A stretch of DNA of 64,000 bases from Alphaproteobacteria bacterium (GTDB lineage Bacteria; Pseudomonadota; Alphaproteobacteria; Bin95): NCBI GenBank assembly GCA_964291285.2, contig OZ219788.1, positions 352,001-416,000 of the forward strand, written 5' to 3'. The notes beneath the pieces were generated by a model. That model was not told the DNA's origin. It saw only the letters and a list, made by a program, of their open reading frames with translations, and did not search any database. The position numbers and the translations under genes are program-made. Below are positions 1-64,000 of the stretch, one piece after another. Position 1 is the first letter of the stretch; the number at the start of each line of letters is the position of its first letter.

Positions 1-1337
1 TCGGCGCAGGCGGCTTCGACCGCCTCAAGTCCGTCCTCCAGAACCGCTGTAAGGATCCGGACGATCTGGCGGTCGCCATCGTCATGGCCGGACAGCCGGG
101 CTCGCAGCCGACCGAGGGCATCGGGCAACGGCCAGTCCTTGAAGGGCGCGCCGTTGCGCAGCGCGCCGGGCTTGCGTGCCAGGATCGGCACGTAGTGCCA
201 CGGATCGCAGGTGACCGTGCCGCGCGCGAAGCTCCGGGGGTGCTCGGCAACCGTCTCGCCGTCCTGGCGGATGACGATCCGGTTGGCGTAGGCCCGCACG
301 TCGACCGGCCGGCCGACGGCGCGGGCGGCAACGCTGTAGTGGTTGTTGTCGAAGCGCACCAGGCAGGTCTTCGAGACCGCCGACTCAACCGCGTGGAAGC
401 CGTCGAACGGACCGCAATACCCCACCAGGAACGGCTGCTCCTCCTCGAACACCTCCCACACCGTCTTGCCCGCGATCGACGGATGCGCGCGGCGCTTGGC
501 GTCCCGGATGCAGGCGTCCATGAGCCATGCGTTCAGCTCATCATGGGAGCGGCCCCGCAGGCGCGGCACGAACAGGCGGCTGCGGGCGTAGCCCACCTGG
601 TTCTCTACCTGGCCCTTCTCCCATGCCGCCCCGGGGGTGCAGGCCACAGGCTCTACCAGGTGATGGGAGCACATCTCCAGGAAGCGACGGTTGTAGGCGC
701 GCTCCTTGCCGATGAAGATCGCGCTCACCGCCGTCTTCATATTGTCGTAGATCCCCCGGCGGCACGACCCGCCGAAGAGCCGGAACGCCCGCTCGTGCGC
801 CTCGAACACCATCTCCTGGCCTTCGCGCGGGAAGACCTGCACCAGCATCATGCGGCTGTGGCAAAGGCGCATGTGCGCCGCCTTCACCCGGGTCGTCACG
901 CCCGACAGAACCGCGTATTCGTGGCTCCAGTCGAACTGGTAGGCCTCGCCGGGGGCAAAGCTCAGCGGCACGAACGCCTGCGAAGCCGACAAGGCACGGC
1001 GCTCGCGGCGCCAGACGCCGGCATAGCGACGAACGGCGTCATAACCGCCGGCATAGCCCAACGCCGCCAGCTCCTCATACATCCGCATCAGCGACAGGCG
1101 ATCCCGGCGAGCCTTCTTCTCGTTCGCCTCCAGATAGCCGTCCAGAACCTCGATCCACGGACCCGGCTTTGGACGCGACTGAACCTTCCGCCCGTAGCTG
1201 AACGACGTCTCTCCGCTCCGGACCGCCTTGCGGACCGTGTTCCGGGATACCTTCAGCTCCCGGACAAGCTTCTTGATCGGGACCCCCTTGCCCAGATGCT
1301 CTCGACGGATACGCGCGATCGTCTCCACAACCAACAT
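1..1337 (-). CDS. istA: IS21-family transposase IstA (runs off the left edge of the window)
   Basis: Minus-strand translation from ATG 1337: MLVVETIARIRREHLGKGVPIKKLVRELKVSRNTVRK...PGEAYQFDW...GIYDNMKTAV...WEKGQVENQV, the IS21 HTH and DDE motifs. The + ORF 84..1502 is its antisense shadow. Confidence 0.93.
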   Translation of the reverse strand, partial: MLVVETIARIRREHLGKGVPIKKLVRELKVSRNTVRKAVRSGETSFSYGRKVQSRPKPGPWIEVLDGYLEANEKKARRDRLSLMRMYEELAALGYAGGYDAVRRYAGVWRRERRALSASQAFVPLSFAPGEAYQFDWSHEYAVLSGVTTRVKAAHMRLCHSRMMLVQVFPREGQEMVFEAHERAFRLFGGSCRRGIYDNMKTAVSAIFIGKERAYNRRFLEMCSHHLVEPVACTPGAAWEKGQVENQVGYARSRLFVPRLRGRSHDELNAWLMDACIRDAKRRAHPSIAGKTVWEVFEEEQPFLVGYCGPFDGFHAVESAVSKTCLVRFDNNHYSVAARAVGRPVDVRAYANRIVIRQDGETVAEHPRSFARGTVTCDPWHYVPILARKPGALRNGAPFKDWPLPDALGRLRARLSGHDDGDRQIVRILTAVLEDGLEAVEAACA

Positions 1338-1455
1338 CTCCCACCTCCTCGTCCATCAAGAAAACGAGGCGGCTTCAAAGGACACAGCCCTCGGGGGGTC
1401 AATTTTGGAAGCCGATCACCCCCGAACGGGGGTCAATATTCCACGCCGAATTACA
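1..1455 (-). mobile_element. IS21-family insertion sequence, left end at 1455
   Basis: Minus strand starts TGTAATTCGGCGTGGAATATTGACCCC, with a second internal TTGACCCC repeat near 1395-1402, typical of multi-repeat IS21 ends. Confidence 0.8.
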
Positions 1456-1691
1456 CACAGTGCAGCCGTCGACTGGATGCTCTCGGCCATCCGTCCCCAT
1501 GAGTGCTCGATTCTGCTTGCCGGCTGCGGGGTCACGGTCGAGGATCTGGCCCGACATGCCCGGACTCACCACTACCAGCGCCGTCTCTTGTGCGCTACCT
1601 CAACCAATTCGTCTTTCCCCCGCTGTAGCCTCCACGCCCTGAAGGGGATGGGGCGTGCCGCGCCAAAGCTGCTCGAGAGAGAGGCCACGAA

Positions 1692-1865
1692 ATGACGGAC
1701 ATCGACAGGAACCGGCCGGAGGCGCCCGCCGAAGCGGAGCCGAAAGAGGAGACGAGCCGGGCATCGACGGCGCGGCGCGAGGCAACATCCGATGCGATGA
1801 TGCAGGCCATCGAGGACGACATAGACCGGCGCTCGGGCGTCTATCGGCACCTGGCGGCTTCCTGA
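1692..1865 (+). CDS. Small hypothetical protein (57 aa)
   Basis: GAGAGAGG upstream of ATG; MTDIDRNRPEAPAEAEPKEETSRASTARREATSDAMMQAIEDDIDRRSGVYRHLAAS*; below the ORF-track cutoff. Confidence 0.35.
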   Translation: MTDIDRNRPEAPAEAEPKEETSRASTARREATSDAMMQAIEDDIDRRSGVYRHLAAS

Positions 1866-2036
1866 CAGCCCGGAGGCGCTGCGATGGCCCCTGACCTCCA
1901 CTGGTCGCATGATCCCGCGGGTATGAAGCTCCCGGTGCACCGGCCGTCTCCCCCCGGGATCCCGTAGATCCCGGGAGAAGAAAAGACCCTGCGTGAGCGC
2001 ATGCGTCTGCGAATCGCGCCGGTCTGGGGGCGGCCG

Positions 2037-5000
2037 TTAGAGCGCTGTCCACGCATTGCGGACCTCTACGAATTCACTGGAGTCGCTACAGATCGCCCGC
2101 CAGCGCCTGATCGATCCCGGCTCCTCCTTCCCCAACGCGCTGTAGCGCTCAGCCAACGCCGATGCCAGGGCCGCGGCCGAGGCCCGGGTCGGGATCAGTT
2201 CGTCCCCATCGTTACCCCTGACGCGGTTCTGATCGGTTTCTTCGGAGATATGACCGAGGCCTGCCAGCAGACCGCATTCTCTCTCCCTGGGCAGGAACCA
2301 GGGCAGCCTCCTGACCAGGCTCCCCGTATAGCGCAGCCTCGCGGCAAGCGCTGGACGGTGGCGCCACCAGATACCATCGGCAAGCGTCGTCTCCACTGCG
2401 GAAAATGTCTCGCGCCTGTCCTCCGGCAGCGTATGCGCCGCCAGAAGTTCCGTCGCAGACAGCGCATCGACTATCACGCCGCGCTCGGTGTCAGACAACG
2501 CGGCCTTCACTCGCCCGATCACCCGTTCCAGCATTTCGGGCACGACCTTCAAGGCCGCCGCTTCGAGCCTCAATGCAGGGATGCCGTCTCCCTCTAGGTC
2601 CGCAAGGAACGTCCGTAGCGCATCTGCCAGATTGTCGTTGTCGACTGCTGCGGGGACGCGGGCAAATACGGCTGAAAGGGCGTCAACGCCTCCAGAAATT
2701 ACCTTATGAGTGTGTTCAGCAACTGAACCGACAAACGGATCCGGCTGGGAGTCATGCGTCCCGTGCTTGTTGCTCCGCCACCAGTTCGAGGCTTCCGCAA
2801 GCAGCTCCTTCGCCTCCGGACGGGTCCATTTGACCCAAAACGCCGAGTTGCGTAGCTCGTTCATGGAGTTGTCCGGGACGGTGCGTCCCCAATGTGGAAT
2901 TTTCGACCTCAAGCGCTGCTTCACGAGCGGCTCAGGGTCGATGTCGGCGGGGTGAGGCAATCTCAGACACATGAAGTCGGGGTATCCAGGCACCACCGGC
3001 ACTTCCGGCGCTTCCACGCCGTCCCACACCAAGTTCCCGAGGCGTTTGGACTGTTCTTCGTCCAGCTGGTCTTTCTCGTGCAGCCAGACAAGCGGCGCTG
3101 CCGCCCAGTCCCGCTCGGCCTTGGAGGTGCTGCACGACATCCGATCTAGCAATTCGTCGACCTTGCCGGGCTGTATGCCGAGTGCTCCTGGCCGAACCGG
3201 TTCAGGCAGATTCACCAACAATACCGGGTGAACGTGTTCCCCAACCGGAATCCCTCCGCCAGGCCCCATCGGTAACGGCTGCGGGAGCCCGATCAACGTC
3301 GGCGCTGCCCGCGCCAGCTCCACTGCCGACATGCTTTCGAGAAGACGATGAACAAACCGGGGGATGTTGAACACCAGCCTCCATCTGAGCGGCAGGCCGT
3401 AGATCCGACCGAGCATTTCCACCAGGCACTCTCGGTATTCTGGTGAGCACTTGCAGCAGAGGCGCGAAAACACCTCCGGGAGCGTACGCGCGAGCGGCTC
3501 GAGAATTCCGTCGCCGGACGGAGCCGTTCCTTCGAACATGGACACTATGCGGTCCAGCGCCTTTAGGTAAGCGTCGCAATGCCTATCGACTTCGGTTTGC
3601 GTCAGGCCAGCGAGATACTCACGGTCGAACAGGCTGTCTGCGGCTCTCTCGCTGCCCAGGCGGGCGATGGCCACCAATGCCCAGTGCGGCGACTGCATGC
3701 CCATGCGACGCACTGCGCCCTCGAGCCACCTGCCAACGAACGTTGTGTATCCAATGCGGTAGGGCATGCCGAGGTCTTCGTACATCCGCAGCAGCCTGTA
3801 GGCCGAAAGCGCCTCTTCATCGGGGCCGAAGCGGTAGTTTCTGAATACAAGGCCGGTATCGAAATCAGGGGTCTCTACCCTCGTGCTCCAAGGAGGAGTC
3901 GGCGGAGCAGACCGGACATGCGCGGACAACAATTCCACCTCGCGATGCGGCGCGCAGTTGTATCGGACCAGCTCGTTCTGCCGCTCCGTCAGGTCCCGCA
4001 GGTCGATGCCGCTGGGTTGCTCCGAATCCTCTTCCACCGTCAGCAGGCCGGAGTCGAGCATCTGGTAATGAAGCATTACCACTGACTCCTGCGAGACGAG
4101 CGTGTAGTCGTCGGCGCCCCGGTTCTGGCGCTGCTGTCGACGGATGGTCGCAAGGCTCGATTCAAGAGCCGGGCGGGCGTCCTTATCCCCCTGCAACTCT
4201 GCCAGCAGGACGGTGCGGTTTGCGTCCAGGAAGGGCGTGGCATCGTTGTCTGGCCACTCGTCGGCCAGCAGCTGCCTGGCTTCCTCCGGGTCGAAACGGA
4301 ACAGCGCCTGCAACGCTGTCTCAAGCCGGAACCGGGCCCTGTATTCGAGCGTTATGGCGTTGAGGTTGAGGCTTGCCTCGAGCCTCCTCCTTACCGCCTC
4401 CCATTCGTCATGCAGGCCCTGCTCACGATAGTGCCGCATCAGCCATAGCCGGACTTCGAAGACGGCGGCGACTACACAGGTTGTCTCCCTGCCAACCTCT
4501 TCCAGAAACTCCGCCGAAGCGTTGCCGTATTTGTGCTCAACCTCTTCCAGAAACGACGACAGGTCGCCCACCGTCGGCACCCTGAGCGGCATAAGGCACC
4601 GGTCTAGGCGCCACGCCAGCTCGAACGCCAGGTCCAGGTCTAGGCCCGGCTCCAGCGCTTGTCGTTCCGCTCCCGACAATCCGGACAGATGCGACAGCCA
4701 GTTTTCGGTGTGGAGCCAAAGTTGCAGTCGCCCTTCTGCCGGCGCCACCACCCAGCCCGGGTAGTCGAGGCGTTGTCGGCGCCATTCCTCCACGACTTCG
4801 CCGTACCTGTGGGGATCGCTCTGCCGTAACCAAGGCTGCTCTTCCGGCGACACCCTTGGCCATTCCGAGACCCGCGGCTTGCGCTCCTCAAGTTCCTTCA
4901 GGAGCCAGTTCAACGCTTCTTCTTCGCGTTTTTCGTGGCCCGGCGCGATCCACGACAGGTCGATCGGGACAATGCCCCGGTCGCAGAGCAGCTGGTTGTC

Positions 5001-5720
5001 TGCCTCACCAAGGCGACCGAGTGCGACAAGATAAATCCCGAGCGCGTCCTTCCTCCCGATATGGTCGCGCATCCAGCCGAGCCATTGCAGGAAGTTCGGG
5101 TCGTCCGCCGAAAAGCCGACTAGGCATAGCTTGTTCTCAAGCAGGGCCTGGCGAACCGTGTTTACAAACGGATCGTGGTCGAGAGGATATCGGCGATAGT
5201 CCTCCTCGGTGATGATGAACGGCCCCTCCGGGAAGCTGCCGTGCAGCTTGACGATCCTCGCCCCCTCCGCATCCGGGATTTCCTTCTCCGTGGTGACGAC
5301 GGTGTAATGCTTGAGCGGTACGGCCGGCAACGCCCGCTCCAGGAGCGTGTCGTAGTTCGTCGTGAACACATCCTTCCAGGGCAAGCCCAGCAACCGGCTA
5401 TGTAACAGCGATGGCGGATGCCGGTCGGGGATGGCCTGACGGAGCAGGTCGTCCAGGGCAGGTCGCCCGAACATGGCCTGGACCTGCCCGGCCAATTTGA
5501 GAATGTCCAGATACCTGGCGTCATCTCCCGGAGAACATCCGTGAATTCTTTCGTAGAACCGGTCCCCCAGCTTCTGCCAGATCGGGAATTCCGAACTCGC
5601 ATTCAGGCTGAACCCCGCGCCGACCATCACGGCAGCCTTGTTCGCCCACAACCGGGCTGCGAGATCGTCGAGACAGCATTTCACATGGGCAGGGGCCTCG
5701 TCGGACATTGCCAGCCTCAT
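2037..5720 (-). CDS. SIR2-domain defence-associated sirtuin (DSR-like NADase), 1227 aa
   Basis: N-terminal SIR2_2 motifs VMVGAGFS, VFTTNYDTLLE, IVKLHGS, LCLVGFSADDPNF, then a ~950-aa helical region. Located among IS elements. Confidence 0.85.
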   Translation of the reverse strand: MRLAMSDEAPAHVKCCLDDLAARLWANKAAVMVGAGFSLNASSEFPIWQKLGDRFYERIHGCSPGDDARYLDILKLAGQVQAMFGRPALDDLLRQAIPDRHPPSLLHSRLLGLPWKDVFTTNYDTLLERALPAVPLKHYTVVTTEKEIPDAEGARIVKLHGSFPEGPFIITEEDYRRYPLDHDPFVNTVRQALLENKLCLVGFSADDPNFLQWLGWMRDHIGRKDALGIYLVALGRLGEADNQLLCDRGIVPIDLSWIAPGHEKREEEALNWLLKELEERKPRVSEWPRVSPEEQPWLRQSDPHRYGEVVEEWRRQRLDYPGWVVAPAEGRLQLWLHTENWLSHLSGLSGAERQALEPGLDLDLAFELAWRLDRCLMPLRVPTVGDLSSFLEEVEHKYGNASAEFLEEVGRETTCVVAAVFEVRLWLMRHYREQGLHDEWEAVRRRLEASLNLNAITLEYRARFRLETALQALFRFDPEEARQLLADEWPDNDATPFLDANRTVLLAELQGDKDARPALESSLATIRRQQRQNRGADDYTLVSQESVVMLHYQMLDSGLLTVEEDSEQPSGIDLRDLTERQNELVRYNCAPHREVELLSAHVRSAPPTPPWSTRVETPDFDTGLVFRNYRFGPDEEALSAYRLLRMYEDLGMPYRIGYTTFVGRWLEGAVRRMGMQSPHWALVAIARLGSERAADSLFDREYLAGLTQTEVDRHCDAYLKALDRIVSMFEGTAPSGDGILEPLARTLPEVFSRLCCKCSPEYRECLVEMLGRIYGLPLRWRLVFNIPRFVHRLLESMSAVELARAAPTLIGLPQPLPMGPGGGIPVGEHVHPVLLVNLPEPVRPGALGIQPGKVDELLDRMSCSTSKAERDWAAAPLVWLHEKDQLDEEQSKRLGNLVWDGVEAPEVPVVPGYPDFMCLRLPHPADIDPEPLVKQRLRSKIPHWGRTVPDNSMNELRNSAFWVKWTRPEAKELLAEASNWWRSNKHGTHDSQPDPFVGSVAEHTHKVISGGVDALSAVFARVPAAVDNDNLADALRTFLADLEGDGIPALRLEAAALKVVPEMLERVIGRVKAALSDTERGVIVDALSATELLAAHTLPEDRRETFSAVETTLADGIWWRHRPALAARLRYTGSLVRRLPWFLPRERECGLLAGLGHISEETDQNRVRGNDGDELIPTRASAAALASALAERYSALGKEEPGSIRRWRAICSDSSEFVEVRNAWTAL

Positions 5721-5834
5721 CCATCGAAGCGAATGGCCAACCCTAGTCCCGTTCTCTCCACAGCGCTACGCCGGCCTTCAGCGGCATCCTTCGGCCGCAT
5801 TGTCGTAATCGGGATGAGCCTGAATTTTTTGTTG

Positions 5835-6900
5835 CCCCACTTCCAGTCTGAAGTGCAACATCCGGCCCTCATCGCAGTGAGGGGCGTAGCCCGAACGGAG
5901 ATGAGGTCCAGATGTTACACAAATTTTCCCCCTCTGTCCCTCTCGATTCCGCCCGGGAACAGCTTCAGTTCCTTCAACATCGAGCTTATGCAACGCCTTT
6001 GTCGGCTTCAAGCCACTGTTTCGCCGTCGCGCGGCATGGACCCTGCTGCACGTTGCGGCTTCGGAACGCAGATGGTCAGGGCGGTTTCACTTCAAGATTA
6101 CCTCCGTCGGCGATCCCGGGACTTTCCGAGTGTTGAGCCGATCCTGTACCTTCTGAACATCTTCGTTGCATGTCGCGCGAAAGTCCGTGCCCTTCGGGAA
6201 GTACTCCCGCACCAGGCCGTTGGTGTGCTCATTCAAGCCGCGCTCCCGGGAATGGAAAGGCGAAGAAGAAATCTGCGTCAAGTGCGACACGGCTGTGGTC
6301 TGCGAACTCCTTGCCGTTGTGATTGTGTGGACCAATAGCGCACCAGAGCCGAGCAGGCGGATCATGACCGAACCGACCGTGTCTTTCTGTCCACCCGGCC
6401 GGAATGGCATCCGCCCTTCCAGTTCGGCTTCTTGCCGCGCCGCCGAAGCTTCTTCCACAAGACGCCCCCGGCTCTCCGGTCTTCGGCGATCATGGATCCG
6501 TTCACGGCCCTCCAGTCGAAAACGGCCGCTGCTCGGAACCCTCCCGCAGCTTTTCCTGAGCTTCAACCCGAGGCGTCAACCGCCAGGAAACAGACGAGGC
6601 TGCCCTGCGTTTCTGCCATCCTTTGCGCCTGCTTGTGACGGTAACCCCGTCCCCCGGTGTTGCGCTTGATCTCCCGGAAAATTCGGTCACGGCCCGGCTG
6701 CCGAGCAATCGTACCTTGTGAAAGACCGCTTTTCTGCCTCAATCTGGCATCGCTCTTCGCAGGTGACGGTAGCCTTTGGACATGAACAAGCCCCCTTCAT
6801 CTTGTACAGGAACTCTCGCCACTACCGCTCCGCAACATCATGCGTCTAAAAACACATGGCCACAGCCCATCATGTGTTGCACTTCACTATGGAACAGGGG
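5835..6900 (-). mobile_element. Degenerate IS30-family element
   Basis: 26-bp imperfect inverted repeats (5835-5860 CCCCACTTCCAGTCTGAAGTGCAACA; 6875-6900 TGTTGCACTTCACTATGGAACAGGGG) with a TTG duplication at 5832-5834 and 6901-6903. Confidence 0.8.
6087..6783 (-). pseudogene. IS30 transposase pseudogene with many small deletions/frameshifts
   Basis: Fragments MSKGYRHL..EERCQIE, REIKRNTGGRGYRHKQAQ and PFHSRERGLNEHTNGLVREYFPKGTDF lie in different frames. Confidence 0.8.
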
Positions 6901-7052
6901 TTGTATCCCTGATCGGCGAGCTGATTTTTTTGGGTTCTTTTTGGTCGCTTGGGGAAGCGCTGACGATAGTTGTCTGGTGGTTTCCGCTGCCCCGGGCGGG
7001 TCTGGAGCGTTTGATGATCGGGCCGGGTGCAATTTTTGGGGGCTCGGGGGGG

Positions 7053-7343
7053 CGCCGGTCGTTGCCACCAAGCAGACGGGGCCGGCGCCGCATCGTTCTC
7101 AGCAGCCCCAGTCTACCCCCTCGCGCAGCCCGGCGACCCTCGCTGCGGTCGCCAGCACATCCCCTCCCTCAGGCAGGCGAAAATCTCAACGCAACGGGGG
7201 CCGGCGACTCCAGTCGGGCTACGCCCTCCTTACGTCCCTGGCCCCCGTCGCAAATGCCGCGGCGCCACCATCACAATCCTCGGCGCGCTCAACAAAAAAG
7301 CGCAACGCCAGCAAATAAGCGCCTTTTGTGACCGTCACCTACA
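7053..7343 (-). mobile_element. Orphan transposon end, inverted copy of 48813-49100 (IS21-type left end)
   Basis: Minus strand from 7343 reads TGTAGGTGACGGTCACAAAAGGCGCTTATTTGCTGGCGTTGCGC, matching 48813 onward over about 290 bp. Confidence 0.85.
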
Positions 7344-7803
7344 CGAGCATAGAATTCCGGTTCGATCGCGCCCATCCCGCTCTCCTCCAGGTCCCGGTCC
7401 TTTCCGGCGCCGCCCGCAGCGAACCGGCAACCGGCGCCACTCTGGAGGCCGCCCCCTGTCTTGCAAAGGAATCAGTCAGGGGATTTCCATCGCCCCGGAC
7501 ATGCGCGCCAGCCCGCGGACACGCCGGATGCGCGCACCCCCGAAGTTCACGGCCGCCACACGATTGCCGCCCGGCGCATTCGGACCGGTGTCCGCGGATG
7601 TACGGCCGACCGCCGCTTGCCCGTCCGCTCGCCGAACAACTCGACGGCGTTTCACGCGCGCGACGGGCGACGGACCGTTTACCGGCATGCGCGAGCCGGC
7701 AACGCCCCATTTCGGATCGGTCCGGTCTCGGACCGCTATCTGGAAAGAGGTTTGATTTTCAGGAGGGCTGGAAAAATCCGTAATATCAGCGTTTTATATA
7801 CGA

Positions 7804-7845
7804 TTAGGAATATCCCGCAACATTGGTGTCCAGGAGATATTTCAC
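7804..7845 (-). pseudogene. Truncated PIN/VapC toxin (13 codons)
   Basis: GTG start right after the antitoxin stop gives MKYLLDTNVAGYS*; YLLDTN is the canonical PIN start. Confidence 0.7.
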
Positions 7846-7847
7846 GG

Positions 7848-8129
7848 CTACAGGCGCACGTCGCGGCCCGGCGTTCTCTCGCGCAGATCGCCGAACAGCT
7901 CGCCGGGGTCGAGGGCAAGTTCCTCAAGCCGGACTGCGCTTGCGAATTCGCGGCAGGCGTTCGCGAAGCCCTGCCGGCCCGAGGAGAGCCGCTCGAATTC
8001 CCGGCGGCCCACCAGAACGGCCACCGGCTCGCCCCGCCGGGTAAGCTCCACGGCCTTTCCGCTCTCCGCATCGCGCACCAAGGACGGCAGGTTGCGCCGC
8101 GCTTCCGCAATCGAATGCCGGTCCGCCAT
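7848..8129 (-). CDS. Phd/YefM-family antitoxin
   Basis: SIAEARRNLPSLVRDAESGKAVELTRRGEPVAVLV matches the Phd/YefM fold. Confidence 0.9.
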   Translation of the reverse strand: MADRHSIAEARRNLPSLVRDAESGKAVELTRRGEPVAVLVGRREFERLSSGRQGFANACREFASAVRLEELALDPGELFGDLRERTPGRDVRL

Positions 8130-8204
8130 TGTCTCCGCCGCAATGTTCATCGGTATGTACACAATAGACGGTTCCGCAGAAGAACGGAACCCCCGGCGGC
8201 CGGA

Positions 8205-9578
8205 TCAGGAAGGGCTGAACTCCAGACTCACCCTGAGCCCGGGCGGGCGGTCGTCCGGCGCCGCGTCGGAAAGCACTAGGCGGGCGTTGTGGCGCCGGGC
8301 GGCGGCAGTGGCCAGCGCCAGGCCGAGGCCGTTGCCGGGCAGGTGGCGGCTCGGGTCGAGGCGCACGAAGCGTTCGAGCACGCGCTCCCGGTCTTCCGGC
8401 GCGATGCCGGGGCCGCTGTCGGCCACCGCCACGCCCGATGGGCCGACGATGACGGCGACCCGGCCGCCTTCCGGCGTGTATTTGACTGCGTTGTCGATGA
8501 GGTTGGAGAGCGCCTGGGCCAGCAATTCCGGCTGCCCCCGGACTTCCGGGGCCGGCCCTTCCTTTGCGAATTCGAGCGCAATACCCCGCTCTTCCGCCGA
8601 GGGTGCATGGAGCTCGACCAAGTCTTCCGCGAGCCCGGCAACATCGACCGGAACGGGCGGCGTCGGACCGGACTCCGCCCGCGCGATCGCCAGCAGCATG
8701 TTGAACGTGTCTATCAGCTCCGTGACTTCCTGGCCGGTGCGGACCAGCGCATCCCGGTAGCTGCCGGCATCCACCGGCCCCCGCAGCACATCCTCCAGCC
8801 GCGCATGGAGCCGGGCCAGGGGCCGGCGGAGGTCGTGGGCGACATTGTCTGTCACCTCGCGCAACTCGTTCATCAGCAGCTCGATGCGCGCCAGCATCCG
8901 GTTGACGCTCGTTGCCAGGTCGTCGAATTCGTCGCCGCGCCCTGTCACCGGCACCCGGCGGGACAGGTCCCCGTCCTCCATGATGCGGCGGCCGGTCTCA
9001 TCCACCGCCTCTGCCCGCCGGCGCAGGTCGCGGGAAACCAGAATGCCCGCCGCCAGCCCCGCCAGCAGGATCAGCCCCCCGGCCGCAGCGCCGAAAACGA
9101 CGATCCGGCGGCTGAGCGCGACCTCCTCGTCGATATCGTGAGCGACCAGAAGCCTGAAGCCGCCGGCAAGGTTGGCGACATAAGCGCGGGCGGTGTGCCG
9201 GTGGGCGGGCTCGCCGCCGTGCGCGCGGCGATAGTGGAAATCGTGCCACCGGCCGGGCTCCTGCGCCGTTTCGGGCCATGAGGCGAGATTGCCGGCGACC
9301 TTGCGGCCCCGCCGGTCCGCCAGCAGGTATAGTGATTGGCCCTCGCGCCTGCTTCGCCCCTCTATGACGGCGCTGAGCCGCAGAGGCCCGAACGCCCGGT
9401 AATGCTCCGCCAGCCCCTCCAGTTCCGCCCGAACGATCTGCCGGCTCTCCTCCTGCAGCGCTTCCAAGGACGCGCTGTAGAGAAAGCGGAAGCCGGCGAA
9501 GCCGAAGACCCCCAACACGGCCAGATAAACCAGGGTCAGCCGGAAGGCCGACGTGCGCAGAAGCTCAATCGGCCGCAA
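8205..9578 (-). CDS. HAMP-domain sensor histidine kinase
   Basis: Two TM segments, HAMP, H-box VAHDLRRPL, NLIDNAVKY, DSGPGI, GLGL. Confidence 0.95.
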   Translation of the reverse strand: MRPIELLRTSAFRLTLVYLAVLGVFGFAGFRFLYSASLEALQEESRQIVRAELEGLAEHYRAFGPLRLSAVIEGRSRREGQSLYLLADRRGRKVAGNLASWPETAQEPGRWHDFHYRRAHGGEPAHRHTARAYVANLAGGFRLLVAHDIDEEVALSRRIVVFGAAAGGLILLAGLAAGILVSRDLRRRAEAVDETGRRIMEDGDLSRRVPVTGRGDEFDDLATSVNRMLARIELLMNELREVTDNVAHDLRRPLARLHARLEDVLRGPVDAGSYRDALVRTGQEVTELIDTFNMLLAIARAESGPTPPVPVDVAGLAEDLVELHAPSAEERGIALEFAKEGPAPEVRGQPELLAQALSNLIDNAVKYTPEGGRVAVIVGPSGVAVADSGPGIAPEDRERVLERFVRLDPSRHLPGNGLGLALATAAARRHNARLVLSDAAPDDRPPGLRVSLEFSPS

Positions 9579-10245
9579 GGCGGTATCCGACGCCCCTGAC
9601 GGTATGCAGCAGCGGAGCGTCGAAGTCCCTGTCGATCTTGGCGCGCAGCCGCGAAATCTGCGCGTCGATCACATTGGTGCCCGGGTCGAAACTGAAGTCC
9701 CAGACCTGCTCCAGCAGCATGGTCCTCGTGACCACCCGCCCGGCATGTTCGGCCAGCACCTCCAGCAACCGGAACTCTCTGGGCTTGAGGGCCACCGGCT
9801 TCCCCGCCCGGTACACACGGCGCTCCACGCGGCGGATCTCGAGATCGCCTATGGCGAAATCGGTTTCCGCTGCCGCCGCCGGGGACCGCCGCCGGGCGAG
9901 CGCTTCGATGCGCGCGCGCAGTTCCGCAAAGGCGAAGGGCTTGACGAGGTAGTCGTCCCCCCCGGAGTTCAGCCCCTTCACGCGGTCGCCGACACTGCTG
10001 AGCGCGGTGAGGAAAAGGACTGGCGTGCGGTCGCCCTCGGCGCGCAACGCCCGCACCAGGCTGAGTCCGTCCAACTCCGGCAGCATACGGTCCACCACCA
10101 GCACGTCGAAGCCGCCGCCGCGTGCCGTTTCGAGTCCTTCCGGGCCGTCAGCGGCGATCTCGACCCGATGCCCGTCCTCGCGCAGGCCCTTGGCCGTGTA
10201 GGCCGCCGTCTCGCAGTCATCTTCAATAATGAGAATCTTGAGCAT
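9565..10245 (-). CDS. OmpR-family response regulator
   Basis: ILIIEDD, VDRMLP, DYLVKPF and a winged-helix C-terminus LHTVRGVGY. Confidence 0.95.
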   Translation of the reverse strand: MLKILIIEDDCETAAYTAKGLREDGHRVEIAADGPEGLETARGGGFDVLVVDRMLPELDGLSLVRALRAEGDRTPVLFLTALSSVGDRVKGLNSGGDDYLVKPFAFAELRARIEALARRRSPAAAAETDFAIGDLEIRRVERRVYRAGKPVALKPREFRLLEVLAEHAGRVVTRTMLLEQVWDFSFDPGTNVIDAQISRLRAKIDRDFDAPLLHTVRGVGYRLAAD

Positions 10246-10346
10246 GACGGGGGCATCCTAGCATGGCCCGGCATTGAGCCGGGCCGGGAAAAGGCCGGAC
10301 GCCCGCCGGCGGGAGGAGGAACCGGCGGGCGTCCGGAGGCGAGGAA

Positions 10347-11768
10347 TCAGGCCGTGTCCAGCGGCAATGCCACGAACCGGTCCCTGTTCTCCCGCCTGAG
10401 GAGCATGAGCACGGCCTTGCGGCCGGCCGTCCTGAGCTCGGCGACGATCCCTTCCACATCGCCGGGCGTCTCGACAGCCCGGCGGTCCACCGAAAGGAGC
10501 ACATCGCCTTCGCGCACGCCCTTGCGGGCAGCCGGGCTGCCGGGCATCACATCGGCAACCACGACCTTGCCGTCCGCCACGCCGAGATCGAGCCCCGCAA
10601 AGCCGCCTTCGGGCACACCGGCTTTCGCGACTTCGTTGCCGGCCGGCATGGCGGCAAGCACCGCCTCCACGCTCGCCTCCGCGCCGTTCCGCCAGAGCTT
10701 CAGCCTCACCGTCCGGCCGGGGTCCCGCTCGGCGATCATGCGAGGCAGGCGCCGCATTTCGACCACGCGCTCGCCGTCCACCCCCAGGATTACGTCGCCC
10801 GCCTTCAGGCCCGCTGCGGCCGCCGGTCCGGAAGGATCGACCGAGGCCACAAGCGCGCCTTCGGGCTGTTCGAGGCCGAGGCTTTCCGCAAGGTCTTCGC
10901 CGACATGCTGGATGCGGACGCCGAGCTGCCCGCGCTCGACCGCGCCGTTTGCCTTCAACTCCGCCACGATGTCGTTCGCGAGAGCCGAGGGCACGGCGAA
11001 ACCGATGCCGACATTGCCGCCGTTGGGCGAGAAGATCGCCGTGTTCACGCCGATGACCTCGCCCTGGAGGTTGAAGGCCGGGCCGCCGGAATTGCCGCGG
11101 TTGATCGGGGCGGAAATCTGGAGGAAGTCGTCATAGGGGCCCGCGCCGATCTGGCGCCCGCGCGCGGAGACGATGCCGGCCGTGGCGGAATGGCCGAGAC
11201 CGAAGGGGTTGCCGACCGCCACCACCCAGTCACCGACCCGCACCTGCCGGGAGTCGCCGAACGCGACGTGCGGCAGTGCTTCCTCCGCCTCCACCTTGAG
11301 GAGGGCGAGGTCCGTCTTCGGGTCGGCGCCGACGAGGCGGGCCGGCAGTTTCCGCTTGTCGTGGAAGGTGACGGCGATCTCCTTCGCGCCCGCCACGACA
11401 TGGTGGTTGGTGACGATATGGCCGTCCGCCGAGATGACGAAGCCGGAGCCGACGCCCGTCGCCGGCTGCCAGTCGCGCCATTTCTCGGGCCAGGGCGCAC
11501 GGTCGCCGAAGAAGCGGCGCATGAACTCCTGCGGACCGGCGGGCATCTCCGCCTTGAGGCTCTTCTCGACGCGGATGTTCACCACGGCGGGCGTCACCCG
11601 CTCGATGGTGCCTGCCAGGCTCGGCAGCGCGGCCGCTGCGGCGTCGGGTGCCCCGGAGGCCTGGAGCGCGCCCACATGGTACGCGCCGCCGGCCGCAAGC
11701 GCGCTCCCGAGCAGGATCGCGGCGACCGTGCGCCGGGCGGGCCGGCTCACAAACAGTCTGGTTTGCAT
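10347..11768 (-). CDS. Do/DegP/HtrA-family periplasmic serine endoprotease with PDZ domains
   Basis: GSGFVIS, TNHHVV, DLALL, INRGNSGGP catalytic motifs and two PDZ-like domains; probable start MQTRLF at 11768. Confidence 0.95.
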   Translation of the reverse strand: MQTRLFVSRPARRTVAAILLGSALAAGGAYHVGALQASGAPDAAAAALPSLAGTIERVTPAVVNIRVEKSLKAEMPAGPQEFMRRFFGDRAPWPEKWRDWQPATGVGSGFVISADGHIVTNHHVVAGAKEIAVTFHDKRKLPARLVGADPKTDLALLKVEAEEALPHVAFGDSRQVRVGDWVVAVGNPFGLGHSATAGIVSARGRQIGAGPYDDFLQISAPINRGNSGGPAFNLQGEVIGVNTAIFSPNGGNVGIGFAVPSALANDIVAELKANGAVERGQLGVRIQHVGEDLAESLGLEQPEGALVASVDPSGPAAAAGLKAGDVILGVDGERVVEMRRLPRMIAERDPGRTVRLKLWRNGAEASVEAVLAAMPAGNEVAKAGVPEGGFAGLDLGVADGKVVVADVMPGSPAARKGVREGDVLLSVDRRAVETPGDVEGIVAELRTAGRKAVLMLLRRENRDRFVALPLDTA

Positions 11769-11854
11769 GAAGTCTTCCCTTCTGCTGACGGTGCGGCGCA
11801 AGCCGCGCTCAGCAGAAGATAAGAACCGGGCCTTACCGGAACCTTGCCGGCGCC

Positions 11855-12835
11855 TTACGATCCGGCAAGGAAGCGGGAGAGAAGCCGCCGGGCGGCCGCG
11901 GCCGGCGCCGCGCGGCCCGCCGCCACCTCGCCTTCCAGCCTGCCGGCCAGCGCGCGGAGCGCGCGGTCGCGCCGGACCGCATCCAGCGCGCCCTCGGAGA
12001 CCTCGTTCCACATCCAGGCGGTCGCCTGCCGGGCCCGTCGTTCCCTCAGCCCGGCGCCCAGCGCCTCGCGGAACGCGCCGACCGCCTCCCAAGCTTCCGG
12101 GATGCCGGCTCCGGTAAGCGCCGAGCAGGTCTGCACCCGGACCGTCCAGCCGGGTGCGGACGAACGCAGCAGGTGGATTGCCGCCTCGTAATCGGCCGCC
12201 GTGCGCCGCGCCTGGCTCTCCAGCTCGCCGTCGGCCTTGTTGACGAGCACCAGGTCGGCAAGCTCGATGATGCCCCGCTTGATGCCCTGGAGTTCGTCGC
12301 CGCCGGCCGGCAGCAGCATGAGCAGGAACATGTCCACCATGTCGGCGACGGCTGTTTCCGACTGGCCGACCCCGACCGTCTCGACCAGCACCACGTCGAA
12401 GCCGGCGGCCTCGCAGGCGAGCATCGCCTCGCGCGTGCGCCGCGCGACGCCGCCGAGCGTCGTCCCGGCGGGCGAGGGGCGGATGAAGGCGGCGCCGTCC
12501 CGCGCGAGCGCTTCCATGCGCGTCTTGTCGCCCAGAATGGAGCCGCCCGAGCGCTTCGAACTCGGATCGACCGCAAGCACGGCGACCCGGTGGCCCGCCT
12601 CGATGAGGTGCCGGCCGAACGCCTCGATGAAGGTCGATTTCCCGACCCCCGGCGAACCGCTGACGCCGAGCCTCACCGACCGGCCGGCCTCCGGTAGCAG
12701 CGCCTCCAGAAGCGCATCGGCCCGGTCCCGGTGGTCGGGGCGCGAGGACTCGATCAGCGTGATCGCGCGCGCCAGCGCCCGGCGTTCACCCGTGAGCACC
12801 GCCGCCGCGAGGCGGGAAGGGTCGGTCTCCTCCAT
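11855..12835 (-). CDS. meaB: Methylmalonyl-CoA mutase-associated GTPase MeaB
   Basis: [39 protein letters not shown]; adjacent to the mutase gene. Confidence 0.95.
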
Positions 12836-12848
12836 GCGTTCCGGGCGC

Positions 12849-14999
<2,151 letters not shown>

Positions 15000-15078
15000 G
15001 GCAGCCTCTCCCTCCGTCCGGCGGGCCGACCCATATTACCGCGACTCGGCGGCGGGGCGTCAGTCCGCCCGCCGGGCG

Positions 15079-15369
15079 TCAGTCCGCCCCGTCCACAGCG
15101 ATGAACTCGCCGACGCCGGCATGCGCCCTGAGCGCCCTGATCTCGGTATATTCCGGCGAGTTGTAGAATTCCTTCGCCCGTTCGAGCGAGGGAAACTCGA
15201 TGATGACCATGCGGTCGCTGAACTCGGGGCCCTCGAGCGTCACCGTTTCGCCGCCGCGTGCGATGAAGCGTCCGCCGAAGGAGGCGACGCAATCGGGCGT
15301 GCGGGCGGCATAGCGCTTGTACTGCTCGGGATCGGTCACCTTCATGCGGACGACGATATAGGCGCTCAT
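15079..15369 (-). CDS. DUF1330-family protein
   Basis: FGGRFIARGG...LEG...VIIEFPS...FYNSPEY pattern. Confidence 0.9.
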   Translation of the reverse strand: MSAYIVVRMKVTDPEQYKRYAARTPDCVASFGGRFIARGGETVTLEGPEFSDRMVIIEFPSLERAKEFYNSPEYTEIRALRAHAGVGEFIAVDGAD

Positions 15370-15430
15370 CGGGGGCTTCTCCTTCCTGCCGGCGGACTTC
15401 GACCGGCATCCACTCTACCGCAGCTCCGGT

Positions 15431-15997
15431 TCACGGGACATGAGGCCGGGGCATCATCGCCGTGCCGGCCTCGCGGTCCGTCAGGGCGGGGTAGCGGCGT
15501 GGGCGGAACAGCTGGTAGTGCCACCATTCGCGCATGTAGAAGTCCCAGCCCGCCGCGCTCATCAGGCCGAGCAGCAGGGCGCGGTTGCGCTGCGCTTCCG
15601 GGGAAACCGCCGCAGACCCGTGATGCGAGGCGGGCGTGAGGTCGTCGAAGCCCGTGCCCATGTCGAGCGGCTTGTCGTCCGGCCCGGTGAGCGTCAGATC
15701 GACGGCGACGCCGCGCGTGTGGATGCCGCCCCGGCGCGGGTCGCTGATGTAGGCCGGGTCCGGGACGGCGCGCCAGAGCGCCCATTGCGCCTCCAGCGGC
15801 CGGAAGGCGTCGAACAGCAGCAGGCCGAGCCCCTGCGCCTGCGCGAGCTCCGCCGCCTGGACCAGCGCCGCCTCCGCCTCCGGCACCAGCCACGCGGCCG
15901 GGCGGGAATAGATCGGCTTGCCCGCGACATTGTCCGCCCGCGCATAGGCGATATCGAAGGCGATGCCGTGGCGCTCCGGCGACAGTTCGACAAGCAT
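15431..15997 (-). CDS. ddpX: D-alanyl-D-alanine dipeptidase (VanX/M15D)
   Basis: FDAFRP, HTRGVAVDLTL, LDMGTGFD, EWWHYQ; start MLVEL at 15997. Confidence 0.93.
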   Translation of the reverse strand: MLVELSPERHGIAFDIAYARADNVAGKPIYSRPAAWLVPEAEAALVQAAELAQAQGLGLLLFDAFRPLEAQWALWRAVPDPAYISDPRRGGIHTRGVAVDLTLTGPDDKPLDMGTGFDDLTPASHHGSAAVSPEAQRNRALLLGLMSAAGWDFYMREWWHYQLFRPRRYPALTDREAGTAMMPRPHVP

Positions 15998-16008
15998 GGC
16001 GCCGGACT

Positions 16009-16482
16009 CTAGCGGGCGGAACCGGGTTCGAGGAAGATCAGGACGATCCCGGCCGCGACCATCGCGGTTCCGGCGAATTGCCGCCAGCCGAAGCTTTCGC
16101 CGAAGACGACCGCCGAGGCGACCGCCGCGATGACGACGGTGCCTGCGACGATCACCGGAATCGCCACCCCGGCCCGCATGGGCCTGTCCAGGCCGGTCCC
16201 GCCGAAGAGGTAGAAATACCCGATCTCCGCGGCGCCGATGCACAGGCCGGCCAGCACGGCCCACAAATACGCCCTCGGCGCGAGCGCGAAGACATGGCCC
16301 CCCTGCGCCGCCAGGAAGCCCAGGAACAGCACCGAGGTCGAAAGCGCCGCGACCTGCAGGCAGACGGTCGCCAGCACCGTCGTGGTGGCCGACGCCGGGA
16401 CATGGGCTCCCGACAGCTTGATCAGCAGGTTGTAGCCCGCATAGAGCAGCGTCACCGCCGCCAGGAGCATCGCCGCGACCAT
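16009..16482 (-). CDS. EamA/DMT-like membrane protein
   Basis: About five hydrophobic segments; ends FGESFGWRQFAGTAMVAAGIVLI. Confidence 0.75.
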   Translation of the reverse strand: MVAAMLLAAVTLLYAGYNLLIKLSGAHVPASATTTVLATVCLQVAALSTSVLFLGFLAAQGGHVFALAPRAYLWAVLAGLCIGAAEIGYFYLFGGTGLDRPMRAGVAIPVIVAGTVVIAAVASAVVFGESFGWRQFAGTAMVAAGIVLIFLEPGSAR

Positions 16483-16520
16483 GAGCGCCCTCCCTCCGTT
16501 TCCCGGGCAGGCCGGATCGC

Positions 16521-17156
16521 TCAGGCGACCCTCATCCTGCCGTAGCTGTCCATCGCCGCCAGCACTTCGTCCAGGGACCGCCGGGCGCCGGTCTGCAGAT
16601 ATTCCATCGCCCGCAACGCGGCCTCATGCGCCTCCGGGCTGGACCCGGCGACGCAATCCTCGATCACGCGGCAGAAATAGTCGCCCTGGTGGCCGTCGAC
16701 GAAGGTGTAGTGGACGCAGACATCGGTCAGCCCGCCCGTCAGCAGCAGCGTATCGGCCCCGAGCCCCCGCAGCAGGATTTCCAGATCGGTGCCGTAGAAG
16801 GCCGAGTAGCGGCGTTTCTGGACGAGGTAGTCCCCGTCGCGGAAGTCGATCACCTCCTTCGCGAGCGCCGTTTCCGGGTTGTCGTCGAGGCAGTGGACGT
16901 CCTCGCTGCCGTCGAGTTCCCGGCCGAAATCCACCAGGTCGGCCCGGTGGATTTCCTGGATGAAGACGACCGGGATTCCCGCCTCGCGCGCCCGGTCGAT
17001 GGCGAAGCGCGCCCGGGCGACCCGCCCGGCATAGTCCGGCATGTGGGGGATCGAACGGACCTCCTTCTCCACGAAGGCGGATTGCTGGATGTCTATGACG
17101 ATCAGGGCCGGGCGGCCTTCGATCAGCTTGCGTTTCGGATTTCCGGTACCGGTCAT
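16521..17156 (-). CDS. Isochorismatase-family cysteine hydrolase
   Basis: ALIVIDIQ, KRRYSAFYGTDL, TDVCVHYT. Confidence 0.92.
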   Translation of the reverse strand: MTGTGNPKRKLIEGRPALIVIDIQQSAFVEKEVRSIPHMPDYAGRVARARFAIDRAREAGIPVVFIQEIHRADLVDFGRELDGSEDVHCLDDNPETALAKEVIDFRDGDYLVQKRRYSAFYGTDLEILLRGLGADTLLLTGGLTDVCVHYTFVDGHQGDYFCRVIEDCVAGSSPEAHEAALRAMEYLQTGARRSLDEVLAAMDSYGRMRVA

Positions 17157-17204
17157 GCGAGGACCCCGCTTCAAGGTCGGGCCGTTCTGCACCGGCCCAT
17201 GCCG

Positions 17205-18281
17205 TCAGGCCGCCCGGATCCGGGTCCAGGCCGCTTCGTAGAGCCGGGCGGTCTCCTCGCCCCGGTAGAGCGCCGGCTCGCAGGCCGCCAGCGTCTCTTC
17301 CGTCGGGAAGATGCCCGGATTGCCCGTGTAGTCCGCCGGCAGCAGCGCCTTGGCGGCGGCATTGGGCGTGGCGTAGCGGATCGCCTCCGCAATGGCCGCG
17401 CCCGCCTCGGCCTCCAGGATGAAATTGATGAAGGCGTGCGCGTTTTCGGGATGCGGCGCGCCCCGCGGGATGGCGAGCGTATCCTGCCACAGGATCGACC
17501 CCTCGCGCGGCACGACATAGGAGAGGTCGTCGTCCTCCGCCATCGCCTGCAGCATGTCGCCGTTCCATTCCATCGCGATGTCCACCTCGCCGGAGAGCAG
17601 CAGGTCCTGCCCGTTGTCCGGCGCGAACAGCCTGAGATGCGGCTTCTGCGCGACGATCAGCTTTTCGGCCGCCCCGACGATCTCCGGATCGGCCGTGTTG
17701 AGCGGATGGCCCATATATTTGAAGGCCGCGCCCAGCACTGTGCCCGCCTCGCTCAGCAGCGCGCAGCGCCCGCTGTAGCGGTCGGAGTCGTAGAGCCAGC
17801 GCCAGCTGTCGGGCACGCCGTCGCAGCGGGACTTGCGGTAGCCGATCCCCATCGTGCCCCACATATAGGGGATGGAGTGGCGCCGGCCGGGGTCGAAGGC
17901 GGCGTCCCGGAAGGCCGGCTCGATATTCGCCATGTTGGGAATCGCCGCATGGTCGAGCGGCATGAGCATGCCGGCGGCGATCATGCGCTCGACGAAATCG
18001 TTGGTCGGCACGACCACGTCGTAGCCGGGATTGCCGTCCTTCAGCGTTGCGAACAGCTCGTCATTGTCCGCATAGAGGTCCATCCGGACCGCGATGCCGG
18101 TCAGCGCCCTGAAATCCGCAAGCGTGGTCGCGCCGGTATAGGTGTCCCAGTTGTAGAAATTGAGCCTGGGCTCCTCGCCGGCGGGCGCCGCTCCCGGCAG
18201 GAAGGAGAGGCCCGCCGCCGCCGCGCCCGCGCCTGCGAGGAAGCGGCGGCGCGTCGGCCGGATTCCGAAAGCCGTGCGCAT
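17205..18281 (-). CDS. Polyamine ABC transporter substrate-binding protein (PotD/PotF-like), Tat signal
   Basis: TRRRFL signal, LNFYNWDTY, YDVVVPT, SIPYMWGTMGIGY, EWNGD. Confidence 0.93.
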   Translation of the reverse strand: MRTAFGIRPTRRRFLAGAGAAAAGLSFLPGAAPAGEEPRLNFYNWDTYTGATTLADFRALTGIAVRMDLYADNDELFATLKDGNPGYDVVVPTNDFVERMIAAGMLMPLDHAAIPNMANIEPAFRDAAFDPGRRHSIPYMWGTMGIGYRKSRCDGVPDSWRWLYDSDRYSGRCALLSEAGTVLGAAFKYMGHPLNTADPEIVGAAEKLIVAQKPHLRLFAPDNGQDLLLSGEVDIAMEWNGDMLQAMAEDDDLSYVVPREGSILWQDTLAIPRGAPHPENAHAFINFILEAEAGAAIAEAIRYATPNAAAKALLPADYTGNPGIFPTEETLAACEPALYRGEETARLYEAAWTRIRAA

Positions 18282-18480
18282 CGGCGCCTCCCTGGGCTTT
18301 CCGGGGCAGGATCCCGGCGAGTGTCGAGCCGGCGCGGGGAGAAGTCAAACGCCGGCGGGCGCCGCCCTGCCGACGGTCCCGGCCCCGACAGCGTCGCCCG
18401 CGACGTCGTGCCGGCCGCTGTCGCGCGCCGCGCCTTATACCACCCTTCGCGAGCCGGAGCCGGCGGCCGGCGGGACCCCC

Positions 18481-18744
18481 CGGAAATGTCATGGAATGTC
18501 ATGTTTCGTCATGCGGCCGGTCTCCGCCCCGGTCGTTCGCAAGGCATCGCAGCCTCCTTGGCCGAGCCATGGTCCCGGACGCCCCCGTTGCCGGAGGAGC
18601 GCCGCCCGCCCGCGCATAATGCGCGCCTGCCCGTGCGTGCGCGCCCGCCCGCGCGAGGCGGCGGGACCGGCCTCCCCACCGTGGATGTCATGGAATGTCA
18701 TGTTTCGTCATGGAGTCCTGCGGAAATGTCATGGAATGTCATGG
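18481..18744. repeat. Three clusters of 10-bp-period TGTCATG repeats (consensus CGGAAATGTCATGGAATGTCATGTTTCGTCATG)
   Basis: Seen at 18481-18513, 18685-18712 and 18721-18744; related copies at 47964-47981 and 48106-48120 on the opposite strand. Confidence 0.9.
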
Positions 18745-18855
18745 TCCGCTGTCGTCTCCGCCTCTGCGGGCCGGCGCGGCGCGGGCTTGGGCTGCGGGTG
18801 CGAGGCGCTCCGGCAGCATCGCCGCCAGTGCGGGGCGGGGGTCGGTTGCGGTCAT
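18739..18855 (-). CDS. Putative 38-aa peptide in the porin-divergent leader
   Basis: GGAGAGGAGAGACG-ATG; MTATDPRPALAAMLPERLAPAAQARAAPARRGGDDSGP*; conserved in copy 2. Confidence 0.4.
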   Translation of the reverse strand: MTATDPRPALAAMLPERLAPAAQARAAPARRGGDDSGP

Positions 18856-19066
18856 CGTCTCTCCTCTCCGACGGGGAGCGGGTCCCTGTTTCGCGCGTAT
18901 CCCGCGCGGGCGCGTGTCGGCGCCGGCGCGGTTCGCGCGCCTGATTGCGCGCGCGAGGCGGAGGACGCACGTCTCCCGTCGGCTTCTCACGGGTTTTCAG
19001 AAACTGGCGCCGCCCGGCCGCGCGGCACCCGGGGACGCGGCTCCGGAGTCCGCTTCCCTGGGGACC

Positions 19067-19093
19067 ATCATACCACAATCCGCCAGATGTCAA
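19067..19093 (-). promoter_or_regulatory. Sigma70-like promoter directed away from the porin
   Basis: TTGACA-15 bp-TATGAT with a TG extended -10 and an AT-rich upstream tract; identical in copy 2. The spacer is short. Confidence 0.55.
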
Positions 19094-19366
19094 GATCAAA
19101 ACACGAATAAAAATCAAACTTATCCGAAATTGTTCATATTCCGCTTGCGGGAGAGGCAGGGAGAGGGCCTTGCGGACGGTCCTTCCTCCGGCCCGGGGAC
19201 GCCGGCGCGGACTCCCCACCGGCGGGCGTGACCTGTTGCAGCGGCGCCACACATTCGCCAATCAGATAATTCCGTCCCTGAAAATCGGAAAATCAAGCCT
19301 TTTGCCGCCGCAAAACCGCAACAGGAATTATGGGCAATTTCAGCAGAACGTCCCGCAACGGGGATT

Positions 19367-20641
19367 ATGAGAAATTTCCTCATGACGACCGCAGCCGCCG
19401 GCGCTCTGGCATGCGCCGGAGTCATGGCGGCGGGGCCGGCTTCGGCGGCTGACATGTTGTCGGTCGGCGTCGGCGGTTACATGGAACAGTGGGTGGGCTA
19501 CGCCAACCGCGACGACAGCGGCGCGGACGGCGGCATCACCGTGCAGTCGGACTCGGAAATCTATTTCCAGGGTTCGCTGGAAGCCGACAGCGGGCTCAAG
19601 TTCACGGTCCATGTGCAGCTTGAGGCCAACAACGACGAAGACAAGATCGGGGACGACACCCCCGAAAACACCGAGATCGACGAGTCGTTCGCGCGCATGA
19701 GCGGCGAGTTCGGCACGATCGAGATCGGCCAGCGCGACCCGATCCATGCGCGCACGCATTATGCGGCGGCGTTCGGCGCGGGCGTCGGCCTGAACGCCGG
19801 CGACACGCAGAAGTGGATCCCGGGCGCCTATCTGGAGACCGCCGGCTGGACGATCCCGGGCGACGACCTGGGCGTGATCTACATCACCCCGCGCGTGAAC
19901 GGCGTGCAGGTGGGCGTGTCCTACCACCCGGACTCGACGAACGAGGACGCCCCGACCAGGGCGCCGGAAAACAACGACAACGCCGCCATGGCCGCGGGCA
20001 TCAACTTCAACCACACCATCGGCGATATGTCGGTCAAGGTCTCACTGGGGCATGTCAACGTCTCGAACCCCGGCAGCCTGTCGTACAACGCGGAGAACTC
20101 CGCCGCCGATAGCGACGACATGATGAAGGGCTTCGAGGACAAGACCTTCACCAATGCGGGCCTGTCGATCGGCATGGGCGCGTTCACCTTCCAGGCCTCC
20201 TACGCCACCCGCGACGACGGCGGCTATGTGGCGGAGTGCTGGACCGGTGCCGGCACGGAGGATGCGGCCCTAGTTGACTGCGGCAAACTGCCGGAGGACT
20301 TGGCCCATACGGCGGCCGACGAAGCGACCGGTGTTTACCCGAACATTGACCCCGATGGTGCTAATACTCCCATCAACGGCATCCTCGCCGTCGAGGACAA
20401 GTCGGGCCAGCACGACACCTTCGCCATCGGCATCGGCTACACGGACGGCCCGATGTCGGTGAGCATCGGCCACATGGTCCGCGATGCCGAGAACGGCGAC
20501 GAGCGGACCGCGACCATGGTCTCGGCCGGCTACAAGCTGGCGCCGGGCGTGGACTGGAAGACCTCGATCTTCGGCGTCGAGGACACCGCCAAGGGCACGG
20601 AAGGCACCGCCTTCGTGACCGGCATCGACATCCACTTCTAG
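19367..20641 (+). CDS. Gram-negative porin (alphaproteobacterial type), 424 aa
   Basis: Signal peptide, DSEIYFQGS..DSGLKF.VHVQLE, IDESFARMSGEFG.IEIG, YITPRVNG, terminal Phe. Confidence 0.93.
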   Translation: MRNFLMTTAAAGALACAGVMAAGPASAADMLSVGVGGYMEQWVGYANRDDSGADGGITVQSDSEIYFQGSLEADSGLKFTVHVQLEANNDEDKIGDDTPENTEIDESFARMSGEFGTIEIGQRDPIHARTHYAAAFGAGVGLNAGDTQKWIPGAYLETAGWTIPGDDLGVIYITPRVNGVQVGVSYHPDSTNEDAPTRAPENNDNAAMAAGINFNHTIGDMSVKVSLGHVNVSNPGSLSYNAENSAADSDDMMKGFEDKTFTNAGLSIGMGAFTFQASYATRDDGGYVAECWTGAGTEDAALVDCGKLPEDLAHTAADEATGVYPNIDPDGANTPINGILAVEDKSGQHDTFAIGIGYTDGPMSVSIGHMVRDAENGDERTATMVSAGYKLAPGVDWKTSIFGVEDTAKGTEGTAFVTGIDIHF

Positions 20642-20669
20642 ACCGTCTCCCTCACCGGGAACTGACGGG

Positions 20670-20699
20670 CGGGCCGCCTCCGGGCGGCCCGCTTTTTTT
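20670..20699 (+). terminator. Rho-independent terminator of porin 1
   Basis: GCGGGCCGCC-TCC-GGGCGGCCCGC hairpin followed by a run of T. Confidence 0.9.
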
Positions 20700-20771
20700 C
20701 CGTGGCCGGCGGCCAGCAGGCAAGCCGCCCGCCCCCAGCCGCCGCCCGTTTGATACCGGCCGGATACCGCC

Positions 20772-21239
20772 CTAGTCCTGCCGTCCTTCGAGGTCCAGTT
20801 CCGGTTCCGCGACTGCGGGCTCTTCGATGGCGAGGGGCGGGCTGCCGATCCGCCCGCTATTGCCGATCAGGGCCGCGTCGAAGGTGTTCAGCACGTCAAC
20901 CCCGGCAGCGAGCGCCGAGGCGACATGAACGGAATCCCTCGGATGAACGCCATGATCCCATACCAGGTCGCGCGCCGCCTCCGAGATCCGCCGCGTCAGC
21001 ATCATCGTTCGGATGGACGGGCGGTTGAAGAAGGCTTCAACCGTTGCGCGCCGCTCCGCCGGCAAGGCGTCCCTGGGCCGAAGCCGCAAAACCTCGGTGA
21101 GGGTGAACACGCTTGTCACGATCCCGATTTCGCCGCGCTCCGCCAGCAGCAATACATCCGAGCATCTATCGGCCCGGCCGTCCTCCTCCTGCAGGTATGC
21201 GAGGAAACAGTTCGAGTCCCAGTACCGGCGCTCCACCAT
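20772..21239 (-). CDS. PIN-domain (VapC-like) protein
   Basis: YWDSNCFL, TSVFTLTEVL, DSVHVASAL, NTFD. Confidence 0.88.
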   Translation of the reverse strand: MVERRYWDSNCFLAYLQEEDGRADRCSDVLLLAERGEIGIVTSVFTLTEVLRLRPRDALPAERRATVEAFFNRPSIRTMMLTRRISEAARDLVWDHGVHPRDSVHVASALAAGVDVLNTFDAALIGNSGRIGSPPLAIEEPAVAEPELDLEGRQD

Positions 21240-21916
21240 CAACCGGAAGCAAGCAGTCCGCGGAATTCGCCGACCGGGGTTTCGTCGTAGGGGAACAATT
21301 CGACTTCCTCGGCCCTGATGCTTGTCGGCACCCCTGCCCGGTCGTAGTGAACCATGCCGTGAGCCGCGACACGCTGTCTCCACATGCCCTGCATGGACTC
21401 GACGAGATCATCCGGCACAGTGCATCGCACAGCCATATTCCAGACCGGTTCGGAAATCGTGAAGTGGAGGCGGCCCCGGGCACTCAGGGTATCGAGAGTG
21501 CCTTCGACGGTGCCATATTCGGCTATCCGGCTCGGGTGCCGAACGGTCTCCCGCCGGTCTTCGGCCAGGATATCCCGGCGGTCCGCGCCTGCCAGAAGGC
21601 GCGTTGCCGGAACCGCACGCGGAAACCGGTGAAGACTCCTGCGGATGCGCCCCGTCGGTTCCCGCACGGTTTCATGAATCCGGCTGGCCGTTTCGGTGTC
21701 GGTCGCCGCCGGCAGATTGGCCGCAATCAACACGCTGCCCTCGGAGACCGAAATCTCCCAGTGAACGGCATCGGGGTCGCCACAGGCTTCTTCCGAAATC
21801 TCGCTCAGCAATCCGGTGAAGGCCCGCACGACCCGCTGGAAATCGCGGTAAGGCACCTTGCCTGGACCGAGTTCCAGAGTCAGGGCGGGGGTATCTTCGG
21901 CGGCGGCCATGCTCAT
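21239..21916 (-). CDS. Hypothetical protein translationally coupled to the PIN gene
   Basis: GGGAGG RBS before MSMAAAED; its stop overlaps the PIN start at 21239; beta-rich C-terminus (YGTVEGTLDTLS). Confidence 0.75.
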   Translation of the reverse strand: MSMAAAEDTPALTLELGPGKVPYRDFQRVVRAFTGLLSEISEEACGDPDAVHWEISVSEGSVLIAANLPAATDTETASRIHETVREPTGRIRRSLHRFPRAVPATRLLAGADRRDILAEDRRETVRHPSRIAEYGTVEGTLDTLSARGRLHFTISEPVWNMAVRCTVPDDLVESMQGMWRQRVAAHGMVHYDRAGVPTSIRAEEVELFPYDETPVGEFRGLLASG

Positions 21917-22084
21917 TGCCTCCCGAACAGGGGCGAAGCCTACGCCATGGACGGGCCCCGGTAAAGCAACCGCCTGGCCTCGATGCCCGGCAAGGCGCCG
22001 GCAGCGCGCCCGCGCCCGCCCCTGCATGTCTCCGGGCCGCCGCCGCGGCTATAGTGGCGGCGGCGGAGGCGAACGGAGGTCGGG

Positions 22085-23527
22085 ATGGCGGCTTTTGCGG
22101 ACTATGAAAACCACGATGCGGTGGGGCTGGCCGCGCTGGTCGCAAGCGGCGGGGCCGCGCCGGAGGAGCTTCTGGAGGCCGCGATCGAGCGGGTCGAGGC
22201 GCGCAACGGCGCCGTCAACGCCGTCACCGCCCGGCTCTACGACCACGGCCGGCAGGCCATCGCCGACGGGCTGCCCGACGGGCCGCTCCGGGGCGTGCCC
22301 TACCTGCTGAAGGACCTGAGCGCCTCGCTCGCCGGCTTCCCGACCACGCGCGGCTGCCGGTTCTTCGAGGACGCCGTGCCGGCCGAGGACAGCGAGCTCG
22401 TGAAGCGGCTGAAGCGCGCCGGCGTGGTGATCTTCGGGCGGACCAACACCTGCGAGCTCGGCCTCAGCCTCACCTGCGAGCCGCAATTGCACGGGGCGAC
22501 GAAGAACCCCTGGGACACGGCGCGCATATCCGGCGGCTCCAGCGGCGGGGCGGCCGCGGCCGTCGGCGCGCGCATGCTGCCGGCCGCCCACGCCTCGGAC
22601 GGCTTCGGCTCGATCCGCGCGCCGGCGGCCTGCTGCGGGCTGGTCGGGCTCAAGCCCACCCGCAACCGCAACACCATGGCGCCCTTCATGGGCGAGGGGC
22701 TGGGGGGCCTGTCCACCGAGCACGCCGTCACGCTCACCGTGCGCGACAGCGCCGCCCTGCTCGACGCCACGCGCGGGCCGGGCGCGGGCGACCCCTACAG
22801 CGCCGCACCCCCGGCCCGGCCCTTCCTGGAGGAGGCCGGCGCCGACCCCGGCCGGCTGCGCATCGCCTTTACCCGCCGCGCACCGAACGGCGCCGAAGTC
22901 GGGGCGGACGCGCTCCGCGTGCTGGAGGAGACCGCGGGCCTCGCCGCCGGGCTCGGGCACGAGGTGGAGGAGGCCGACCCCGCCATCGACGGCGGGGCCG
23001 TGGTGCCGGTCTTCCTCACCCTCATGGCGGCCAACACCGCGGTCAATCTCGCGAGCCACCCGACCGCCGGGCGCGCGGCCCGCGAGGACGAGGTGGAGCG
23101 CGTCACCTGGCTCTCCGCGCAGATGGCCGAACGGGTGAGCGGGGCGGACTATGTGCGCGCGACGCAGGCCATGCACCGGCTCGGCCGGCAGATGGCCGCC
23201 TTCCACGCCGGTTACGACCTGCTGCTGACGCCGGGGCTGGCGACGGGCGCCGCGGTCGAGCTCGGCTGGCTCGACATGATGATGGAGGACGTGGACGAAT
23301 ACTGGCGGCGCGTGTTCGCCTTCTCGCCCTTCACCGTCTGGTTCAACATCACCGGCCAGCCGGCGGTCATGCTGCCGGTCGGCACGAACGCCGCCGGCCT
23401 GCCGGTCGCCGTGCAGGCGGTGGCGCCCTACGGGGACGAGGCCGCGCTGTTGCGCTTCTCCGCCCAGATCGAGGCCGCCCGCCCCTGGTTCGCCCGCAAG
23501 CCGCCGCTCGCAGGCGGAACGGGCTGA
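22085..23527 (+). CDS. Amidase (amidase-signature family)
   Basis: GVPYLLKDL, SGGSSGGAAAAV, SDGFGSIRAPA. Confidence 0.95.
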   Translation: MAAFADYENHDAVGLAALVASGGAAPEELLEAAIERVEARNGAVNAVTARLYDHGRQAIADGLPDGPLRGVPYLLKDLSASLAGFPTTRGCRFFEDAVPAEDSELVKRLKRAGVVIFGRTNTCELGLSLTCEPQLHGATKNPWDTARISGGSSGGAAAAVGARMLPAAHASDGFGSIRAPAACCGLVGLKPTRNRNTMAPFMGEGLGGLSTEHAVTLTVRDSAALLDATRGPGAGDPYSAAPPARPFLEEAGADPGRLRIAFTRRAPNGAEVGADALRVLEETAGLAAGLGHEVEEADPAIDGGAVVPVFLTLMAANTAVNLASHPTAGRAAREDEVERVTWLSAQMAERVSGADYVRATQAMHRLGRQMAAFHAGYDLLLTPGLATGAAVELGWLDMMMEDVDEYWRRVFAFSPFTVWFNITGQPAVMLPVGTNAAGLPVAVQAVAPYGDEAALLRFSAQIEAARPWFARKPPLAGGTG

Positions 23528-23619
23528 GCCAGGGCCGGCGGGCGTTCCCGCCCATTCCGGGTGCATTGCCGATTTGCCCTTGCCCATCCTGCAACAACAA
23601 ATTATACATACACAGCGCA

Positions 23620-23910
23620 ATGCAATTCGAATGGGACGAAGCCAAGGACCGGGCGAATGTCGCCAAGCATGGGATCGATTTCGAGACCGCGAAACGGATA
23701 TTCGACGGTCCGGTGCTCACGCGGCCGGACCGGCGCCGGGATTACGGCGAGGAGCGGTATATCGGCATCGGCCGGGTGGCGGCCGCCACGGTCGTCGTAG
23801 CATATACCGAACGCGGCGGCCGCCTGCGGCTCATCTCGGCGCGCCCGGCGTCCGGCAAGGAGAGAAGGGCATATCGTGAGCGGATATTCGAGACCCCTGA
23901 CGCCGGCTGA
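23620..23910 (+). CDS. brnT: BrnT-family toxin
   Basis: MQFEWDEAKDRANVAKHGIDF...EERYIGIG...RLISARPA. Confidence 0.93.
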   Translation: MQFEWDEAKDRANVAKHGIDFETAKRIFDGPVLTRPDRRRDYGEERYIGIGRVAAATVVVAYTERGGRLRLISARPASGKERRAYRERIFETPDAG

Positions 23911-24133
23911 GATCGCGTCCGTCCCGGACGAGGAGATCGATTTCACCGACATCCCGGAACTGGACGCGGATTTCTGGCGCGAGGCCGAACTCGGCCGGCC
24001 CGACCGCACGGAGCAGATCACCATGCGCGTCAAGCGTTCGGTGCTGGACTATTTCCGCGCGCCCGGCAAGGGATACCAGACCCGGATCAACCGCGTGCTC
24101 GAAAGCTATGTGCGGGCGCAAGGCGGGTCGTGA
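23876..24133 (+). CDS. brnA: BrnA-family antitoxin
   Basis: IDFTDIPEL...ITMRVKRSVLDYFR..GKGYQTRINRVL. Confidence 0.93.
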   Translation: MSGYSRPLTPAEIASVPDEEIDFTDIPELDADFWREAELGRPDRTEQITMRVKRSVLDYFRAPGKGYQTRINRVLESYVRAQGGS

Positions 24134-24214
24134 CGGTGACGAGAAAACCGCGCTGACGGGCCGGATCTGCGCTATCCTGCCGGTTGACGCTTGCGGCTGC
24201 TGGAGGACGCCCGG

Positions 24215-25813
24215 ATGGACGACATTCTCATCAGGGGCGGCGAGGTCGTGAACGGGACCGGCGCGCCCGCGCGCAAGGCGGACGTGGCGATCCGGGGCGG
24301 GCGCATCCAGGCCGTCGAGGAGGGCTACACGGGCAGCGCGGAGACGGTGATCGACGCCGAGGGCCTGACCGTCGCGCCCGGCTTCATCGACATCCACACC
24401 CATTCCGACTTCACCCTGCCGCTCAACCCGAAGGCGGAATGCAAGATCCGCCAGGGCGTGACCACAGAGGTGGTCGGCAATTGCGGCTTCTCCGTGGCGC
24501 CCGCGCTGCCCGGCAAGGTGGAGATGCTGCGCGACTACCTCTCCGCGAGCGCGCCCTGGCTGCCCTTCGAGGAGACGGACTTCGCCCGCTACATGGACAC
24601 ATGGCCGGCGCTTTCGCTGAACACCGTCATGCAGGCCGGCCACAACACGCTACGCCTGATGGCGATGGGCATGGAGGACCGCGACCCCTCCGAGGCGGAG
24701 CTCCGGCACATGCAGGAGATGCTGGCGGAGGCGCTGGAGGCGGGCGCGCTCGGGCTTTCCTCCGGCCTCTTCACCGCGCCCGGCTGCTACGCCAGGCCGG
24801 AGGAGGTGCTGGCGCTCGGCCGGGTGGTGAAGGCGCATGGCGGGCGCTATTCGAGCCATGTGCGCGACGAGAGCCACGGCGTGCACGAGGCGGTGGCGGA
24901 AGCGATCGATGTCGGCGAGCAGTGCGGCATCCATGTCCAGGTGGCGCATCTCAAGCTCTCCGGCACCGGGCGCTGGGGCGAGGCGGATGAGCTGCTCGGC
25001 CAGTTCACGCGGGCGCGGGCGCGCGGCGTGGACGTGCACTGCGACCAGTATCCCTATGACTGGGCGACCAACCCGCTGCGTTTCCTGCTGCCGGTCTGGC
25101 TGCAGGAGGGCGGCATCGACGCGATGCTGGCGCGGCTCGCCAACCCGGAGATCCGCTCGCGCGTGCGCCAGAAGATCGCCGAGGTCGGCTTCAACAATTT
25201 CGGCCATATCGAGAGCTGGGACGATATCCGCATCGCCAACTCGCCCGGCGCCGCCCGGCCGGGCATGACCATCGCCGAGATCGCCGCCGAGCGCGACTGC
25301 GACCCGCTGGAGGCCGTGTTCGACATCACCGTCGAGGACCGGGGCGGGACGCGCATCCTGGTGCGCAGCATGTCGGAGGAGGACGTGCGGCGGATCGCGG
25401 CCGAGCCCTCCATGACGGTCGGCTCCGACGGCCCCTGCGTCGCGCCCTACGGCGTCACCTCCCAGGGCAAGCCGCATCCGAGGCTCTACGGCACCTTCCC
25501 GCGCGTGCTCGGCCGCTACGCCCGCGACGAGGGCCTGCTGAGCCTGCCGCAGGCGGTCGCGAAGATGACCGGCAACGCGGCCCGCGCCCTCGGCATGGCG
25601 GACCGGGGCCTGCTGCGCGGAGGCCAGGCGGCCGATGTCGCGCTGTTCGACGCAGGCACGATCCGCGACGAGGCGACCTTCGACGAGCCGCACACCTACC
25701 CGGCGGGCGTCGAGACGGTGATCGTCAACGGCGAGGTGGTCATCCACGGGGGCGAACACACCGGCGCGCTCCCCGGCCGCCTCCTCCGCCGCCGCGAGGG
25801 CGTGCTGGGTTAG
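24215..25813 (+). CDS. N-acyl-D-amino-acid deacylase (D-aminoacylase)
   Basis: APGFIDIHTHSD, GVTTEVVGNCG, PHPRLYGTFPRVLG. Confidence 0.93.
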   Translation: MDDILIRGGEVVNGTGAPARKADVAIRGGRIQAVEEGYTGSAETVIDAEGLTVAPGFIDIHTHSDFTLPLNPKAECKIRQGVTTEVVGNCGFSVAPALPGKVEMLRDYLSASAPWLPFEETDFARYMDTWPALSLNTVMQAGHNTLRLMAMGMEDRDPSEAELRHMQEMLAEALEAGALGLSSGLFTAPGCYARPEEVLALGRVVKAHGGRYSSHVRDESHGVHEAVAEAIDVGEQCGIHVQVAHLKLSGTGRWGEADELLGQFTRARARGVDVHCDQYPYDWATNPLRFLLPVWLQEGGIDAMLARLANPEIRSRVRQKIAEVGFNNFGHIESWDDIRIANSPGAARPGMTIAEIAAERDCDPLEAVFDITVEDRGGTRILVRSMSEEDVRRIAAEPSMTVGSDGPCVAPYGVTSQGKPHPRLYGTFPRVLGRYARDEGLLSLPQAVAKMTGNAARALGMADRGLLRGGQAADVALFDAGTIRDEATFDEPHTYPAGVETVIVNGEVVIHGGEHTGALPGRLLRRREGVLG

Positions 25814-26217
25814 TGCCCCGCGGGCAGTTCCGCCAGTTCGATGACGATGCCGCCGGTGGACGCCGGGTCGAGGAAGGCGATGCGGCTGCCGCCGTGGCCG
25901 GTGCGGGGCGTCTCGTCGATCAGGCGCACGCCCTTGCCTTTCAGTTCCGCGAGCGCGGCGTCGATGTCGTCCACCTCGAAGCAGAGATGGTAGATGCTCT
26001 CGCCCTTGTCCTCGATCCAGCCGTTCACCTGCGAGGCCGGGCCCTCGGCCTGCAGCAGCTCGATGCTGGTCTCGCCGACCGGATACATGGCGAGCCGCGT
26101 GTCGCCGATGCGCTCCTCATAGTCGAGTTCGAGACCGAGCGTCTCCTCCAGCATCTTCATCGATGCCTTCATGTCGCGCACCGCGATGGCGACATGTTCC
26201 ACGCGCTTGAGTTTCAT
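25810..26217 (-). CDS. mce: Methylmalonyl-CoA epimerase (VOC family)
   Basis: HVAIAV, IELLQ, HLCFEVDDI, IAFLDP..TGGIVIEL. Confidence 0.8.
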   Translation of the reverse strand: MKLKRVEHVAIAVRDMKASMKMLEETLGLELDYEERIGDTRLAMYPVGETSIELLQAEGPASQVNGWIEDKGESIYHLCFEVDDIDAALAELKGKGVRLIDETPRTGHGGSRIAFLDPASTGGIVIELAELPAGH

Positions 26218-26257
26218 GCTTTGCTCACCCGTTCATCCGTTACCCGTTCGGGCGGGC

Positions 26258-27325
26258 ATGTTCCTCCGCGAATCCGGCCATTACAAGACCAGTTACCGCG
26301 CCGACATGGCGCTGTTCCCGCATCCGGCCGTCGCCCGGACCGTGTGGGCCTCGCTGTTCCTGCTGTTCGTGCCGGTGCCGCTGTTCGGCAGCGAGCACCT
26401 GCTGGCGGTGCTGACGCTCAACGCGATCAACCTCACGGGCGCGCTCGGGCTCACCATCCTGCTCGGCTATGCCGGCCAGATCTCGCTCGGCCACGGCGCC
26501 TTCATGTCGGTCGGCGCCTACACGGCCGCCAATCTCGCGGTGCGGCTCGACATGCCGTTCTGGCTCACGCTCCCGGCCGGCGCGGCCATGGCGGCACTGG
26601 TCGGCATCGTCGTCGGCCTGCCGTCGCTGCGCATCCGCGGCTTCTACCTCGCCATCGCCACGCTCGCCGCGCAGCTCGTCATCGAGTGGATCATCAACCG
26701 CACGCCGGCGATCTCGGGCGGCATCCAGGCCTCGATCCACGTGCCGCGCCCGGAACTGTTCGGGCTCAGGCTCGACAGCGCGGCGGAGCTCTACCTGTTC
26801 GTCATGGCCGTGGCCGTCGCCGGGCTGCTGGCGGCGCTCAATCTCGGCCGCTCCCGCCTCGGCCGCGCCATGGTGGCCGTGCGCGAGCACGAGACCGCGG
26901 CCTCCCTCATGGGCGTGGACACCGCCCGGGTGAAGCTCGCCGCCTTCGCCCTCTCGGCGGCCTATGGCGGCGTTGCGGGCGTGCTGTTCACCTACTATCT
27001 GGGCGTCGCCAACTACCAGCAATACACCTTCGCCATTTCCATCTACTACCTCGCCGTCAACATCATCGGCGGGCTCGGCAGCGTGTGGGGCGCGCTGCTG
27101 GGGCTCGCCTTCCTCAGCCTCGTGCCGCGCTTTGTCTTCCTCGCCATGACCTCGGTCGGGTCCTGGTTCGTGGACCTCGCCTATATGGCGCAGGCGGTCG
27201 CCCAGGTGCGCCAGATGACCTTCGGCATCCTGATCCTGGTCTTCCTGGTGCTGGAGCCGGAGGGCCTGGCCGCGCTCTGGCGGCGGGCGCGCAATTGGCT
27301 CCGCGTCTGGCCCTTCTCCTACTGA
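26258..27325 (+). CDS. Branched-chain amino acid ABC transporter permease (LivM-like), no partner genes nearby
   Basis: GYAGQISLGHGAF, RIRGFYLAIATLA, IIGGLGSVWG. Confidence 0.92.
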   Translation: MFLRESGHYKTSYRADMALFPHPAVARTVWASLFLLFVPVPLFGSEHLLAVLTLNAINLTGALGLTILLGYAGQISLGHGAFMSVGAYTAANLAVRLDMPFWLTLPAGAAMAALVGIVVGLPSLRIRGFYLAIATLAAQLVIEWIINRTPAISGGIQASIHVPRPELFGLRLDSAAELYLFVMAVAVAGLLAALNLGRSRLGRAMVAVREHETAASLMGVDTARVKLAAFALSAAYGGVAGVLFTYYLGVANYQQYTFAISIYYLAVNIIGGLGSVWGALLGLAFLSLVPRFVFLAMTSVGSWFVDLAYMAQAVAQVRQMTFGILILVFLVLEPEGLAALWRRARNWLRVWPFSY

Positions 27326-28365
27326 ACGCCGCCGAGGCAGTCCGCGAGGCTCTGCGCAAGCTCTTGGATCAGCGCCGGGTAGAGTCCCGGACCGGCTTCG
27401 AGGTCCGCGCCCAGCGGGTCGAGCACGGCGATGCGCGCGCCGGTTCCCTCCGCCGCCGTCTGCGCCAGCTTCGGATCGAGTTGCGGCTCGATGAACACGC
27501 AGAGCGCGCTGTGTTCGCGCATCTCGCTGCGGATACGGTCGAGGCGCGCCGGGCCGGGCGGTGCGGCGTCGGACAGCGCCACCGAACCGGCAGCCTCGAT
27601 CCCGAAGCGGTGCTCGAAATAGTGGTAGGCGTCATGCGCGGTGAAGAACGCCTTGCCGCGCACGGGCGCCACGACGGCCTCCACCCGCGCCGCCAGCGCA
27701 TCGAGCTCTGCCGCCCCGGCCGCGGCATTGGCCTTGTAGGCATCCGCATTGGCCGGGTCGATTGCCGCCAGGCGCGCGGCCATTTCGACGAGCATGGCCT
27801 TGCCGTTGGCGGGGTCGAGCCAGATATGCGGGTCCATGTCGCCATGGTGCTCGTGGCCGTGCTCGTCCTTGTGAGCGTGTTCGTCCTTATGGCCGTGCTC
27901 GTCCTTGTGGTCTTCGTCCTCCTTGTGGGCGTGCTCGTCCTTATGGTCGTCGTCCTCGTGGGCGTGCTTCTCCTTGCCGTCATGGTCGTCGTCATGGTCG
28001 CCGTGCCCGTCCTCGCCGAACGCCAGCAGCGCCACCCCCGGCGCCTCCATCAGCTCGACCGACACGGCGTCCGCGGCGAGGCTCTCCACCGCGTCCTCGA
28101 GCCAGGGGGTCAGCCCCTCGCCTATCCAGAACACGATATCGGCCGCTTGCAGCCGGGCCGCCTCGGAGGGCCGCATGGAATAGCCGTGCGGCGTCACGCC
28201 CGGCGGCAGGATCGATATCGGCTCGCCCACGCCCTGCATCACGCGCGCCGCGAGCGAGTGGACCGGCGGAATGTCCGTCACGACCTCGGGCGCCGCCGCG
28301 GCCGGCAGGGCGGCGAAGGAGGCGAGCGCGGCGAACAGCGGGAGTCGAAAGAAGCGGCGTTTCAT
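27319..28365 (-). CDS. znuA: Zinc ABC transporter substrate-binding protein with His/Asp-rich loop
   Basis: TPHGYSMRPS, HKDEH repeats, DPHIWLDP, HDAYHYF. Confidence 0.95.
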   Translation of the reverse strand: MKRRFFRLPLFAALASFAALPAAAAPEVVTDIPPVHSLAARVMQGVGEPISILPPGVTPHGYSMRPSEAARLQAADIVFWIGEGLTPWLEDAVESLAADAVSVELMEAPGVALLAFGEDGHGDHDDDHDGKEKHAHEDDDHKDEHAHKEDEDHKDEHGHKDEHAHKDEHGHEHHGDMDPHIWLDPANGKAMLVEMAARLAAIDPANADAYKANAAAGAAELDALAARVEAVVAPVRGKAFFTAHDAYHYFEHRFGIEAAGSVALSDAAPPGPARLDRIRSEMREHSALCVFIEPQLDPKLAQTAAEGTGARIAVLDPLGADLEAGPGLYPALIQELAQSLADCLGGVQ

Positions 28366-28402
28366 GCTGGCATCCTGTATCCTGAGGATGGATCGATCTG
28401 CT

Positions 28403-28424
28403 CGTTAGCACAGTATAACATTCC
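28403..28424. promoter_or_regulatory. Possible Zur box between the divergent znuA and zur
   Basis: Contains the half-site TATAACATT; only the position and one half-site support it. Confidence 0.4.
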
Positions 28425-28442
28425 GGAACGGCGGGAAGGCGG

Positions 28443-28964
28443 ATGGCGGCAGCAAGACGGACGGAACGGACAGCGGCTGCTGAGGCCATGCACCCGCACG
28501 ATCACGGCGACTGCATCCGCCGCGTGCTCGACGAGGCCGAACGCCGGGCCTCGGAGGACAAGGTCAATTTCACGCCCGTCCGCCGGCATGCTCTCGAAAT
28601 TCTGCTGGAAAGCCACGCCGCCATGCCCGCATACGGCTTGCTGAAGCGCCTGGATGAGGACGGCTTCGGTTCGCAGCCGCCGGTGGCTTACCGGGCGCTC
28701 GATTTCCTCATCGAGCAGGGTTTCGTCCACAAGGTCGAGCGGCTGAACGCATATGTCGCCTGCATGTATCCGCATGAAACGCACACGCCGGCCTTCCTGA
28801 TCTGCCGCAATTGCCGCTCGGTGGCCGAGACTTGCGTGTCGCCCACCCCGGCCGCGCTGCGGCAGGAGGCGCGGGCGGCGGGCTTCACCATCGAACGCTC
28901 CATGATGGAGGCGGAAGGACTCTGCCGCGCCTGCGCCGCGGAAGGCGGCCCGCCTTGCAACTGA
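28443..28964 (+). CDS. zur: Zinc uptake regulator (Fur family)
   Basis: HDHGDC, PPVAYRALDFL, FLICRNC, EAEGLCRAC; upstream of znuCB. Confidence 0.92.
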   Translation: MAAARRTERTAAAEAMHPHDHGDCIRRVLDEAERRASEDKVNFTPVRRHALEILLESHAAMPAYGLLKRLDEDGFGSQPPVAYRALDFLIEQGFVHKVERLNAYVACMYPHETHTPAFLICRNCRSVAETCVSPTPAALRQEARAAGFTIERSMMEAEGLCRACAAEGGPPCN

Positions 28965-29674
28965 TCGCGGCGCACGGCCTTTCGGTCAGGCTCGGAGCGC
29001 AACTGGCGCTGCAGGATATCGACCTCGCGGTGGAGCGCGGCGAGATCGTGACCGTCGTCGGCCCCAACGGCTCGGGCAAGACCACGCTGCTGCGCGCGCT
29101 GGTCGGCGCCGTGGCCCCGGCGGCCGGGCGCGTCGAACAGGCGCCCGGGTTGCGCATCGGCTATGTGCCGCAGCGCCTGCATCTCGACTCGACCCTGCCG
29201 ATTACGGTCGCGCGCTTCCTCCGGCTCGGGGCCCGGCGGCGGAACGGCAGCGTCGCGCGCGCGCTGGAGGAGACCGGCGTGCCGGAGCTCGCCAAGCGGC
29301 AGATGACGGCGCTCTCCGGCGGGCAGTTCCAGCGCGTGCTGCTCGCGCGCGCGCTGCTGGCCGAGCCCGACCTGCTGCTGCTCGACGAGCCGGCGCAGGG
29401 CCTGGACCATCCGGGCATGGCCGCGCTCTACCGGCTGGTCGGGGCGGTGCGCGACCGGCTGGACTGCGGCGTGCTGATGGTCAGCCACGACCTGCATGTG
29501 GTGATGGGGGCGACAGACCGCGTGATCGCGCTCAACGGCGTCATCTGGTGCGAGGGGCCGCCCGTGGCCGTGTCCTCGGCTGAGGAATACCGCATGCTGT
29601 TCGGCGAGGCGGAGCCGGGCGCGCTCGCCTTCAACCGCCACACGCCGGAGGACGGGTGCTCGACGACTTCCTGA
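28955..29674 (+). CDS. znuC: Zinc ABC transporter ATP-binding protein
   Basis: GPNGSGKT, LSGGQFQR, LLLDEP, VSHDLH; TTG start at 28955. Confidence 0.93.
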   Translation: MQLIAAHGLSVRLGAQLALQDIDLAVERGEIVTVVGPNGSGKTTLLRALVGAVAPAAGRVEQAPGLRIGYVPQRLHLDSTLPITVARFLRLGARRRNGSVARALEETGVPELAKRQMTALSGGQFQRVLLARALLAEPDLLLLDEPAQGLDHPGMAALYRLVGAVRDRLDCGVLMVSHDLHVVMGATDRVIALNGVIWCEGPPVAVSSAEEYRMLFGEAEPGALAFNRHTPEDGCSTTS

Positions 29675-30453
29675 CACGCGCCTGTCTTGCCGGCATCGGA
29701 GTGGCGCTCGCGGCGGGTCCGCTCGGCTGCTTCGTCGTCTGGCGGCGGATCGCCTATTTCGGCGATGCGACCGCTCACGCCGCGATACTGGGCGTCGCCA
29801 TTTCGCTCGCCTTTTCGATGTCCATCGTCATCGGCGTGCTCGCCGCTGCGGTGGCGATGGCGGTCACCGTCTCGACGCTCTCCGGGCGGGGCCTCGCCAT
29901 GGACACGCTGCTGGGCGTCGCCTCGCATGGCAGCCTCGCCGTCGGCCTGGTCGCGGTTGCGGTCGCATCGCCGCGCGCCATCGATGTGGAAGCCTATCTG
30001 TTCGGTGAAATCCTGGCCGTGACGCGCGGCGACCTCGCGGTGATCTGGGGCGGGGCAGCGGTGGTGCTGGGCCTGGTCGTCTGGTGCTGGCCGGCGCTTC
30101 TGACCGCAACGCTCAGCCCCGAACTGGCGCGCGGCGGCGGCATCGACCCGCAGCGCGAGCAGCTCATCCTGACCATAGCAATCGCGGTGCTCGTCGCCGT
30201 CTCGATCAAGGTGGTCGGCGCGTTGCTGATTACCGCCATGCTCATCATTCCCGCCGCCGCCGCCCGGCCGGTCTCCGGCACGCCGGAGCGCATGGCGGCA
30301 GCCGCCGCGCTCATTGCCGTCGCATCCGTCTTCGCCGGCCTTGCCGCGTCCTGGCGCTGGGACACGCCGACCGGCCCCAGCATCGTGACCCTGGCCGTGC
30401 TGTTCTTCGCCGTCTCCTGCTCGCTGGGCGCGCTCCGGCGGAAAGCGGGTTGA
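29656..30453 (+). CDS. znuB: Zinc ABC transporter permease
   Basis: [45 protein letters not shown]. Confidence 0.93.
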
Positions 30454-30560
30454 ACCGGGCCGCGGCCCCGACGCGGAATCGGGGTCAATCGGCGTTTGCG
30501 CCGAGCGCCCCGGCTTGTCATTCTGCGTCCCTTCCGTCCGGCGAGGAGAGGGCGCCCCCC

Positions 30561-32234
30561 ATGGCCAAGAGCGATATCGAAATTGCGCGCGAAGCGGTTT
30601 TGCGGCCGATCGGCGAGATCGGCGAGCGCCTCGGAATCCCCGGGAGCGCGCTGGTGCCTTACGGCAGCGACAAGGCCAAGGTGAGCGCGGATTTCATCGA
30701 CGGTCTGGCCGGCCGGCCCGACGGCAAGCTCATCCTGGTGACCGCCATGACGCCGACGCCCGCGGGCGAAGGCAAGACGACCACCACGGTCGGCCTCGGC
30801 GACGGGCTGAACCGCATAGGCCGGAACACGGCGATCTGCCTGCGGGAGCCTTCGCTCGGCCCCTGCTTCGGCATGAAGGGCGGCGCTGCCGGCGGCGGCT
30901 ACGCACAGGTCGTGCCGATGGAGGACATCAACCTCCATTTCACCGGCGACATGCACGCCATCGGCGCCGCGCACAACCTGCTCTCGGCCATGACGGACAA
31001 CCACATCTACTGGGGCAACGGGCTGGAGCTGGACGCGCGCCGGGTGACATGGCGGCGCGTGGTGGACATGAACGACCGGGCGCTCCGCGACATCGCGGTC
31101 TCGCTCGGCGGCGTCGCCAACGGCTTCCCGCGCCAGACCGGATACGACATCACCGTGGCCTCCGAGATCATGGCGATCCTCTGCCTCGCCTCGGACCGCG
31201 CGGACCTGCAGCGCCGGCTCGGCCAGATCCATGTCGGCGGGCGGCGCGACCAGTCGCCGGTCACGGCGAGCGACCTGAAGGCGGACGGCGCGATGACCGT
31301 GCTGCTGAAGGACGCGCTGCAGCCGAACCTCGTGCAGACGCTGGAAGGCAACCCGGCTTTCGTCCACGGCGGCCCGTTCGCCAATATCGCGCATGGCTGC
31401 AACAGCGTGGTCGCGACGAAGGCGGCGCTCAAGCTGGCCGACTATGTGGTCACGGAAGCGGGCTTCGGGGCGGACCTCGGCGCGGAGAAGTTCTTCGACA
31501 TCAAGTGCCGCAAGGCGGGGCTCGAGCCCGATGCGGTTGTGGTGGTGGCAACGGTGCGCGCGCTCAAGATGCATGGCGGCATCGAGCGGGGTGCGCTCGG
31601 CGAGGAGGACGTCACTGCCGTCGAGCGGGGCTTCGCCAATCTCGGCCGCCATCTCGACAATGTCGCCAAATTCGGGGTGCCGGCGGTGGTGGCGATCAAC
31701 CGTTTCACGGCGGACACGGATGCTGAAATCGCGGCGGTCCGGCGCCTTGCCGACGAGCGCGGCGCCTCCGCCCATGTCTGCACGCACTGGGCCGAGGGCG
31801 GCGCGGGCACGGAGAGCCTGGCTGAGGCGGTCGCCGCGCTCGCGGACAGCGGCGATGCGGAGTTCGTCCCGATCTACCCGGACGGGCTGCCGCTCTGGGA
31901 GAAGATCGAGGCCGTCGCGCGCGAAATCTACCGAGCCGACGGGGCCGAGGCGCCGGCGCGGGTGAAGGACCAGCTCGCGCGCTTCGAGGCCGGCGGGTTC
32001 AGCCATGTGCCGGTCTGCATGGCGAAGACGCAATACAGCTTTTCTTCCGACCCTGTTCTGCGGGGCGCGCCCGGGGGCTACACCATCCCGGTGCGCGAGG
32101 TGCGGCTTGCGGCCGGCGCGGAGTTCGTGGTCGCGGTCTGCGGCGACATCATGACCATGCCCGGCCTGCCGCGCGTGCCGGCGGCCGAAGCCATCGGCCT
32201 CGACGAGGGCGGCGAGGTGGTAGGGCTGTTCTGA
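30561..32234 (+). CDS. fhs: Formate--tetrahydrofolate ligase
   Basis: [49 protein letters not shown]. Confidence 0.97.
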
Positions 32235-32295
32235 CCGGGCACCGGCGCCGCCTGCCTCGGCGGAAGCGGGGTGGCGAAGAGGGCGCGGCGCCGCC

Positions 32296-33024
32296 CTACA
32301 GCGTGATCCCGCCGTCGGCGATGAAGACGGCGCCGGTGGTGTAGGCGCTTTCGTCGGCGGCGAGGTGGACGGCGAGCGCCGCGATCTCCTCCGCCGTGCC
32401 GAGGCGCCCGAGCGGCTGGCGGGCGATGAAGTCCTTCCGCGCCTGCACGGGGTCGTCGAAGGCGGCGATGCGCTCGTCCAGCGAGGGCGACTGCACGGTG
32501 CCGGGCGCAATCGCATTGCAGCGCACGCCCGTCGAGATCGCGTCCGCCGCGACCGCGCGCGTCATGCCGATCACCGCCGCCTTGGTGGTGGAATAGACCG
32601 CGCGGAAGGGGACGCCCTTCAGGTTGGACGCGACCGAGGCCATATTGACGATGGAACCCCGGCCCGCCTCGATCATGCCGGGCAGGAAGGCCCGGATGGT
32701 GCGGAACATCGACTTCACATTGAGGTCGAAGGCGGAATCGAGTTCTGCTTCCGTCGCCTCCAGGATCGTGCCGTGATGGACGAACCCCGCGACATTGCAG
32801 AGCGCGTCCACCCGGCCGAGCCGTTCGGCGAACGCCGCAATGGCTGCCTCGTCGGTCACGTCCAGACGGTGCGTCCCGATGCCGCCGCCCATGTCCGCCA
32901 GCTTTTCCGGCGCGATGTCGGTCGCCGCGACCCGCGCGCCCTCCGCTGCCGCCGCCAGCGCAATGGCGCGGCCGATGCCCTGTCCCGCCGCCGTCACCAG
33001 AACCGTCTTGCCTTCGAGTCGCAT
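32296..33024 (-). CDS. SDR-family oxidoreductase (BDH2-like)
   Basis: TAAGQGIG, YSTTK, NAIAPGTV. Confidence 0.92.
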   Translation of the reverse strand: MRLEGKTVLVTAAGQGIGRAIALAAAAEGARVAATDIAPEKLADMGGGIGTHRLDVTDEAAIAAFAERLGRVDALCNVAGFVHHGTILEATEAELDSAFDLNVKSMFRTIRAFLPGMIEAGRGSIVNMASVASNLKGVPFRAVYSTTKAAVIGMTRAVAADAISTGVRCNAIAPGTVQSPSLDERIAAFDDPVQARKDFIARQPLGRLGTAEEIAALAVHLAADESAYTTGAVFIADGGITL

Positions 33025-33304
33025 GGAAGCCCCTTCCCCTTCCCGGCCCGCGCCCTTGACCGCCCGCCGGACTCTGTCCACCTGAACAGCCTGAATGTCG
33101 CCGCTCAAGCCGGAGACGTAAAGGAGGCTCGGCGCCGCCATGCCGGACCGGAACCCCGCCGCGCCGCCGCGCTTGGCCGGGGAACCGCGAATGCACTAAC
33201 ATCCCGGCCCGACTGGTCGGCTGGAGCCGGTCGTCGGGGCCTGCTGCAGGCCGCTTGTTTCGCGATGCCGGCGGACCGGAAACCCGGCAGAGGGCAGTGA
33301 CCGC

Positions 33305-33628
33305 ATGACGGATGAGATCAGCATCGCCTTCAGGACGGCCGATGGAGAGACGTTCCATGTGAGCGGCAAGCCGGGCGCAACCGTGATGGAGACCGCCATC
33401 ATGAACGACGTGCCGGGGATCGAGGCCGAATGCGGCGGCGCCTGCGCCTGCGCGACCTGCCATGTGTACGCCCCGGAGAGCGTCGGGCCGGCGGACGATC
33501 CCTACGAGCTGGACATGCTGGACTTCACGGCGGACGAACGGCGCCCGAGCAGCCGGCTTTCCTGCCAGATCGAGCTGGAGCCGTCCATGGAAGGAGCGGT
33601 CTTCGACCTGCCGGGCGTGCAGGTCTGA
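33305..33628 (+). CDS. 2Fe-2S ferredoxin (adrenodoxin type)
   Basis: ECGGACACATCH and SRLSCQ. Confidence 0.95.
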   Translation: MTDEISIAFRTADGETFHVSGKPGATVMETAIMNDVPGIEAECGGACACATCHVYAPESVGPADDPYELDMLDFTADERRPSSRLSCQIELEPSMEGAVFDLPGVQV

Positions 33629-34890
33629 TGTCCGGCACCGTCATCGTCGGCGCCGGCCATGCCGGGGTGCAGGCGGCCGTCTCGCTGCGCCAGGCGGGCT
33701 ATGAGGAGCCGATCCGCCTGATCGGCGAGGAGGATTGCCCGCCCTATCACCGGCCGCCGCTCTCCAAGGCGATGCTGGCGGGCGAGAAGCAGCCGGAACA
33801 GATTGCGCTTCGGGGTCCGGACTATTTCGACCGGAACGGCATCGAGTTCATGCCCGGCGTCCGCGCCCGCGCGCTCGACCCGGCATCGAAGACGGTGCGG
33901 CTGGCCGACGGGAACCTGGCCTACGACAAGGCCGTGATCGCCACCGGAGCCGGCGCGCGGATGCTCGACGGCTTCGAATACGACAATGCCTTCGTTCTCC
34001 GGAACATGCGGGACGCGCTTTCCCTGCAGGATGCGCTGACCCCCGGAGCGAAGCTTGTCGTTGTCGGTGGCGGCTTCATCGGCCTTGAGGTGGCCGCCAC
34101 GGCGCGCAAGCTGGGGCTCGCGGTCGATGTCGTCGAAATGCAGGACCGGCTGCTGGCGCGCGCGATTCCCGCGGCCCTGTCCGATTACATCTGTCGACGG
34201 CACCGCGCCGAGGGCGTGCGCATTCACCTCGCTGCGCAGATCGACAGGGTCGTCGCGGAGGACGGCCGGATTGCCTCTGTGGCGCTTTCGAACGGCGCCA
34301 GCCTGGCGGCCGACCTGGTCCTGATCGGTGTGGGCAACGCGCCTGAAATCGGCCTGGCGGCGGAAGCCGGGGCCGGCACGGCGATGGGCGGAATCCTGGT
34401 GGACGGGGCCATGCGGACGACGCTTCCGGACGTGTACGCCATAGGAGATTGCACGGCTTTCGACCTTCCGGTCGCGGGCAGCCGCGTCAGGCTCGAATCG
34501 GTGCAGAACGCCGTCGATCAGGGCCGGACGGTCGCCCGGCAGATTACGGGACAGGGCGGATCATACGACTCCGTGCCGTGGTTCTGGAGCGACCAGTTCG
34601 ACATGAAGCTCCAGATGACGGGCCTCTCGCTTCCCGGAAGCGGGTTCACGGTCCGCGGCGATGTCGAAAGCGGCAGCTTCAGCCTGATCGAGACGCTGGG
34701 CAACCGCCTCGTCGCCGTCTATTCCGTCAATGCGGTCGCCGACCACATGGCCTCGCGCCGGATGGTCGGCGAGCCCGGCCGGTTCGACAGGTCTGCGGCA
34801 GCGGATCCGGACACGCCGCTCAAGGCATGTCTGGCGCCGCCGGCGGGTCCGTCGCGCCGGGCAGCCCGAACTGCAGGAGCCGAACCATGA
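33628..34890 (+). CDS. NAD(P)/FAD-dependent ferredoxin reductase
   Basis: GAGHAG, YHRPPLSK, GGGFIGLE, RLESVQNA, PWFWSDQF. Confidence 0.95.
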   Translation: MSGTVIVGAGHAGVQAAVSLRQAGYEEPIRLIGEEDCPPYHRPPLSKAMLAGEKQPEQIALRGPDYFDRNGIEFMPGVRARALDPASKTVRLADGNLAYDKAVIATGAGARMLDGFEYDNAFVLRNMRDALSLQDALTPGAKLVVVGGGFIGLEVAATARKLGLAVDVVEMQDRLLARAIPAALSDYICRRHRAEGVRIHLAAQIDRVVAEDGRIASVALSNGASLAADLVLIGVGNAPEIGLAAEAGAGTAMGGILVDGAMRTTLPDVYAIGDCTAFDLPVAGSRVRLESVQNAVDQGRTVARQITGQGGSYDSVPWFWSDQFDMKLQMTGLSLPGSGFTVRGDVESGSFSLIETLGNRLVAVYSVNAVADHMASRRMVGEPGRFDRSAAADPDTPLKACLAPPAGPSRRAARTAGAEP

Positions 34891-36203
34891 TCAGCCGGGA
34901 ACTGAACGATCGGCTCACCCGCACAGGCAAGGGCCGGCCCGCGGGCGAGGTGCTGCGCCGCTACTGGCAGCCGGCGGCTCTGGCGGAGGAACTGGACGGC
35001 GGGCGCCCGGTGGTGCCGGTGACGCTTCTGGGCGAGCGGCTGGTGCTGTTTCGCGACGACGAGGGCGAACTCGGCCTGATCGGCCGGCACTGCCGGCACC
35101 GGGGCGCGGACCTTTGCTTCGGCCGCCGGGAAGACAACGGCCTGCGCTGCCCGTTCCACGGCTGGCTGTACGGCCGCGACGGCCGGTGCCTGGAGCAACC
35201 GGGAGAGCCCGAGGGCTCGCGGATGCGCGAACGGATCCGGGCGACCTCCTATCCGGTGGTCGAAAAGAACGGCGTCGTCTTCGCCTATCTGGGTCCGGGG
35301 GAGCCGCCGGCCTTTCCCAACTTCGACTGTTTCCGGGCGCCGGCCTCCCATGTCTTCGCGTTCAAGGGCCTGTGGGAGTGCAACTGGCTGCAGGCGCTGG
35401 AAATCGGCATCGACCCCGCGCACGCCTCCTTCCTGCACCGCTTCCTGGAAGACGAGGACCCGGAGGACGGCTATGGCAGGCAGTTCCGGGACAGCGCCGC
35501 GGCCGGCTCCAACATCCCCATGACCCGGCTGCTGCGGGACTATCCGCGCCCCGAGATCAGGGTGGAGGAAACGGATTTCGGCCTCAGGCTGACCACGCTC
35601 AGGCATATGGAAAACGGCCTGACCCATGTGCGCGTCACCAACCAGATCTTTCCCGGGGCGGTCTGCATCCCGATGAGCCGCGAAATGACGATCACCCAGT
35701 GGCATGTGCCGTTCGATGACGAGACCTGCTACTGGTATTCGATGTTCACCAGCTTCGACCGGCCGGTGGACAAGGACATGATGCGCGCGCAAAGGCTGAA
35801 GGAGCACAGCCTGCCCGGCTACGCGCCGCTGAAGAACCGGCGCAACAATTACGGATACGATCCGGAGGAACAGGCCAACCGGACCTGGACCGGCATGGGC
35901 TTCGACATCAATGTGCATGACCAGTGGGCCGTCGAGGGCATGGGCCCGATTCAGGACCGCACCGAAGAGCATCTGGGCGGCACCGATATAGGCATCATCC
36001 GCTACCGCAGGCTGCTGCAGGCGGCGATGGAGGGCCTGGCCGCGGGCGACGCCGCCGCCCTGCCGATGCTGAACCGCGACGCGGCCCGGATCGCCGGGCC
36101 CTTGTCCAACGACGCCATCGCGGACACGGCGGACTGGGAGACCGCCAGCATGCGCGCCGACGGGGAGCGCCGCGCCGCGTGCCCCTGGGATGCGTCTCTC
36201 TAG
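34887..36203 (+). CDS. Rieske aromatic ring-hydroxylating oxygenase alpha subunit (phthalate 4,5-dioxygenase-like)
   Basis: CRHRGA...CPFHGW Rieske motif; DPAHASFLH iron-binding motif. Confidence 0.93.
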   Translation: MISRELNDRLTRTGKGRPAGEVLRRYWQPAALAEELDGGRPVVPVTLLGERLVLFRDDEGELGLIGRHCRHRGADLCFGRREDNGLRCPFHGWLYGRDGRCLEQPGEPEGSRMRERIRATSYPVVEKNGVVFAYLGPGEPPAFPNFDCFRAPASHVFAFKGLWECNWLQALEIGIDPAHASFLHRFLEDEDPEDGYGRQFRDSAAAGSNIPMTRLLRDYPRPEIRVEETDFGLRLTTLRHMENGLTHVRVTNQIFPGAVCIPMSREMTITQWHVPFDDETCYWYSMFTSFDRPVDKDMMRAQRLKEHSLPGYAPLKNRRNNYGYDPEEQANRTWTGMGFDINVHDQWAVEGMGPIQDRTEEHLGGTDIGIIRYRRLLQAAMEGLAAGDAAALPMLNRDAARIAGPLSNDAIADTADWETASMRADGERRAACPWDASL

Positions 36204-36209
36204 GCGGGC

Positions 36210-37661
36210 ATGAGCCCCGTTGAAGACAGGATAAGGGCGGGCGCGCTCGCAGGCTTCGGGGCGTATTCCGGGGAGGATATCGCCCGTGCGGCAGAGATCG
36301 TTGCCCTGGTCGAAGCGGAGGGGATCGAGACCGTTCGCACGGTCCTGGCCGATCCGCACGGCATATTGCGCGGCAAGACGATTACCGCCGAGGCGCTGAC
36401 GGACGCGTTTGCCTCCGGCGTTCGCGCCCCGAGCACCCTGCTGCTCAAGGATGTCTCGCACCGGACCGTGTTTTCCGTCTGGTCGGATGCCGGCGACGCG
36501 CCGATGCCTGGAGCAAGCGACCTGCTGCTTGTGCCCTTGCCGGATACATTCCGCCGGCTGCCCTGGTCGCCGCATTCCGCGCTGATCCATTGCGATGTGG
36601 CCAGGACTGCGGGGCAGCCCGTGTCCTTTGCCTCCCGCCGGGTCCTGCGCGCCGCTTGCGACCGGCTGTCCGAACGGGGCATGCGGGCGGTTATGGGCCT
36701 GGAAGTGGAGTTCCAGGTCTTCGAAGTCACGGATCCCGCGCTTGAGCACGCCGACACCACCATGCCGGCCCGCCCGCCCGTGACGCGCGCGCTGAACCAG
36801 GGCTACCAGTATCTGACGGAGACCCGCTACGGCGAGAACGAAGCGCTTCTCGACAAACTCCGCCGCAACGCGCAGGCCATGAGCATGCCGGTGCGCAGCG
36901 TCGAGATCGAAATGGGGCCGGGCCAGTTCGAGTTCACCTTCGCTGCTGGCGATCCGATGACGATTGCCGACATGGCCGTCAATTTCCGCACGATGGTCAA
37001 GGAGGTCTGCCGCCGGGAGGGGCTGCTGGCCTCGTTCATGGCGCGGCCGAGGCTGCCCAACGCGGCGAGCAACGGCTGGCATATCCACCAGTCGCTCGCG
37101 GATGCGAACGGCCGGAACCTCTTCACGCCCGGAGCGGACGGCGCGCTGACGCCCGCGGCAGGCGGCTGGATCGCGGGGCTGCTGCGCCATGCCGCGGCCT
37201 CGTGCATCGCGACGACGCCGACGGTGAACGGCTACAAGCGCTACACGGCCTATCTGCTGGCGCCCGACCGCATCGGCTGGGCGGAGGACAATCGCGGCGC
37301 CATGCTGCGCACGCTCCTGGCTCCCGGCGGTCCGGCAAGCCGGGTGGAGAACCGCGCGCCGGACAGCACCGCCAACCCGTATTTCGCGCTCGCTTTCCAG
37401 ATCCTCTCCGGACTGGACGGGCTGGAGAGGCGCCTCGCCGCGCCGCCGCCGCTTTCCAGGCCCTATGACGACGAGGACGCCGAGCGCCTGCCCGCGAGCC
37501 TGCTGGCCGCCATCGAGCATTTCGAGGCGTCGGAGATGTATCGCGCCGCGCTCGGGGACGGCTTCGTGTCCTATCTGGCGCGGCTCAAGCGCGCCGAATG
37601 GGACCGTTACCTGATGACCGTCTCGGAATGGGAGCAGGCGGAGTATTTCACCGCCTTCTGA
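36210..37661 (+). CDS. Glutamine synthetase-family gamma-glutamyl ligase
   Basis: GLEVEF, EMGPGQFE, NGWHIHQSL, VENRAPD..ANPY. Confidence 0.92.
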   Translation: MSPVEDRIRAGALAGFGAYSGEDIARAAEIVALVEAEGIETVRTVLADPHGILRGKTITAEALTDAFASGVRAPSTLLLKDVSHRTVFSVWSDAGDAPMPGASDLLLVPLPDTFRRLPWSPHSALIHCDVARTAGQPVSFASRRVLRAACDRLSERGMRAVMGLEVEFQVFEVTDPALEHADTTMPARPPVTRALNQGYQYLTETRYGENEALLDKLRRNAQAMSMPVRSVEIEMGPGQFEFTFAAGDPMTIADMAVNFRTMVKEVCRREGLLASFMARPRLPNAASNGWHIHQSLADANGRNLFTPGADGALTPAAGGWIAGLLRHAAASCIATTPTVNGYKRYTAYLLAPDRIGWAEDNRGAMLRTLLAPGGPASRVENRAPDSTANPYFALAFQILSGLDGLERRLAAPPPLSRPYDDEDAERLPASLLAAIEHFEASEMYRAALGDGFVSYLARLKRAEWDRYLMTVSEWEQAEYFTAF

Positions 37662-37676
37662 GCTCGACTTTGTGCA

Positions 37677-39083
37677 TTATGCTGCGAAGCAGAGGGCGTA
37701 CTGCATCCGCCTTATCTTGTCGGGCGGAATTATGTTTGGTTCCCGGTGTGGCGGGGAGCGCGATAAATTGTTTCCAAGCCAGAGTTGGCATCGTATGGCC
37801 GCGATTGCATCGGAGAATGTGACGCTGGTTTTCTGGTACCAGGCGGCGGCGTAGGACAGGTGGTTTGTCGAGAGCACGTCTGTGGCCCAGAGGCAGACGA
37901 GGCTGTAGAGCCCGCAGAGGACGGGGGTGGTTCGTGCGATCGCCGCGTGTGACCACTGGCGTTGTGTTTCGAGCCCGAGATGGGCGCGCAGTTCCTGGAA
38001 GGTGACCTCGACCTGCCAGCGCCGCACGAAGGTGGCGATGATCTTGGCCGGCTCCATGTTGGTGTCGGTGCAGAAGAACGCCTGCGGGTCCCGCTCGCCT
38101 TCCGGGTCTCGCACCAGCACCCATCGGATGGCCTTGGGAGGTGTGCCGGGACGATACCAGAGCGCGGTATCGGAGATGATCTGGAGTGTCTTTTCCTTCG
38201 AACTTCCGTACCAGCGCGGAAGCGTGATGCTTGTCCAGCGGGCATCGGGGTCGTCAAGGCGGGTCTGGAGCTTGGGCAGGGGCGGCCCCTTTTGCCGGGG
38301 TCGACCGCGTTTGTTCGGGTCGCGCGGCGGCGGGGGCGCGAAGAGGTTGGCATCGAGCCTCAGCCTGCTGATGAGGGTTGCGCGCTGTCCGATGCGCCAG
38401 GCGAGTTCGTGGGTTCCGAAACTGCTGTCGGCGACGAAGACGATCGCGCGTTGCGGGACCCAGCGAAGGATTTGAAGCATGCCCTGTCGCGCCCAGTCGG
38501 TGAGTTGCTTGTGACGCCGGCCTTGCCTGGCGGCGAAGCGTTCGGACGGGGCCAGGATGGTCAGGAAGGGCAGGGCCCTGATGCCCGGCGACCAGGGCAG
38601 CGGGACAAGCAGCATGAAGCTGAGCCAGCGCAGCCCGCTGGTCTTGACGAAATGGCCATGGCTGGAACGCACCGGGTCGCGATAGATGCCGCGCGCCTTG
38701 ATACGCGCGCCCCAGCGGCGCTCGATGGTGTCATCGAGCCCGATGATGATCGGTCCCTGCCCGGCAAGCCGCGCCACCAGCACGAGCACGAGCCGGCGTG
38801 AAAGGTCACGCGGGTCCCAGCGGGCGCGATTGAGAACCTGATGGTAGGACGAGAATGTCTCGCACATCGCCCGCCCGGTCACCCGCAGGCAGGCCGACAC
38901 GGTTCTCTTGCCCGGCGCCAGCAACGCTCCCATGACCAGAACCGCCACCAGCCGCCAGGTCGGGGATGAGAAGGCGCCTCGAAAGGGCTCCAGCCAGTCG
39001 ATCAGGAACGGCGGAACCGGATCGCCGATGGCGCTCGAAGGGTCGTCGAAATGTGTCATGACGACCTTCGAATCCAGAAGCAT
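37677..39083 (-). CDS. IS701-like DDE transposase
   Basis: IGLDDTIERRWG, FVADSSF, RWQVEVTFQE. Confidence 0.88.
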   Translation of the reverse strand: MLLDSKVVMTHFDDPSSAIGDPVPPFLIDWLEPFRGAFSSPTWRLVAVLVMGALLAPGKRTVSACLRVTGRAMCETFSSYHQVLNRARWDPRDLSRRLVLVLVARLAGQGPIIIGLDDTIERRWGARIKARGIYRDPVRSSHGHFVKTSGLRWLSFMLLVPLPWSPGIRALPFLTILAPSERFAARQGRRHKQLTDWARQGMLQILRWVPQRAIVFVADSSFGTHELAWRIGQRATLISRLRLDANLFAPPPPRDPNKRGRPRQKGPPLPKLQTRLDDPDARWTSITLPRWYGSSKEKTLQIISDTALWYRPGTPPKAIRWVLVRDPEGERDPQAFFCTDTNMEPAKIIATFVRRWQVEVTFQELRAHLGLETQRQWSHAAIARTTPVLCGLYSLVCLWATDVLSTNHLSYAAAWYQKTSVTFSDAIAAIRCQLWLGNNLSRSPPHREPNIIPPDKIRRMQYALCFAA

Positions 39084-39168
39084 CCGGCATGCAAGGGCGC
39101 CCGCATGCGACCGGGTGAATCAGCATCGCTGCAGCGACAGAAGCCATCCAATCCGATATCACTGCTTC

Positions 39169-39456
39169 ATGGCCGCATCCGACCCCTGTCTGGCGCGCAT
39201 CGAAGCGTTCAACAAATCCAGGGGCGGGGGCGTGACGGTCACCAGGGTGCGCGGCGGCTACAATCTGTATCTCACGGCCACGCAGGCACCGATCGCAAGG
39301 CTCCAGCCGAAAGGCTCAGGTGACAAGATGAGGGTGCGCTACTGGTCCTGGCGCCAGTCCTGGCAGGACGTCGGAGACATGGGGGGCATCGTGCTCCCGC
39401 TCGAACAGGCCCTCGACGAAATCGCCAAAAACGAGATCTTCTGGACATGGACGTGA
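39169..39456 (+). CDS. Small passenger protein inside the IS (DUF3024-like)
   Basis: 95 aa; PIARL...RYWSWRQSW...LEQALDEIAKNEIFW; lies within the inverted repeats. Confidence 0.65.
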   Translation: MAASDPCLARIEAFNKSRGGGVTVTRVRGGYNLYLTATQAPIARLQPKGSGDKMRVRYWSWRQSWQDVGDMGGIVLPLEQALDEIAKNEIFWTWT

Positions 39457-39503
39457 GGTAATTTTGTACAAAGTCGAGCTGAGCCGTCCCGGCCGTCCTT
39501 GTC

Positions 39504-40367
39504 CTATTCGGCTGCGGCCCCGCTCCGCCCCATGATGACCTCCGTCTGGTCGTCCGGCACATAGAAATAGGAGCCGGGGCGGAAATCGTAGCCGAGGTCG
39601 CCCATCAGGCGGCGCTGGCGCGGCGTCGCCCGCTGGGTCAGCGCGTGCGAGCCGTTATAGTCATAGGCGCGCAAGAACATCTGCGAATAGTTGTAGAGCA
39701 GCGTCTTGCGCGCGCGGCCGGACTTGTTGGGCGCCGGCCCGTGCCAAAGGGCGTGGGAGAAGATGAAGCAGTCGCCCGCCTTGCCCTCCAGATGCACCGC
39801 GCCCGGCGATTGCGGGGACAATGGCGGCTGGCGGTCCCAGGGGAAGGGGCGCATGTGGCTGCCGGGATACACGGTGAAATTGCCGGCATCGCGGCCTTCC
39901 ACGTCGGTCAGCAGGTAGAGCGCCTTGACCGCGATGGGCCGGCTGGTCTCCGTCACCCGCACCTCGCGCTGCCCTTCGCCGCCGTCGGTGTGGGTGAAGC
40001 CCTCGAACCCGTCGCCGGAAGCGCGCACGATCGCCTGCGACATGCTGAAGGCGAGGTTCGGCCCCATGATGTCCACGATCAGGTCGAACACCGGCGCATG
40101 GTCGATGAGGTCGATGAAGGCCTGGTCGTAGGAGAGCAGGTCGCGCCGGTCCATGAAGGCTTCCGGGTTCTGGTCGGCGCATTGCTCGACCCATCCGTAA
40201 TGGCCGCGCGGCAGCATGCCCGACAGGGGCTCGTAGCCGGGGCGCTTGCGGATTTCGTCGATCCTGTCCGAGAAGAGAGCCACCTGGTCGGGCGGCAGTG
40301 CACCCTCGACCAGCAGATAGCCGTCGATATTCCAGTTGCGGCGTTGTTCGGGGGTCAGCGTCTGCAT
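39504..40367 (-). CDS. Phytanoyl-CoA dioxygenase (PhyH) family protein
   Basis: DGYLLVEGAL, HTD, VYPGSH, GDCFIFSHALWHG..PN. Confidence 0.9.
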   Translation of the reverse strand: MQTLTPEQRRNWNIDGYLLVEGALPPDQVALFSDRIDEIRKRPGYEPLSGMLPRGHYGWVEQCADQNPEAFMDRRDLLSYDQAFIDLIDHAPVFDLIVDIMGPNLAFSMSQAIVRASGDGFEGFTHTDGGEGQREVRVTETSRPIAVKALYLLTDVEGRDAGNFTVYPGSHMRPFPWDRQPPLSPQSPGAVHLEGKAGDCFIFSHALWHGPAPNKSGRARKTLLYNYSQMFLRAYDYNGSHALTQRATPRQRRLMGDLGYDFRPGSYFYVPDDQTEVIMGRSGAAAE

Positions 40368-40440
40368 TTCAATTGGCTCCGTCGCGGCCGGACTTCCCGG
40401 ATTATTCGCTGCCGCGCGCTCCGTTTCAACCGTCTTCCGC

Positions 40441-41022
40441 TTACGGCGGGAGCAGGGCGGCCAGGCAGGCCTCGGCGACCCAGCGCGGCGGCGGCCCGTC
40501 CGGAAAGACGGCGACTTCGCGGCACGGATTCGCAATGTCGTCGTTACTGTAGAAGCGGGTCTCGTCCGCCAATGCCATGGCGTCGGGCAGGTTCGCCAGC
40601 GAGCGCGCGAAACGCCGGCGCACATCCGCCTCCGGCACGTCATGGCCGCCAGCCCGGACGCGGCAACGAATGCGGCGCAGACTGGCTTCGGCGGATTGAA
40701 GGCGGACATAGTGCAACTCGACGCGGTAGCCCGCTTCCCGGGCGCTTCGCATCAGCCGCAGCGTATCCCTGCCGGAGAGGGTGGTTTCCTGCACGAGAGT
40801 TTCGCCGGCGGCGATGGCTGCGCGGCGTTTCTGCGCTGTCAGCCGTCCCGCCGCCACTGCGGCCGAAGCGGGATCGTCCGGCGAGAGTTCACGGGCAACT
40901 GCGTCCGGGTCCAGAATCCGCGCATGCCGGAAGCGGGCGGATTTCGTCAGCGTGGATTTGCCGGAGCCGTTGGGACCGGCGACGACGAACAGGGTCGGCA
41001 GGGTTCCGGTCTCCGGCTTCAG
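40441..41022 (-). CDS. Zeta-toxin-like/AAA_33 P-loop kinase; probable non-canonical CTG start
   Basis: The frame of ORF 40441..40857 stays open upstream through LFVVAGPNGSGKST..ILDPD; also ETTLSG and RVRAGGHDVP. CTG at 41022 overlaps the upstream TGA. Confidence 0.82.
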   Translation of the reverse strand: MKPETGTLPTLFVVAGPNGSGKSTLTKSARFRHARILDPDAVARELSPDDPASAAVAAGRLTAQKRRAAIAAGETLVQETTLSGRDTLRLMRSAREAGYRVELHYVRLQSAEASLRRIRCRVRAGGHDVPEADVRRRFARSLANLPDAMALADETRFYSNDDIANPCREVAVFPDGPPPRWVAEACLAALLPP

Positions 41023-41213
41023 TCGTCTTCGGGCGGCGGGATCGGCTCGCCCCTACGGGCCAACACCACGTCGCCGCTTTTGCTGCGGGCGACGAAGCAG
41101 CCGTCCTCGCGGCGCCCGTAGAGCGTCGCTCCCGCCTCGATCTGCGCGGTAAGGTCCGCCTTGATTCGCTCGCGCCAGGCGTCGGTGTGGTCGAGCGACT
41201 CGGACAACGCCAT
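41019..41213 (-). CDS. Small protein, putative antitoxin partner of the P-loop kinase
   Basis: 64 aa; stop overlaps the kinase start. Confidence 0.6.
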   Translation of the reverse strand: MALSESLDHTDAWRERIKADLTAQIEAGATLYGRREDGCFVARSKSGDVVLARRGEPIPPPEDD

Positions 41214-41278
41214 GTCGATCCGTCCCTTGCTGCTGTCAGCGGGCCACTATAGCGCGGCCGGCGCAGGATACGCCACCG

Positions 41279-41986
41279 CTACGGCTCCTGCTTCTCGAAG
41301 GCGGAGAGCGGTTCGTCGAACACGAAGGCCTTGTCGTCCACCGGCTGGTTCGCCGCCACGTTGAAGAGCGTGACCCGCGTCGGCTGGCCGAGCGCGTCCA
41401 CCGCCACCCATCCCGTCAGTTTCAGCGTTCCGGACCGGTCGGCGAAGCTGACGGCGATCCGCCCGTCCTCGGGCGCATCGGCGTCCACGGCCGTGAAGAC
41501 GAGGACGCCGGGCGCGCGGTGGACGTCCACGACCCGGTAGGGGCTGCCCGGCGCCAGCGACACCCTGTCCGCCAGCAGGAACCAGGCGGGCGTGTCCGCC
41601 CAGTCGAGGCGGGTCGCCGTCTGCAGGTCGCGGTCGTAATAGACCAGCTCCGTGCCGTGCGACACCAGCAGGATCGGCGTCGGCGGGTCGTATTCGAAGC
41701 GCATCCGCCCCGGACGCCTGACCTGGAGCCTGCCGGTGGACGCCTCGCCCGACGCATCGAGCTGCACGAAGCGCGCCTGCAGCGTGGTTACGCTGTTGAG
41801 ATAGGCCTCGGCGCGGGCGATGGCGGCGCGGTCGCCGTCGTCGAGCGCGGCGCTGTCGCCCGCGGCCGGCCAGGCGAGCGCGAGGGACAGCAGGCCGGCC
41901 GCGGCGGCGCGGCCCAAACGGCCAAACGCGGCGGCGCGGCCCGAACGGCCAAACGCGGCCACGCGGCCGGGACGGTCAGTCGCCAT
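41279..41986 (-). CDS. lolA: Outer membrane lipoprotein carrier protein
   Basis: [17 protein letters not shown]; directly downstream of ftsK. Confidence 0.9.
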
Positions 41987-44345
41987 GGCTGCTCACCAGC
42001 ACCTCGCGCTTGTTCTGGTGGTTGGGGCCGCTGACGACGCCCTGGGCCTCCATTTCCTCGACGATCCGCGCCGCCCGGTTGTAGCCGATGCGCAGATGGC
42101 GCTGGATGAGGCTGACGGAGACCTTGCGCTCCCGGGCCACGAAGGCCACCGCGCGGTCGTAGAGGTCGTCCTCGCCGGTTTCGCCCTCGGCCTTCTCGAA
42201 ACCGGGAATCCCGGAGGCGACATCCTCGTCCTCGGTGATCGCGTCGAGATAGTCCGGCGCGCCCTGCGCCTTCAGGTGGGAGACGATCTCCTCGACCTCC
42301 TCGTCCGAGACGAAGGGGCCGTGGATGCGGGCGATGCGCCCGCCGCCAGCCATGAACAGCATGTCGCCCTGGCCGAGAAGCTGCTCCGCGCCGCCCTCGC
42401 CCAGAATGGTGCGGCTGTCGATCTTGGAGGTGACCTGGAAGCTGATCCGGGTCGGGAAGTTCGCCTTGATCGTCCCGGTGATGACATCGACGGACGGGCG
42501 CTGGGTCGCCATCAGCAGGTGGATGCCGGCGGCCCGCGCCATCTGGGCGAGGCGCTGGATCGCGGTCTCGATGTCGTTGCGCGCCACCAGCATGAGGTCG
42601 GCGAGCTCGTCGATCACCACCACGATGAAGGGCAGCGGGCGCATGTCGAGCGGCTGGTCCTCGAACTCCGGCGCGCCCGTCTCCGGGTCGTAGCCGGTCT
42701 GCACCCGGCGGGTCAGGGTCTCGCCCTGCCTGAGCGCCTCGGCGATGCGCGCATTGTAGCCGCCGATATTGCGCACCCCGAGCGCGGACATCGCCCGGTA
42801 GCGGTTCTCCATCTCGCGCACGGTCCATTTGAGCGCGGTGACGGCCTTCCTGGGGTCGGTGACCACGGGGGTCAGGAGGTGCGGGATCCCCTCATAGACC
42901 GAGAGTTCCAGCATTTTCGGATCGACCATGATGAGCCGGCAGCGTTCCGGCGCCAGCCTGTAGAGCAGCGAGAGGATCATGGTGTTGATCGCCACCGACT
43001 TGCCGGAGCCCGTCGTGCCGGCGATCAGCAGGTGCGGCATCCGTTCGAGCTGGGCGATCCTCGGGGCCCCGCCGATATCCTTGCCGAGGATCAGCGGCAG
43101 GTCGGCCTTCGAGAGTTCGTAGGCCTCGGTCTCGATCAACTCGCGCATGAAGACCGTCTGGCGGATGCGGTTCGGCATCTCGATGCCGATCACCGTGCGG
43201 CCGGGAACCAGCGCGACGCGCACCGAGATCGCGGACATGTAGCGCGCAATGTCGTCGGCAAGGCCGATGATGCGGGAAGACTTGATGCCCGCCTGCGGCT
43301 CGAACTCGTAGAGCGTCACCACGGGGCCGGGCCGCGTCGCCACCACCTCGCCGCCGATGCCGAAATCCTCCAGCACCGACATCAGCAGCGCGGCGTTGCG
43401 CTCCAGCGTTTCCGCGTCCGGCAGGCCGCGCTCGGCATCGGGCGGCGGCAGTTGCAGCAGTTCGACCGGCGGCGCCATGTAGCCACCGTCGAGCGGCAGG
43501 CTGCGCTGCTGGATCGCCGGCCCGCGTTTCCGGCGCCGCGGCGGCTGTTCCGGCGCGGGCGGCGGCGGCACCGGCGGCACCTCCTCCGCTTCCGCGGGAG
43601 GAACCGGACCGTCCTCCCGGACCTCGGCCTGGCGCAGGGTGGGCGCGGCCCGCCGGCGGGTGCGCTGCGGCGCTTCCGTCTGCCGCGCATGGCCGGGGAG
43701 GTTGACCGACGGCACCGGCACGCTGCGGGCCGCCCGGCGCAGCCCGCGCCCGGCGGCGACCACCCCGCCGCCGACCCAGGCCCAGTCCTCCAGGTCGAAG
43801 CCGAACGCCCAGGCCGCGAGCACCGCGCCCAGGCCGAGCGCCGCGGCGCCGGCGAGCCATGCCGGAGCGCCGGTCAGCAGGCCCGCATGCTGGAGCAGCA
43901 CGGTCCCGGCGACGCCGCCCGGGCCCTCGTGGAGCGGCCAGTCGGCGATGCCCTGAAGCGCCGCCAGGCCCATGGCGAGGCAGGGCAGCACGAGGACCAG
44001 CGCGCCCAGGCGCAGCGCCGTGCGGCGGGTCCGCTTCAGCTTGAGGCCCCGGCAGCCCCAGGCGACCGGGCCGACGGCCACGGCCGCGGCCGCGGCGCCG
44101 AAGCCGCGCAGCAGCCAGTCCGCGATCCAGGCGCCGGCCCCGCCCAGCACGTTCGAGGTCGAGCCGCCCGAGGCGACATTGGCCGACGGGTCGGAGGCGT
44201 CGTAGGTGACTAGCGCCAGCGCCAGCGCCAGCCCGAAGGCCAGTTGCGCGCTTCCGAGCGCCCTCAGCCCCATCCGGCGAAGGCCGCGGCGCAGCCGGGG
44301 CGGGAACAGCACCGGCCGCTCTGAACGCATGATCGCGCTGGTCAT
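41976..44345 (-). CDS. ftsK: DNA translocase FtsK
   Basis: N-terminal TM segments, [25 protein letters not shown], gamma domain IGYNRAARI. Confidence 0.97.
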
Positions 44346-44402
44346 CGGACTGACTCCGAAATGTCAAATTTACCGTTATTATACGGCCGTTTGCCCGCTT
44401 GT

Positions 44403-45311
44403 TCAAGTGTCGGTGGAAGCATCGCGAACCGCCCCGGACCGGGCCAGCCGGCTTTCGCGGAAGGCGATATAGGTGGCCGAGGCGAAAATCACCGCGCCGC
44501 CGAGCCAGGACCGGGCGTCCGGCACCTCCGCGAACAGGAAGAACCCGGCGAGGCTCGCCCAGATCAGCCTGAGGAAGTCGAGCGGCAGCACCGCCGTCGA
44601 GTCGGCGAGCTTGACGGCCTGCGCGAACGCGATGTGGCCGGCCGTGCCGACGATGCCGATGGCCGCGAACCAGAGATAGTGCTCCGCCGCCGGCCACTCC
44701 CACACGAACAGCGCCGGCACGAAGGTGATCGGGGTGAGGAAGAGGCCCATATAGACGGTCTGGGTCACGCTCGATTCGGTCCGGGCCAGCACCTTGATGA
44801 GGGTGATCGCCATGCCCCAGGTGAGCGAGGAGACGACGATCAGCAGCGCGCCGGTGCTGATCTCCGCGAAGCCCGGCCGCAGCACCAGCAGCACGCCGGC
44901 GAAGCCCAGCACCAGCGCCGTGATGCGCCGCGCCCGGATGACCTCGCCCAGCAGGACCACCGCCAGCAGGCTGCCGAACAGCGGCGCGGAGAAGGACAGC
45001 GCCGTGACCTCGGCGAGCGGGATCATCGTGACCCCGGTGAAGAAGGCCAGCATCCCGCCCGCCTGCACCGCGCCCCTCAGCGCATGGAGGTGCAGCTTCC
45101 CCGTGCGCAGCGGTGCGGCGCCGTGGCGCAGGAAGATCGGCGCGAGCGCCAGCAGGCCGAACAGGTTGCGGAAGAAGGCGACCTCGAACGGCGGCAGCGC
45201 CTCGCCCATCATCCGCACCATCGTCTGCATCGCCGTGAAGCAGAGCGTGACGGCGACCATCAGGGACATGCCCTGCGCGATGGGCGGCAGGGCCTGGAAG
45301 CGCGCGAGCAT
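44403..45311 (-). CDS. DMT/EamA-family transporter
   Basis: Ten TM segments, FEVAFFRNLFG, LSFSAPLF; start MLARFQ. Confidence 0.9.
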   Translation of the reverse strand: MLARFQALPPIAQGMSLMVAVTLCFTAMQTMVRMMGEALPPFEVAFFRNLFGLLALAPIFLRHGAAPLRTGKLHLHALRGAVQAGGMLAFFTGVTMIPLAEVTALSFSAPLFGSLLAVVLLGEVIRARRITALVLGFAGVLLVLRPGFAEISTGALLIVVSSLTWGMAITLIKVLARTESSVTQTVYMGLFLTPITFVPALFVWEWPAAEHYLWFAAIGIVGTAGHIAFAQAVKLADSTAVLPLDFLRLIWASLAGFFLFAEVPDARSWLGGAVIFASATYIAFRESRLARSGAVRDASTDT

Positions 45312-45479
45312 ACGGCCTTTCCGGACAGCGGACCGCCAGACATAGGCCGCCCCGCCGCATCGGTCGAGACGCCGCCGGCAGGCCAGAGGGTCGCAGCCCC
45401 GGTTCGACAGCCCGGCGTCCCTCATCCTGAGTAGCCCGCCTCCGCCCCCACCGCCGCCTGCCCCCGCGAACCGGCGGGG

Positions 45480-45609
45480 GTCACCCCCGCGAAGGCGGGG
45501 GGCCATCCCTGACCGTTTGCGTCCGCCGCAGCCGTTCGAAACGGGCCCGGACCGCCTGCGTCCGCCGGGAGTGTCAGGGATGGACCCCGGCTCGGAGGCC
45601 GGGGTGACG
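45480..45609. repeat. REP-like palindromic pair
   Basis: GTCACCCCCGCGAAGGCGGGGGGCCA ... TGGACCCCGGCTCGGAGGCCGGGGTGAC: two inverted hairpins about 80 bp apart. Confidence 0.6.
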
Positions 45610-45653
45610 AAAGGGGGCGCGGTGATGCAAGGGGGAGCCGGGCGCCGTCCACG

Positions 45654-45684
45654 AAAAAAAGCGGGCCGCCCGGAGGCGGCCCGC
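45654..45684 (-). terminator. Rho-independent terminator of porin 2
   Basis: Same hairpin and T-run as 20670-20699, on the minus strand. Confidence 0.9.
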
Positions 45685-45711
45685 CCGTCAGTTCCCGGTG
45701 AGGGAGACGGA

Positions 45712-47304
45712 TCAGAAGCTGAGCGTGATGCCGGTGACGAAGGCGGTGCCTTCGGCGTCGGTCTCGTCGTCAGCCATCGTGGTCGCGTCGTCCGTGCCGG
45801 TATTGTCCTCGACCTGGAAGATCGAGGTCTTCCACGCCACGCCCGGCGCCAGCGTGTAGCTGCCGGAGAGCATGGTGGCGTTGCGCTCCGTGCCGGCGTC
45901 GGTCTCATGGGTCATGTGGCCGAGGCTGATCGACATCGGGCCGTCCGTGTAGGTGACGCTCACGCCCCAGACGTCGAAGTCCTTCGACGTGTCGCTCACG
46001 ACCGCCTCGGTGTGCTCGGCAACGAGATTGTTCGCCATAGCGTCGTTGCAGGCGCCATCGCCGGTTGCGGGGCAACGCGGATCGTCCATCTTCTTGTCGG
46101 CCCAGTTGAATTCGGCGCCGCTGACAAATAGCGCGCCAGCGGCCAGATCCGCTGTACCCTTCTTGTACGCTTTGCGGCCGACATCAGCGAGCGCAGATTT
46201 CAAGGCCGCTGCGGTAGTTGCGACATCGCCCGCGTCGGTGGCGGTATTGCTACCCACAGCATACATGATCGGCGTCTTCTGGACCTTGTAGGCGCCGCCG
46301 TCGGAGGTGGCGTAGGCAACGTTGAACTTGAACGCGCCGAAGCTGACGCCCACGCCGGCATTGGTGTAGGTCGCGTCGTCGGCCAGCTTCGACTTGGTCG
46401 TAGCCGGGATGAAATGCAGCTCGTTCTGGCCGGCGGCGTCGACGTCAGTTGCACCGACGATCGTCGTGCCTTTCTCATGACCCCCGCTATCAAGCGCCTT
46501 CCGGTCGCAGGCGGTGTTGGCCAACGCGCTGTACTTTGCCGATCCGCCATCGACGTTCTTCGTCGTCAGGCCGCACAGGTGGTTGCGCCCGGAGGCGTCG
46601 ACCATCTGTTCGCCCGTCTGGCTCCGGCTGCGGTGGCCGAGCGAGAAGGTGACGGCCATGTCGCCGACTTCCTGGCTGAAATTGACGGCCGCGCCCCAGG
46701 AGGCGTCGTCATTGCCCTTGGGCGCGCTGGTGACGCCGCTCTCGTTGGTGGAGTCGGGCGCGTAGGACACGCCGATCTGGAGGCCGGAGATGCGCGGCGA
46801 GATGTAGTTCAGCTTCACGCTGTCGCCGCCGCCTGCCGTGCCGGCATGGCCCGCGGTCTCGAGATAGGCGCCCGGAATCCACTTCTGCGTGTCGCCGGAG
46901 GTGATGCCCACGCCGACATCGCTGATGCCGGAGTGCATCCGCACCATCGCGTGGTCGCGCGCGCCGAACTCGATCTGGCCGAACTCGCCGCTGACGCGGG
47001 CGAAGGATTCGTCGATTTCCGCCGCCTTGTCCCCGTTCTGGTTGCCTTCGAGCTCGACATGGATGGTGTATTTCAGGCCCATGTCGGACTCCAGCGAGCC
47101 CTTGAAGTGGACCTCGCTGTCCGACTGGGTGTCCCAGCCGCCTTCCGCGCCGGCATCGTCGCGGTTGGCGTAGCCGAACCACTGCTGCATGTAGCCGCCG
47201 ACGCCGACCGACAACATGTCAGCCGCCGAAGCCGGCCCCGCCGCCATGACTCCGGCGCATGCCAGAGCGCCGGCAGCTGCGGTCGTCATGAGGAAATTTC
47301 TCAT
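45712..47304 (-). CDS. Gram-negative porin paralogue, 530 aa, with two large inserted loops
   Basis: Starts MRNFLMTTAAAGALACAG exactly as porin 1; shares GDTQKWIPGAYLETAG and LAPGV.WKTSIF; terminal Phe. Confidence 0.93.
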   Translation of the reverse strand: MRNFLMTTAAAGALACAGVMAAGPASAADMLSVGVGGYMQQWFGYANRDDAGAEGGWDTQSDSEVHFKGSLESDMGLKYTIHVELEGNQNGDKAAEIDESFARVSGEFGQIEFGARDHAMVRMHSGISDVGVGITSGDTQKWIPGAYLETAGHAGTAGGGDSVKLNYISPRISGLQIGVSYAPDSTNESGVTSAPKGNDDASWGAAVNFSQEVGDMAVTFSLGHRSRSQTGEQMVDASGRNHLCGLTTKNVDGGSAKYSALANTACDRKALDSGGHEKGTTIVGATDVDAAGQNELHFIPATTKSKLADDATYTNAGVGVSFGAFKFNVAYATSDGGAYKVQKTPIMYAVGSNTATDAGDVATTAAALKSALADVGRKAYKKGTADLAAGALFVSGAEFNWADKKMDDPRCPATGDGACNDAMANNLVAEHTEAVVSDTSKDFDVWGVSVTYTDGPMSISLGHMTHETDAGTERNATMLSGSYTLAPGVAWKTSIFQVEDNTGTDDATTMADDETDAEGTAFVTGITLSF

Positions 47305-47623
47305 AATCCCCGTTGCGGGACGTTCTGCTGAAATTGCCCATAATTCCTGTTGCGGTTTTGCGGCGGCAAAAGGCTTGATTTTCCGATTTTCAGGGACGGA
47401 ATTATCTGATCGGCAAATGTGTGGCGCCGCTGCAACAGTGCTCGTCGGCCGGTGGGGAGTCCGCGCCGGCGTCCGGGCCGGAGGAAGGACCGTCCGCAAG
47501 GTCCTCTCCCTGCCTCTCCCGCAGGCGGGAGAGGAGGCTTCAGGGCGCGCGCCTTTTCCTCCTCCCTCGCAAGCGGAATATGAACAATTTCGGATAAGTT
47601 TGATTTTTATTCGTGTTTTGATC

Positions 47624-47650
47624 TTGACATCTGGCGGATTGTGGTATGAT
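47624..47650 (+). promoter_or_regulatory. Sigma70-like promoter divergent from porin 2
   Basis: TTGACA (47624) and TATGAT (47645); identical to copy 1. Confidence 0.55.
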
Positions 47651-47852
47651 GGTCCCCAGGGAAGCGGCATCCGGAGCCGCGTCCCCGGTGCTGCGCAGCG
47701 CCAGTTTCTGAAAACCCGCGAGAAGCCGACGGGAGACGTGCGTCCTGCGTCTCGCGCGCGCAATCAGGCGCGCGAACCGCGCCGGCGCCGACACGCGCCC
47801 GCGCGGGATACGCGCGAAACAGGGACCCGCTCCCCGTCGGAGAGGAGAGACG

Positions 47853-47969
47853 ATGACCGCAACCGACCCCCGCCCCGCACTGGCGGCGATGCTGCCGGAG
47901 CGCCTCGCACCCGCAGCCGAAGCCCGCGCCGCGCCGGCCCGCAGAGGCGGAGACGGCAGCGGGCCATGA
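47853..47969 (+). CDS. Putative 38-aa peptide (copy 2)
   Basis: Strong RBS; MTATDPRPALAAMLPERLAPAAEARAAPARRGGDGSGP*. Confidence 0.4.
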   Translation: MTATDPRPALAAMLPERLAPAAEARAAPARRGGDGSGP

Positions 47970-48126
47970 CATTCCATGACACTCTCGTCAGTCCCCGCCC
48001 CCGAGCCCTGCCGGATTCGTACATCTCCGGCGTTGGCTTCGCATCGCACGGCCCTCAACCGTCAGCCCGGCCCCCGGGCCGGGCTGACGAAGGGGGTGCA
48101 GCGGACCATGACATTTCCGCAGGGCC

Positions 48127-48812
48127 TGGAGTGGGCCCCTGGTCTCGGACAGTTTTGTTGTAGGAAATTGACAGGTGCGCGGTCATTGGAAGGATCGACG
48201 CCGATGAGGAAGCACCGCACGCACAGCATGGCCTTCAAGCGCCAGGTCGTTGAGGAGTATCTGGCAGGCGAGACGTTTTACGGTCTGGCCCGCCGTCATG
48301 ACCTGTCTCGCACCCTGATCCGGCTGTGGCTGGAGAAATACGAGGCCGGCGCCTTCGATGAGGAGGCCGAGGCGGCTGACACGCTCCGGGCGTATGAGGC
48401 CCGGATCGCGACGCTCGAACGGCTGGTCGGCCGGCAGGCCGCGGAGCTGGAGTTCCTAAAGGGGGCTTTGCGGCAAGGACGGCGGTCGAGGCGCGCGCCC
48501 ATGTCCGTGATCGCCGGCCCCGAGGCCTCTCCGTCGCCGAAGGATGCCGACTGATGGGGATCGCGCGCTCCACCTGTTACCGCGAGCCGCAGAGCCCGGT
48601 CGACGACACCGCCCTGGTCGAGGCGATGCACGAGATCAAGGACGAGTTCGAGGCCTATGGCTGGCGGCGCATGCAGGCGGAACTTCGCCACCGGGGCCGG
48701 ACCGTCAACCACAAGAAGGTCAGGCGGCTGATGCGCGAACACGCCCTGCAGCCGCCGCGCAAGCGCCGCTTTGTCGCCACCACGGACAGCGGCCACGACG
48801 GGCCGGTCTTCC
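48127..48812 (+). mobile_element. IS3-family element, truncated by the IS21 transposon
   Basis: Probable left end TGGAGTGGGCCCCTGGTCTCGGACAG; orfA and partial orfB; no continuation after 54562. Confidence 0.8.
48204..48554 (+). CDS. IS3 transposase OrfA
   Basis: HSMAFKRQVVEEYLAG...LARRHDLSRTLIRLW HTH and a coiled coil LERLVGRQ. Confidence 0.88.
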   Translation: MRKHRTHSMAFKRQVVEEYLAGETFYGLARRHDLSRTLIRLWLEKYEAGAFDEEAEAADTLRAYEARIATLERLVGRQAAELEFLKGALRQGRRSRRAPMSVIAGPEASPSPKDAD

Positions 48813-48817
48813 TGTAG
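48554..48817 (+). pseudogene. IS3 OrfB N-terminal fragment
   Basis: YGWRRM..L...VNHKKVRRLMREHAL, TTDSGH; cut at 48812. Confidence 0.85.
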
Positions 48818-49193
48818 GTGACGGTCGTAAAAGGCGCTTATTTGCTGGCGTTGCGCGTTTTTGCGGGGCGTGATGATCGCAGTGATTGTGGTGCGGCGGT
48901 GTTTGTGACGGGGGCCTGGGACGGAAGGAGGGCGTAGCCCGACTGGAGTCGCCGGCCCCCGTCGCGTTGATATTTTCGCCTGCCGAGGGGAGGGTGTCCT
49001 GGCGCTGTCGGCGGGGGTCGCCGGGCTGCGCGAGGGGGTAGACTGGGGCTGCTGAGAACGATGCGGCGCCGGCCCCGTTTGCTAGGTGGCAACGACCGGC
49101 GCCGCACCCCCCGAGCCATGCAAGGCACGGCCCGTATGCGCAGTATCGTAGGCGTTCGGGCGTGGGTCCACCCCGTTCTCATCGGTCTTTGCG

Positions 49194-49628
49194 ATGAGGA
49201 ACGCCGCCCGCCTGTTCACCTGCGCTTCGTGCCATCGCCAGGTTGTGCTGTGCCGGCGGTGCGACCACGGCAACATCTACTGCTCGCGTCCGTGCAGCGG
49301 CCGGGCGCGGCGGCGCTCGCTGCGCCTTGCCGGGCGTCGCTACCAGAACAGCCGGCGGGGCCGTCACAAGCATGCCGAACGCCAGCGGCGCTACCGCGAG
49401 CGCCGTCGCGTCCGTGCGCCTGAGGAGGGGCGCCGTGCGCAGAAAGTGACGCATCACCCTTTGACCCGTTCACCGCGCCGTCCTGTTGTGGCGGGCATGC
49501 CGGCGGGGCGCTCGGGAAGGAGGCCCTTCGGACCCGACCGTCCCGCCGGAGTGTTCCGCTGCGATCACTGCGGGCGGTTCTGCGCCCGGGCGGTCTATCC
49601 GGGCCTGCGCCCGGCGCGAAGGGAGTGA
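49194..49628 (+). CDS. Cys-rich, Arg-rich Zn-ribbon-like protein upstream of istA
   Basis: CASC..LCRRCD.GNIYCSRPC, a basic helix and a C-terminal CDHC. Confidence 0.7.
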   Translation: MRNAARLFTCASCHRQVVLCRRCDHGNIYCSRPCSGRARRRSLRLAGRRYQNSRRGRHKHAERQRRYRERRRVRAPEEGRRAQKVTHHPLTRSPRRPVVAGMPAGRSGRRPFGPDRPAGVFRCDHCGRFCARAVYPGLRPARRE

Positions 49629-49629
49629 G

Positions 49630-51135
49630 ATGGCGATCGACCAGCAGACCCGGGCCGAGATCCTGCGGCTGTATTTTGCCGAGAAGTGGCGGATCGGCAC
49701 GATCGCGCGCCAGCTCGGCGTCCACCACGGCACGGTCGAGCGCGCGGTGGCGGCCGCCGGGGCGCCCACGCCTGAGAAGCGGCGCAGATCTTCGATGATC
49801 GATCCGTTCCTGCCCTTCGTCCGCCAGACCCTGGCGGTCTGGCCGAAGTTGCCCTCCAGCCGGCTCTACCGGATGGCGGTCGAGCGCGGTTACCGGGGGT
49901 GCGAGAGCCACTTCCGGCGCATGATCGCGCCCGAGCGTCCGCGGCCGGTGGCCGAGGCCTATCTGCGCCTCAAGGCCCTGCCCGGCGAGCAGGCCCAGGT
50001 CGACTGGGCCCACTTCGGCAAGGTGAGGATCGGGCGTGCGGAGCGCCCGCTGATGGCCTTCGTGATGGTGCTCGGCCACTCGCGCCGCCTCTTCCTGCGC
50101 TTCTACCTCAACGCCGGGATGGACAACTTCCTGCGCGGCCATGTCGAGGCCTTCGAGGCTTGGCAGGGCGTGCCCCGCGAGCTCTGGTACGACAATCTGA
50201 AGAGCGTCGTGCTGGAGCGGCGCGGCGACGCCATCCGCTTCAATCCCCGGCTTCTCGACTTCGCAGGCGCCTACCGCTTCCTGCCGAAGCCGGTCGCGGT
50301 CGCCCGAGGCAACGAGAAGGGCCGCGTCGAGCGGGCCATACGCTATGTGCGCGACAGCTTCTTCGCCGCCCGCGCCTGGCGTGACCTCGACGATCTCAAC
50401 GCCCAGGCCCGGGAGTGGTGCGAGGGCGTCGCCGCCGACCGCCCCTGGCCGGACGACCGCTCCCTCACCGTGAGCGAGGCCTTCGAGCGCGAGCGCGGCT
50501 CCCTGATGGCGCTGCCCGACGACCGTCCCCCCGTCGACGAGAGGGTCGAGGTCAGGATCGCCAAGACCCCCTATGCCAGGTTCGACCTCAATGACTACAG
50601 CGTCCCGCATACCCATGTCCGGCGCACCCTCACCGTGGCCGCGACGCTGGAAGAGGTGCGCATCCTCGACGGCATGGAGGTCATCGCCCGCCATCCGCGC
50701 AGCTTCGACAAGGCGGCCCGCATCGAGAACCCCGAACACATTGAGGAGCTGGTCAGGCGCAAGCGTCACGCCCGCAGCCTGCGCGGGCAGAGCCGGCTGC
50801 TCCAGGCCGCGCCCAACAGCGAGCGCCTGATCGCCGAGGCCGCCCCCCGCGGCGCTTATATCGGCGCCACCGTCGCCGCCCTGCTGCGCCTGCTCGACCA
50901 ATACGGCGCCGCCGAGCTCGAAGCCGCCATCGACGAGGCCCTCGAACGCGGCGTCCCCCATCCCAATGCCGTGCGCCTCAGCCTCACACGGCGGCGCGAA
51001 CTGCAGGACAGGCCGCCGCCGATCCCCATCGACCTGCCCAGGGACCCGCGCGTGCGCGACATCGCCGTGCGCGATCACGATCTCGGCGGATACGACGGGC
51101 TGGCCGGCTACCATGAAAAGGACAGCGAAGAATGA
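49630..51135 (+). CDS. istA: IS21 transposase IstA
   Basis: IARQLGVHHGTV, PGEQAQVDW, YDNLKS, EKGRVER. Confidence 0.95.
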   Translation: MAIDQQTRAEILRLYFAEKWRIGTIARQLGVHHGTVERAVAAAGAPTPEKRRRSSMIDPFLPFVRQTLAVWPKLPSSRLYRMAVERGYRGCESHFRRMIAPERPRPVAEAYLRLKALPGEQAQVDWAHFGKVRIGRAERPLMAFVMVLGHSRRLFLRFYLNAGMDNFLRGHVEAFEAWQGVPRELWYDNLKSVVLERRGDAIRFNPRLLDFAGAYRFLPKPVAVARGNEKGRVERAIRYVRDSFFAARAWRDLDDLNAQAREWCEGVAADRPWPDDRSLTVSEAFERERGSLMALPDDRPPVDERVEVRIAKTPYARFDLNDYSVPHTHVRRTLTVAATLEEVRILDGMEVIARHPRSFDKAARIENPEHIEELVRRKRHARSLRGQSRLLQAAPNSERLIAEAAPRGAYIGATVAALLRLLDQYGAAELEAAIDEALERGVPHPNAVRLSLTRRRELQDRPPPIPIDLPRDPRVRDIAVRDHDLGGYDGLAGYHEKDSEE

Positions 51136-51926
51136 CCGACACCCTCATGAACCGCGCCCGCGCGCTGGGCCTGCACGGCCTCCTCGCCCATTGGGGCGAA
51201 GTCGCGGAGCGCGACTGGCTCGCCTCCCTGATCGCGTGGGAAGAAGATGAGAAGCGCGCCCGAAGCCTCAAACGCCGCCTCGCCGACGCCCGCCTCGGAC
51301 AGTTCAAGCCGCTCGCAGACTTCGACTGGGACTGGCCAAGGCGCTGCGACCGCATGGCCGTCGAGGACCTCATGACCCTCGACTTCCTCAAGGAGGCCGC
51401 AAACCTCGTACTGGTCGGACCCAACGGCGTCGGAAAGTCCACCATCGCCGCCAATATCGCCCACCGCGCCGTCCTCGAAGGCCACATCGTGCGCTTCGCA
51501 ACCGCCGCCAGCCTGCTCGGCGAACTCGCCGCCATCGACTCCGACACCCTGCTCCAGCGCAGGCTGCGCTTCTACGCCCGACAGCACCTGCTGGTCATCG
51601 ACGAAGTCGGATATCTCTCCTACTCCAACCGCCACGCCGACCTGCTGTTCAACATCGTCTCAAGCCGCAGCCAGCAGAACTCAACCATAATCACCACGAA
51701 CCGCCCCTTCGCCGAGTGGAGCGAGGCCTTCCCAAACGCCGCCTGCCTGGTCGCCCTCGTCGACCGGCTCGTCCACAACGCCGAGATCGTCGCCATCGAC
51801 GGCGACTCCTGGCGCCGCAAGGAAGCCGAGGAACGTCAGAAGCAGCGCAGCGCCGAACGCCGCCGCCGGCGCGGACCGAAAGCCGGGCAAAGCACTGGAA
51901 AGGCGAACCCGGTCCCGTCGCCATAG
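51132..51926 (+). CDS. istB: IS21 helper ATPase IstB
   Basis: FDWDWP, GPNGVGKS, LVIDEVGY, TTNRPF.EW, DRLVH. Confidence 0.95.
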   Translation: MTDTLMNRARALGLHGLLAHWGEVAERDWLASLIAWEEDEKRARSLKRRLADARLGQFKPLADFDWDWPRRCDRMAVEDLMTLDFLKEAANLVLVGPNGVGKSTIAANIAHRAVLEGHIVRFATAASLLGELAAIDSDTLLQRRLRFYARQHLLVIDEVGYLSYSNRHADLLFNIVSSRSQQNSTIITTNRPFAEWSEAFPNAACLVALVDRLVHNAEIVAIDGDSWRRKEAEERQKQRSAERRRRRGPKAGQSTGKANPVPSP

Positions 51927-52077
51927 CCATGCATCCCTCCCGCCCCCGCGAGCGGCGGGTGCGGGCCGAGAGCCTGCGGGGCTATCCCCTCGAACCCGTC
52001 GCCCGAGCCCTCGGCTACCGCAGCGATCCCGACAATGCCGTGCGCTGGAGACGGCCAGGATCGGTCCTCTCCATCAA

Positions 52078-53773
52078 CCTAAATCCGGCAGTTGACGAGC
52101 TTGATCGCTGTCTCGGGGTAGTGTGAACGGTCGGATTTGGGCGTGGATTTCAGCACGTGGTCGCGGCCCTGGGTGGCGGCAGCCAGGGTTGACGCCCCGG
52201 TTCGCGGCCATGGAGGTATTTCCTGAGCGCCTCGGCGAGGATGCGGCGCCAGCGATCCCCGGCGCTCAACTGCTCCGCAGTTTGCGTCAGCGACCGGAAG
52301 AAGCCGGCGATCCGGCGCAGCGCCGCCATCACCGTCTTGCGACGCCCGTGATGGGAGGTCACCGTCAGCCGGGTCTGGCCGGCGTGGTGGGTCTGGCGGG
52401 CAACCCCGTGCAGGAGCAGCGGCCGGCTGGTGATCGCCTCGCGGTGATGGTCGGGGTCGGCGAGGCGCACGAACAGGCTCCACCAGTTGTAGATGAGCGC
52501 GATCAGCCGGGCCATGTGCCGGCAGCGCGTCAGGTCGCGCGTGGTGAAGCCGCCCCAACCCCACTGGTTCTTCAACTCGTCGAAGCCGTTCTCCGCGTCC
52601 GCCCGGTCGCGGTAGAGCTGGGCCAGCGAGCGTATCTCCAGGTCCAGCGAGGTCGCCAGCACCGCGAACTCCCACACCCCGGTGCCGGGCTGCGCCTCGG
52701 TCCAGAACAGCTCGCCCTGGGCCTTGTCGCCACGCGTCAGCGCCAGCGTCGCAGGAAGCCGCCGACGCAGCACCACAACCCGGCGCGTCCGGCTCCAGCC
52801 CTGCAGACGCAGATCGGCCCCGATCCCCGACCAGCCCTGGCCTGCATCCTCCCAGCCGTCCCGCACCATCAGCCGCTCGGCAAGCCGGCGCGCCCCCTTC
52901 GTCAGGCGCAGCTTGAACAAATAGTCCAGACCCGCAGCCTCGCACGACGCCATGTTGGCCTCGCTGCCCCAGTCCTTATCGCCCCGCACCAGACGCGGCC
53001 AGCGATCCCGACCGAGACGGTCGAGCAACGCCCACAAGGACGGCGCCGCGCGCCTCGAATGGTGATGGTTGCCCGGCGCCACCTCGACATCCAGAACAAG
53101 CCGCGTGCCCGCCATCAGGAACGCATGGCAGGCATGCGAGGGGCGGCCCGGCTTCTTCGGGTTGTAGCTCACAACCGCCCCCTCCTGACGACCGTAAAGC
53201 GCCTTGATCGTCGTGTCGCAGTCCAGAACCCACGGCTCCCTCAGCAGCGGACGGACCACCTCGTCCAGATGGCCCTGAAGCCACGATGTGCCGACATCCG
53301 CACCGATCCGCTCCAGACCGCGCCGCACCGAATCCTCGCTCGCAACCTTGTCCATACCCAGCAGCGCAGGGTTCACCCCGTCGCCGCGCAGCGACGTGAT
53401 GTGCGCATAGCGAGACTGCCCCGCCAGAACCGACAGAAGAACCGTCCCCAGGACATCCCGCTTCGACGGCGCGTTCGGGCTCGTGTAGTGCAGCGGGCAG
53501 TCCGCAACCAAAGCGTCAAAGCGACCGCTTACCTTCAGGTATTCCGAGAAAAACGCCAGATGCCCCAGCGGCGTCACCGCCGCATCAGGGTCCCATTCCA
53601 CATGAACCGCGCCGCCGAAGGTGTCCACCTTCACCGACGCTCGGGCGACATCCCGCACAGCGCCAGGATAATCACCCAAAGGGTGAGCCTCTTCGGCCCC
53701 TGAAAAGCCGCTCATACCCGCAGACTACAAGGGATTCGGCAAGGCCAAGCCATCCTCAACTGCCGGATTTAGG
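52078..53773 (-). mobile_element. IS1380-family insertion sequence
   Basis: Perfect 18-bp inverted repeats CCTAAATCCGGCAGTTGA; ATCAA duplicated at 52073-52077 and 53774-53778. Confidence 0.92.
52150..53715 (-). CDS. IS1380-family transposase
   Basis: LDCDTT..LYGRQEG..YNP, VRGD, YRDRADAENGFDELK. Confidence 0.88.
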   Translation of the reverse strand: MSGFSGAEEAHPLGDYPGAVRDVARASVKVDTFGGAVHVEWDPDAAVTPLGHLAFFSEYLKVSGRFDALVADCPLHYTSPNAPSKRDVLGTVLLSVLAGQSRYAHITSLRGDGVNPALLGMDKVASEDSVRRGLERIGADVGTSWLQGHLDEVVRPLLREPWVLDCDTTIKALYGRQEGAVVSYNPKKPGRPSHACHAFLMAGTRLVLDVEVAPGNHHHSRRAAPSLWALLDRLGRDRWPRLVRGDKDWGSEANMASCEAAGLDYLFKLRLTKGARRLAERLMVRDGWEDAGQGWSGIGADLRLQGWSRTRRVVVLRRRLPATLALTRGDKAQGELFWTEAQPGTGVWEFAVLATSLDLEIRSLAQLYRDRADAENGFDELKNQWGWGGFTTRDLTRCRHMARLIALIYNWWSLFVRLADPDHHREAITSRPLLLHGVARQTHHAGQTRLTVTSHHGRRKTVMAALRRIAGFFRSLTQTAEQLSAGDRWRRILAEALRKYLHGREPGRQPWLPPPRAATTC

Positions 53774-54791
53774 ATCAACCGCTTCATGTTCTACGACCAT
53801 CTGCGCGCAGAGGAGGGAGCCGGGGCTATCGAACTGGCGGTCCATGCGCTCGGATGCACCCCGCCGGACGCCATCGACTTCCTCGCCGAACTGTCCGACC
53901 TCTCAATGCCCCCAGGCGGCCGCCGGCAGGCGCCGGCCAAGGACCCCCGCTGGCCCAACCTCCGGCGATACCTCGTCGAGCGGCGCGGCCTCGCGGACGC
54001 GCTCGTCACCCTGTGCCGCGACCTCGGCCTGGTCCATGCCGACCCTCACGGCAACCCCGTGTTCGTCCGCCGAAACGCCGCCGGCGAGGCTACCGGCATC
54101 GAAACCGTCACCGCTGACCGCAAAACGACCGCGGGCGGCGGCTTCTGGATGTCCTGGGAGACCGAATGGCCACACGCCGTCATCCTGGCCGGCAACGCCC
54201 TCGACGCACTCTCCATCCTCTCCCTCCACCTCGGCCCGGTAAAACGCACCGAATGCGCCACCGTCTCCACCGGCGCCGTCGCCACCAAAGTCCCCAAATG
54301 GATCGAGGCATGGAACCCGCGCCTCATCTTCTGTGCATACGACGCCACCACAAACGGCGATCACGCCGCAAGGCGCCTCGCCCGCAACGACACCAGAATC
54401 GTCCGGCTGCGACCCGCACTCGACAACCGGGACTGGAACGACATGCTCATCCGCGACCGAGCCGGCGAACCAATCGAAACCGATGACCAACAGATCAACT
54501 GAAAAACCGCAACCGGCCGAAAAATGTCAGCGAATAGGCGCGCTCTGTAACCGTCGCTAACACCCTGCGATCTTCACGGTCGTCGACTTTCACGGTCCGC
54601 CCCTGGAGCTTCTTGGCCGGGCCGCAGGGAGCGGAGCGACCGGAGGACCCCGCAGGGGTTGCTGTCGCGAGCCCGTGTGACACGATTGGAGATCACAGCG
54701 GGGTGGCGTATTTCTCTCGCCCTGCACGGACCCCATCGGCGGTTCGTCCGGCACGGCGCCGGAGCGGGAGGCGCCGTTGCCCGCCCTTGCG

Positions 54792-55019
54792 TCAGTTCCA
54801 CAGGGGATGGGAGTCGACCCGCTGCCGGGCGGTCTCGCGGATGCGGGTGCGGTCGTGGAGATACACCGGCCCGCGCGGGTCCTCGTCGAGATGTATGGCG
54901 AACACCCTGCGCCCCGGCCGGATGCTGTCGTCGAAGGCGTGGACGTCGCCGACATGGTCGCCGTCCCGGTAGATGCGGGATTCGTCGGGGGCGATGCGGC
55001 GGAAGGAGATGGTGCTCAT
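54792..55019 (-). CDS. Small hypothetical protein (75 aa)
   Basis: GGAG RBS; MSTISFRRIAPDESRIYRDGDHVGDV...; high GC3. Confidence 0.65.
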   Translation of the reverse strand: MSTISFRRIAPDESRIYRDGDHVGDVHAFDDSIRPGRRVFAIHLDEDPRGPVYLHDRTRIRETARQRVDSHPLWN

Positions 55020-55078
55020 CGGGTTCTCCGGGTAGCGTGACGGGTGCGCGAGCGGGCTTCCTCTCCTCCTCGCGCGGT

Positions 55079-55651
55079 TCACCCGCTTTCCAGCCTCGCT
55101 CCCACTCCCGTATGCGCCGCGGCGAGACTCGAACCTGCCCGCATGAGAAAAGGGCCGACGCGCGAGGCGCCGGCCCTGTGGGGAGGGAAGAACGGGAAGC
55201 TCTGGAACGGGATATGGTCCCCGTCCATCGGGTCGCCGCCGGCCGGCGCGGCGCCGTCCGCCGCGTCCGGGCCGGGCTGCATCCGTTCGGCGTTGCCGTT
55301 CGGCTTGTCGAGGAACTGGACGCGCCCGCCGGGGACCAGCAGGATCTCGGTCGAGAAGCGGTCGCCGTCCTCGCCCGGCTTCGACCAGCGCCGGGTCTGG
55401 AGCTTGCCGTCGATGTAGACCAGCCGGCCCTTGGTGGCGTGCCTGGCGAGCATGTCGATCAGCCCGTCCTGGAAGGTCACGACCCGGTGCCACTCGGTCC
55501 TGTCGACCTTCTCGCCGGTCTGCTTGTTGATGAACGACTCGTCGGTCGCGATGCTCAGGTTGGCGACGCGGCCGCCGTTCTGCAGGTGGTTGATGGTGAC
55601 GTCCGCGCCGAGGCGGCCGATGATCTGCGCCTTGTTCAGTCCGAAGCTCAT
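55079..55651 (-). CDS. ssb: Single-stranded DNA-binding protein with a C-terminal extension beyond IPF
   Basis: LNKAQIIGRLGAD, TEWHRVV, KGRLVYIDGKLQTRRW, DGDHIPF. Confidence 0.95.
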   Translation of the reverse strand: MSFGLNKAQIIGRLGADVTINHLQNGGRVANLSIATDESFINKQTGEKVDRTEWHRVVTFQDGLIDMLARHATKGRLVYIDGKLQTRRWSKPGEDGDRFSTEILLVPGGRVQFLDKPNGNAERMQPGPDAADGAAPAGGDPMDGDHIPFQSFPFFPPHRAGASRVGPFLMRAGSSLAAAHTGVGARLESG

Positions 55652-55663
55652 TGCGATACTCCT

Positions 55664-55963
55664 TCAGGTTCGCGTTGATGACGATGGGTTGCGAACGACC
55701 GGGGCCGGGGTCACTCCCCCGACCCCCCGACCGTTCAATCTCTTCAGGCCCTCCTCCACCTCCGGTTTGCCGGAGGGAGCGACGCCGCCGGGTTCCGGGA
55801 AGAGGCTCGCGAAGCCGTGCACCGGACAGGCCGCGCCCCTGTCGGGGCAGCGGATGGCGCGCTCGTCCCCGGCGATCTCGCGGACGGTGCGACAGTCGAC
55901 GCCGAGTTCGGCGAGCAGGTCGCAGCCAAGCGGAAGGTCGAGGGGTGTATCGGGATGGAACAT
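55664..55963 (-). CDS. Hypothetical protein
   Basis: GAGGAG RBS before MFHPDTPLDLPLG; co-oriented with ssb. Confidence 0.5.
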   Translation of the reverse strand: MFHPDTPLDLPLGCDLLAELGVDCRTVREIAGDERAIRCPDRGAACPVHGFASLFPEPGGVAPSGKPEVEEGLKRLNGRGVGGVTPAPVVRNPSSSTRT

Positions 55964-56153
55964 GGGCGGGGTCTCCTCTGCCGTGCCCTGCCCGGCGACC
56001 TGTGCCGGACACCGGTCCGGCATTGGCGGGGAGTCCTCTCCTCCGCCCTGCCGGCACTCGCCCGGCAGGCGCTTTCCTCCTCCTCCACGACACAGGGACG
56101 ACGCGGCGGACCGCGGCCAGGCGAGCGCCGCCATCGCCGCCCGGGACAGCATG

Positions 56154-57170
56154 TCAGGTCCAGGCGGTGAAGGAGGCGGTGACGGGGGCGTCGGCGACGA
56201 TCTCGACGCGGTTGCGGTCGAGCTTCCCGAAGGCGAGGCAGAGGGCGACATCGGCCGGATCGTCGAACGGACCGTGCTCGCGGCCGGTCTCCAGTTCGAT
56301 CACGGTCCAGACCGGCTCGTGGACCGGGATGCCCCTGAAATGCGCCGAGCCTTGATACGACCTCCCGGCACAGGGCGCACAGCGCGCCGCCCCCTGTGAC
56401 GGCGCCCCGCAGGCCGTGCACAGGCCGGCGGCCCGGCGTCGGGCGTACAACTGCCGGGAGCGCGCGTTCTTGCGCTCCGGTTTCCGGCCGGCCTTTTCGA
56501 TGGCGGCGCAGGGGTCGCAGCGCGAGAGGCCGTCGAAGGCCGGCTGCCCGCAGCGTGTGCAGCGGCCCCCGGTCCTGCGTTCGTCATATTGCCGCCGTTC
56601 CGCCGCCTGCCTCCTGTCCCGGCAGGGCTGGCAGGTGGTTCCGCCCTCGACGGGGGGACGCTTGCCGCAGCGGATGCAGAGGCCGGCCCCGGTCCTTGCC
56701 TTCTGGCGGCGCCTGCTTTTGAGGCGGGCGGCCTTGCGTTTCGCCTCCGCATTGGCGCCGCCATAGGGCAGCCCGGCCGCCTTGCCGGCGGCGTAGCGGG
56801 CGCGGTCGTCGGCGCGGCGCTTCTCCAGGCACGGCTCGCACGACGCGCGGCCCTTCACGGCCGGCGCATTGCCGCAGCGGGTGCAGAGGCCTTTGGCGGC
56901 CCTTTGTTCCCTCTTGCTGCGGGTGCGCTGGCGCTCGGACTGCCGTGCGGTTTCGGGGTCTCTTCGCGGTGTGCCCGCGGCCCGCAGACGGGCATCGCGG
57001 GCGCGGCTGCGGGCCGCGGCGCACCCGGCGCAGACGCTGCGCCCCGGCGCGGGCGGGACCTTGCCGCAGCGCGGACACAGGCCCCGGGCGATACGCGATG
57101 CGGTGCGCCGGGCGATACGCTCGCGCTCGCGGGCCTTGCGGACTTCCGGGTCCCGGCAAGCCATGGCCAT
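56154..57170 (-). CDS. Five-repeat C4 zinc-finger-like basic protein
   Basis: GAGGAG RBS; five G(L/R)CxxCG..CxxC units separated by Arg-rich helices. Confidence 0.8.
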   Translation of the reverse strand: MAMACRDPEVRKARERERIARRTASRIARGLCPRCGKVPPAPGRSVCAGCAAARSRARDARLRAAGTPRRDPETARQSERQRTRSKREQRAAKGLCTRCGNAPAVKGRASCEPCLEKRRADDRARYAAGKAAGLPYGGANAEAKRKAARLKSRRRQKARTGAGLCIRCGKRPPVEGGTTCQPCRDRRQAAERRQYDERRTGGRCTRCGQPAFDGLSRCDPCAAIEKAGRKPERKNARSRQLYARRRAAGLCTACGAPSQGAARCAPCAGRSYQGSAHFRGIPVHEPVWTVIELETGREHGPFDDPADVALCLAFGKLDRNRVEIVADAPVTASFTAWT

Positions 57171-57250
57171 TCTCCTCGTCGATGGTGCGGGGTCGGGCAG
57201 GAGACGCCCGGCCGGCGGCGGGCCGGCCGGACGTCCGGCGAGGCGGGCGG

Positions 57251-57463
57251 TCAGCCGCGCTGGCGGCGGTCGGCGAAGATCCCGAGGCTGCGCCAGCCCC
57301 ACAGCTGCACCCCGCAATGCCGCAGTCTGACCCCCGTCGCGATGATGATCTCGTCCCGGGCCGGACGCATCTCCTCAAGCGCCTTCGCGGTGACGATCGT
57401 GCCCCGGGCCTTGCGACGGCCCTTGCATGCCGTGCCGCCGGACCGGACGGGAACGATCTCGCC
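57251..57463. repeat. 213-bp direct repeat, copy 1
   Basis: Near-identical to 61336-61548. Confidence 0.93.
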
Positions 57464-57577
57464 ATTCGCGAGCGAGCGGAACCGCTCCAGGACATAACGG
57501 TCGTCCTCGAGACCGCCGCCGACGAAGTGGATGAGATAGGTGCGCGCGTCGCCGCGCGGTGCGATTGCTGCCTGCAT
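57251..57577 (-). CDS. Hypothetical protein (108 aa)
   Basis: AAGGAG RBS; its 3' 213 bp are duplicated at 61336-61548. Confidence 0.65.
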   Translation of the reverse strand: MQAAIAPRGDARTYLIHFVGGGLEDDRYVLERFRSLANGEIVPVRSGGTACKGRRKARGTIVTAKALEEMRPARDEIIIATGVRLRHCGVQLWGWRSLGIFADRRQRG

Positions 57578-57808
57578 CGTGTCGTGCTCCTTCGACAGGT
57601 GAATGGGAACGGCGGCAGCGCTGCTCTCCCTCCGGAGCGCCGACCGCCGCCCCACTCACGGCCAGACCTCGCCTCCTGCCGGTGGAAGACGCGTGGATGG
57701 AGACGCCGGCAGGACGGCCATGCAGCGGACAGGAGCGCGGCGCGAGTTGAAAAGCCACACCGGGCATCATAAAAGGAGGCATGAAGGCGGATGTGCGCGA
57801 GGCTCGGG

Positions 57809-58192
57809 TTGCGGACGTTCAAGACCAGGGCGTTCGCCCGTTTCGCCGACCGCGAGGGGCTGGAGGATGCGGCATTGTGCGAGGCCGTCCGGCGCGCCGG
57901 GGAGGGGCTGGTCGACGCCGAGCTCGGTGGCGGCGTCATCAGGCAGCGCATCGCCCGCAAGGGCGGCGGCCGGTCCGGAGGGTTCCGCACGATCGTGATG
58001 TTCCGTCGAGGCGAACTGGCGTTCTTCGTGCACGGGTTTGCGAAGAGCGCCCGGGACAACATCCGGCGCAAGGAACTTTCGGGGCTGCGATTGCTGGCAC
58101 ACGAGTATCTGGCGCTGGATGCGGCGGGTCTTGCGGTCGCGCAGGCGACTGGATCGACAATCGAGGTGGAATGCGATGACCGGGCAGTATGA
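57809..58192 (+). CDS. RelE/HigB-family toxin
   Basis: FKTRAFARFA, DAELGGGVIRQRIAR.GGGRSGGFRTI, FAKSARDNI. Confidence 0.92.
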   Translation: MRTFKTRAFARFADREGLEDAALCEAVRRAGEGLVDAELGGGVIRQRIARKGGGRSGGFRTIVMFRRGELAFFVHGFAKSARDNIRRKELSGLRLLAHEYLALDAAGLAVAQATGSTIEVECDDRAV

Positions 58193-58493
58193 GAGCGAGG
58201 TGCTGGCTTCGGTGCACGAGGCGGCGCTCGGCCTGGCCGAAGCGGGCGTGATGTCGAAACGGACCATGCGGAAGTTCGACGAGATGTGCCTCACGCCCGT
58301 CAAGGAGATGACGCCGGAAGACATTCGCGCGCTTCGGCTGCGCGAGAACGCGAGCCAGGCGGTGTTCGCGCGCTACCTCAACGTGACGACGGGTCTTGTG
58401 AGCCAGTGGGAGCGCGGCGAGAAGCACCCCCGCGGCACCTCTCTGAAGCTGCTGACGCTGGTGGAGAAGAACGGCCTCGGTGCGGTCGCGTGA
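58176..58493 (+). CDS. HTH XRE (HigA-like) antitoxin
   Basis: IRALRLRENASQAVFARYLNV...SQWERGEKHP. Confidence 0.92.
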   Translation: MTGQYESEVLASVHEAALGLAEAGVMSKRTMRKFDEMCLTPVKEMTPEDIRALRLRENASQAVFARYLNVTTGLVSQWERGEKHPRGTSLKLLTLVEKNGLGAVA

Positions 58494-58568
58494 AACCACG
58501 CACCGATCGCGCCTCCGCCCTGCGCAACCGGGGCGTACTCGAGTTCGACATGACCAGGCAGTTGCACC

Positions 58569-59330
58569 GTGGGCGCTGAATCTGCAATCGAGTGGACCGA
58601 CGCAACGTGGAATCCGGTGACGGGCTGCACGAAGATCACCCGCGGCTGTGACCACTGCTACGCGGAGCGCTTCGCCGAGCGATGGCGCGGTGTTCCCGGG
58701 CACCCCTATGAGCAGGGATTCGACCTGCGACAGTGGCCGTCGCGGCTCGATCAGCCCGCACGATGGCGCAAGCCGCGAATGATCTTCGTCAATTCCATGA
58801 GCGACCTGTTTCACAAGAAGGTCGAGCGGAGCTTTGTCGACAGCGTATTCGAAACGATGGAGGTCGTGGACAGGCACGTCTATCAGATCCTGACAAAACG
58901 CAGTTCGCTCATGAGGAACTACTTGCGACGCCGGTACGCCGACGGTTCGGCTCCCCACCACATATGGTGCGGAGTGTCCGTTGAAGACAGCTCGGCAACT
59001 GCAAGAATCGAACATTTGCGAACGGCGCCGGCGGCGGTGCGGTTCCTCTCGATTGAGCCGCTTTTGGGTCCCGTCGGAAACATCGACCTGGACGGGATTT
59101 CCTGGGTGATTGTAGGAGGAGAAAGCGGCCCGCAGGCCCGACCCATGCAACCGGAATGGGTCCGGGACATACGCGACCTCTGCGCACGTGCTGGCGTGCC
59201 GTTCTTCTTCAAGCAGTGGGGCGGGCAAACGCCGAAGGCCGGCGGCCGCAAGCTGGAGGGAATGGAGCATAACGCAATGCCCGGGCTACTGACCGAGAAG
59301 GACGACCATGCCGTTCAAATGGCACCCTGA
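58569..59330 (+). CDS. DUF5131 / phage Gp37Gp68 family protein
   Basis: IEWTDATWNPVTGCTKITRGCDHCYAE, FVNSMSDLFH, QILTKR, WVIVGGESG, FFFKQWGG. Confidence 0.95.
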   Translation: MGAESAIEWTDATWNPVTGCTKITRGCDHCYAERFAERWRGVPGHPYEQGFDLRQWPSRLDQPARWRKPRMIFVNSMSDLFHKKVERSFVDSVFETMEVVDRHVYQILTKRSSLMRNYLRRRYADGSAPHHIWCGVSVEDSSATARIEHLRTAPAAVRFLSIEPLLGPVGNIDLDGISWVIVGGESGPQARPMQPEWVRDIRDLCARAGVPFFFKQWGGQTPKAGGRKLEGMEHNAMPGLLTEKDDHAVQMAP

Positions 59331-60564
59331 CGACCCGCCGCCGTCCATCGAACCGCATAGCAAGGCGAAACTGGAGGTTTTGCGCAGCTATCTTCGAGCG
59401 TACTACGACAGGCTGAACGTGAAGCCCGTCCGAGAGGAGTTCAAGCTCGACCTTGTTGACGGGTTTGCGGGCGGAGGTCTATTCCTTGATGATGAAACTG
59501 CCGAAGTTTCGGGTACGCCCTTGGTCATGCTCGAAGAAACCGAGAGGGCGAGCGTCCGGCTAAACGAGAAGCGCGCGAAACAACTTCACATCGATTGCAG
59601 GTTCTGTTTTGTCGATAAGGAGGAGGCGCATACGGACCATCTGCGAAGGATCCTCAGAGAGCGTGGCCATCGTGTCGATGATGACAGAATCGTTATCAGA
59701 AACGGCCTCTTCGAGAATGAGGTCGAGGGCATTATCAACTCAGTTCGACAGCGGCAACCCCGTTCCGGGCGCGCGATTTTCCTTCTCGACCAGACCGGAT
59801 TCTCGCAGGTGCAACTCTCGCTTGTGTCTCGGATTTTTAGTGAGTTGCCAGCGGCCGAAGTGATACTGACTTTTGCAGCCGATGCTCTCGTCAACTACTT
59901 GGCAGAGACTCCACAGATTGTCAAGATGGTAGCACCGATTCAGTTGACCGATTCGCAGATTCATGACCTGATCCGGGAAAGAGACGGAGACGGCGGCAGA
60001 GCGCTTGTGCAAAGAACACTGCGCAACCACGTCCGGATAGTAACCGGCGCAGTCTACGATACGCCTTTTTTCATTCGGCCAGGGCAGTCAAGGCGCGCTT
60101 TATGGTTTCTCCACCTTTCAAGACACCCAACGGCGCGCGATGTGATGATTCAACGGCATTGGGACATTCAGAATACCTTCGAACACTATGGACGAGGGGA
60201 TTTCGGTATGTTGGGCTGGGATGCCTTGAAGAACTCGGATACCCTTCCGTTGTTCCAGTTCGGTGAACTCGATGAGAAGCAAATGCGAACGGAGCTGTTG
60301 GACTCTCTTCCTCGGGAGCTGTCCGGGCTGGTGTCTGAACACCCTGTCACCATGGACGCCGTGCGGCATATGCTTGCGAACCGGACGGCTGCGCGATTTT
60401 CCGATCTGGATCAAGTCATTGTGAGGCTCGTGCAGGAAGGAGAGTTCGAAATCGTCAATGAGGAAGGCAAGGTGAGGTCTCGGTCAGTTCAGCGATTGGC
60501 TCCAACAGATCGCTTGGCGCTTCCGTCCACGCTGTTGCTTCCGGGGCTGTCTCGCCGAGCATGA
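59308..60564 (+). CDS. tcmP: Three-Cys-motif partner protein TcmP (methyltransferase-like fold)
   Basis: HSKAKLEVLRSYL, VDGFAGGG, GTPL, FLLDQTG; overlaps the DUF5131 gene; lower GC than the core. Confidence 0.88.
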   Translation: MPFKWHPDDPPPSIEPHSKAKLEVLRSYLRAYYDRLNVKPVREEFKLDLVDGFAGGGLFLDDETAEVSGTPLVMLEETERASVRLNEKRAKQLHIDCRFCFVDKEEAHTDHLRRILRERGHRVDDDRIVIRNGLFENEVEGIINSVRQRQPRSGRAIFLLDQTGFSQVQLSLVSRIFSELPAAEVILTFAADALVNYLAETPQIVKMVAPIQLTDSQIHDLIRERDGDGGRALVQRTLRNHVRIVTGAVYDTPFFIRPGQSRRALWFLHLSRHPTARDVMIQRHWDIQNTFEHYGRGDFGMLGWDALKNSDTLPLFQFGELDEKQMRTELLDSLPRELSGLVSEHPVTMDAVRHMLANRTAARFSDLDQVIVRLVQEGEFEIVNEEGKVRSRSVQRLAPTDRLALPSTLLLPGLSRRA

Positions 60565-60712
60565 AACATCGCAAGCAACGAATTGGATCTGTGCAGGTCC
60601 GTGCACCGGGGTGCATCGTTGAATCCACGGATCCGCGAGTGGGATATCCGCGCGTATGCGATAGCCACACAGGCGGCGTCCGGGCGGTCGTGGCGCATTT
60701 GAGGCGCGTGCC

Positions 60713-61255
60713 ATGACAGTGGCCCGGATGAACCTCGAACTTGCGGAGAGGCCGAGCGCGCGTATCATCCTTGTGCGCATCCGCGGGGAAAGCCGCGATG
60801 AGGCCGAGAAGGGACGCTGGTTCGAACGGTTGTTCATGCGGGTTGCGCTTCAGGAGCCGGAATTCGAGATTAAGGGCATCTGGCGCCGGGCAGAGTGGCC
60901 CGAGCGGGAGACGCTCACCGGTCTTGATGGACGTGATATCGGGATCGATCTGATGGCGCGGCGCACCTCTGGTGAGTGGGTTGCCATTCAGTGCAAGCGC
61001 TATGACGACCGGCATGTACTCGGCAAGAGCGGGATCGACAAGTTTCTCGGCGACTCGCAGCAGCCAGTCTTCCGACTGCGGTGGGTCATGGCGACTTGCA
61101 GTTGGGGGCCGAATGCGAAGCGTGCGATCCAGATTGCCCATCCCGAAATCAGGCAGATCGACTTCAGGCAGTATCTCGACATTCAGGTCAAGGAGCAGGG
61201 TGCAAAACGCCCGGCGCAGGAGCCATGGCCGCTCCAGGCCGATGCGATAGATTCT
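60713..61255 (+). pseudogene. Mrr-like nuclease N-terminus of a Type ISP restriction-modification enzyme, truncated
   Basis: KGRWFERL, DIGIDL, AIQCK; homology ends at the helicase Q-motif PWPLQADAI and the ORF then runs into the repeat. Confidence 0.78.
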
Positions 61256-61335
61256 GCTCCGGGTCGGGGTGGAATACGGCTGGCGGAGGTCAGGCCGGCG
61301 GTGGACCGCGTCGGGCCGGCAGGACGTCCAGACGA

Positions 61336-61548
61336 TCAGCCGCGCTGGCGGCGGTCGGCGAAGATCCCGAGGCTGCGCCAGCCCCACAGCTGCACCCCGC
61401 AATGCCACCGCCTGACCCCCGTCGCGATGATGATCTCGTCCCGGGCCGGACGCATCTCCTCAAGCGCCTTCGCGGTGACGATCGTGCCCCGGGCCTTGCG
61501 ACGGCCCTTGTGTGCCGTGCCGCCAGACTGGACGAGAACGATCTCGCC
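61336..61548. repeat. 213-bp direct repeat, copy 2
   Basis: Near-identical to 57251-57463. Confidence 0.93.
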
Positions 61549-61643
61549 GTCGGCCTTCGAGACATGGCTCGCGCCCGAAGCGGTGTGGTCGATGCCGATC
61601 CGGGCGACGGCGTGATATGGCGTCGGGTGATGGAGAGGGCCGC

Positions 61644-64000
61644 GTGACCATCGAGAATCCCTTCCAGGGCCAGTTGTTCGCCGACGGCTTCCTCTGCGAA
61701 GCGATTGCCGGATCGGAGGACTGGAAGGCGTTCGACGATACGGCGCTCGAAACCCTCCGGGCGGATCTCCGCGCGCTCTTCGACAGGTTCCCGGCGGACA
61801 GCGCGCCCAACGAGGCCCAGACCGAGACCGACCTGATCCGCCCGGTGCTGGAACGGCTCGGCTGGACGGCGAGCCTCTGGCAGCAAAGGCTTTCGCAACG
61901 CGGACGCAGCCATGTGCCGGACGGCCTGCTGTTTGCCGGCGAAGCGGCCAAGGACCGCGCCAACCGCCTGCCGGAGCAGGACCGCTACCGCCACGGCCTC
62001 GCCATCGTGGAGAGCAAGCGCTGGGGCCGCCCGCTGGACCGCCGATCGCCGGGCGACGGCGCGGAAGCTGCGCCCGCGACGCAGATGCTGGGCTATCTCG
62101 GCCGCGCGGACGTTATGACGGAAGGCGGGCTGCGCTGGGGCATTCTCACCGACGGCGCGGTCTGGCGGCTCTACTGGTGGGGCGCGCGTTCGGTCGCGGA
62201 GCAGTTCTTCGAAGTCGATCTGGCCGACGTGCTCGACCTTCCTGGCCGCAACGAGGGCCTGTTCGCGCTCGACGAAGAGGCGCGGCGGCACTGGCTGCGG
62301 GTCTTCGCGCTCATCTTCCGGCCCGAAGCCTTCCTGCCGGGCGAACCCGACGGGCGCAGCTTCCATCTGCGCGCGGTAGAGGAAGGCCGGCTCTACGAGG
62401 CGAAGGTCGCGAAGGACCTGTCGGGGCTGGTGTTCGGCGAGGCCTTTCCCAGGCTGGCGAATGCCATCGCCGGGGCCGCACCGGATGCGCCTCTGGACGA
62501 AGTGCGCGAGGCCGCACTGGTGCTGCTCTACCGGCTCATGTTCGTGCTCTATGCGGAGGACCGCGGCCTGCTGCCCGTGCGCGATCCAGGCTATGACGAC
62601 TATGCGCTGCGCGAGCGGGTGCGCCAGGATGTCGGCCGGCGCAAGGATGCGGGCGACGCCTTTTCGATCGTGGCGGCGAACTACTGGTCTGCCCTGGACG
62701 ACCTCTGCCGGATTATCGACGGCGGCGACGCCTCCATCGGCCTGCCCGCCTATGACGGAGGCCTGTTCGATGCCGAGCGCGCGCCGCTGCTGGCGCGGGT
62801 CCGGCTTCCCGATGCGGTCATGGCCGACATCGTCGATGCGCTCTCCTTCCGGCGCGGGCCGGACGGGCGGCGCTACATCAACTACCGCGAACTCGGCGTG
62901 CAGCAGCTCGGCTCGATCTACGAGCGGCTGGTGGAGCGCGAACTGGTGCGCGAGGAAGGCGAAATCCGCATTCGCCCCAACCCGTTCGTGCGCAAGGACT
63001 GGGGCAGCTACTACACGCCGGACGATCTTGTGGGCCTGGTCATAGACGAGGCAGTCGGGCCGCTGGTCGAGGCCCGCCGCAAGTCGTTCGGCGAAGCGGC
63101 GGCGAAGGGCGCGCCACCGGGGGAACTCGTCCACCTCGATCCGGCGGAGAAAATTCTCGAACTCAGGGTCTGCGACCCGGCGATGGGCTCCGGGCATTTC
63201 CTCGTCAATCTGGTTGACTGGCTCGCGGACCGCATCATCGAGGCGATGGCGGAGGCCGAGGAGCTCTCGGGCGGCTGCGCCTCGCCGCTCGCCGGGCGGA
63301 TCGAGGAGATTCGCGAAAGGATCCTCGCCAATGCCGGCGCGGAGGGCTGGACCGTCGATGCGGCGCGGCTCGACGACCGCCATATCGTGCGCCGCATGGT
63401 GCTCAAGCGCTGCATCTACGGCGTGGACAAGAATCCGATGGCGGTCGAACTCGCCAAGGTGTCGCTCTGGCTGCACACCTTCACCGTCGGCGCGCCGCTG
63501 TCCTTCCTCGACCACCATCTGCGCTGCGGCGACAGCCTGTTCGGCGCCTGGGTGCGGACCGGGATGGACCGGGCGGCCGAATACGATGCGCCGCTGCTGC
63601 TGCACGGGCCGATGCAGGCCGCCGTCGGCGCGGCGGAAGACATGCGCACCGTGGAGGCGCTTACCGACGCCGAGATCGCGGAAGTGCGCCAGTCCGCCGA
63701 GACCTTCGCCCTGGTGGAGGAAAGTACCGGTCCGCTCGACGCGTTCCTGTCCCTCGTGCATGCCCTCGACTGGCTGGCCGTTCGCAGCAAGGAGGACAAG
63801 GCGGCGCTCCGGGCCTTCTTCGACGGGCAATTCGGCGATCCGGTCGAGGTTGCGCTTGGCGAAACCGACGCCTCGAACGGCAGGCCGGAGGCGCAGCGTT
63901 TCGCCGAATTGCTGGCGCAGGCGCGGACGCTCATCGGCGAGGAACGCTTCTTCAACTGGCAGGCGGCCTTTCCCGGCGTCTGGACAAACCTCGAGAGCGT
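61644..64000 (+). CDS. Type IIG-like (Eco57I-class) restriction-modification enzyme / N6-adenine methyltransferase (runs off the right edge)
   Basis: GTG start MTIENPFQG; NEAQTE, PD..IVESK nuclease, WGILTDG.VWRLY, LGSIYE, YYTP, CDPAMGSGHFL, IYGVDKNPMAVELAK. Confidence 0.9.
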   Translation, partial: MTIENPFQGQLFADGFLCEAIAGSEDWKAFDDTALETLRADLRALFDRFPADSAPNEAQTETDLIRPVLERLGWTASLWQQRLSQRGRSHVPDGLLFAGEAAKDRANRLPEQDRYRHGLAIVESKRWGRPLDRRSPGDGAEAAPATQMLGYLGRADVMTEGGLRWGILTDGAVWRLYWWGARSVAEQFFEVDLADVLDLPGRNEGLFALDEEARRHWLRVFALIFRPEAFLPGEPDGRSFHLRAVEEGRLYEAKVAKDLSGLVFGEAFPRLANAIAGAAPDAPLDEVREAALVLLYRLMFVLYAEDRGLLPVRDPGYDDYALRERVRQDVGRRKDAGDAFSIVAANYWSALDDLCRIIDGGDASIGLPAYDGGLFDAERAPLLARVRLPDAVMADIVDALSFRRGPDGRRYINYRELGVQQLGSIYERLVERELVREEGEIRIRPNPFVRKDWGSYYTPDDLVGLVIDEAVGPLVEARRKSFGEAAAKGAPPGELVHLDPAEKILELRVCDPAMGSGHFLVNLVDWLADRIIEAMAEAEELSGGCASPLAGRIEEIRERILANAGAEGWTVDAARLDDRHIVRRMVLKRCIYGVDKNPMAVELAKVSLWLHTFTVGAPLSFLDHHLRCGDSLFGAWVRTGMDRAAEYDAPLLLHGPMQAAVGAAEDMRTVEALTDAEIAEVRQSAETFALVEESTGPLDAFLSLVHALDWLAVRSKEDKAALRAFFDGQFGDPVEVALGETDASNGRPEAQRFAELLAQARTLIGEERFFNWQAAFPGVWTNLES

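Follow-up and report, generated by a model that had tools for sequence, protein, structure and literature searches.

Phage small terminases are ring-shaped oligomers that bind the pac site, and the large terminase, which the C-terminal part of the small subunit contacts, is usually encoded next door. Some phage satellites bring a small terminase and a pac site of their own; in those of the SaPI/PICI type, a terS-like gene and a recognition site stand outside the phage genome and depend on an outside packaging motor, within islands of 10–15 kb that also hold integrase, repressor and replication genes and occur in one or few copies. Short direct repeats bound by a protein are known from plasmids as well, as in parC of plasmid R1, an iteron/centromere-like array bound by ParR. 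For SPP1 and SF6, PMC4737164 describes sets of short direct repeats in physical linkage with the terminase gene.

The window analyzed here (the whole stretch of 64,000 nucleotides) contains two copies of a module that combines a promoter-like site, a GC-rich leader, a 38-codon ORF and an array of 7-nt repeats (heptamers), each copy beside one of two porin paralogs. On balance, we favor a reading in which both modules are decayed, non-autonomous representatives of a dispersed family of cassettes that occurs in most species of the genus, a selfish and probably once-mobile family whose heptamers are the predicted binding site of its own protein. This reading, which taken as a whole we judge fairly probable, starts from the observed anatomy and copy number of the cassettes, the linkage between gene and array, purifying selection on the gene, presence and absence between species, and mosaic exchange among copies. 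A search of the full-text literature, supplements aside, returned no description of orphan or stand-alone small terminases or of such repeats in sponge symbionts; relatives of this lineage are recorded as sponge-associated MAGs.

Copy 1 lies on the minus strand between a solute-binding-protein gene (17205–18281, minus strand; SBP_bac_8, E = 1e-27), which is downstream and co-oriented, and a divergent porin gene (19367–20641, plus strand; Porin_4, E = 1.6e-37), which is outside the cassette. The coordinates of all module features in the window were checked by script. The left end of the copy (19062..19141) is formed by an AT-rich upstream stretch and the promoter-like site, and the genome-wide homology of the family begins there. 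The −35 element TTGACA (19088–19093) and the −10 element TATGAT (19067–19072), the latter with a TGn extension (TGG-TATGAT), are separated by 15 nt, and this layout recurs in 37 promoter-region matches; a promoter scan of the window reported no sites because it demands a spacer of 16–18 nt. The leader of ~206 nt that follows (18856..19061) has a hairpin at its 5′ end, a conserved core, GCGCGCAATCAGGCGCGCGAACCGCGCCGGCGCC, and two long-range complementary arms, CCGACGGGAG at 18973–18982 and CTCCCCGTCGG at 18868–18878. A ribosome-binding site, GGAGAGGAGAG, precedes the 38-codon ORF (18739..18855; MTATDPRP...), which has its ATG at 18855–18853 and a stop codon made by the first heptamer.

Eight heptamers are present in copy 1 in three clusters, all reading CATGACA or CATGACG (TGTCATG or CGTCATG on the plus strand), with starts always 10 bp apart within a cluster. 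Cluster III has two units (18727–18743, minus strand; unit starts 18727 and 18737) and cluster II has three (18686–18712; 18686, 18696 and 18706), and at these two clusters (18686..18743) the first cassette has its right end. The terminal triple (18487–18513; 18487, 18497 and 18507) is followed ~17 nt past the array by a GGG..CC end motif, so that array and motif span 18469..18513. Between clusters II and the terminal triple is a 172-bp segment (18514..18685, minus strand) that holds the remnant of a hairpin, GCGCGCATTATGCGCG, as well as a tiny ORF and its ribosome-binding site, AAGGAGG. The preliminary description of the window had taken this segment for ~170 bp of unique sequence; BLAST finds 13–16 matches to it in the same genome. 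Judged by its sequence, it reads as a minimal family member whose tiny ORF ends in heptamers, and the same unit recurs in tandem at C1:1183962-1184936.

Copy 2 (47576–48126) lies on the plus strand, in the opposite orientation to copy 1, and is divergent from the second porin paralog (45715..47292, minus strand; Porin_4, E = 1e-33). Its left end, promoter-like site and leader occupy 47576..47852, with TTGACA at 47624–47629 and TATGAT at 47645–47650, and its 38-codon ORF is found at 47853–47969. Three heptamers are present (47965–47971, 47975–47981 and 48107–48113), with an extra 117-bp hairpin-containing segment at 47982–48098 followed by CAGCGGACCATGACA, which holds the third. This segment had been described as a copy-specific insert, and yet it has partial matches of 76–94% at ~20 other places in the genome, several of them adjoining other arrays; we interpret the region 47982..48126 as a 3′ portion from another member of the family. 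The 172-bp segment and the 117-bp segment are thus both repeats found at many sites, the outcome that the preliminary description had itself named as speaking against its interpretation. Abutting copy 2 is an insertion sequence of the IS3 family (48127..48817, plus strand, the right limit being provisional), with a left inverted repeat, TGGAGTGGGCCCC, at 48127 and orfA at 48204–48554 (HTH_Tnp_1, E = 7e-10). The two porin paralogs are ~75–81% alike overall and near-identical from the signal peptide through the cassette, a stretch whose near-identity at the two loci may be explained by exchange between copies. The 17-mer double heptamer TGTCATGGAATGTCATG was found four times in the window with up to two mismatches, against 0.00 expected from 100 shuffles. 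The promoter, complementary arms, ribosome-binding site, 38-codon ORF and 10-bp repeats at both porin leaders were thus all present where the preliminary description had placed them, and the coordinates bear out three repeat clusters in copy 1 and the extra segment in copy 2.

Searching the module by BLAST against its own genome (6.13 Mb in five contigs, 68% GC, rated 100% complete), as the preliminary description had proposed, returned 163 matching pieces at 104 loci; the module is multi-copy and not confined to two loci. The leader core is present at 94 loci, and the 17-nt double heptamer has 159 matches with up to two mismatches, spread over all five contigs, with none for the reversed control. 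A heptamer pair follows 83 of the 94 leader cores on the same strand, at a distance of 178–1252 bp. The search for a larger master element between leader and array yielded none, the longer gaps reflecting copies split by insertion sequences. BLAST depth along the module delimits the cassette: it is two-copy on the porin side, rises ~55 bp upstream of the −35 element (query position about 230), peaks at 92 matches over the core and falls at the 3′ end from 14 in the first 20-nt bin past the array to 1–2 by ~20–40 nt past the last heptamer. The GGG..CC end motif follows 51 of 89 terminal arrays, against a background of 4.6%. Units of the family range from 170 to 1450 bp, with promoter and ORF, and copies are 73–93% alike. 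The subfamilies differ in the ORF downstream of the common leader, several having tiny ORFs, and promoter-like sites are present in all of them, even where their sequences differ. The preliminary suggestion of a non-autonomous element is supported by these results, as the module is multi-copy and has longer, gene-bearing relatives in the same genome. Its further proposal that the element gains units by repeat duplication holds in that tandem units exist and fails in that each unit is a complete mini-element. The data on these tandem units are equally compatible with unequal crossing-over, with nested insertion and with conversion.

The intact cassette is ~1.45 kb long, with homology among ten copies that extends from the AT-rich promoter to just past the third heptamer. 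It is composed of an AT-rich, sigma-70-like promoter, a GC-rich leader of 200–310 nt, a single gene, which codes for an orphan protein related in type to phage small terminases, and three CATGACA heptamers at 10-bp spacing over the stop codon, followed by the short GGG..CC end motif. Ten full-length genes of this type are present in the genome, coding for 329–336 aa, and the protein ends in ...DHDKT because the stop codon sits within the heptamer array. Most copies of the cassette are without the gene. The 329-aa protein matches Pfam Terminase_2 (PF03592) over residues 11–70 (E = 1.2e-10; 42.6 bits against a cut-off of 26.1), one of a family with 12 matches above cut-off in the whole genome, and the PHROG family phrog_51 (terminase small subunit) with E = 4.4e-12. 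The only name that sources give the protein is 'terminase small subunit', which stands on two of the 120 protein clusters listed, of 310 found.

An AlphaFold model of the protein, with 16 relatives as input, is confident over residues 11–110, which are predicted to form a helix-turn-helix followed by long helices, while most of the acidic C-terminal half is predicted to be disordered; this C-terminal part is also poorly conserved among relatives. The best solved matches in Foldseek are the G1P small terminases of SF6/SPP1 (2cmp and 4zc3, DNA-binding domain and full chain), with 39% identity, a target TM-score of 0.82–0.85 and a Foldseek probability of 1.0; the E-value is only 0.07 because the domain is small. 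Among the paralogs, dN/dS over codons 1–200 is 0.10–0.46 (44 pairs), which indicates that the gene is under purifying selection. The intact copies stand alone amid ordinary metabolic and housekeeping genes: no phage genes were found within 6 kb of the ten, neither capsid, portal nor integrase, and no partition ATPase or replication gene is linked to them. Searches of the genome with four Pfam models of the large terminase (PF03237, PF03354, PF04466 and PF05876), each positive in control genomes, gave no matches. Nor was a catalytic domain found in any cargo protein by Pfam, structure model or ESM Atlas.

A second cargo gene (MTATDPRP...) codes for 192–234 aa and has a dN/dS of 0.23–0.78. Its protein has no Pfam match, no ESM Atlas score above 0.83 and no family there, and one weak PHROG match (E = 0.0022). 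The 38-aa ORF of the window consists of the first ~22 residues of this protein followed directly by its C-terminal end, and the ORF is thus an internal deletion of the 192–234-aa cargo gene. The second cargo gene and several tiny-ORF subfamilies have the same cassette ends without the helix-turn-helix domain. Cargo of this kind between the same ends counts against reading the cassette as a terminase-like protein and its site.

The pairing of gene and array was followed in public genomes, where 118 relatives of the terminase-like protein were confirmed among 186 candidate stretches and 80 loci were kept, all of them in alphaproteobacterial MAGs and many loci per genome. For the 66 loci with enough downstream DNA, a window from −60 to +450 nt of the stop codon was compared with equal-sized upstream controls. 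A phased heptamer pair was found near the stop in 57 of the 66 loci, mostly at −12, and in none of the 54 upstream control windows, in line with the preliminary proposal that the 10-bp phasing marks a protein-binding array, which is here predicted to be served by the linked helix-turn-helix gene. Four of the nine misses (L067, L068, L077 and L087) have ORFs shortened to 83–133 aa. The linkage persists in relatives with 64–70% identity over the N-terminal 110 residues and 41–46% over the full-length alignment, and distant relatives that share it have quite different leaders. The 27-nt triple-heptamer pattern is present in 13 of 16 other species of the genus, in 6–113 copies, and in none of 24 genomes outside it. 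A profile of the gene found it in six of ten sampled species, all six with 35–113 arrays, and the four without it have 0, 0, 0 and 6 arrays; since kin genomes are non-independent, this co-occurrence is a matter of consistency and not a test.

Comparison of loci between species and among copies bears on how the family has moved. At a locus upstream of a tRNA gene, one related genome (G007) has 30 bp in place of the cassette of this genome (G000), and another (G012) has a different insert; a second cassette locus is common to all three, and insertions thus differ between species while some are old. The empty site in G007 sits in fast-changing intergenic DNA with diverged flanks, and no clean target duplication was seen there. 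For the locus of copy 1, 13 loci of other genomes have DNA upstream of the solute-binding gene without arrays, with ~100 bp in common with the window and broken synteny. No terminal inverted repeats were found in the cassette, which has the AT-rich promoter on its left and the direct heptamers with the GGG..CC motif on its right, and no RAYT gene (PF01797) was matched in the genome, with a match in one of 17 genomes of the genus. Some copies have tracts of 97% similarity that run from within the leader to the last heptamer, with differing promoters. Because they begin and end within the cassette, these tracts show conversion or exchange between copies rather than fresh insertion.

The favored reading borrows from a pac site linked to its terS gene, and by this analogy the terminase-like protein, probably as an oligomer like the phage small terminases, would bind the phased heptamers as its own recognition site. 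Such a pairing of a protein in trans with a site in cis would account for deletion derivatives that retain promoter, leader and heptamers and lose the gene. PMC4737164 reports that the isolated SF6 DNA-binding domain binds pac DNA weakly and non-specifically, so that specificity for the heptamers is not a given. The spread of the family into intergenic sites would have been that of selfish DNA, and its copies would now be mostly old and homogenized by recombination. Cutting and joining of the DNA could be provided by a host enzyme or by the terminase of an incoming phage, or could have been lost.

The leader was also considered as an RNA. That of copy 1 folds at −112.8 kcal/mol (z = −2.15; 3 of 200 shuffles are as stable), which makes it modestly more stable than shuffled sequence. 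RNAalifold on 35 leaders from several genomes gives the 5′ hairpin and a few small stems, 23 pairs in all, of which six show some double change, with a covariation term of −0.05 kcal/mol; a Python implementation of alifold on 93 leader cores likewise gives weak structure and almost no covariation. Nineteen of 56 copies can form a long-range helix of at least 8 bp, in which one G-C to A-U switch separates two subfamilies; the remaining copies do not have it. Rfam 15 at the gathering threshold has no matches in the whole window. Leader-like contigs are present in the metatranscriptome run X23, and the depth of leader over unique flank is ~100-fold or more in this RNA run and in three runs of unknown kind alike.

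Two other readings accept the protein and its arrays and assign them a different role. If the cassette were a packaging-signal hitch-hiker or decoy, a minimal terS-plus-pac unit in need of an infecting pac-type phage, the protein would recruit the large terminase of that phage to the ~100 arrays, and host DNA would be transduced or packaging sabotaged. The G1P-type fold and family of the protein fit this idea, as do the recognition-site-like repeats in or beside its own gene, as in SPP1, and the lack of any match to the four Pfam models of the large terminase, although the genome has a completeness rating of 100%, which means that any partner would come from outside. However, packaging by itself makes no new chromosomal insertion sites, there are no capsid, portal or integrase genes near the intact copies, and it is the C-terminal part, the one by which phage small terminases contact the large subunit, that is poorly conserved and predicted to be disordered; we know of no phage partner. 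We regard as unlikely that a one-gene selfish element, made up solely of the small-terminase-type protein and its phased heptamer site, has distributed ~100 pac-like signals for packaging over all replicons of this uncultured lineage of Alphaproteobacteria. Infecting phages would thereby become high-frequency transducers of host DNA, or the signals would serve as decoys and starve packaging. A domesticated host system, in which the paralogs would be nucleoid-associated or regulatory proteins, the arrays chromosomal operators and the cassettes kept, for example, as portable promoters, appears to us similarly doubtful. Purifying selection on the gene would suit it, together with the retention of promoter-like sites in every subfamily despite sequence differences and the fixed position of the gene between mnmE and mnmG in two distant relatives. 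Orientation toward the downstream gene is nevertheless random (41 arrays co-oriented, 35 convergent), the gene has been lost from most copies, three species of the genus are without arrays and the two of these sampled for the gene lack it as well, copy number between species spans 0 to 113, and insertion sequences accumulate in the cassettes.

The insertion sequences themselves might be held responsible, with the heptamer blocks and end motif belonging to, or moved by, an IS3-type element. Twenty motifs like the left inverted repeat (IRL) continue as an insertion sequence, nine of them with heptamers within 45 nt upstream, solo IRL-like stubs likewise come after arrays, and the cassette end motif GGAG.GGGCC resembles the left inverted repeat of the insertion sequence. 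The repeat-like motif faces away from the cassette, though, and so would not do as an inward-facing end of it, and most of the about 89 terminal triples have no insertion sequence beside them; we give this origin very little weight. IS3-family elements habitually insert beside sequences resembling their own ends, and the cassettes serve as landing sites for insertion sequences including IS110-type elements, three kinds being involved. Least credible of all is a transcribed repeat/spacer array, CRISPR-like or giving some other processed non-coding RNA, as the preliminary description had envisaged. It could call on repeat clusters split by other sequence downstream of a promoter-like site and on the leader-like contigs of the metatranscriptome run; against it stand a leader-to-flank depth ratio in that run about equal to those of other runs, 'spacers' that derive from the family itself, as decayed members or pieces of them, and not captured foreign DNA, the negative Rfam search with the near-zero RNAalifold covariation term, and arrays that overlap the stop codons of protein genes. 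The CRISPR-like form was rejected as a candidate, its units being 7 nt at a 10-bp period and its long gaps family members.

If the favored reading of a selfish cassette with its own binding site is right, a protein of the small-terminase type and its site are able to survive and multiply independently of phages, in the form of a cassette with one gene and many derivatives from which the gene has been lost. This raises the questions of which enzyme cuts and joins this DNA and whether pac-like sites scattered in this way influence transduction or phage resistance in unculturable symbionts. Should the packaging role prove true, the cassette would define a new class among mobile or defensive elements, one that has neither transposase nor integrase. 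It may also be asked why three kinds of insertion sequence target these cassettes. For practical purposes, the family accounts for ~100 puzzling intergenic repeats per genome and causes breaks when such genomes are assembled from short reads, and its genes should not be annotated as prophage remnants.

Set against described systems, the cassette shares with SPP1/SF6 G1P the N-terminal helix-turn-helix fold and the Pfam family Terminase_2, and with SPP1 pac the attachment of short direct repeats to the terminase-type gene. It differs in having no adjoining phage genes and no large terminase in the genome, in its ten intact and dozens of broken copies per genome, in the placement of its repeats at the 3′ end over the stop codon and not at the 5′ end, and in a protein twice as long as G1P with a disordered acidic tail. 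Like the SaPI/PICI satellites, it places a terS-like gene and a putative site outside any phage genome; unlike them, it is a 1.45-kb unit with one gene at ~100 loci and no nearby integrase. The arrays resemble R1 parC in combining short direct repeats at one-helical-turn spacing with the gene of a presumed binding protein, and depart from it in being dispersed over five contigs with no linked partition ATPase or replication gene. The likeness to CRISPR arrays goes as far as repeat clusters downstream of a leader with a promoter-like site, the repeats being 7 nt instead of 23–50 nt and the gaps either 3 nt or whole family members; the preliminary description saw no cas gene in the window. REP/BIME elements are likewise GC-rich, hairpin-bearing intergenic repeats in ~100 copies and landing sites for insertion sequences, but they are 20–40-nt palindromes, whereas the cassette units span 170–1450 bp with promoter and ORF and come with no Y1/RAYT gene. 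Like MITEs, the family has many short intergenic copies in random orientation that have both ends and have lost an inner gene, and longer coding relatives in the same genome. In contrast to MITEs, the two ends of the cassette are dissimilar and not inverted repeats, and the parent gene, the largest cargo with 329 aa, is not a known transposase; no target duplication was seen at the one empty site, in diverged intergenic DNA. The family therefore takes its place among dispersed selfish repeats with non-autonomous derivatives, from which it stands out by the lack of a recognizable transposase and by the cargo that it carries.

The two porin paralogs are ~75–81% alike overall, but the copies are nearly identical over a stretch that extends from the signal peptide, across the upstream region, to take in the cassette as well (window 18727–20052 and 46634–47981), except for indels of 48 bp and 9 bp. 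This near-identity reflects either gene conversion along the tract or recent duplication of part of the region.

Across the window's own genome (G000), members of the cassette family are associated with several insertion sequences. The conserved leader is interrupted by an IS110-family insertion sequence (DEDD_Tnp_IS110 and Transposase_20) in two family copies, one at locus L007:132–1262 (contig C1:640069–641451 of G000) and the other at C3:1276372–1277719. In 7 family copies, an additional insertion sequence, which has 19-bp ends CCCGACTTCCGCAACTCGG (end matches 50 and 49) and carries an ORF of ~498 aa, sits where the leader hairpin has TTAG or CTAG; examples are at C3:685903, C3:941177, and C2:676485. 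A distinct REP-like palindrome, GTCGCCCCGG...CCGGGGCGAC, is also frequent immediately beside G000 cassettes, on both sides, and is found in the flanks of many of them.

Two distant relatives carry the terminase-like gene, together with its heptamers, between mnmE and mnmG (gidA) (loci L086:131–4931 and L092:111–6523). The heptamers of L092 are followed by a parS-like palindrome, GTTTCATGTGAAAC, and several copies of a separate short repeat, CGAAATGACGG, lie upstream of its terminase-like gene (L092:2650–2790).

At the heptamer end of the cassette, window 48127–48817 holds an IS3-family insertion sequence with the left inverted repeat TGGAGTGGGCCCC... and an orfA assigned to HTH_Tnp_1. The gap between heptamer arrays and this type of element is recurrently 4–6 nt genome-wide in G000, where heptamers lie ≤45 nt upstream of 9 of the 20 IRL-like motifs that run on into the insertion sequence, and arrays are also trailed by solo IRL-like stubs. 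The IS3-family inverted repeat and the cassette end motif are alike, a sequence resemblance that may draw the IS3-family element to the cassette.
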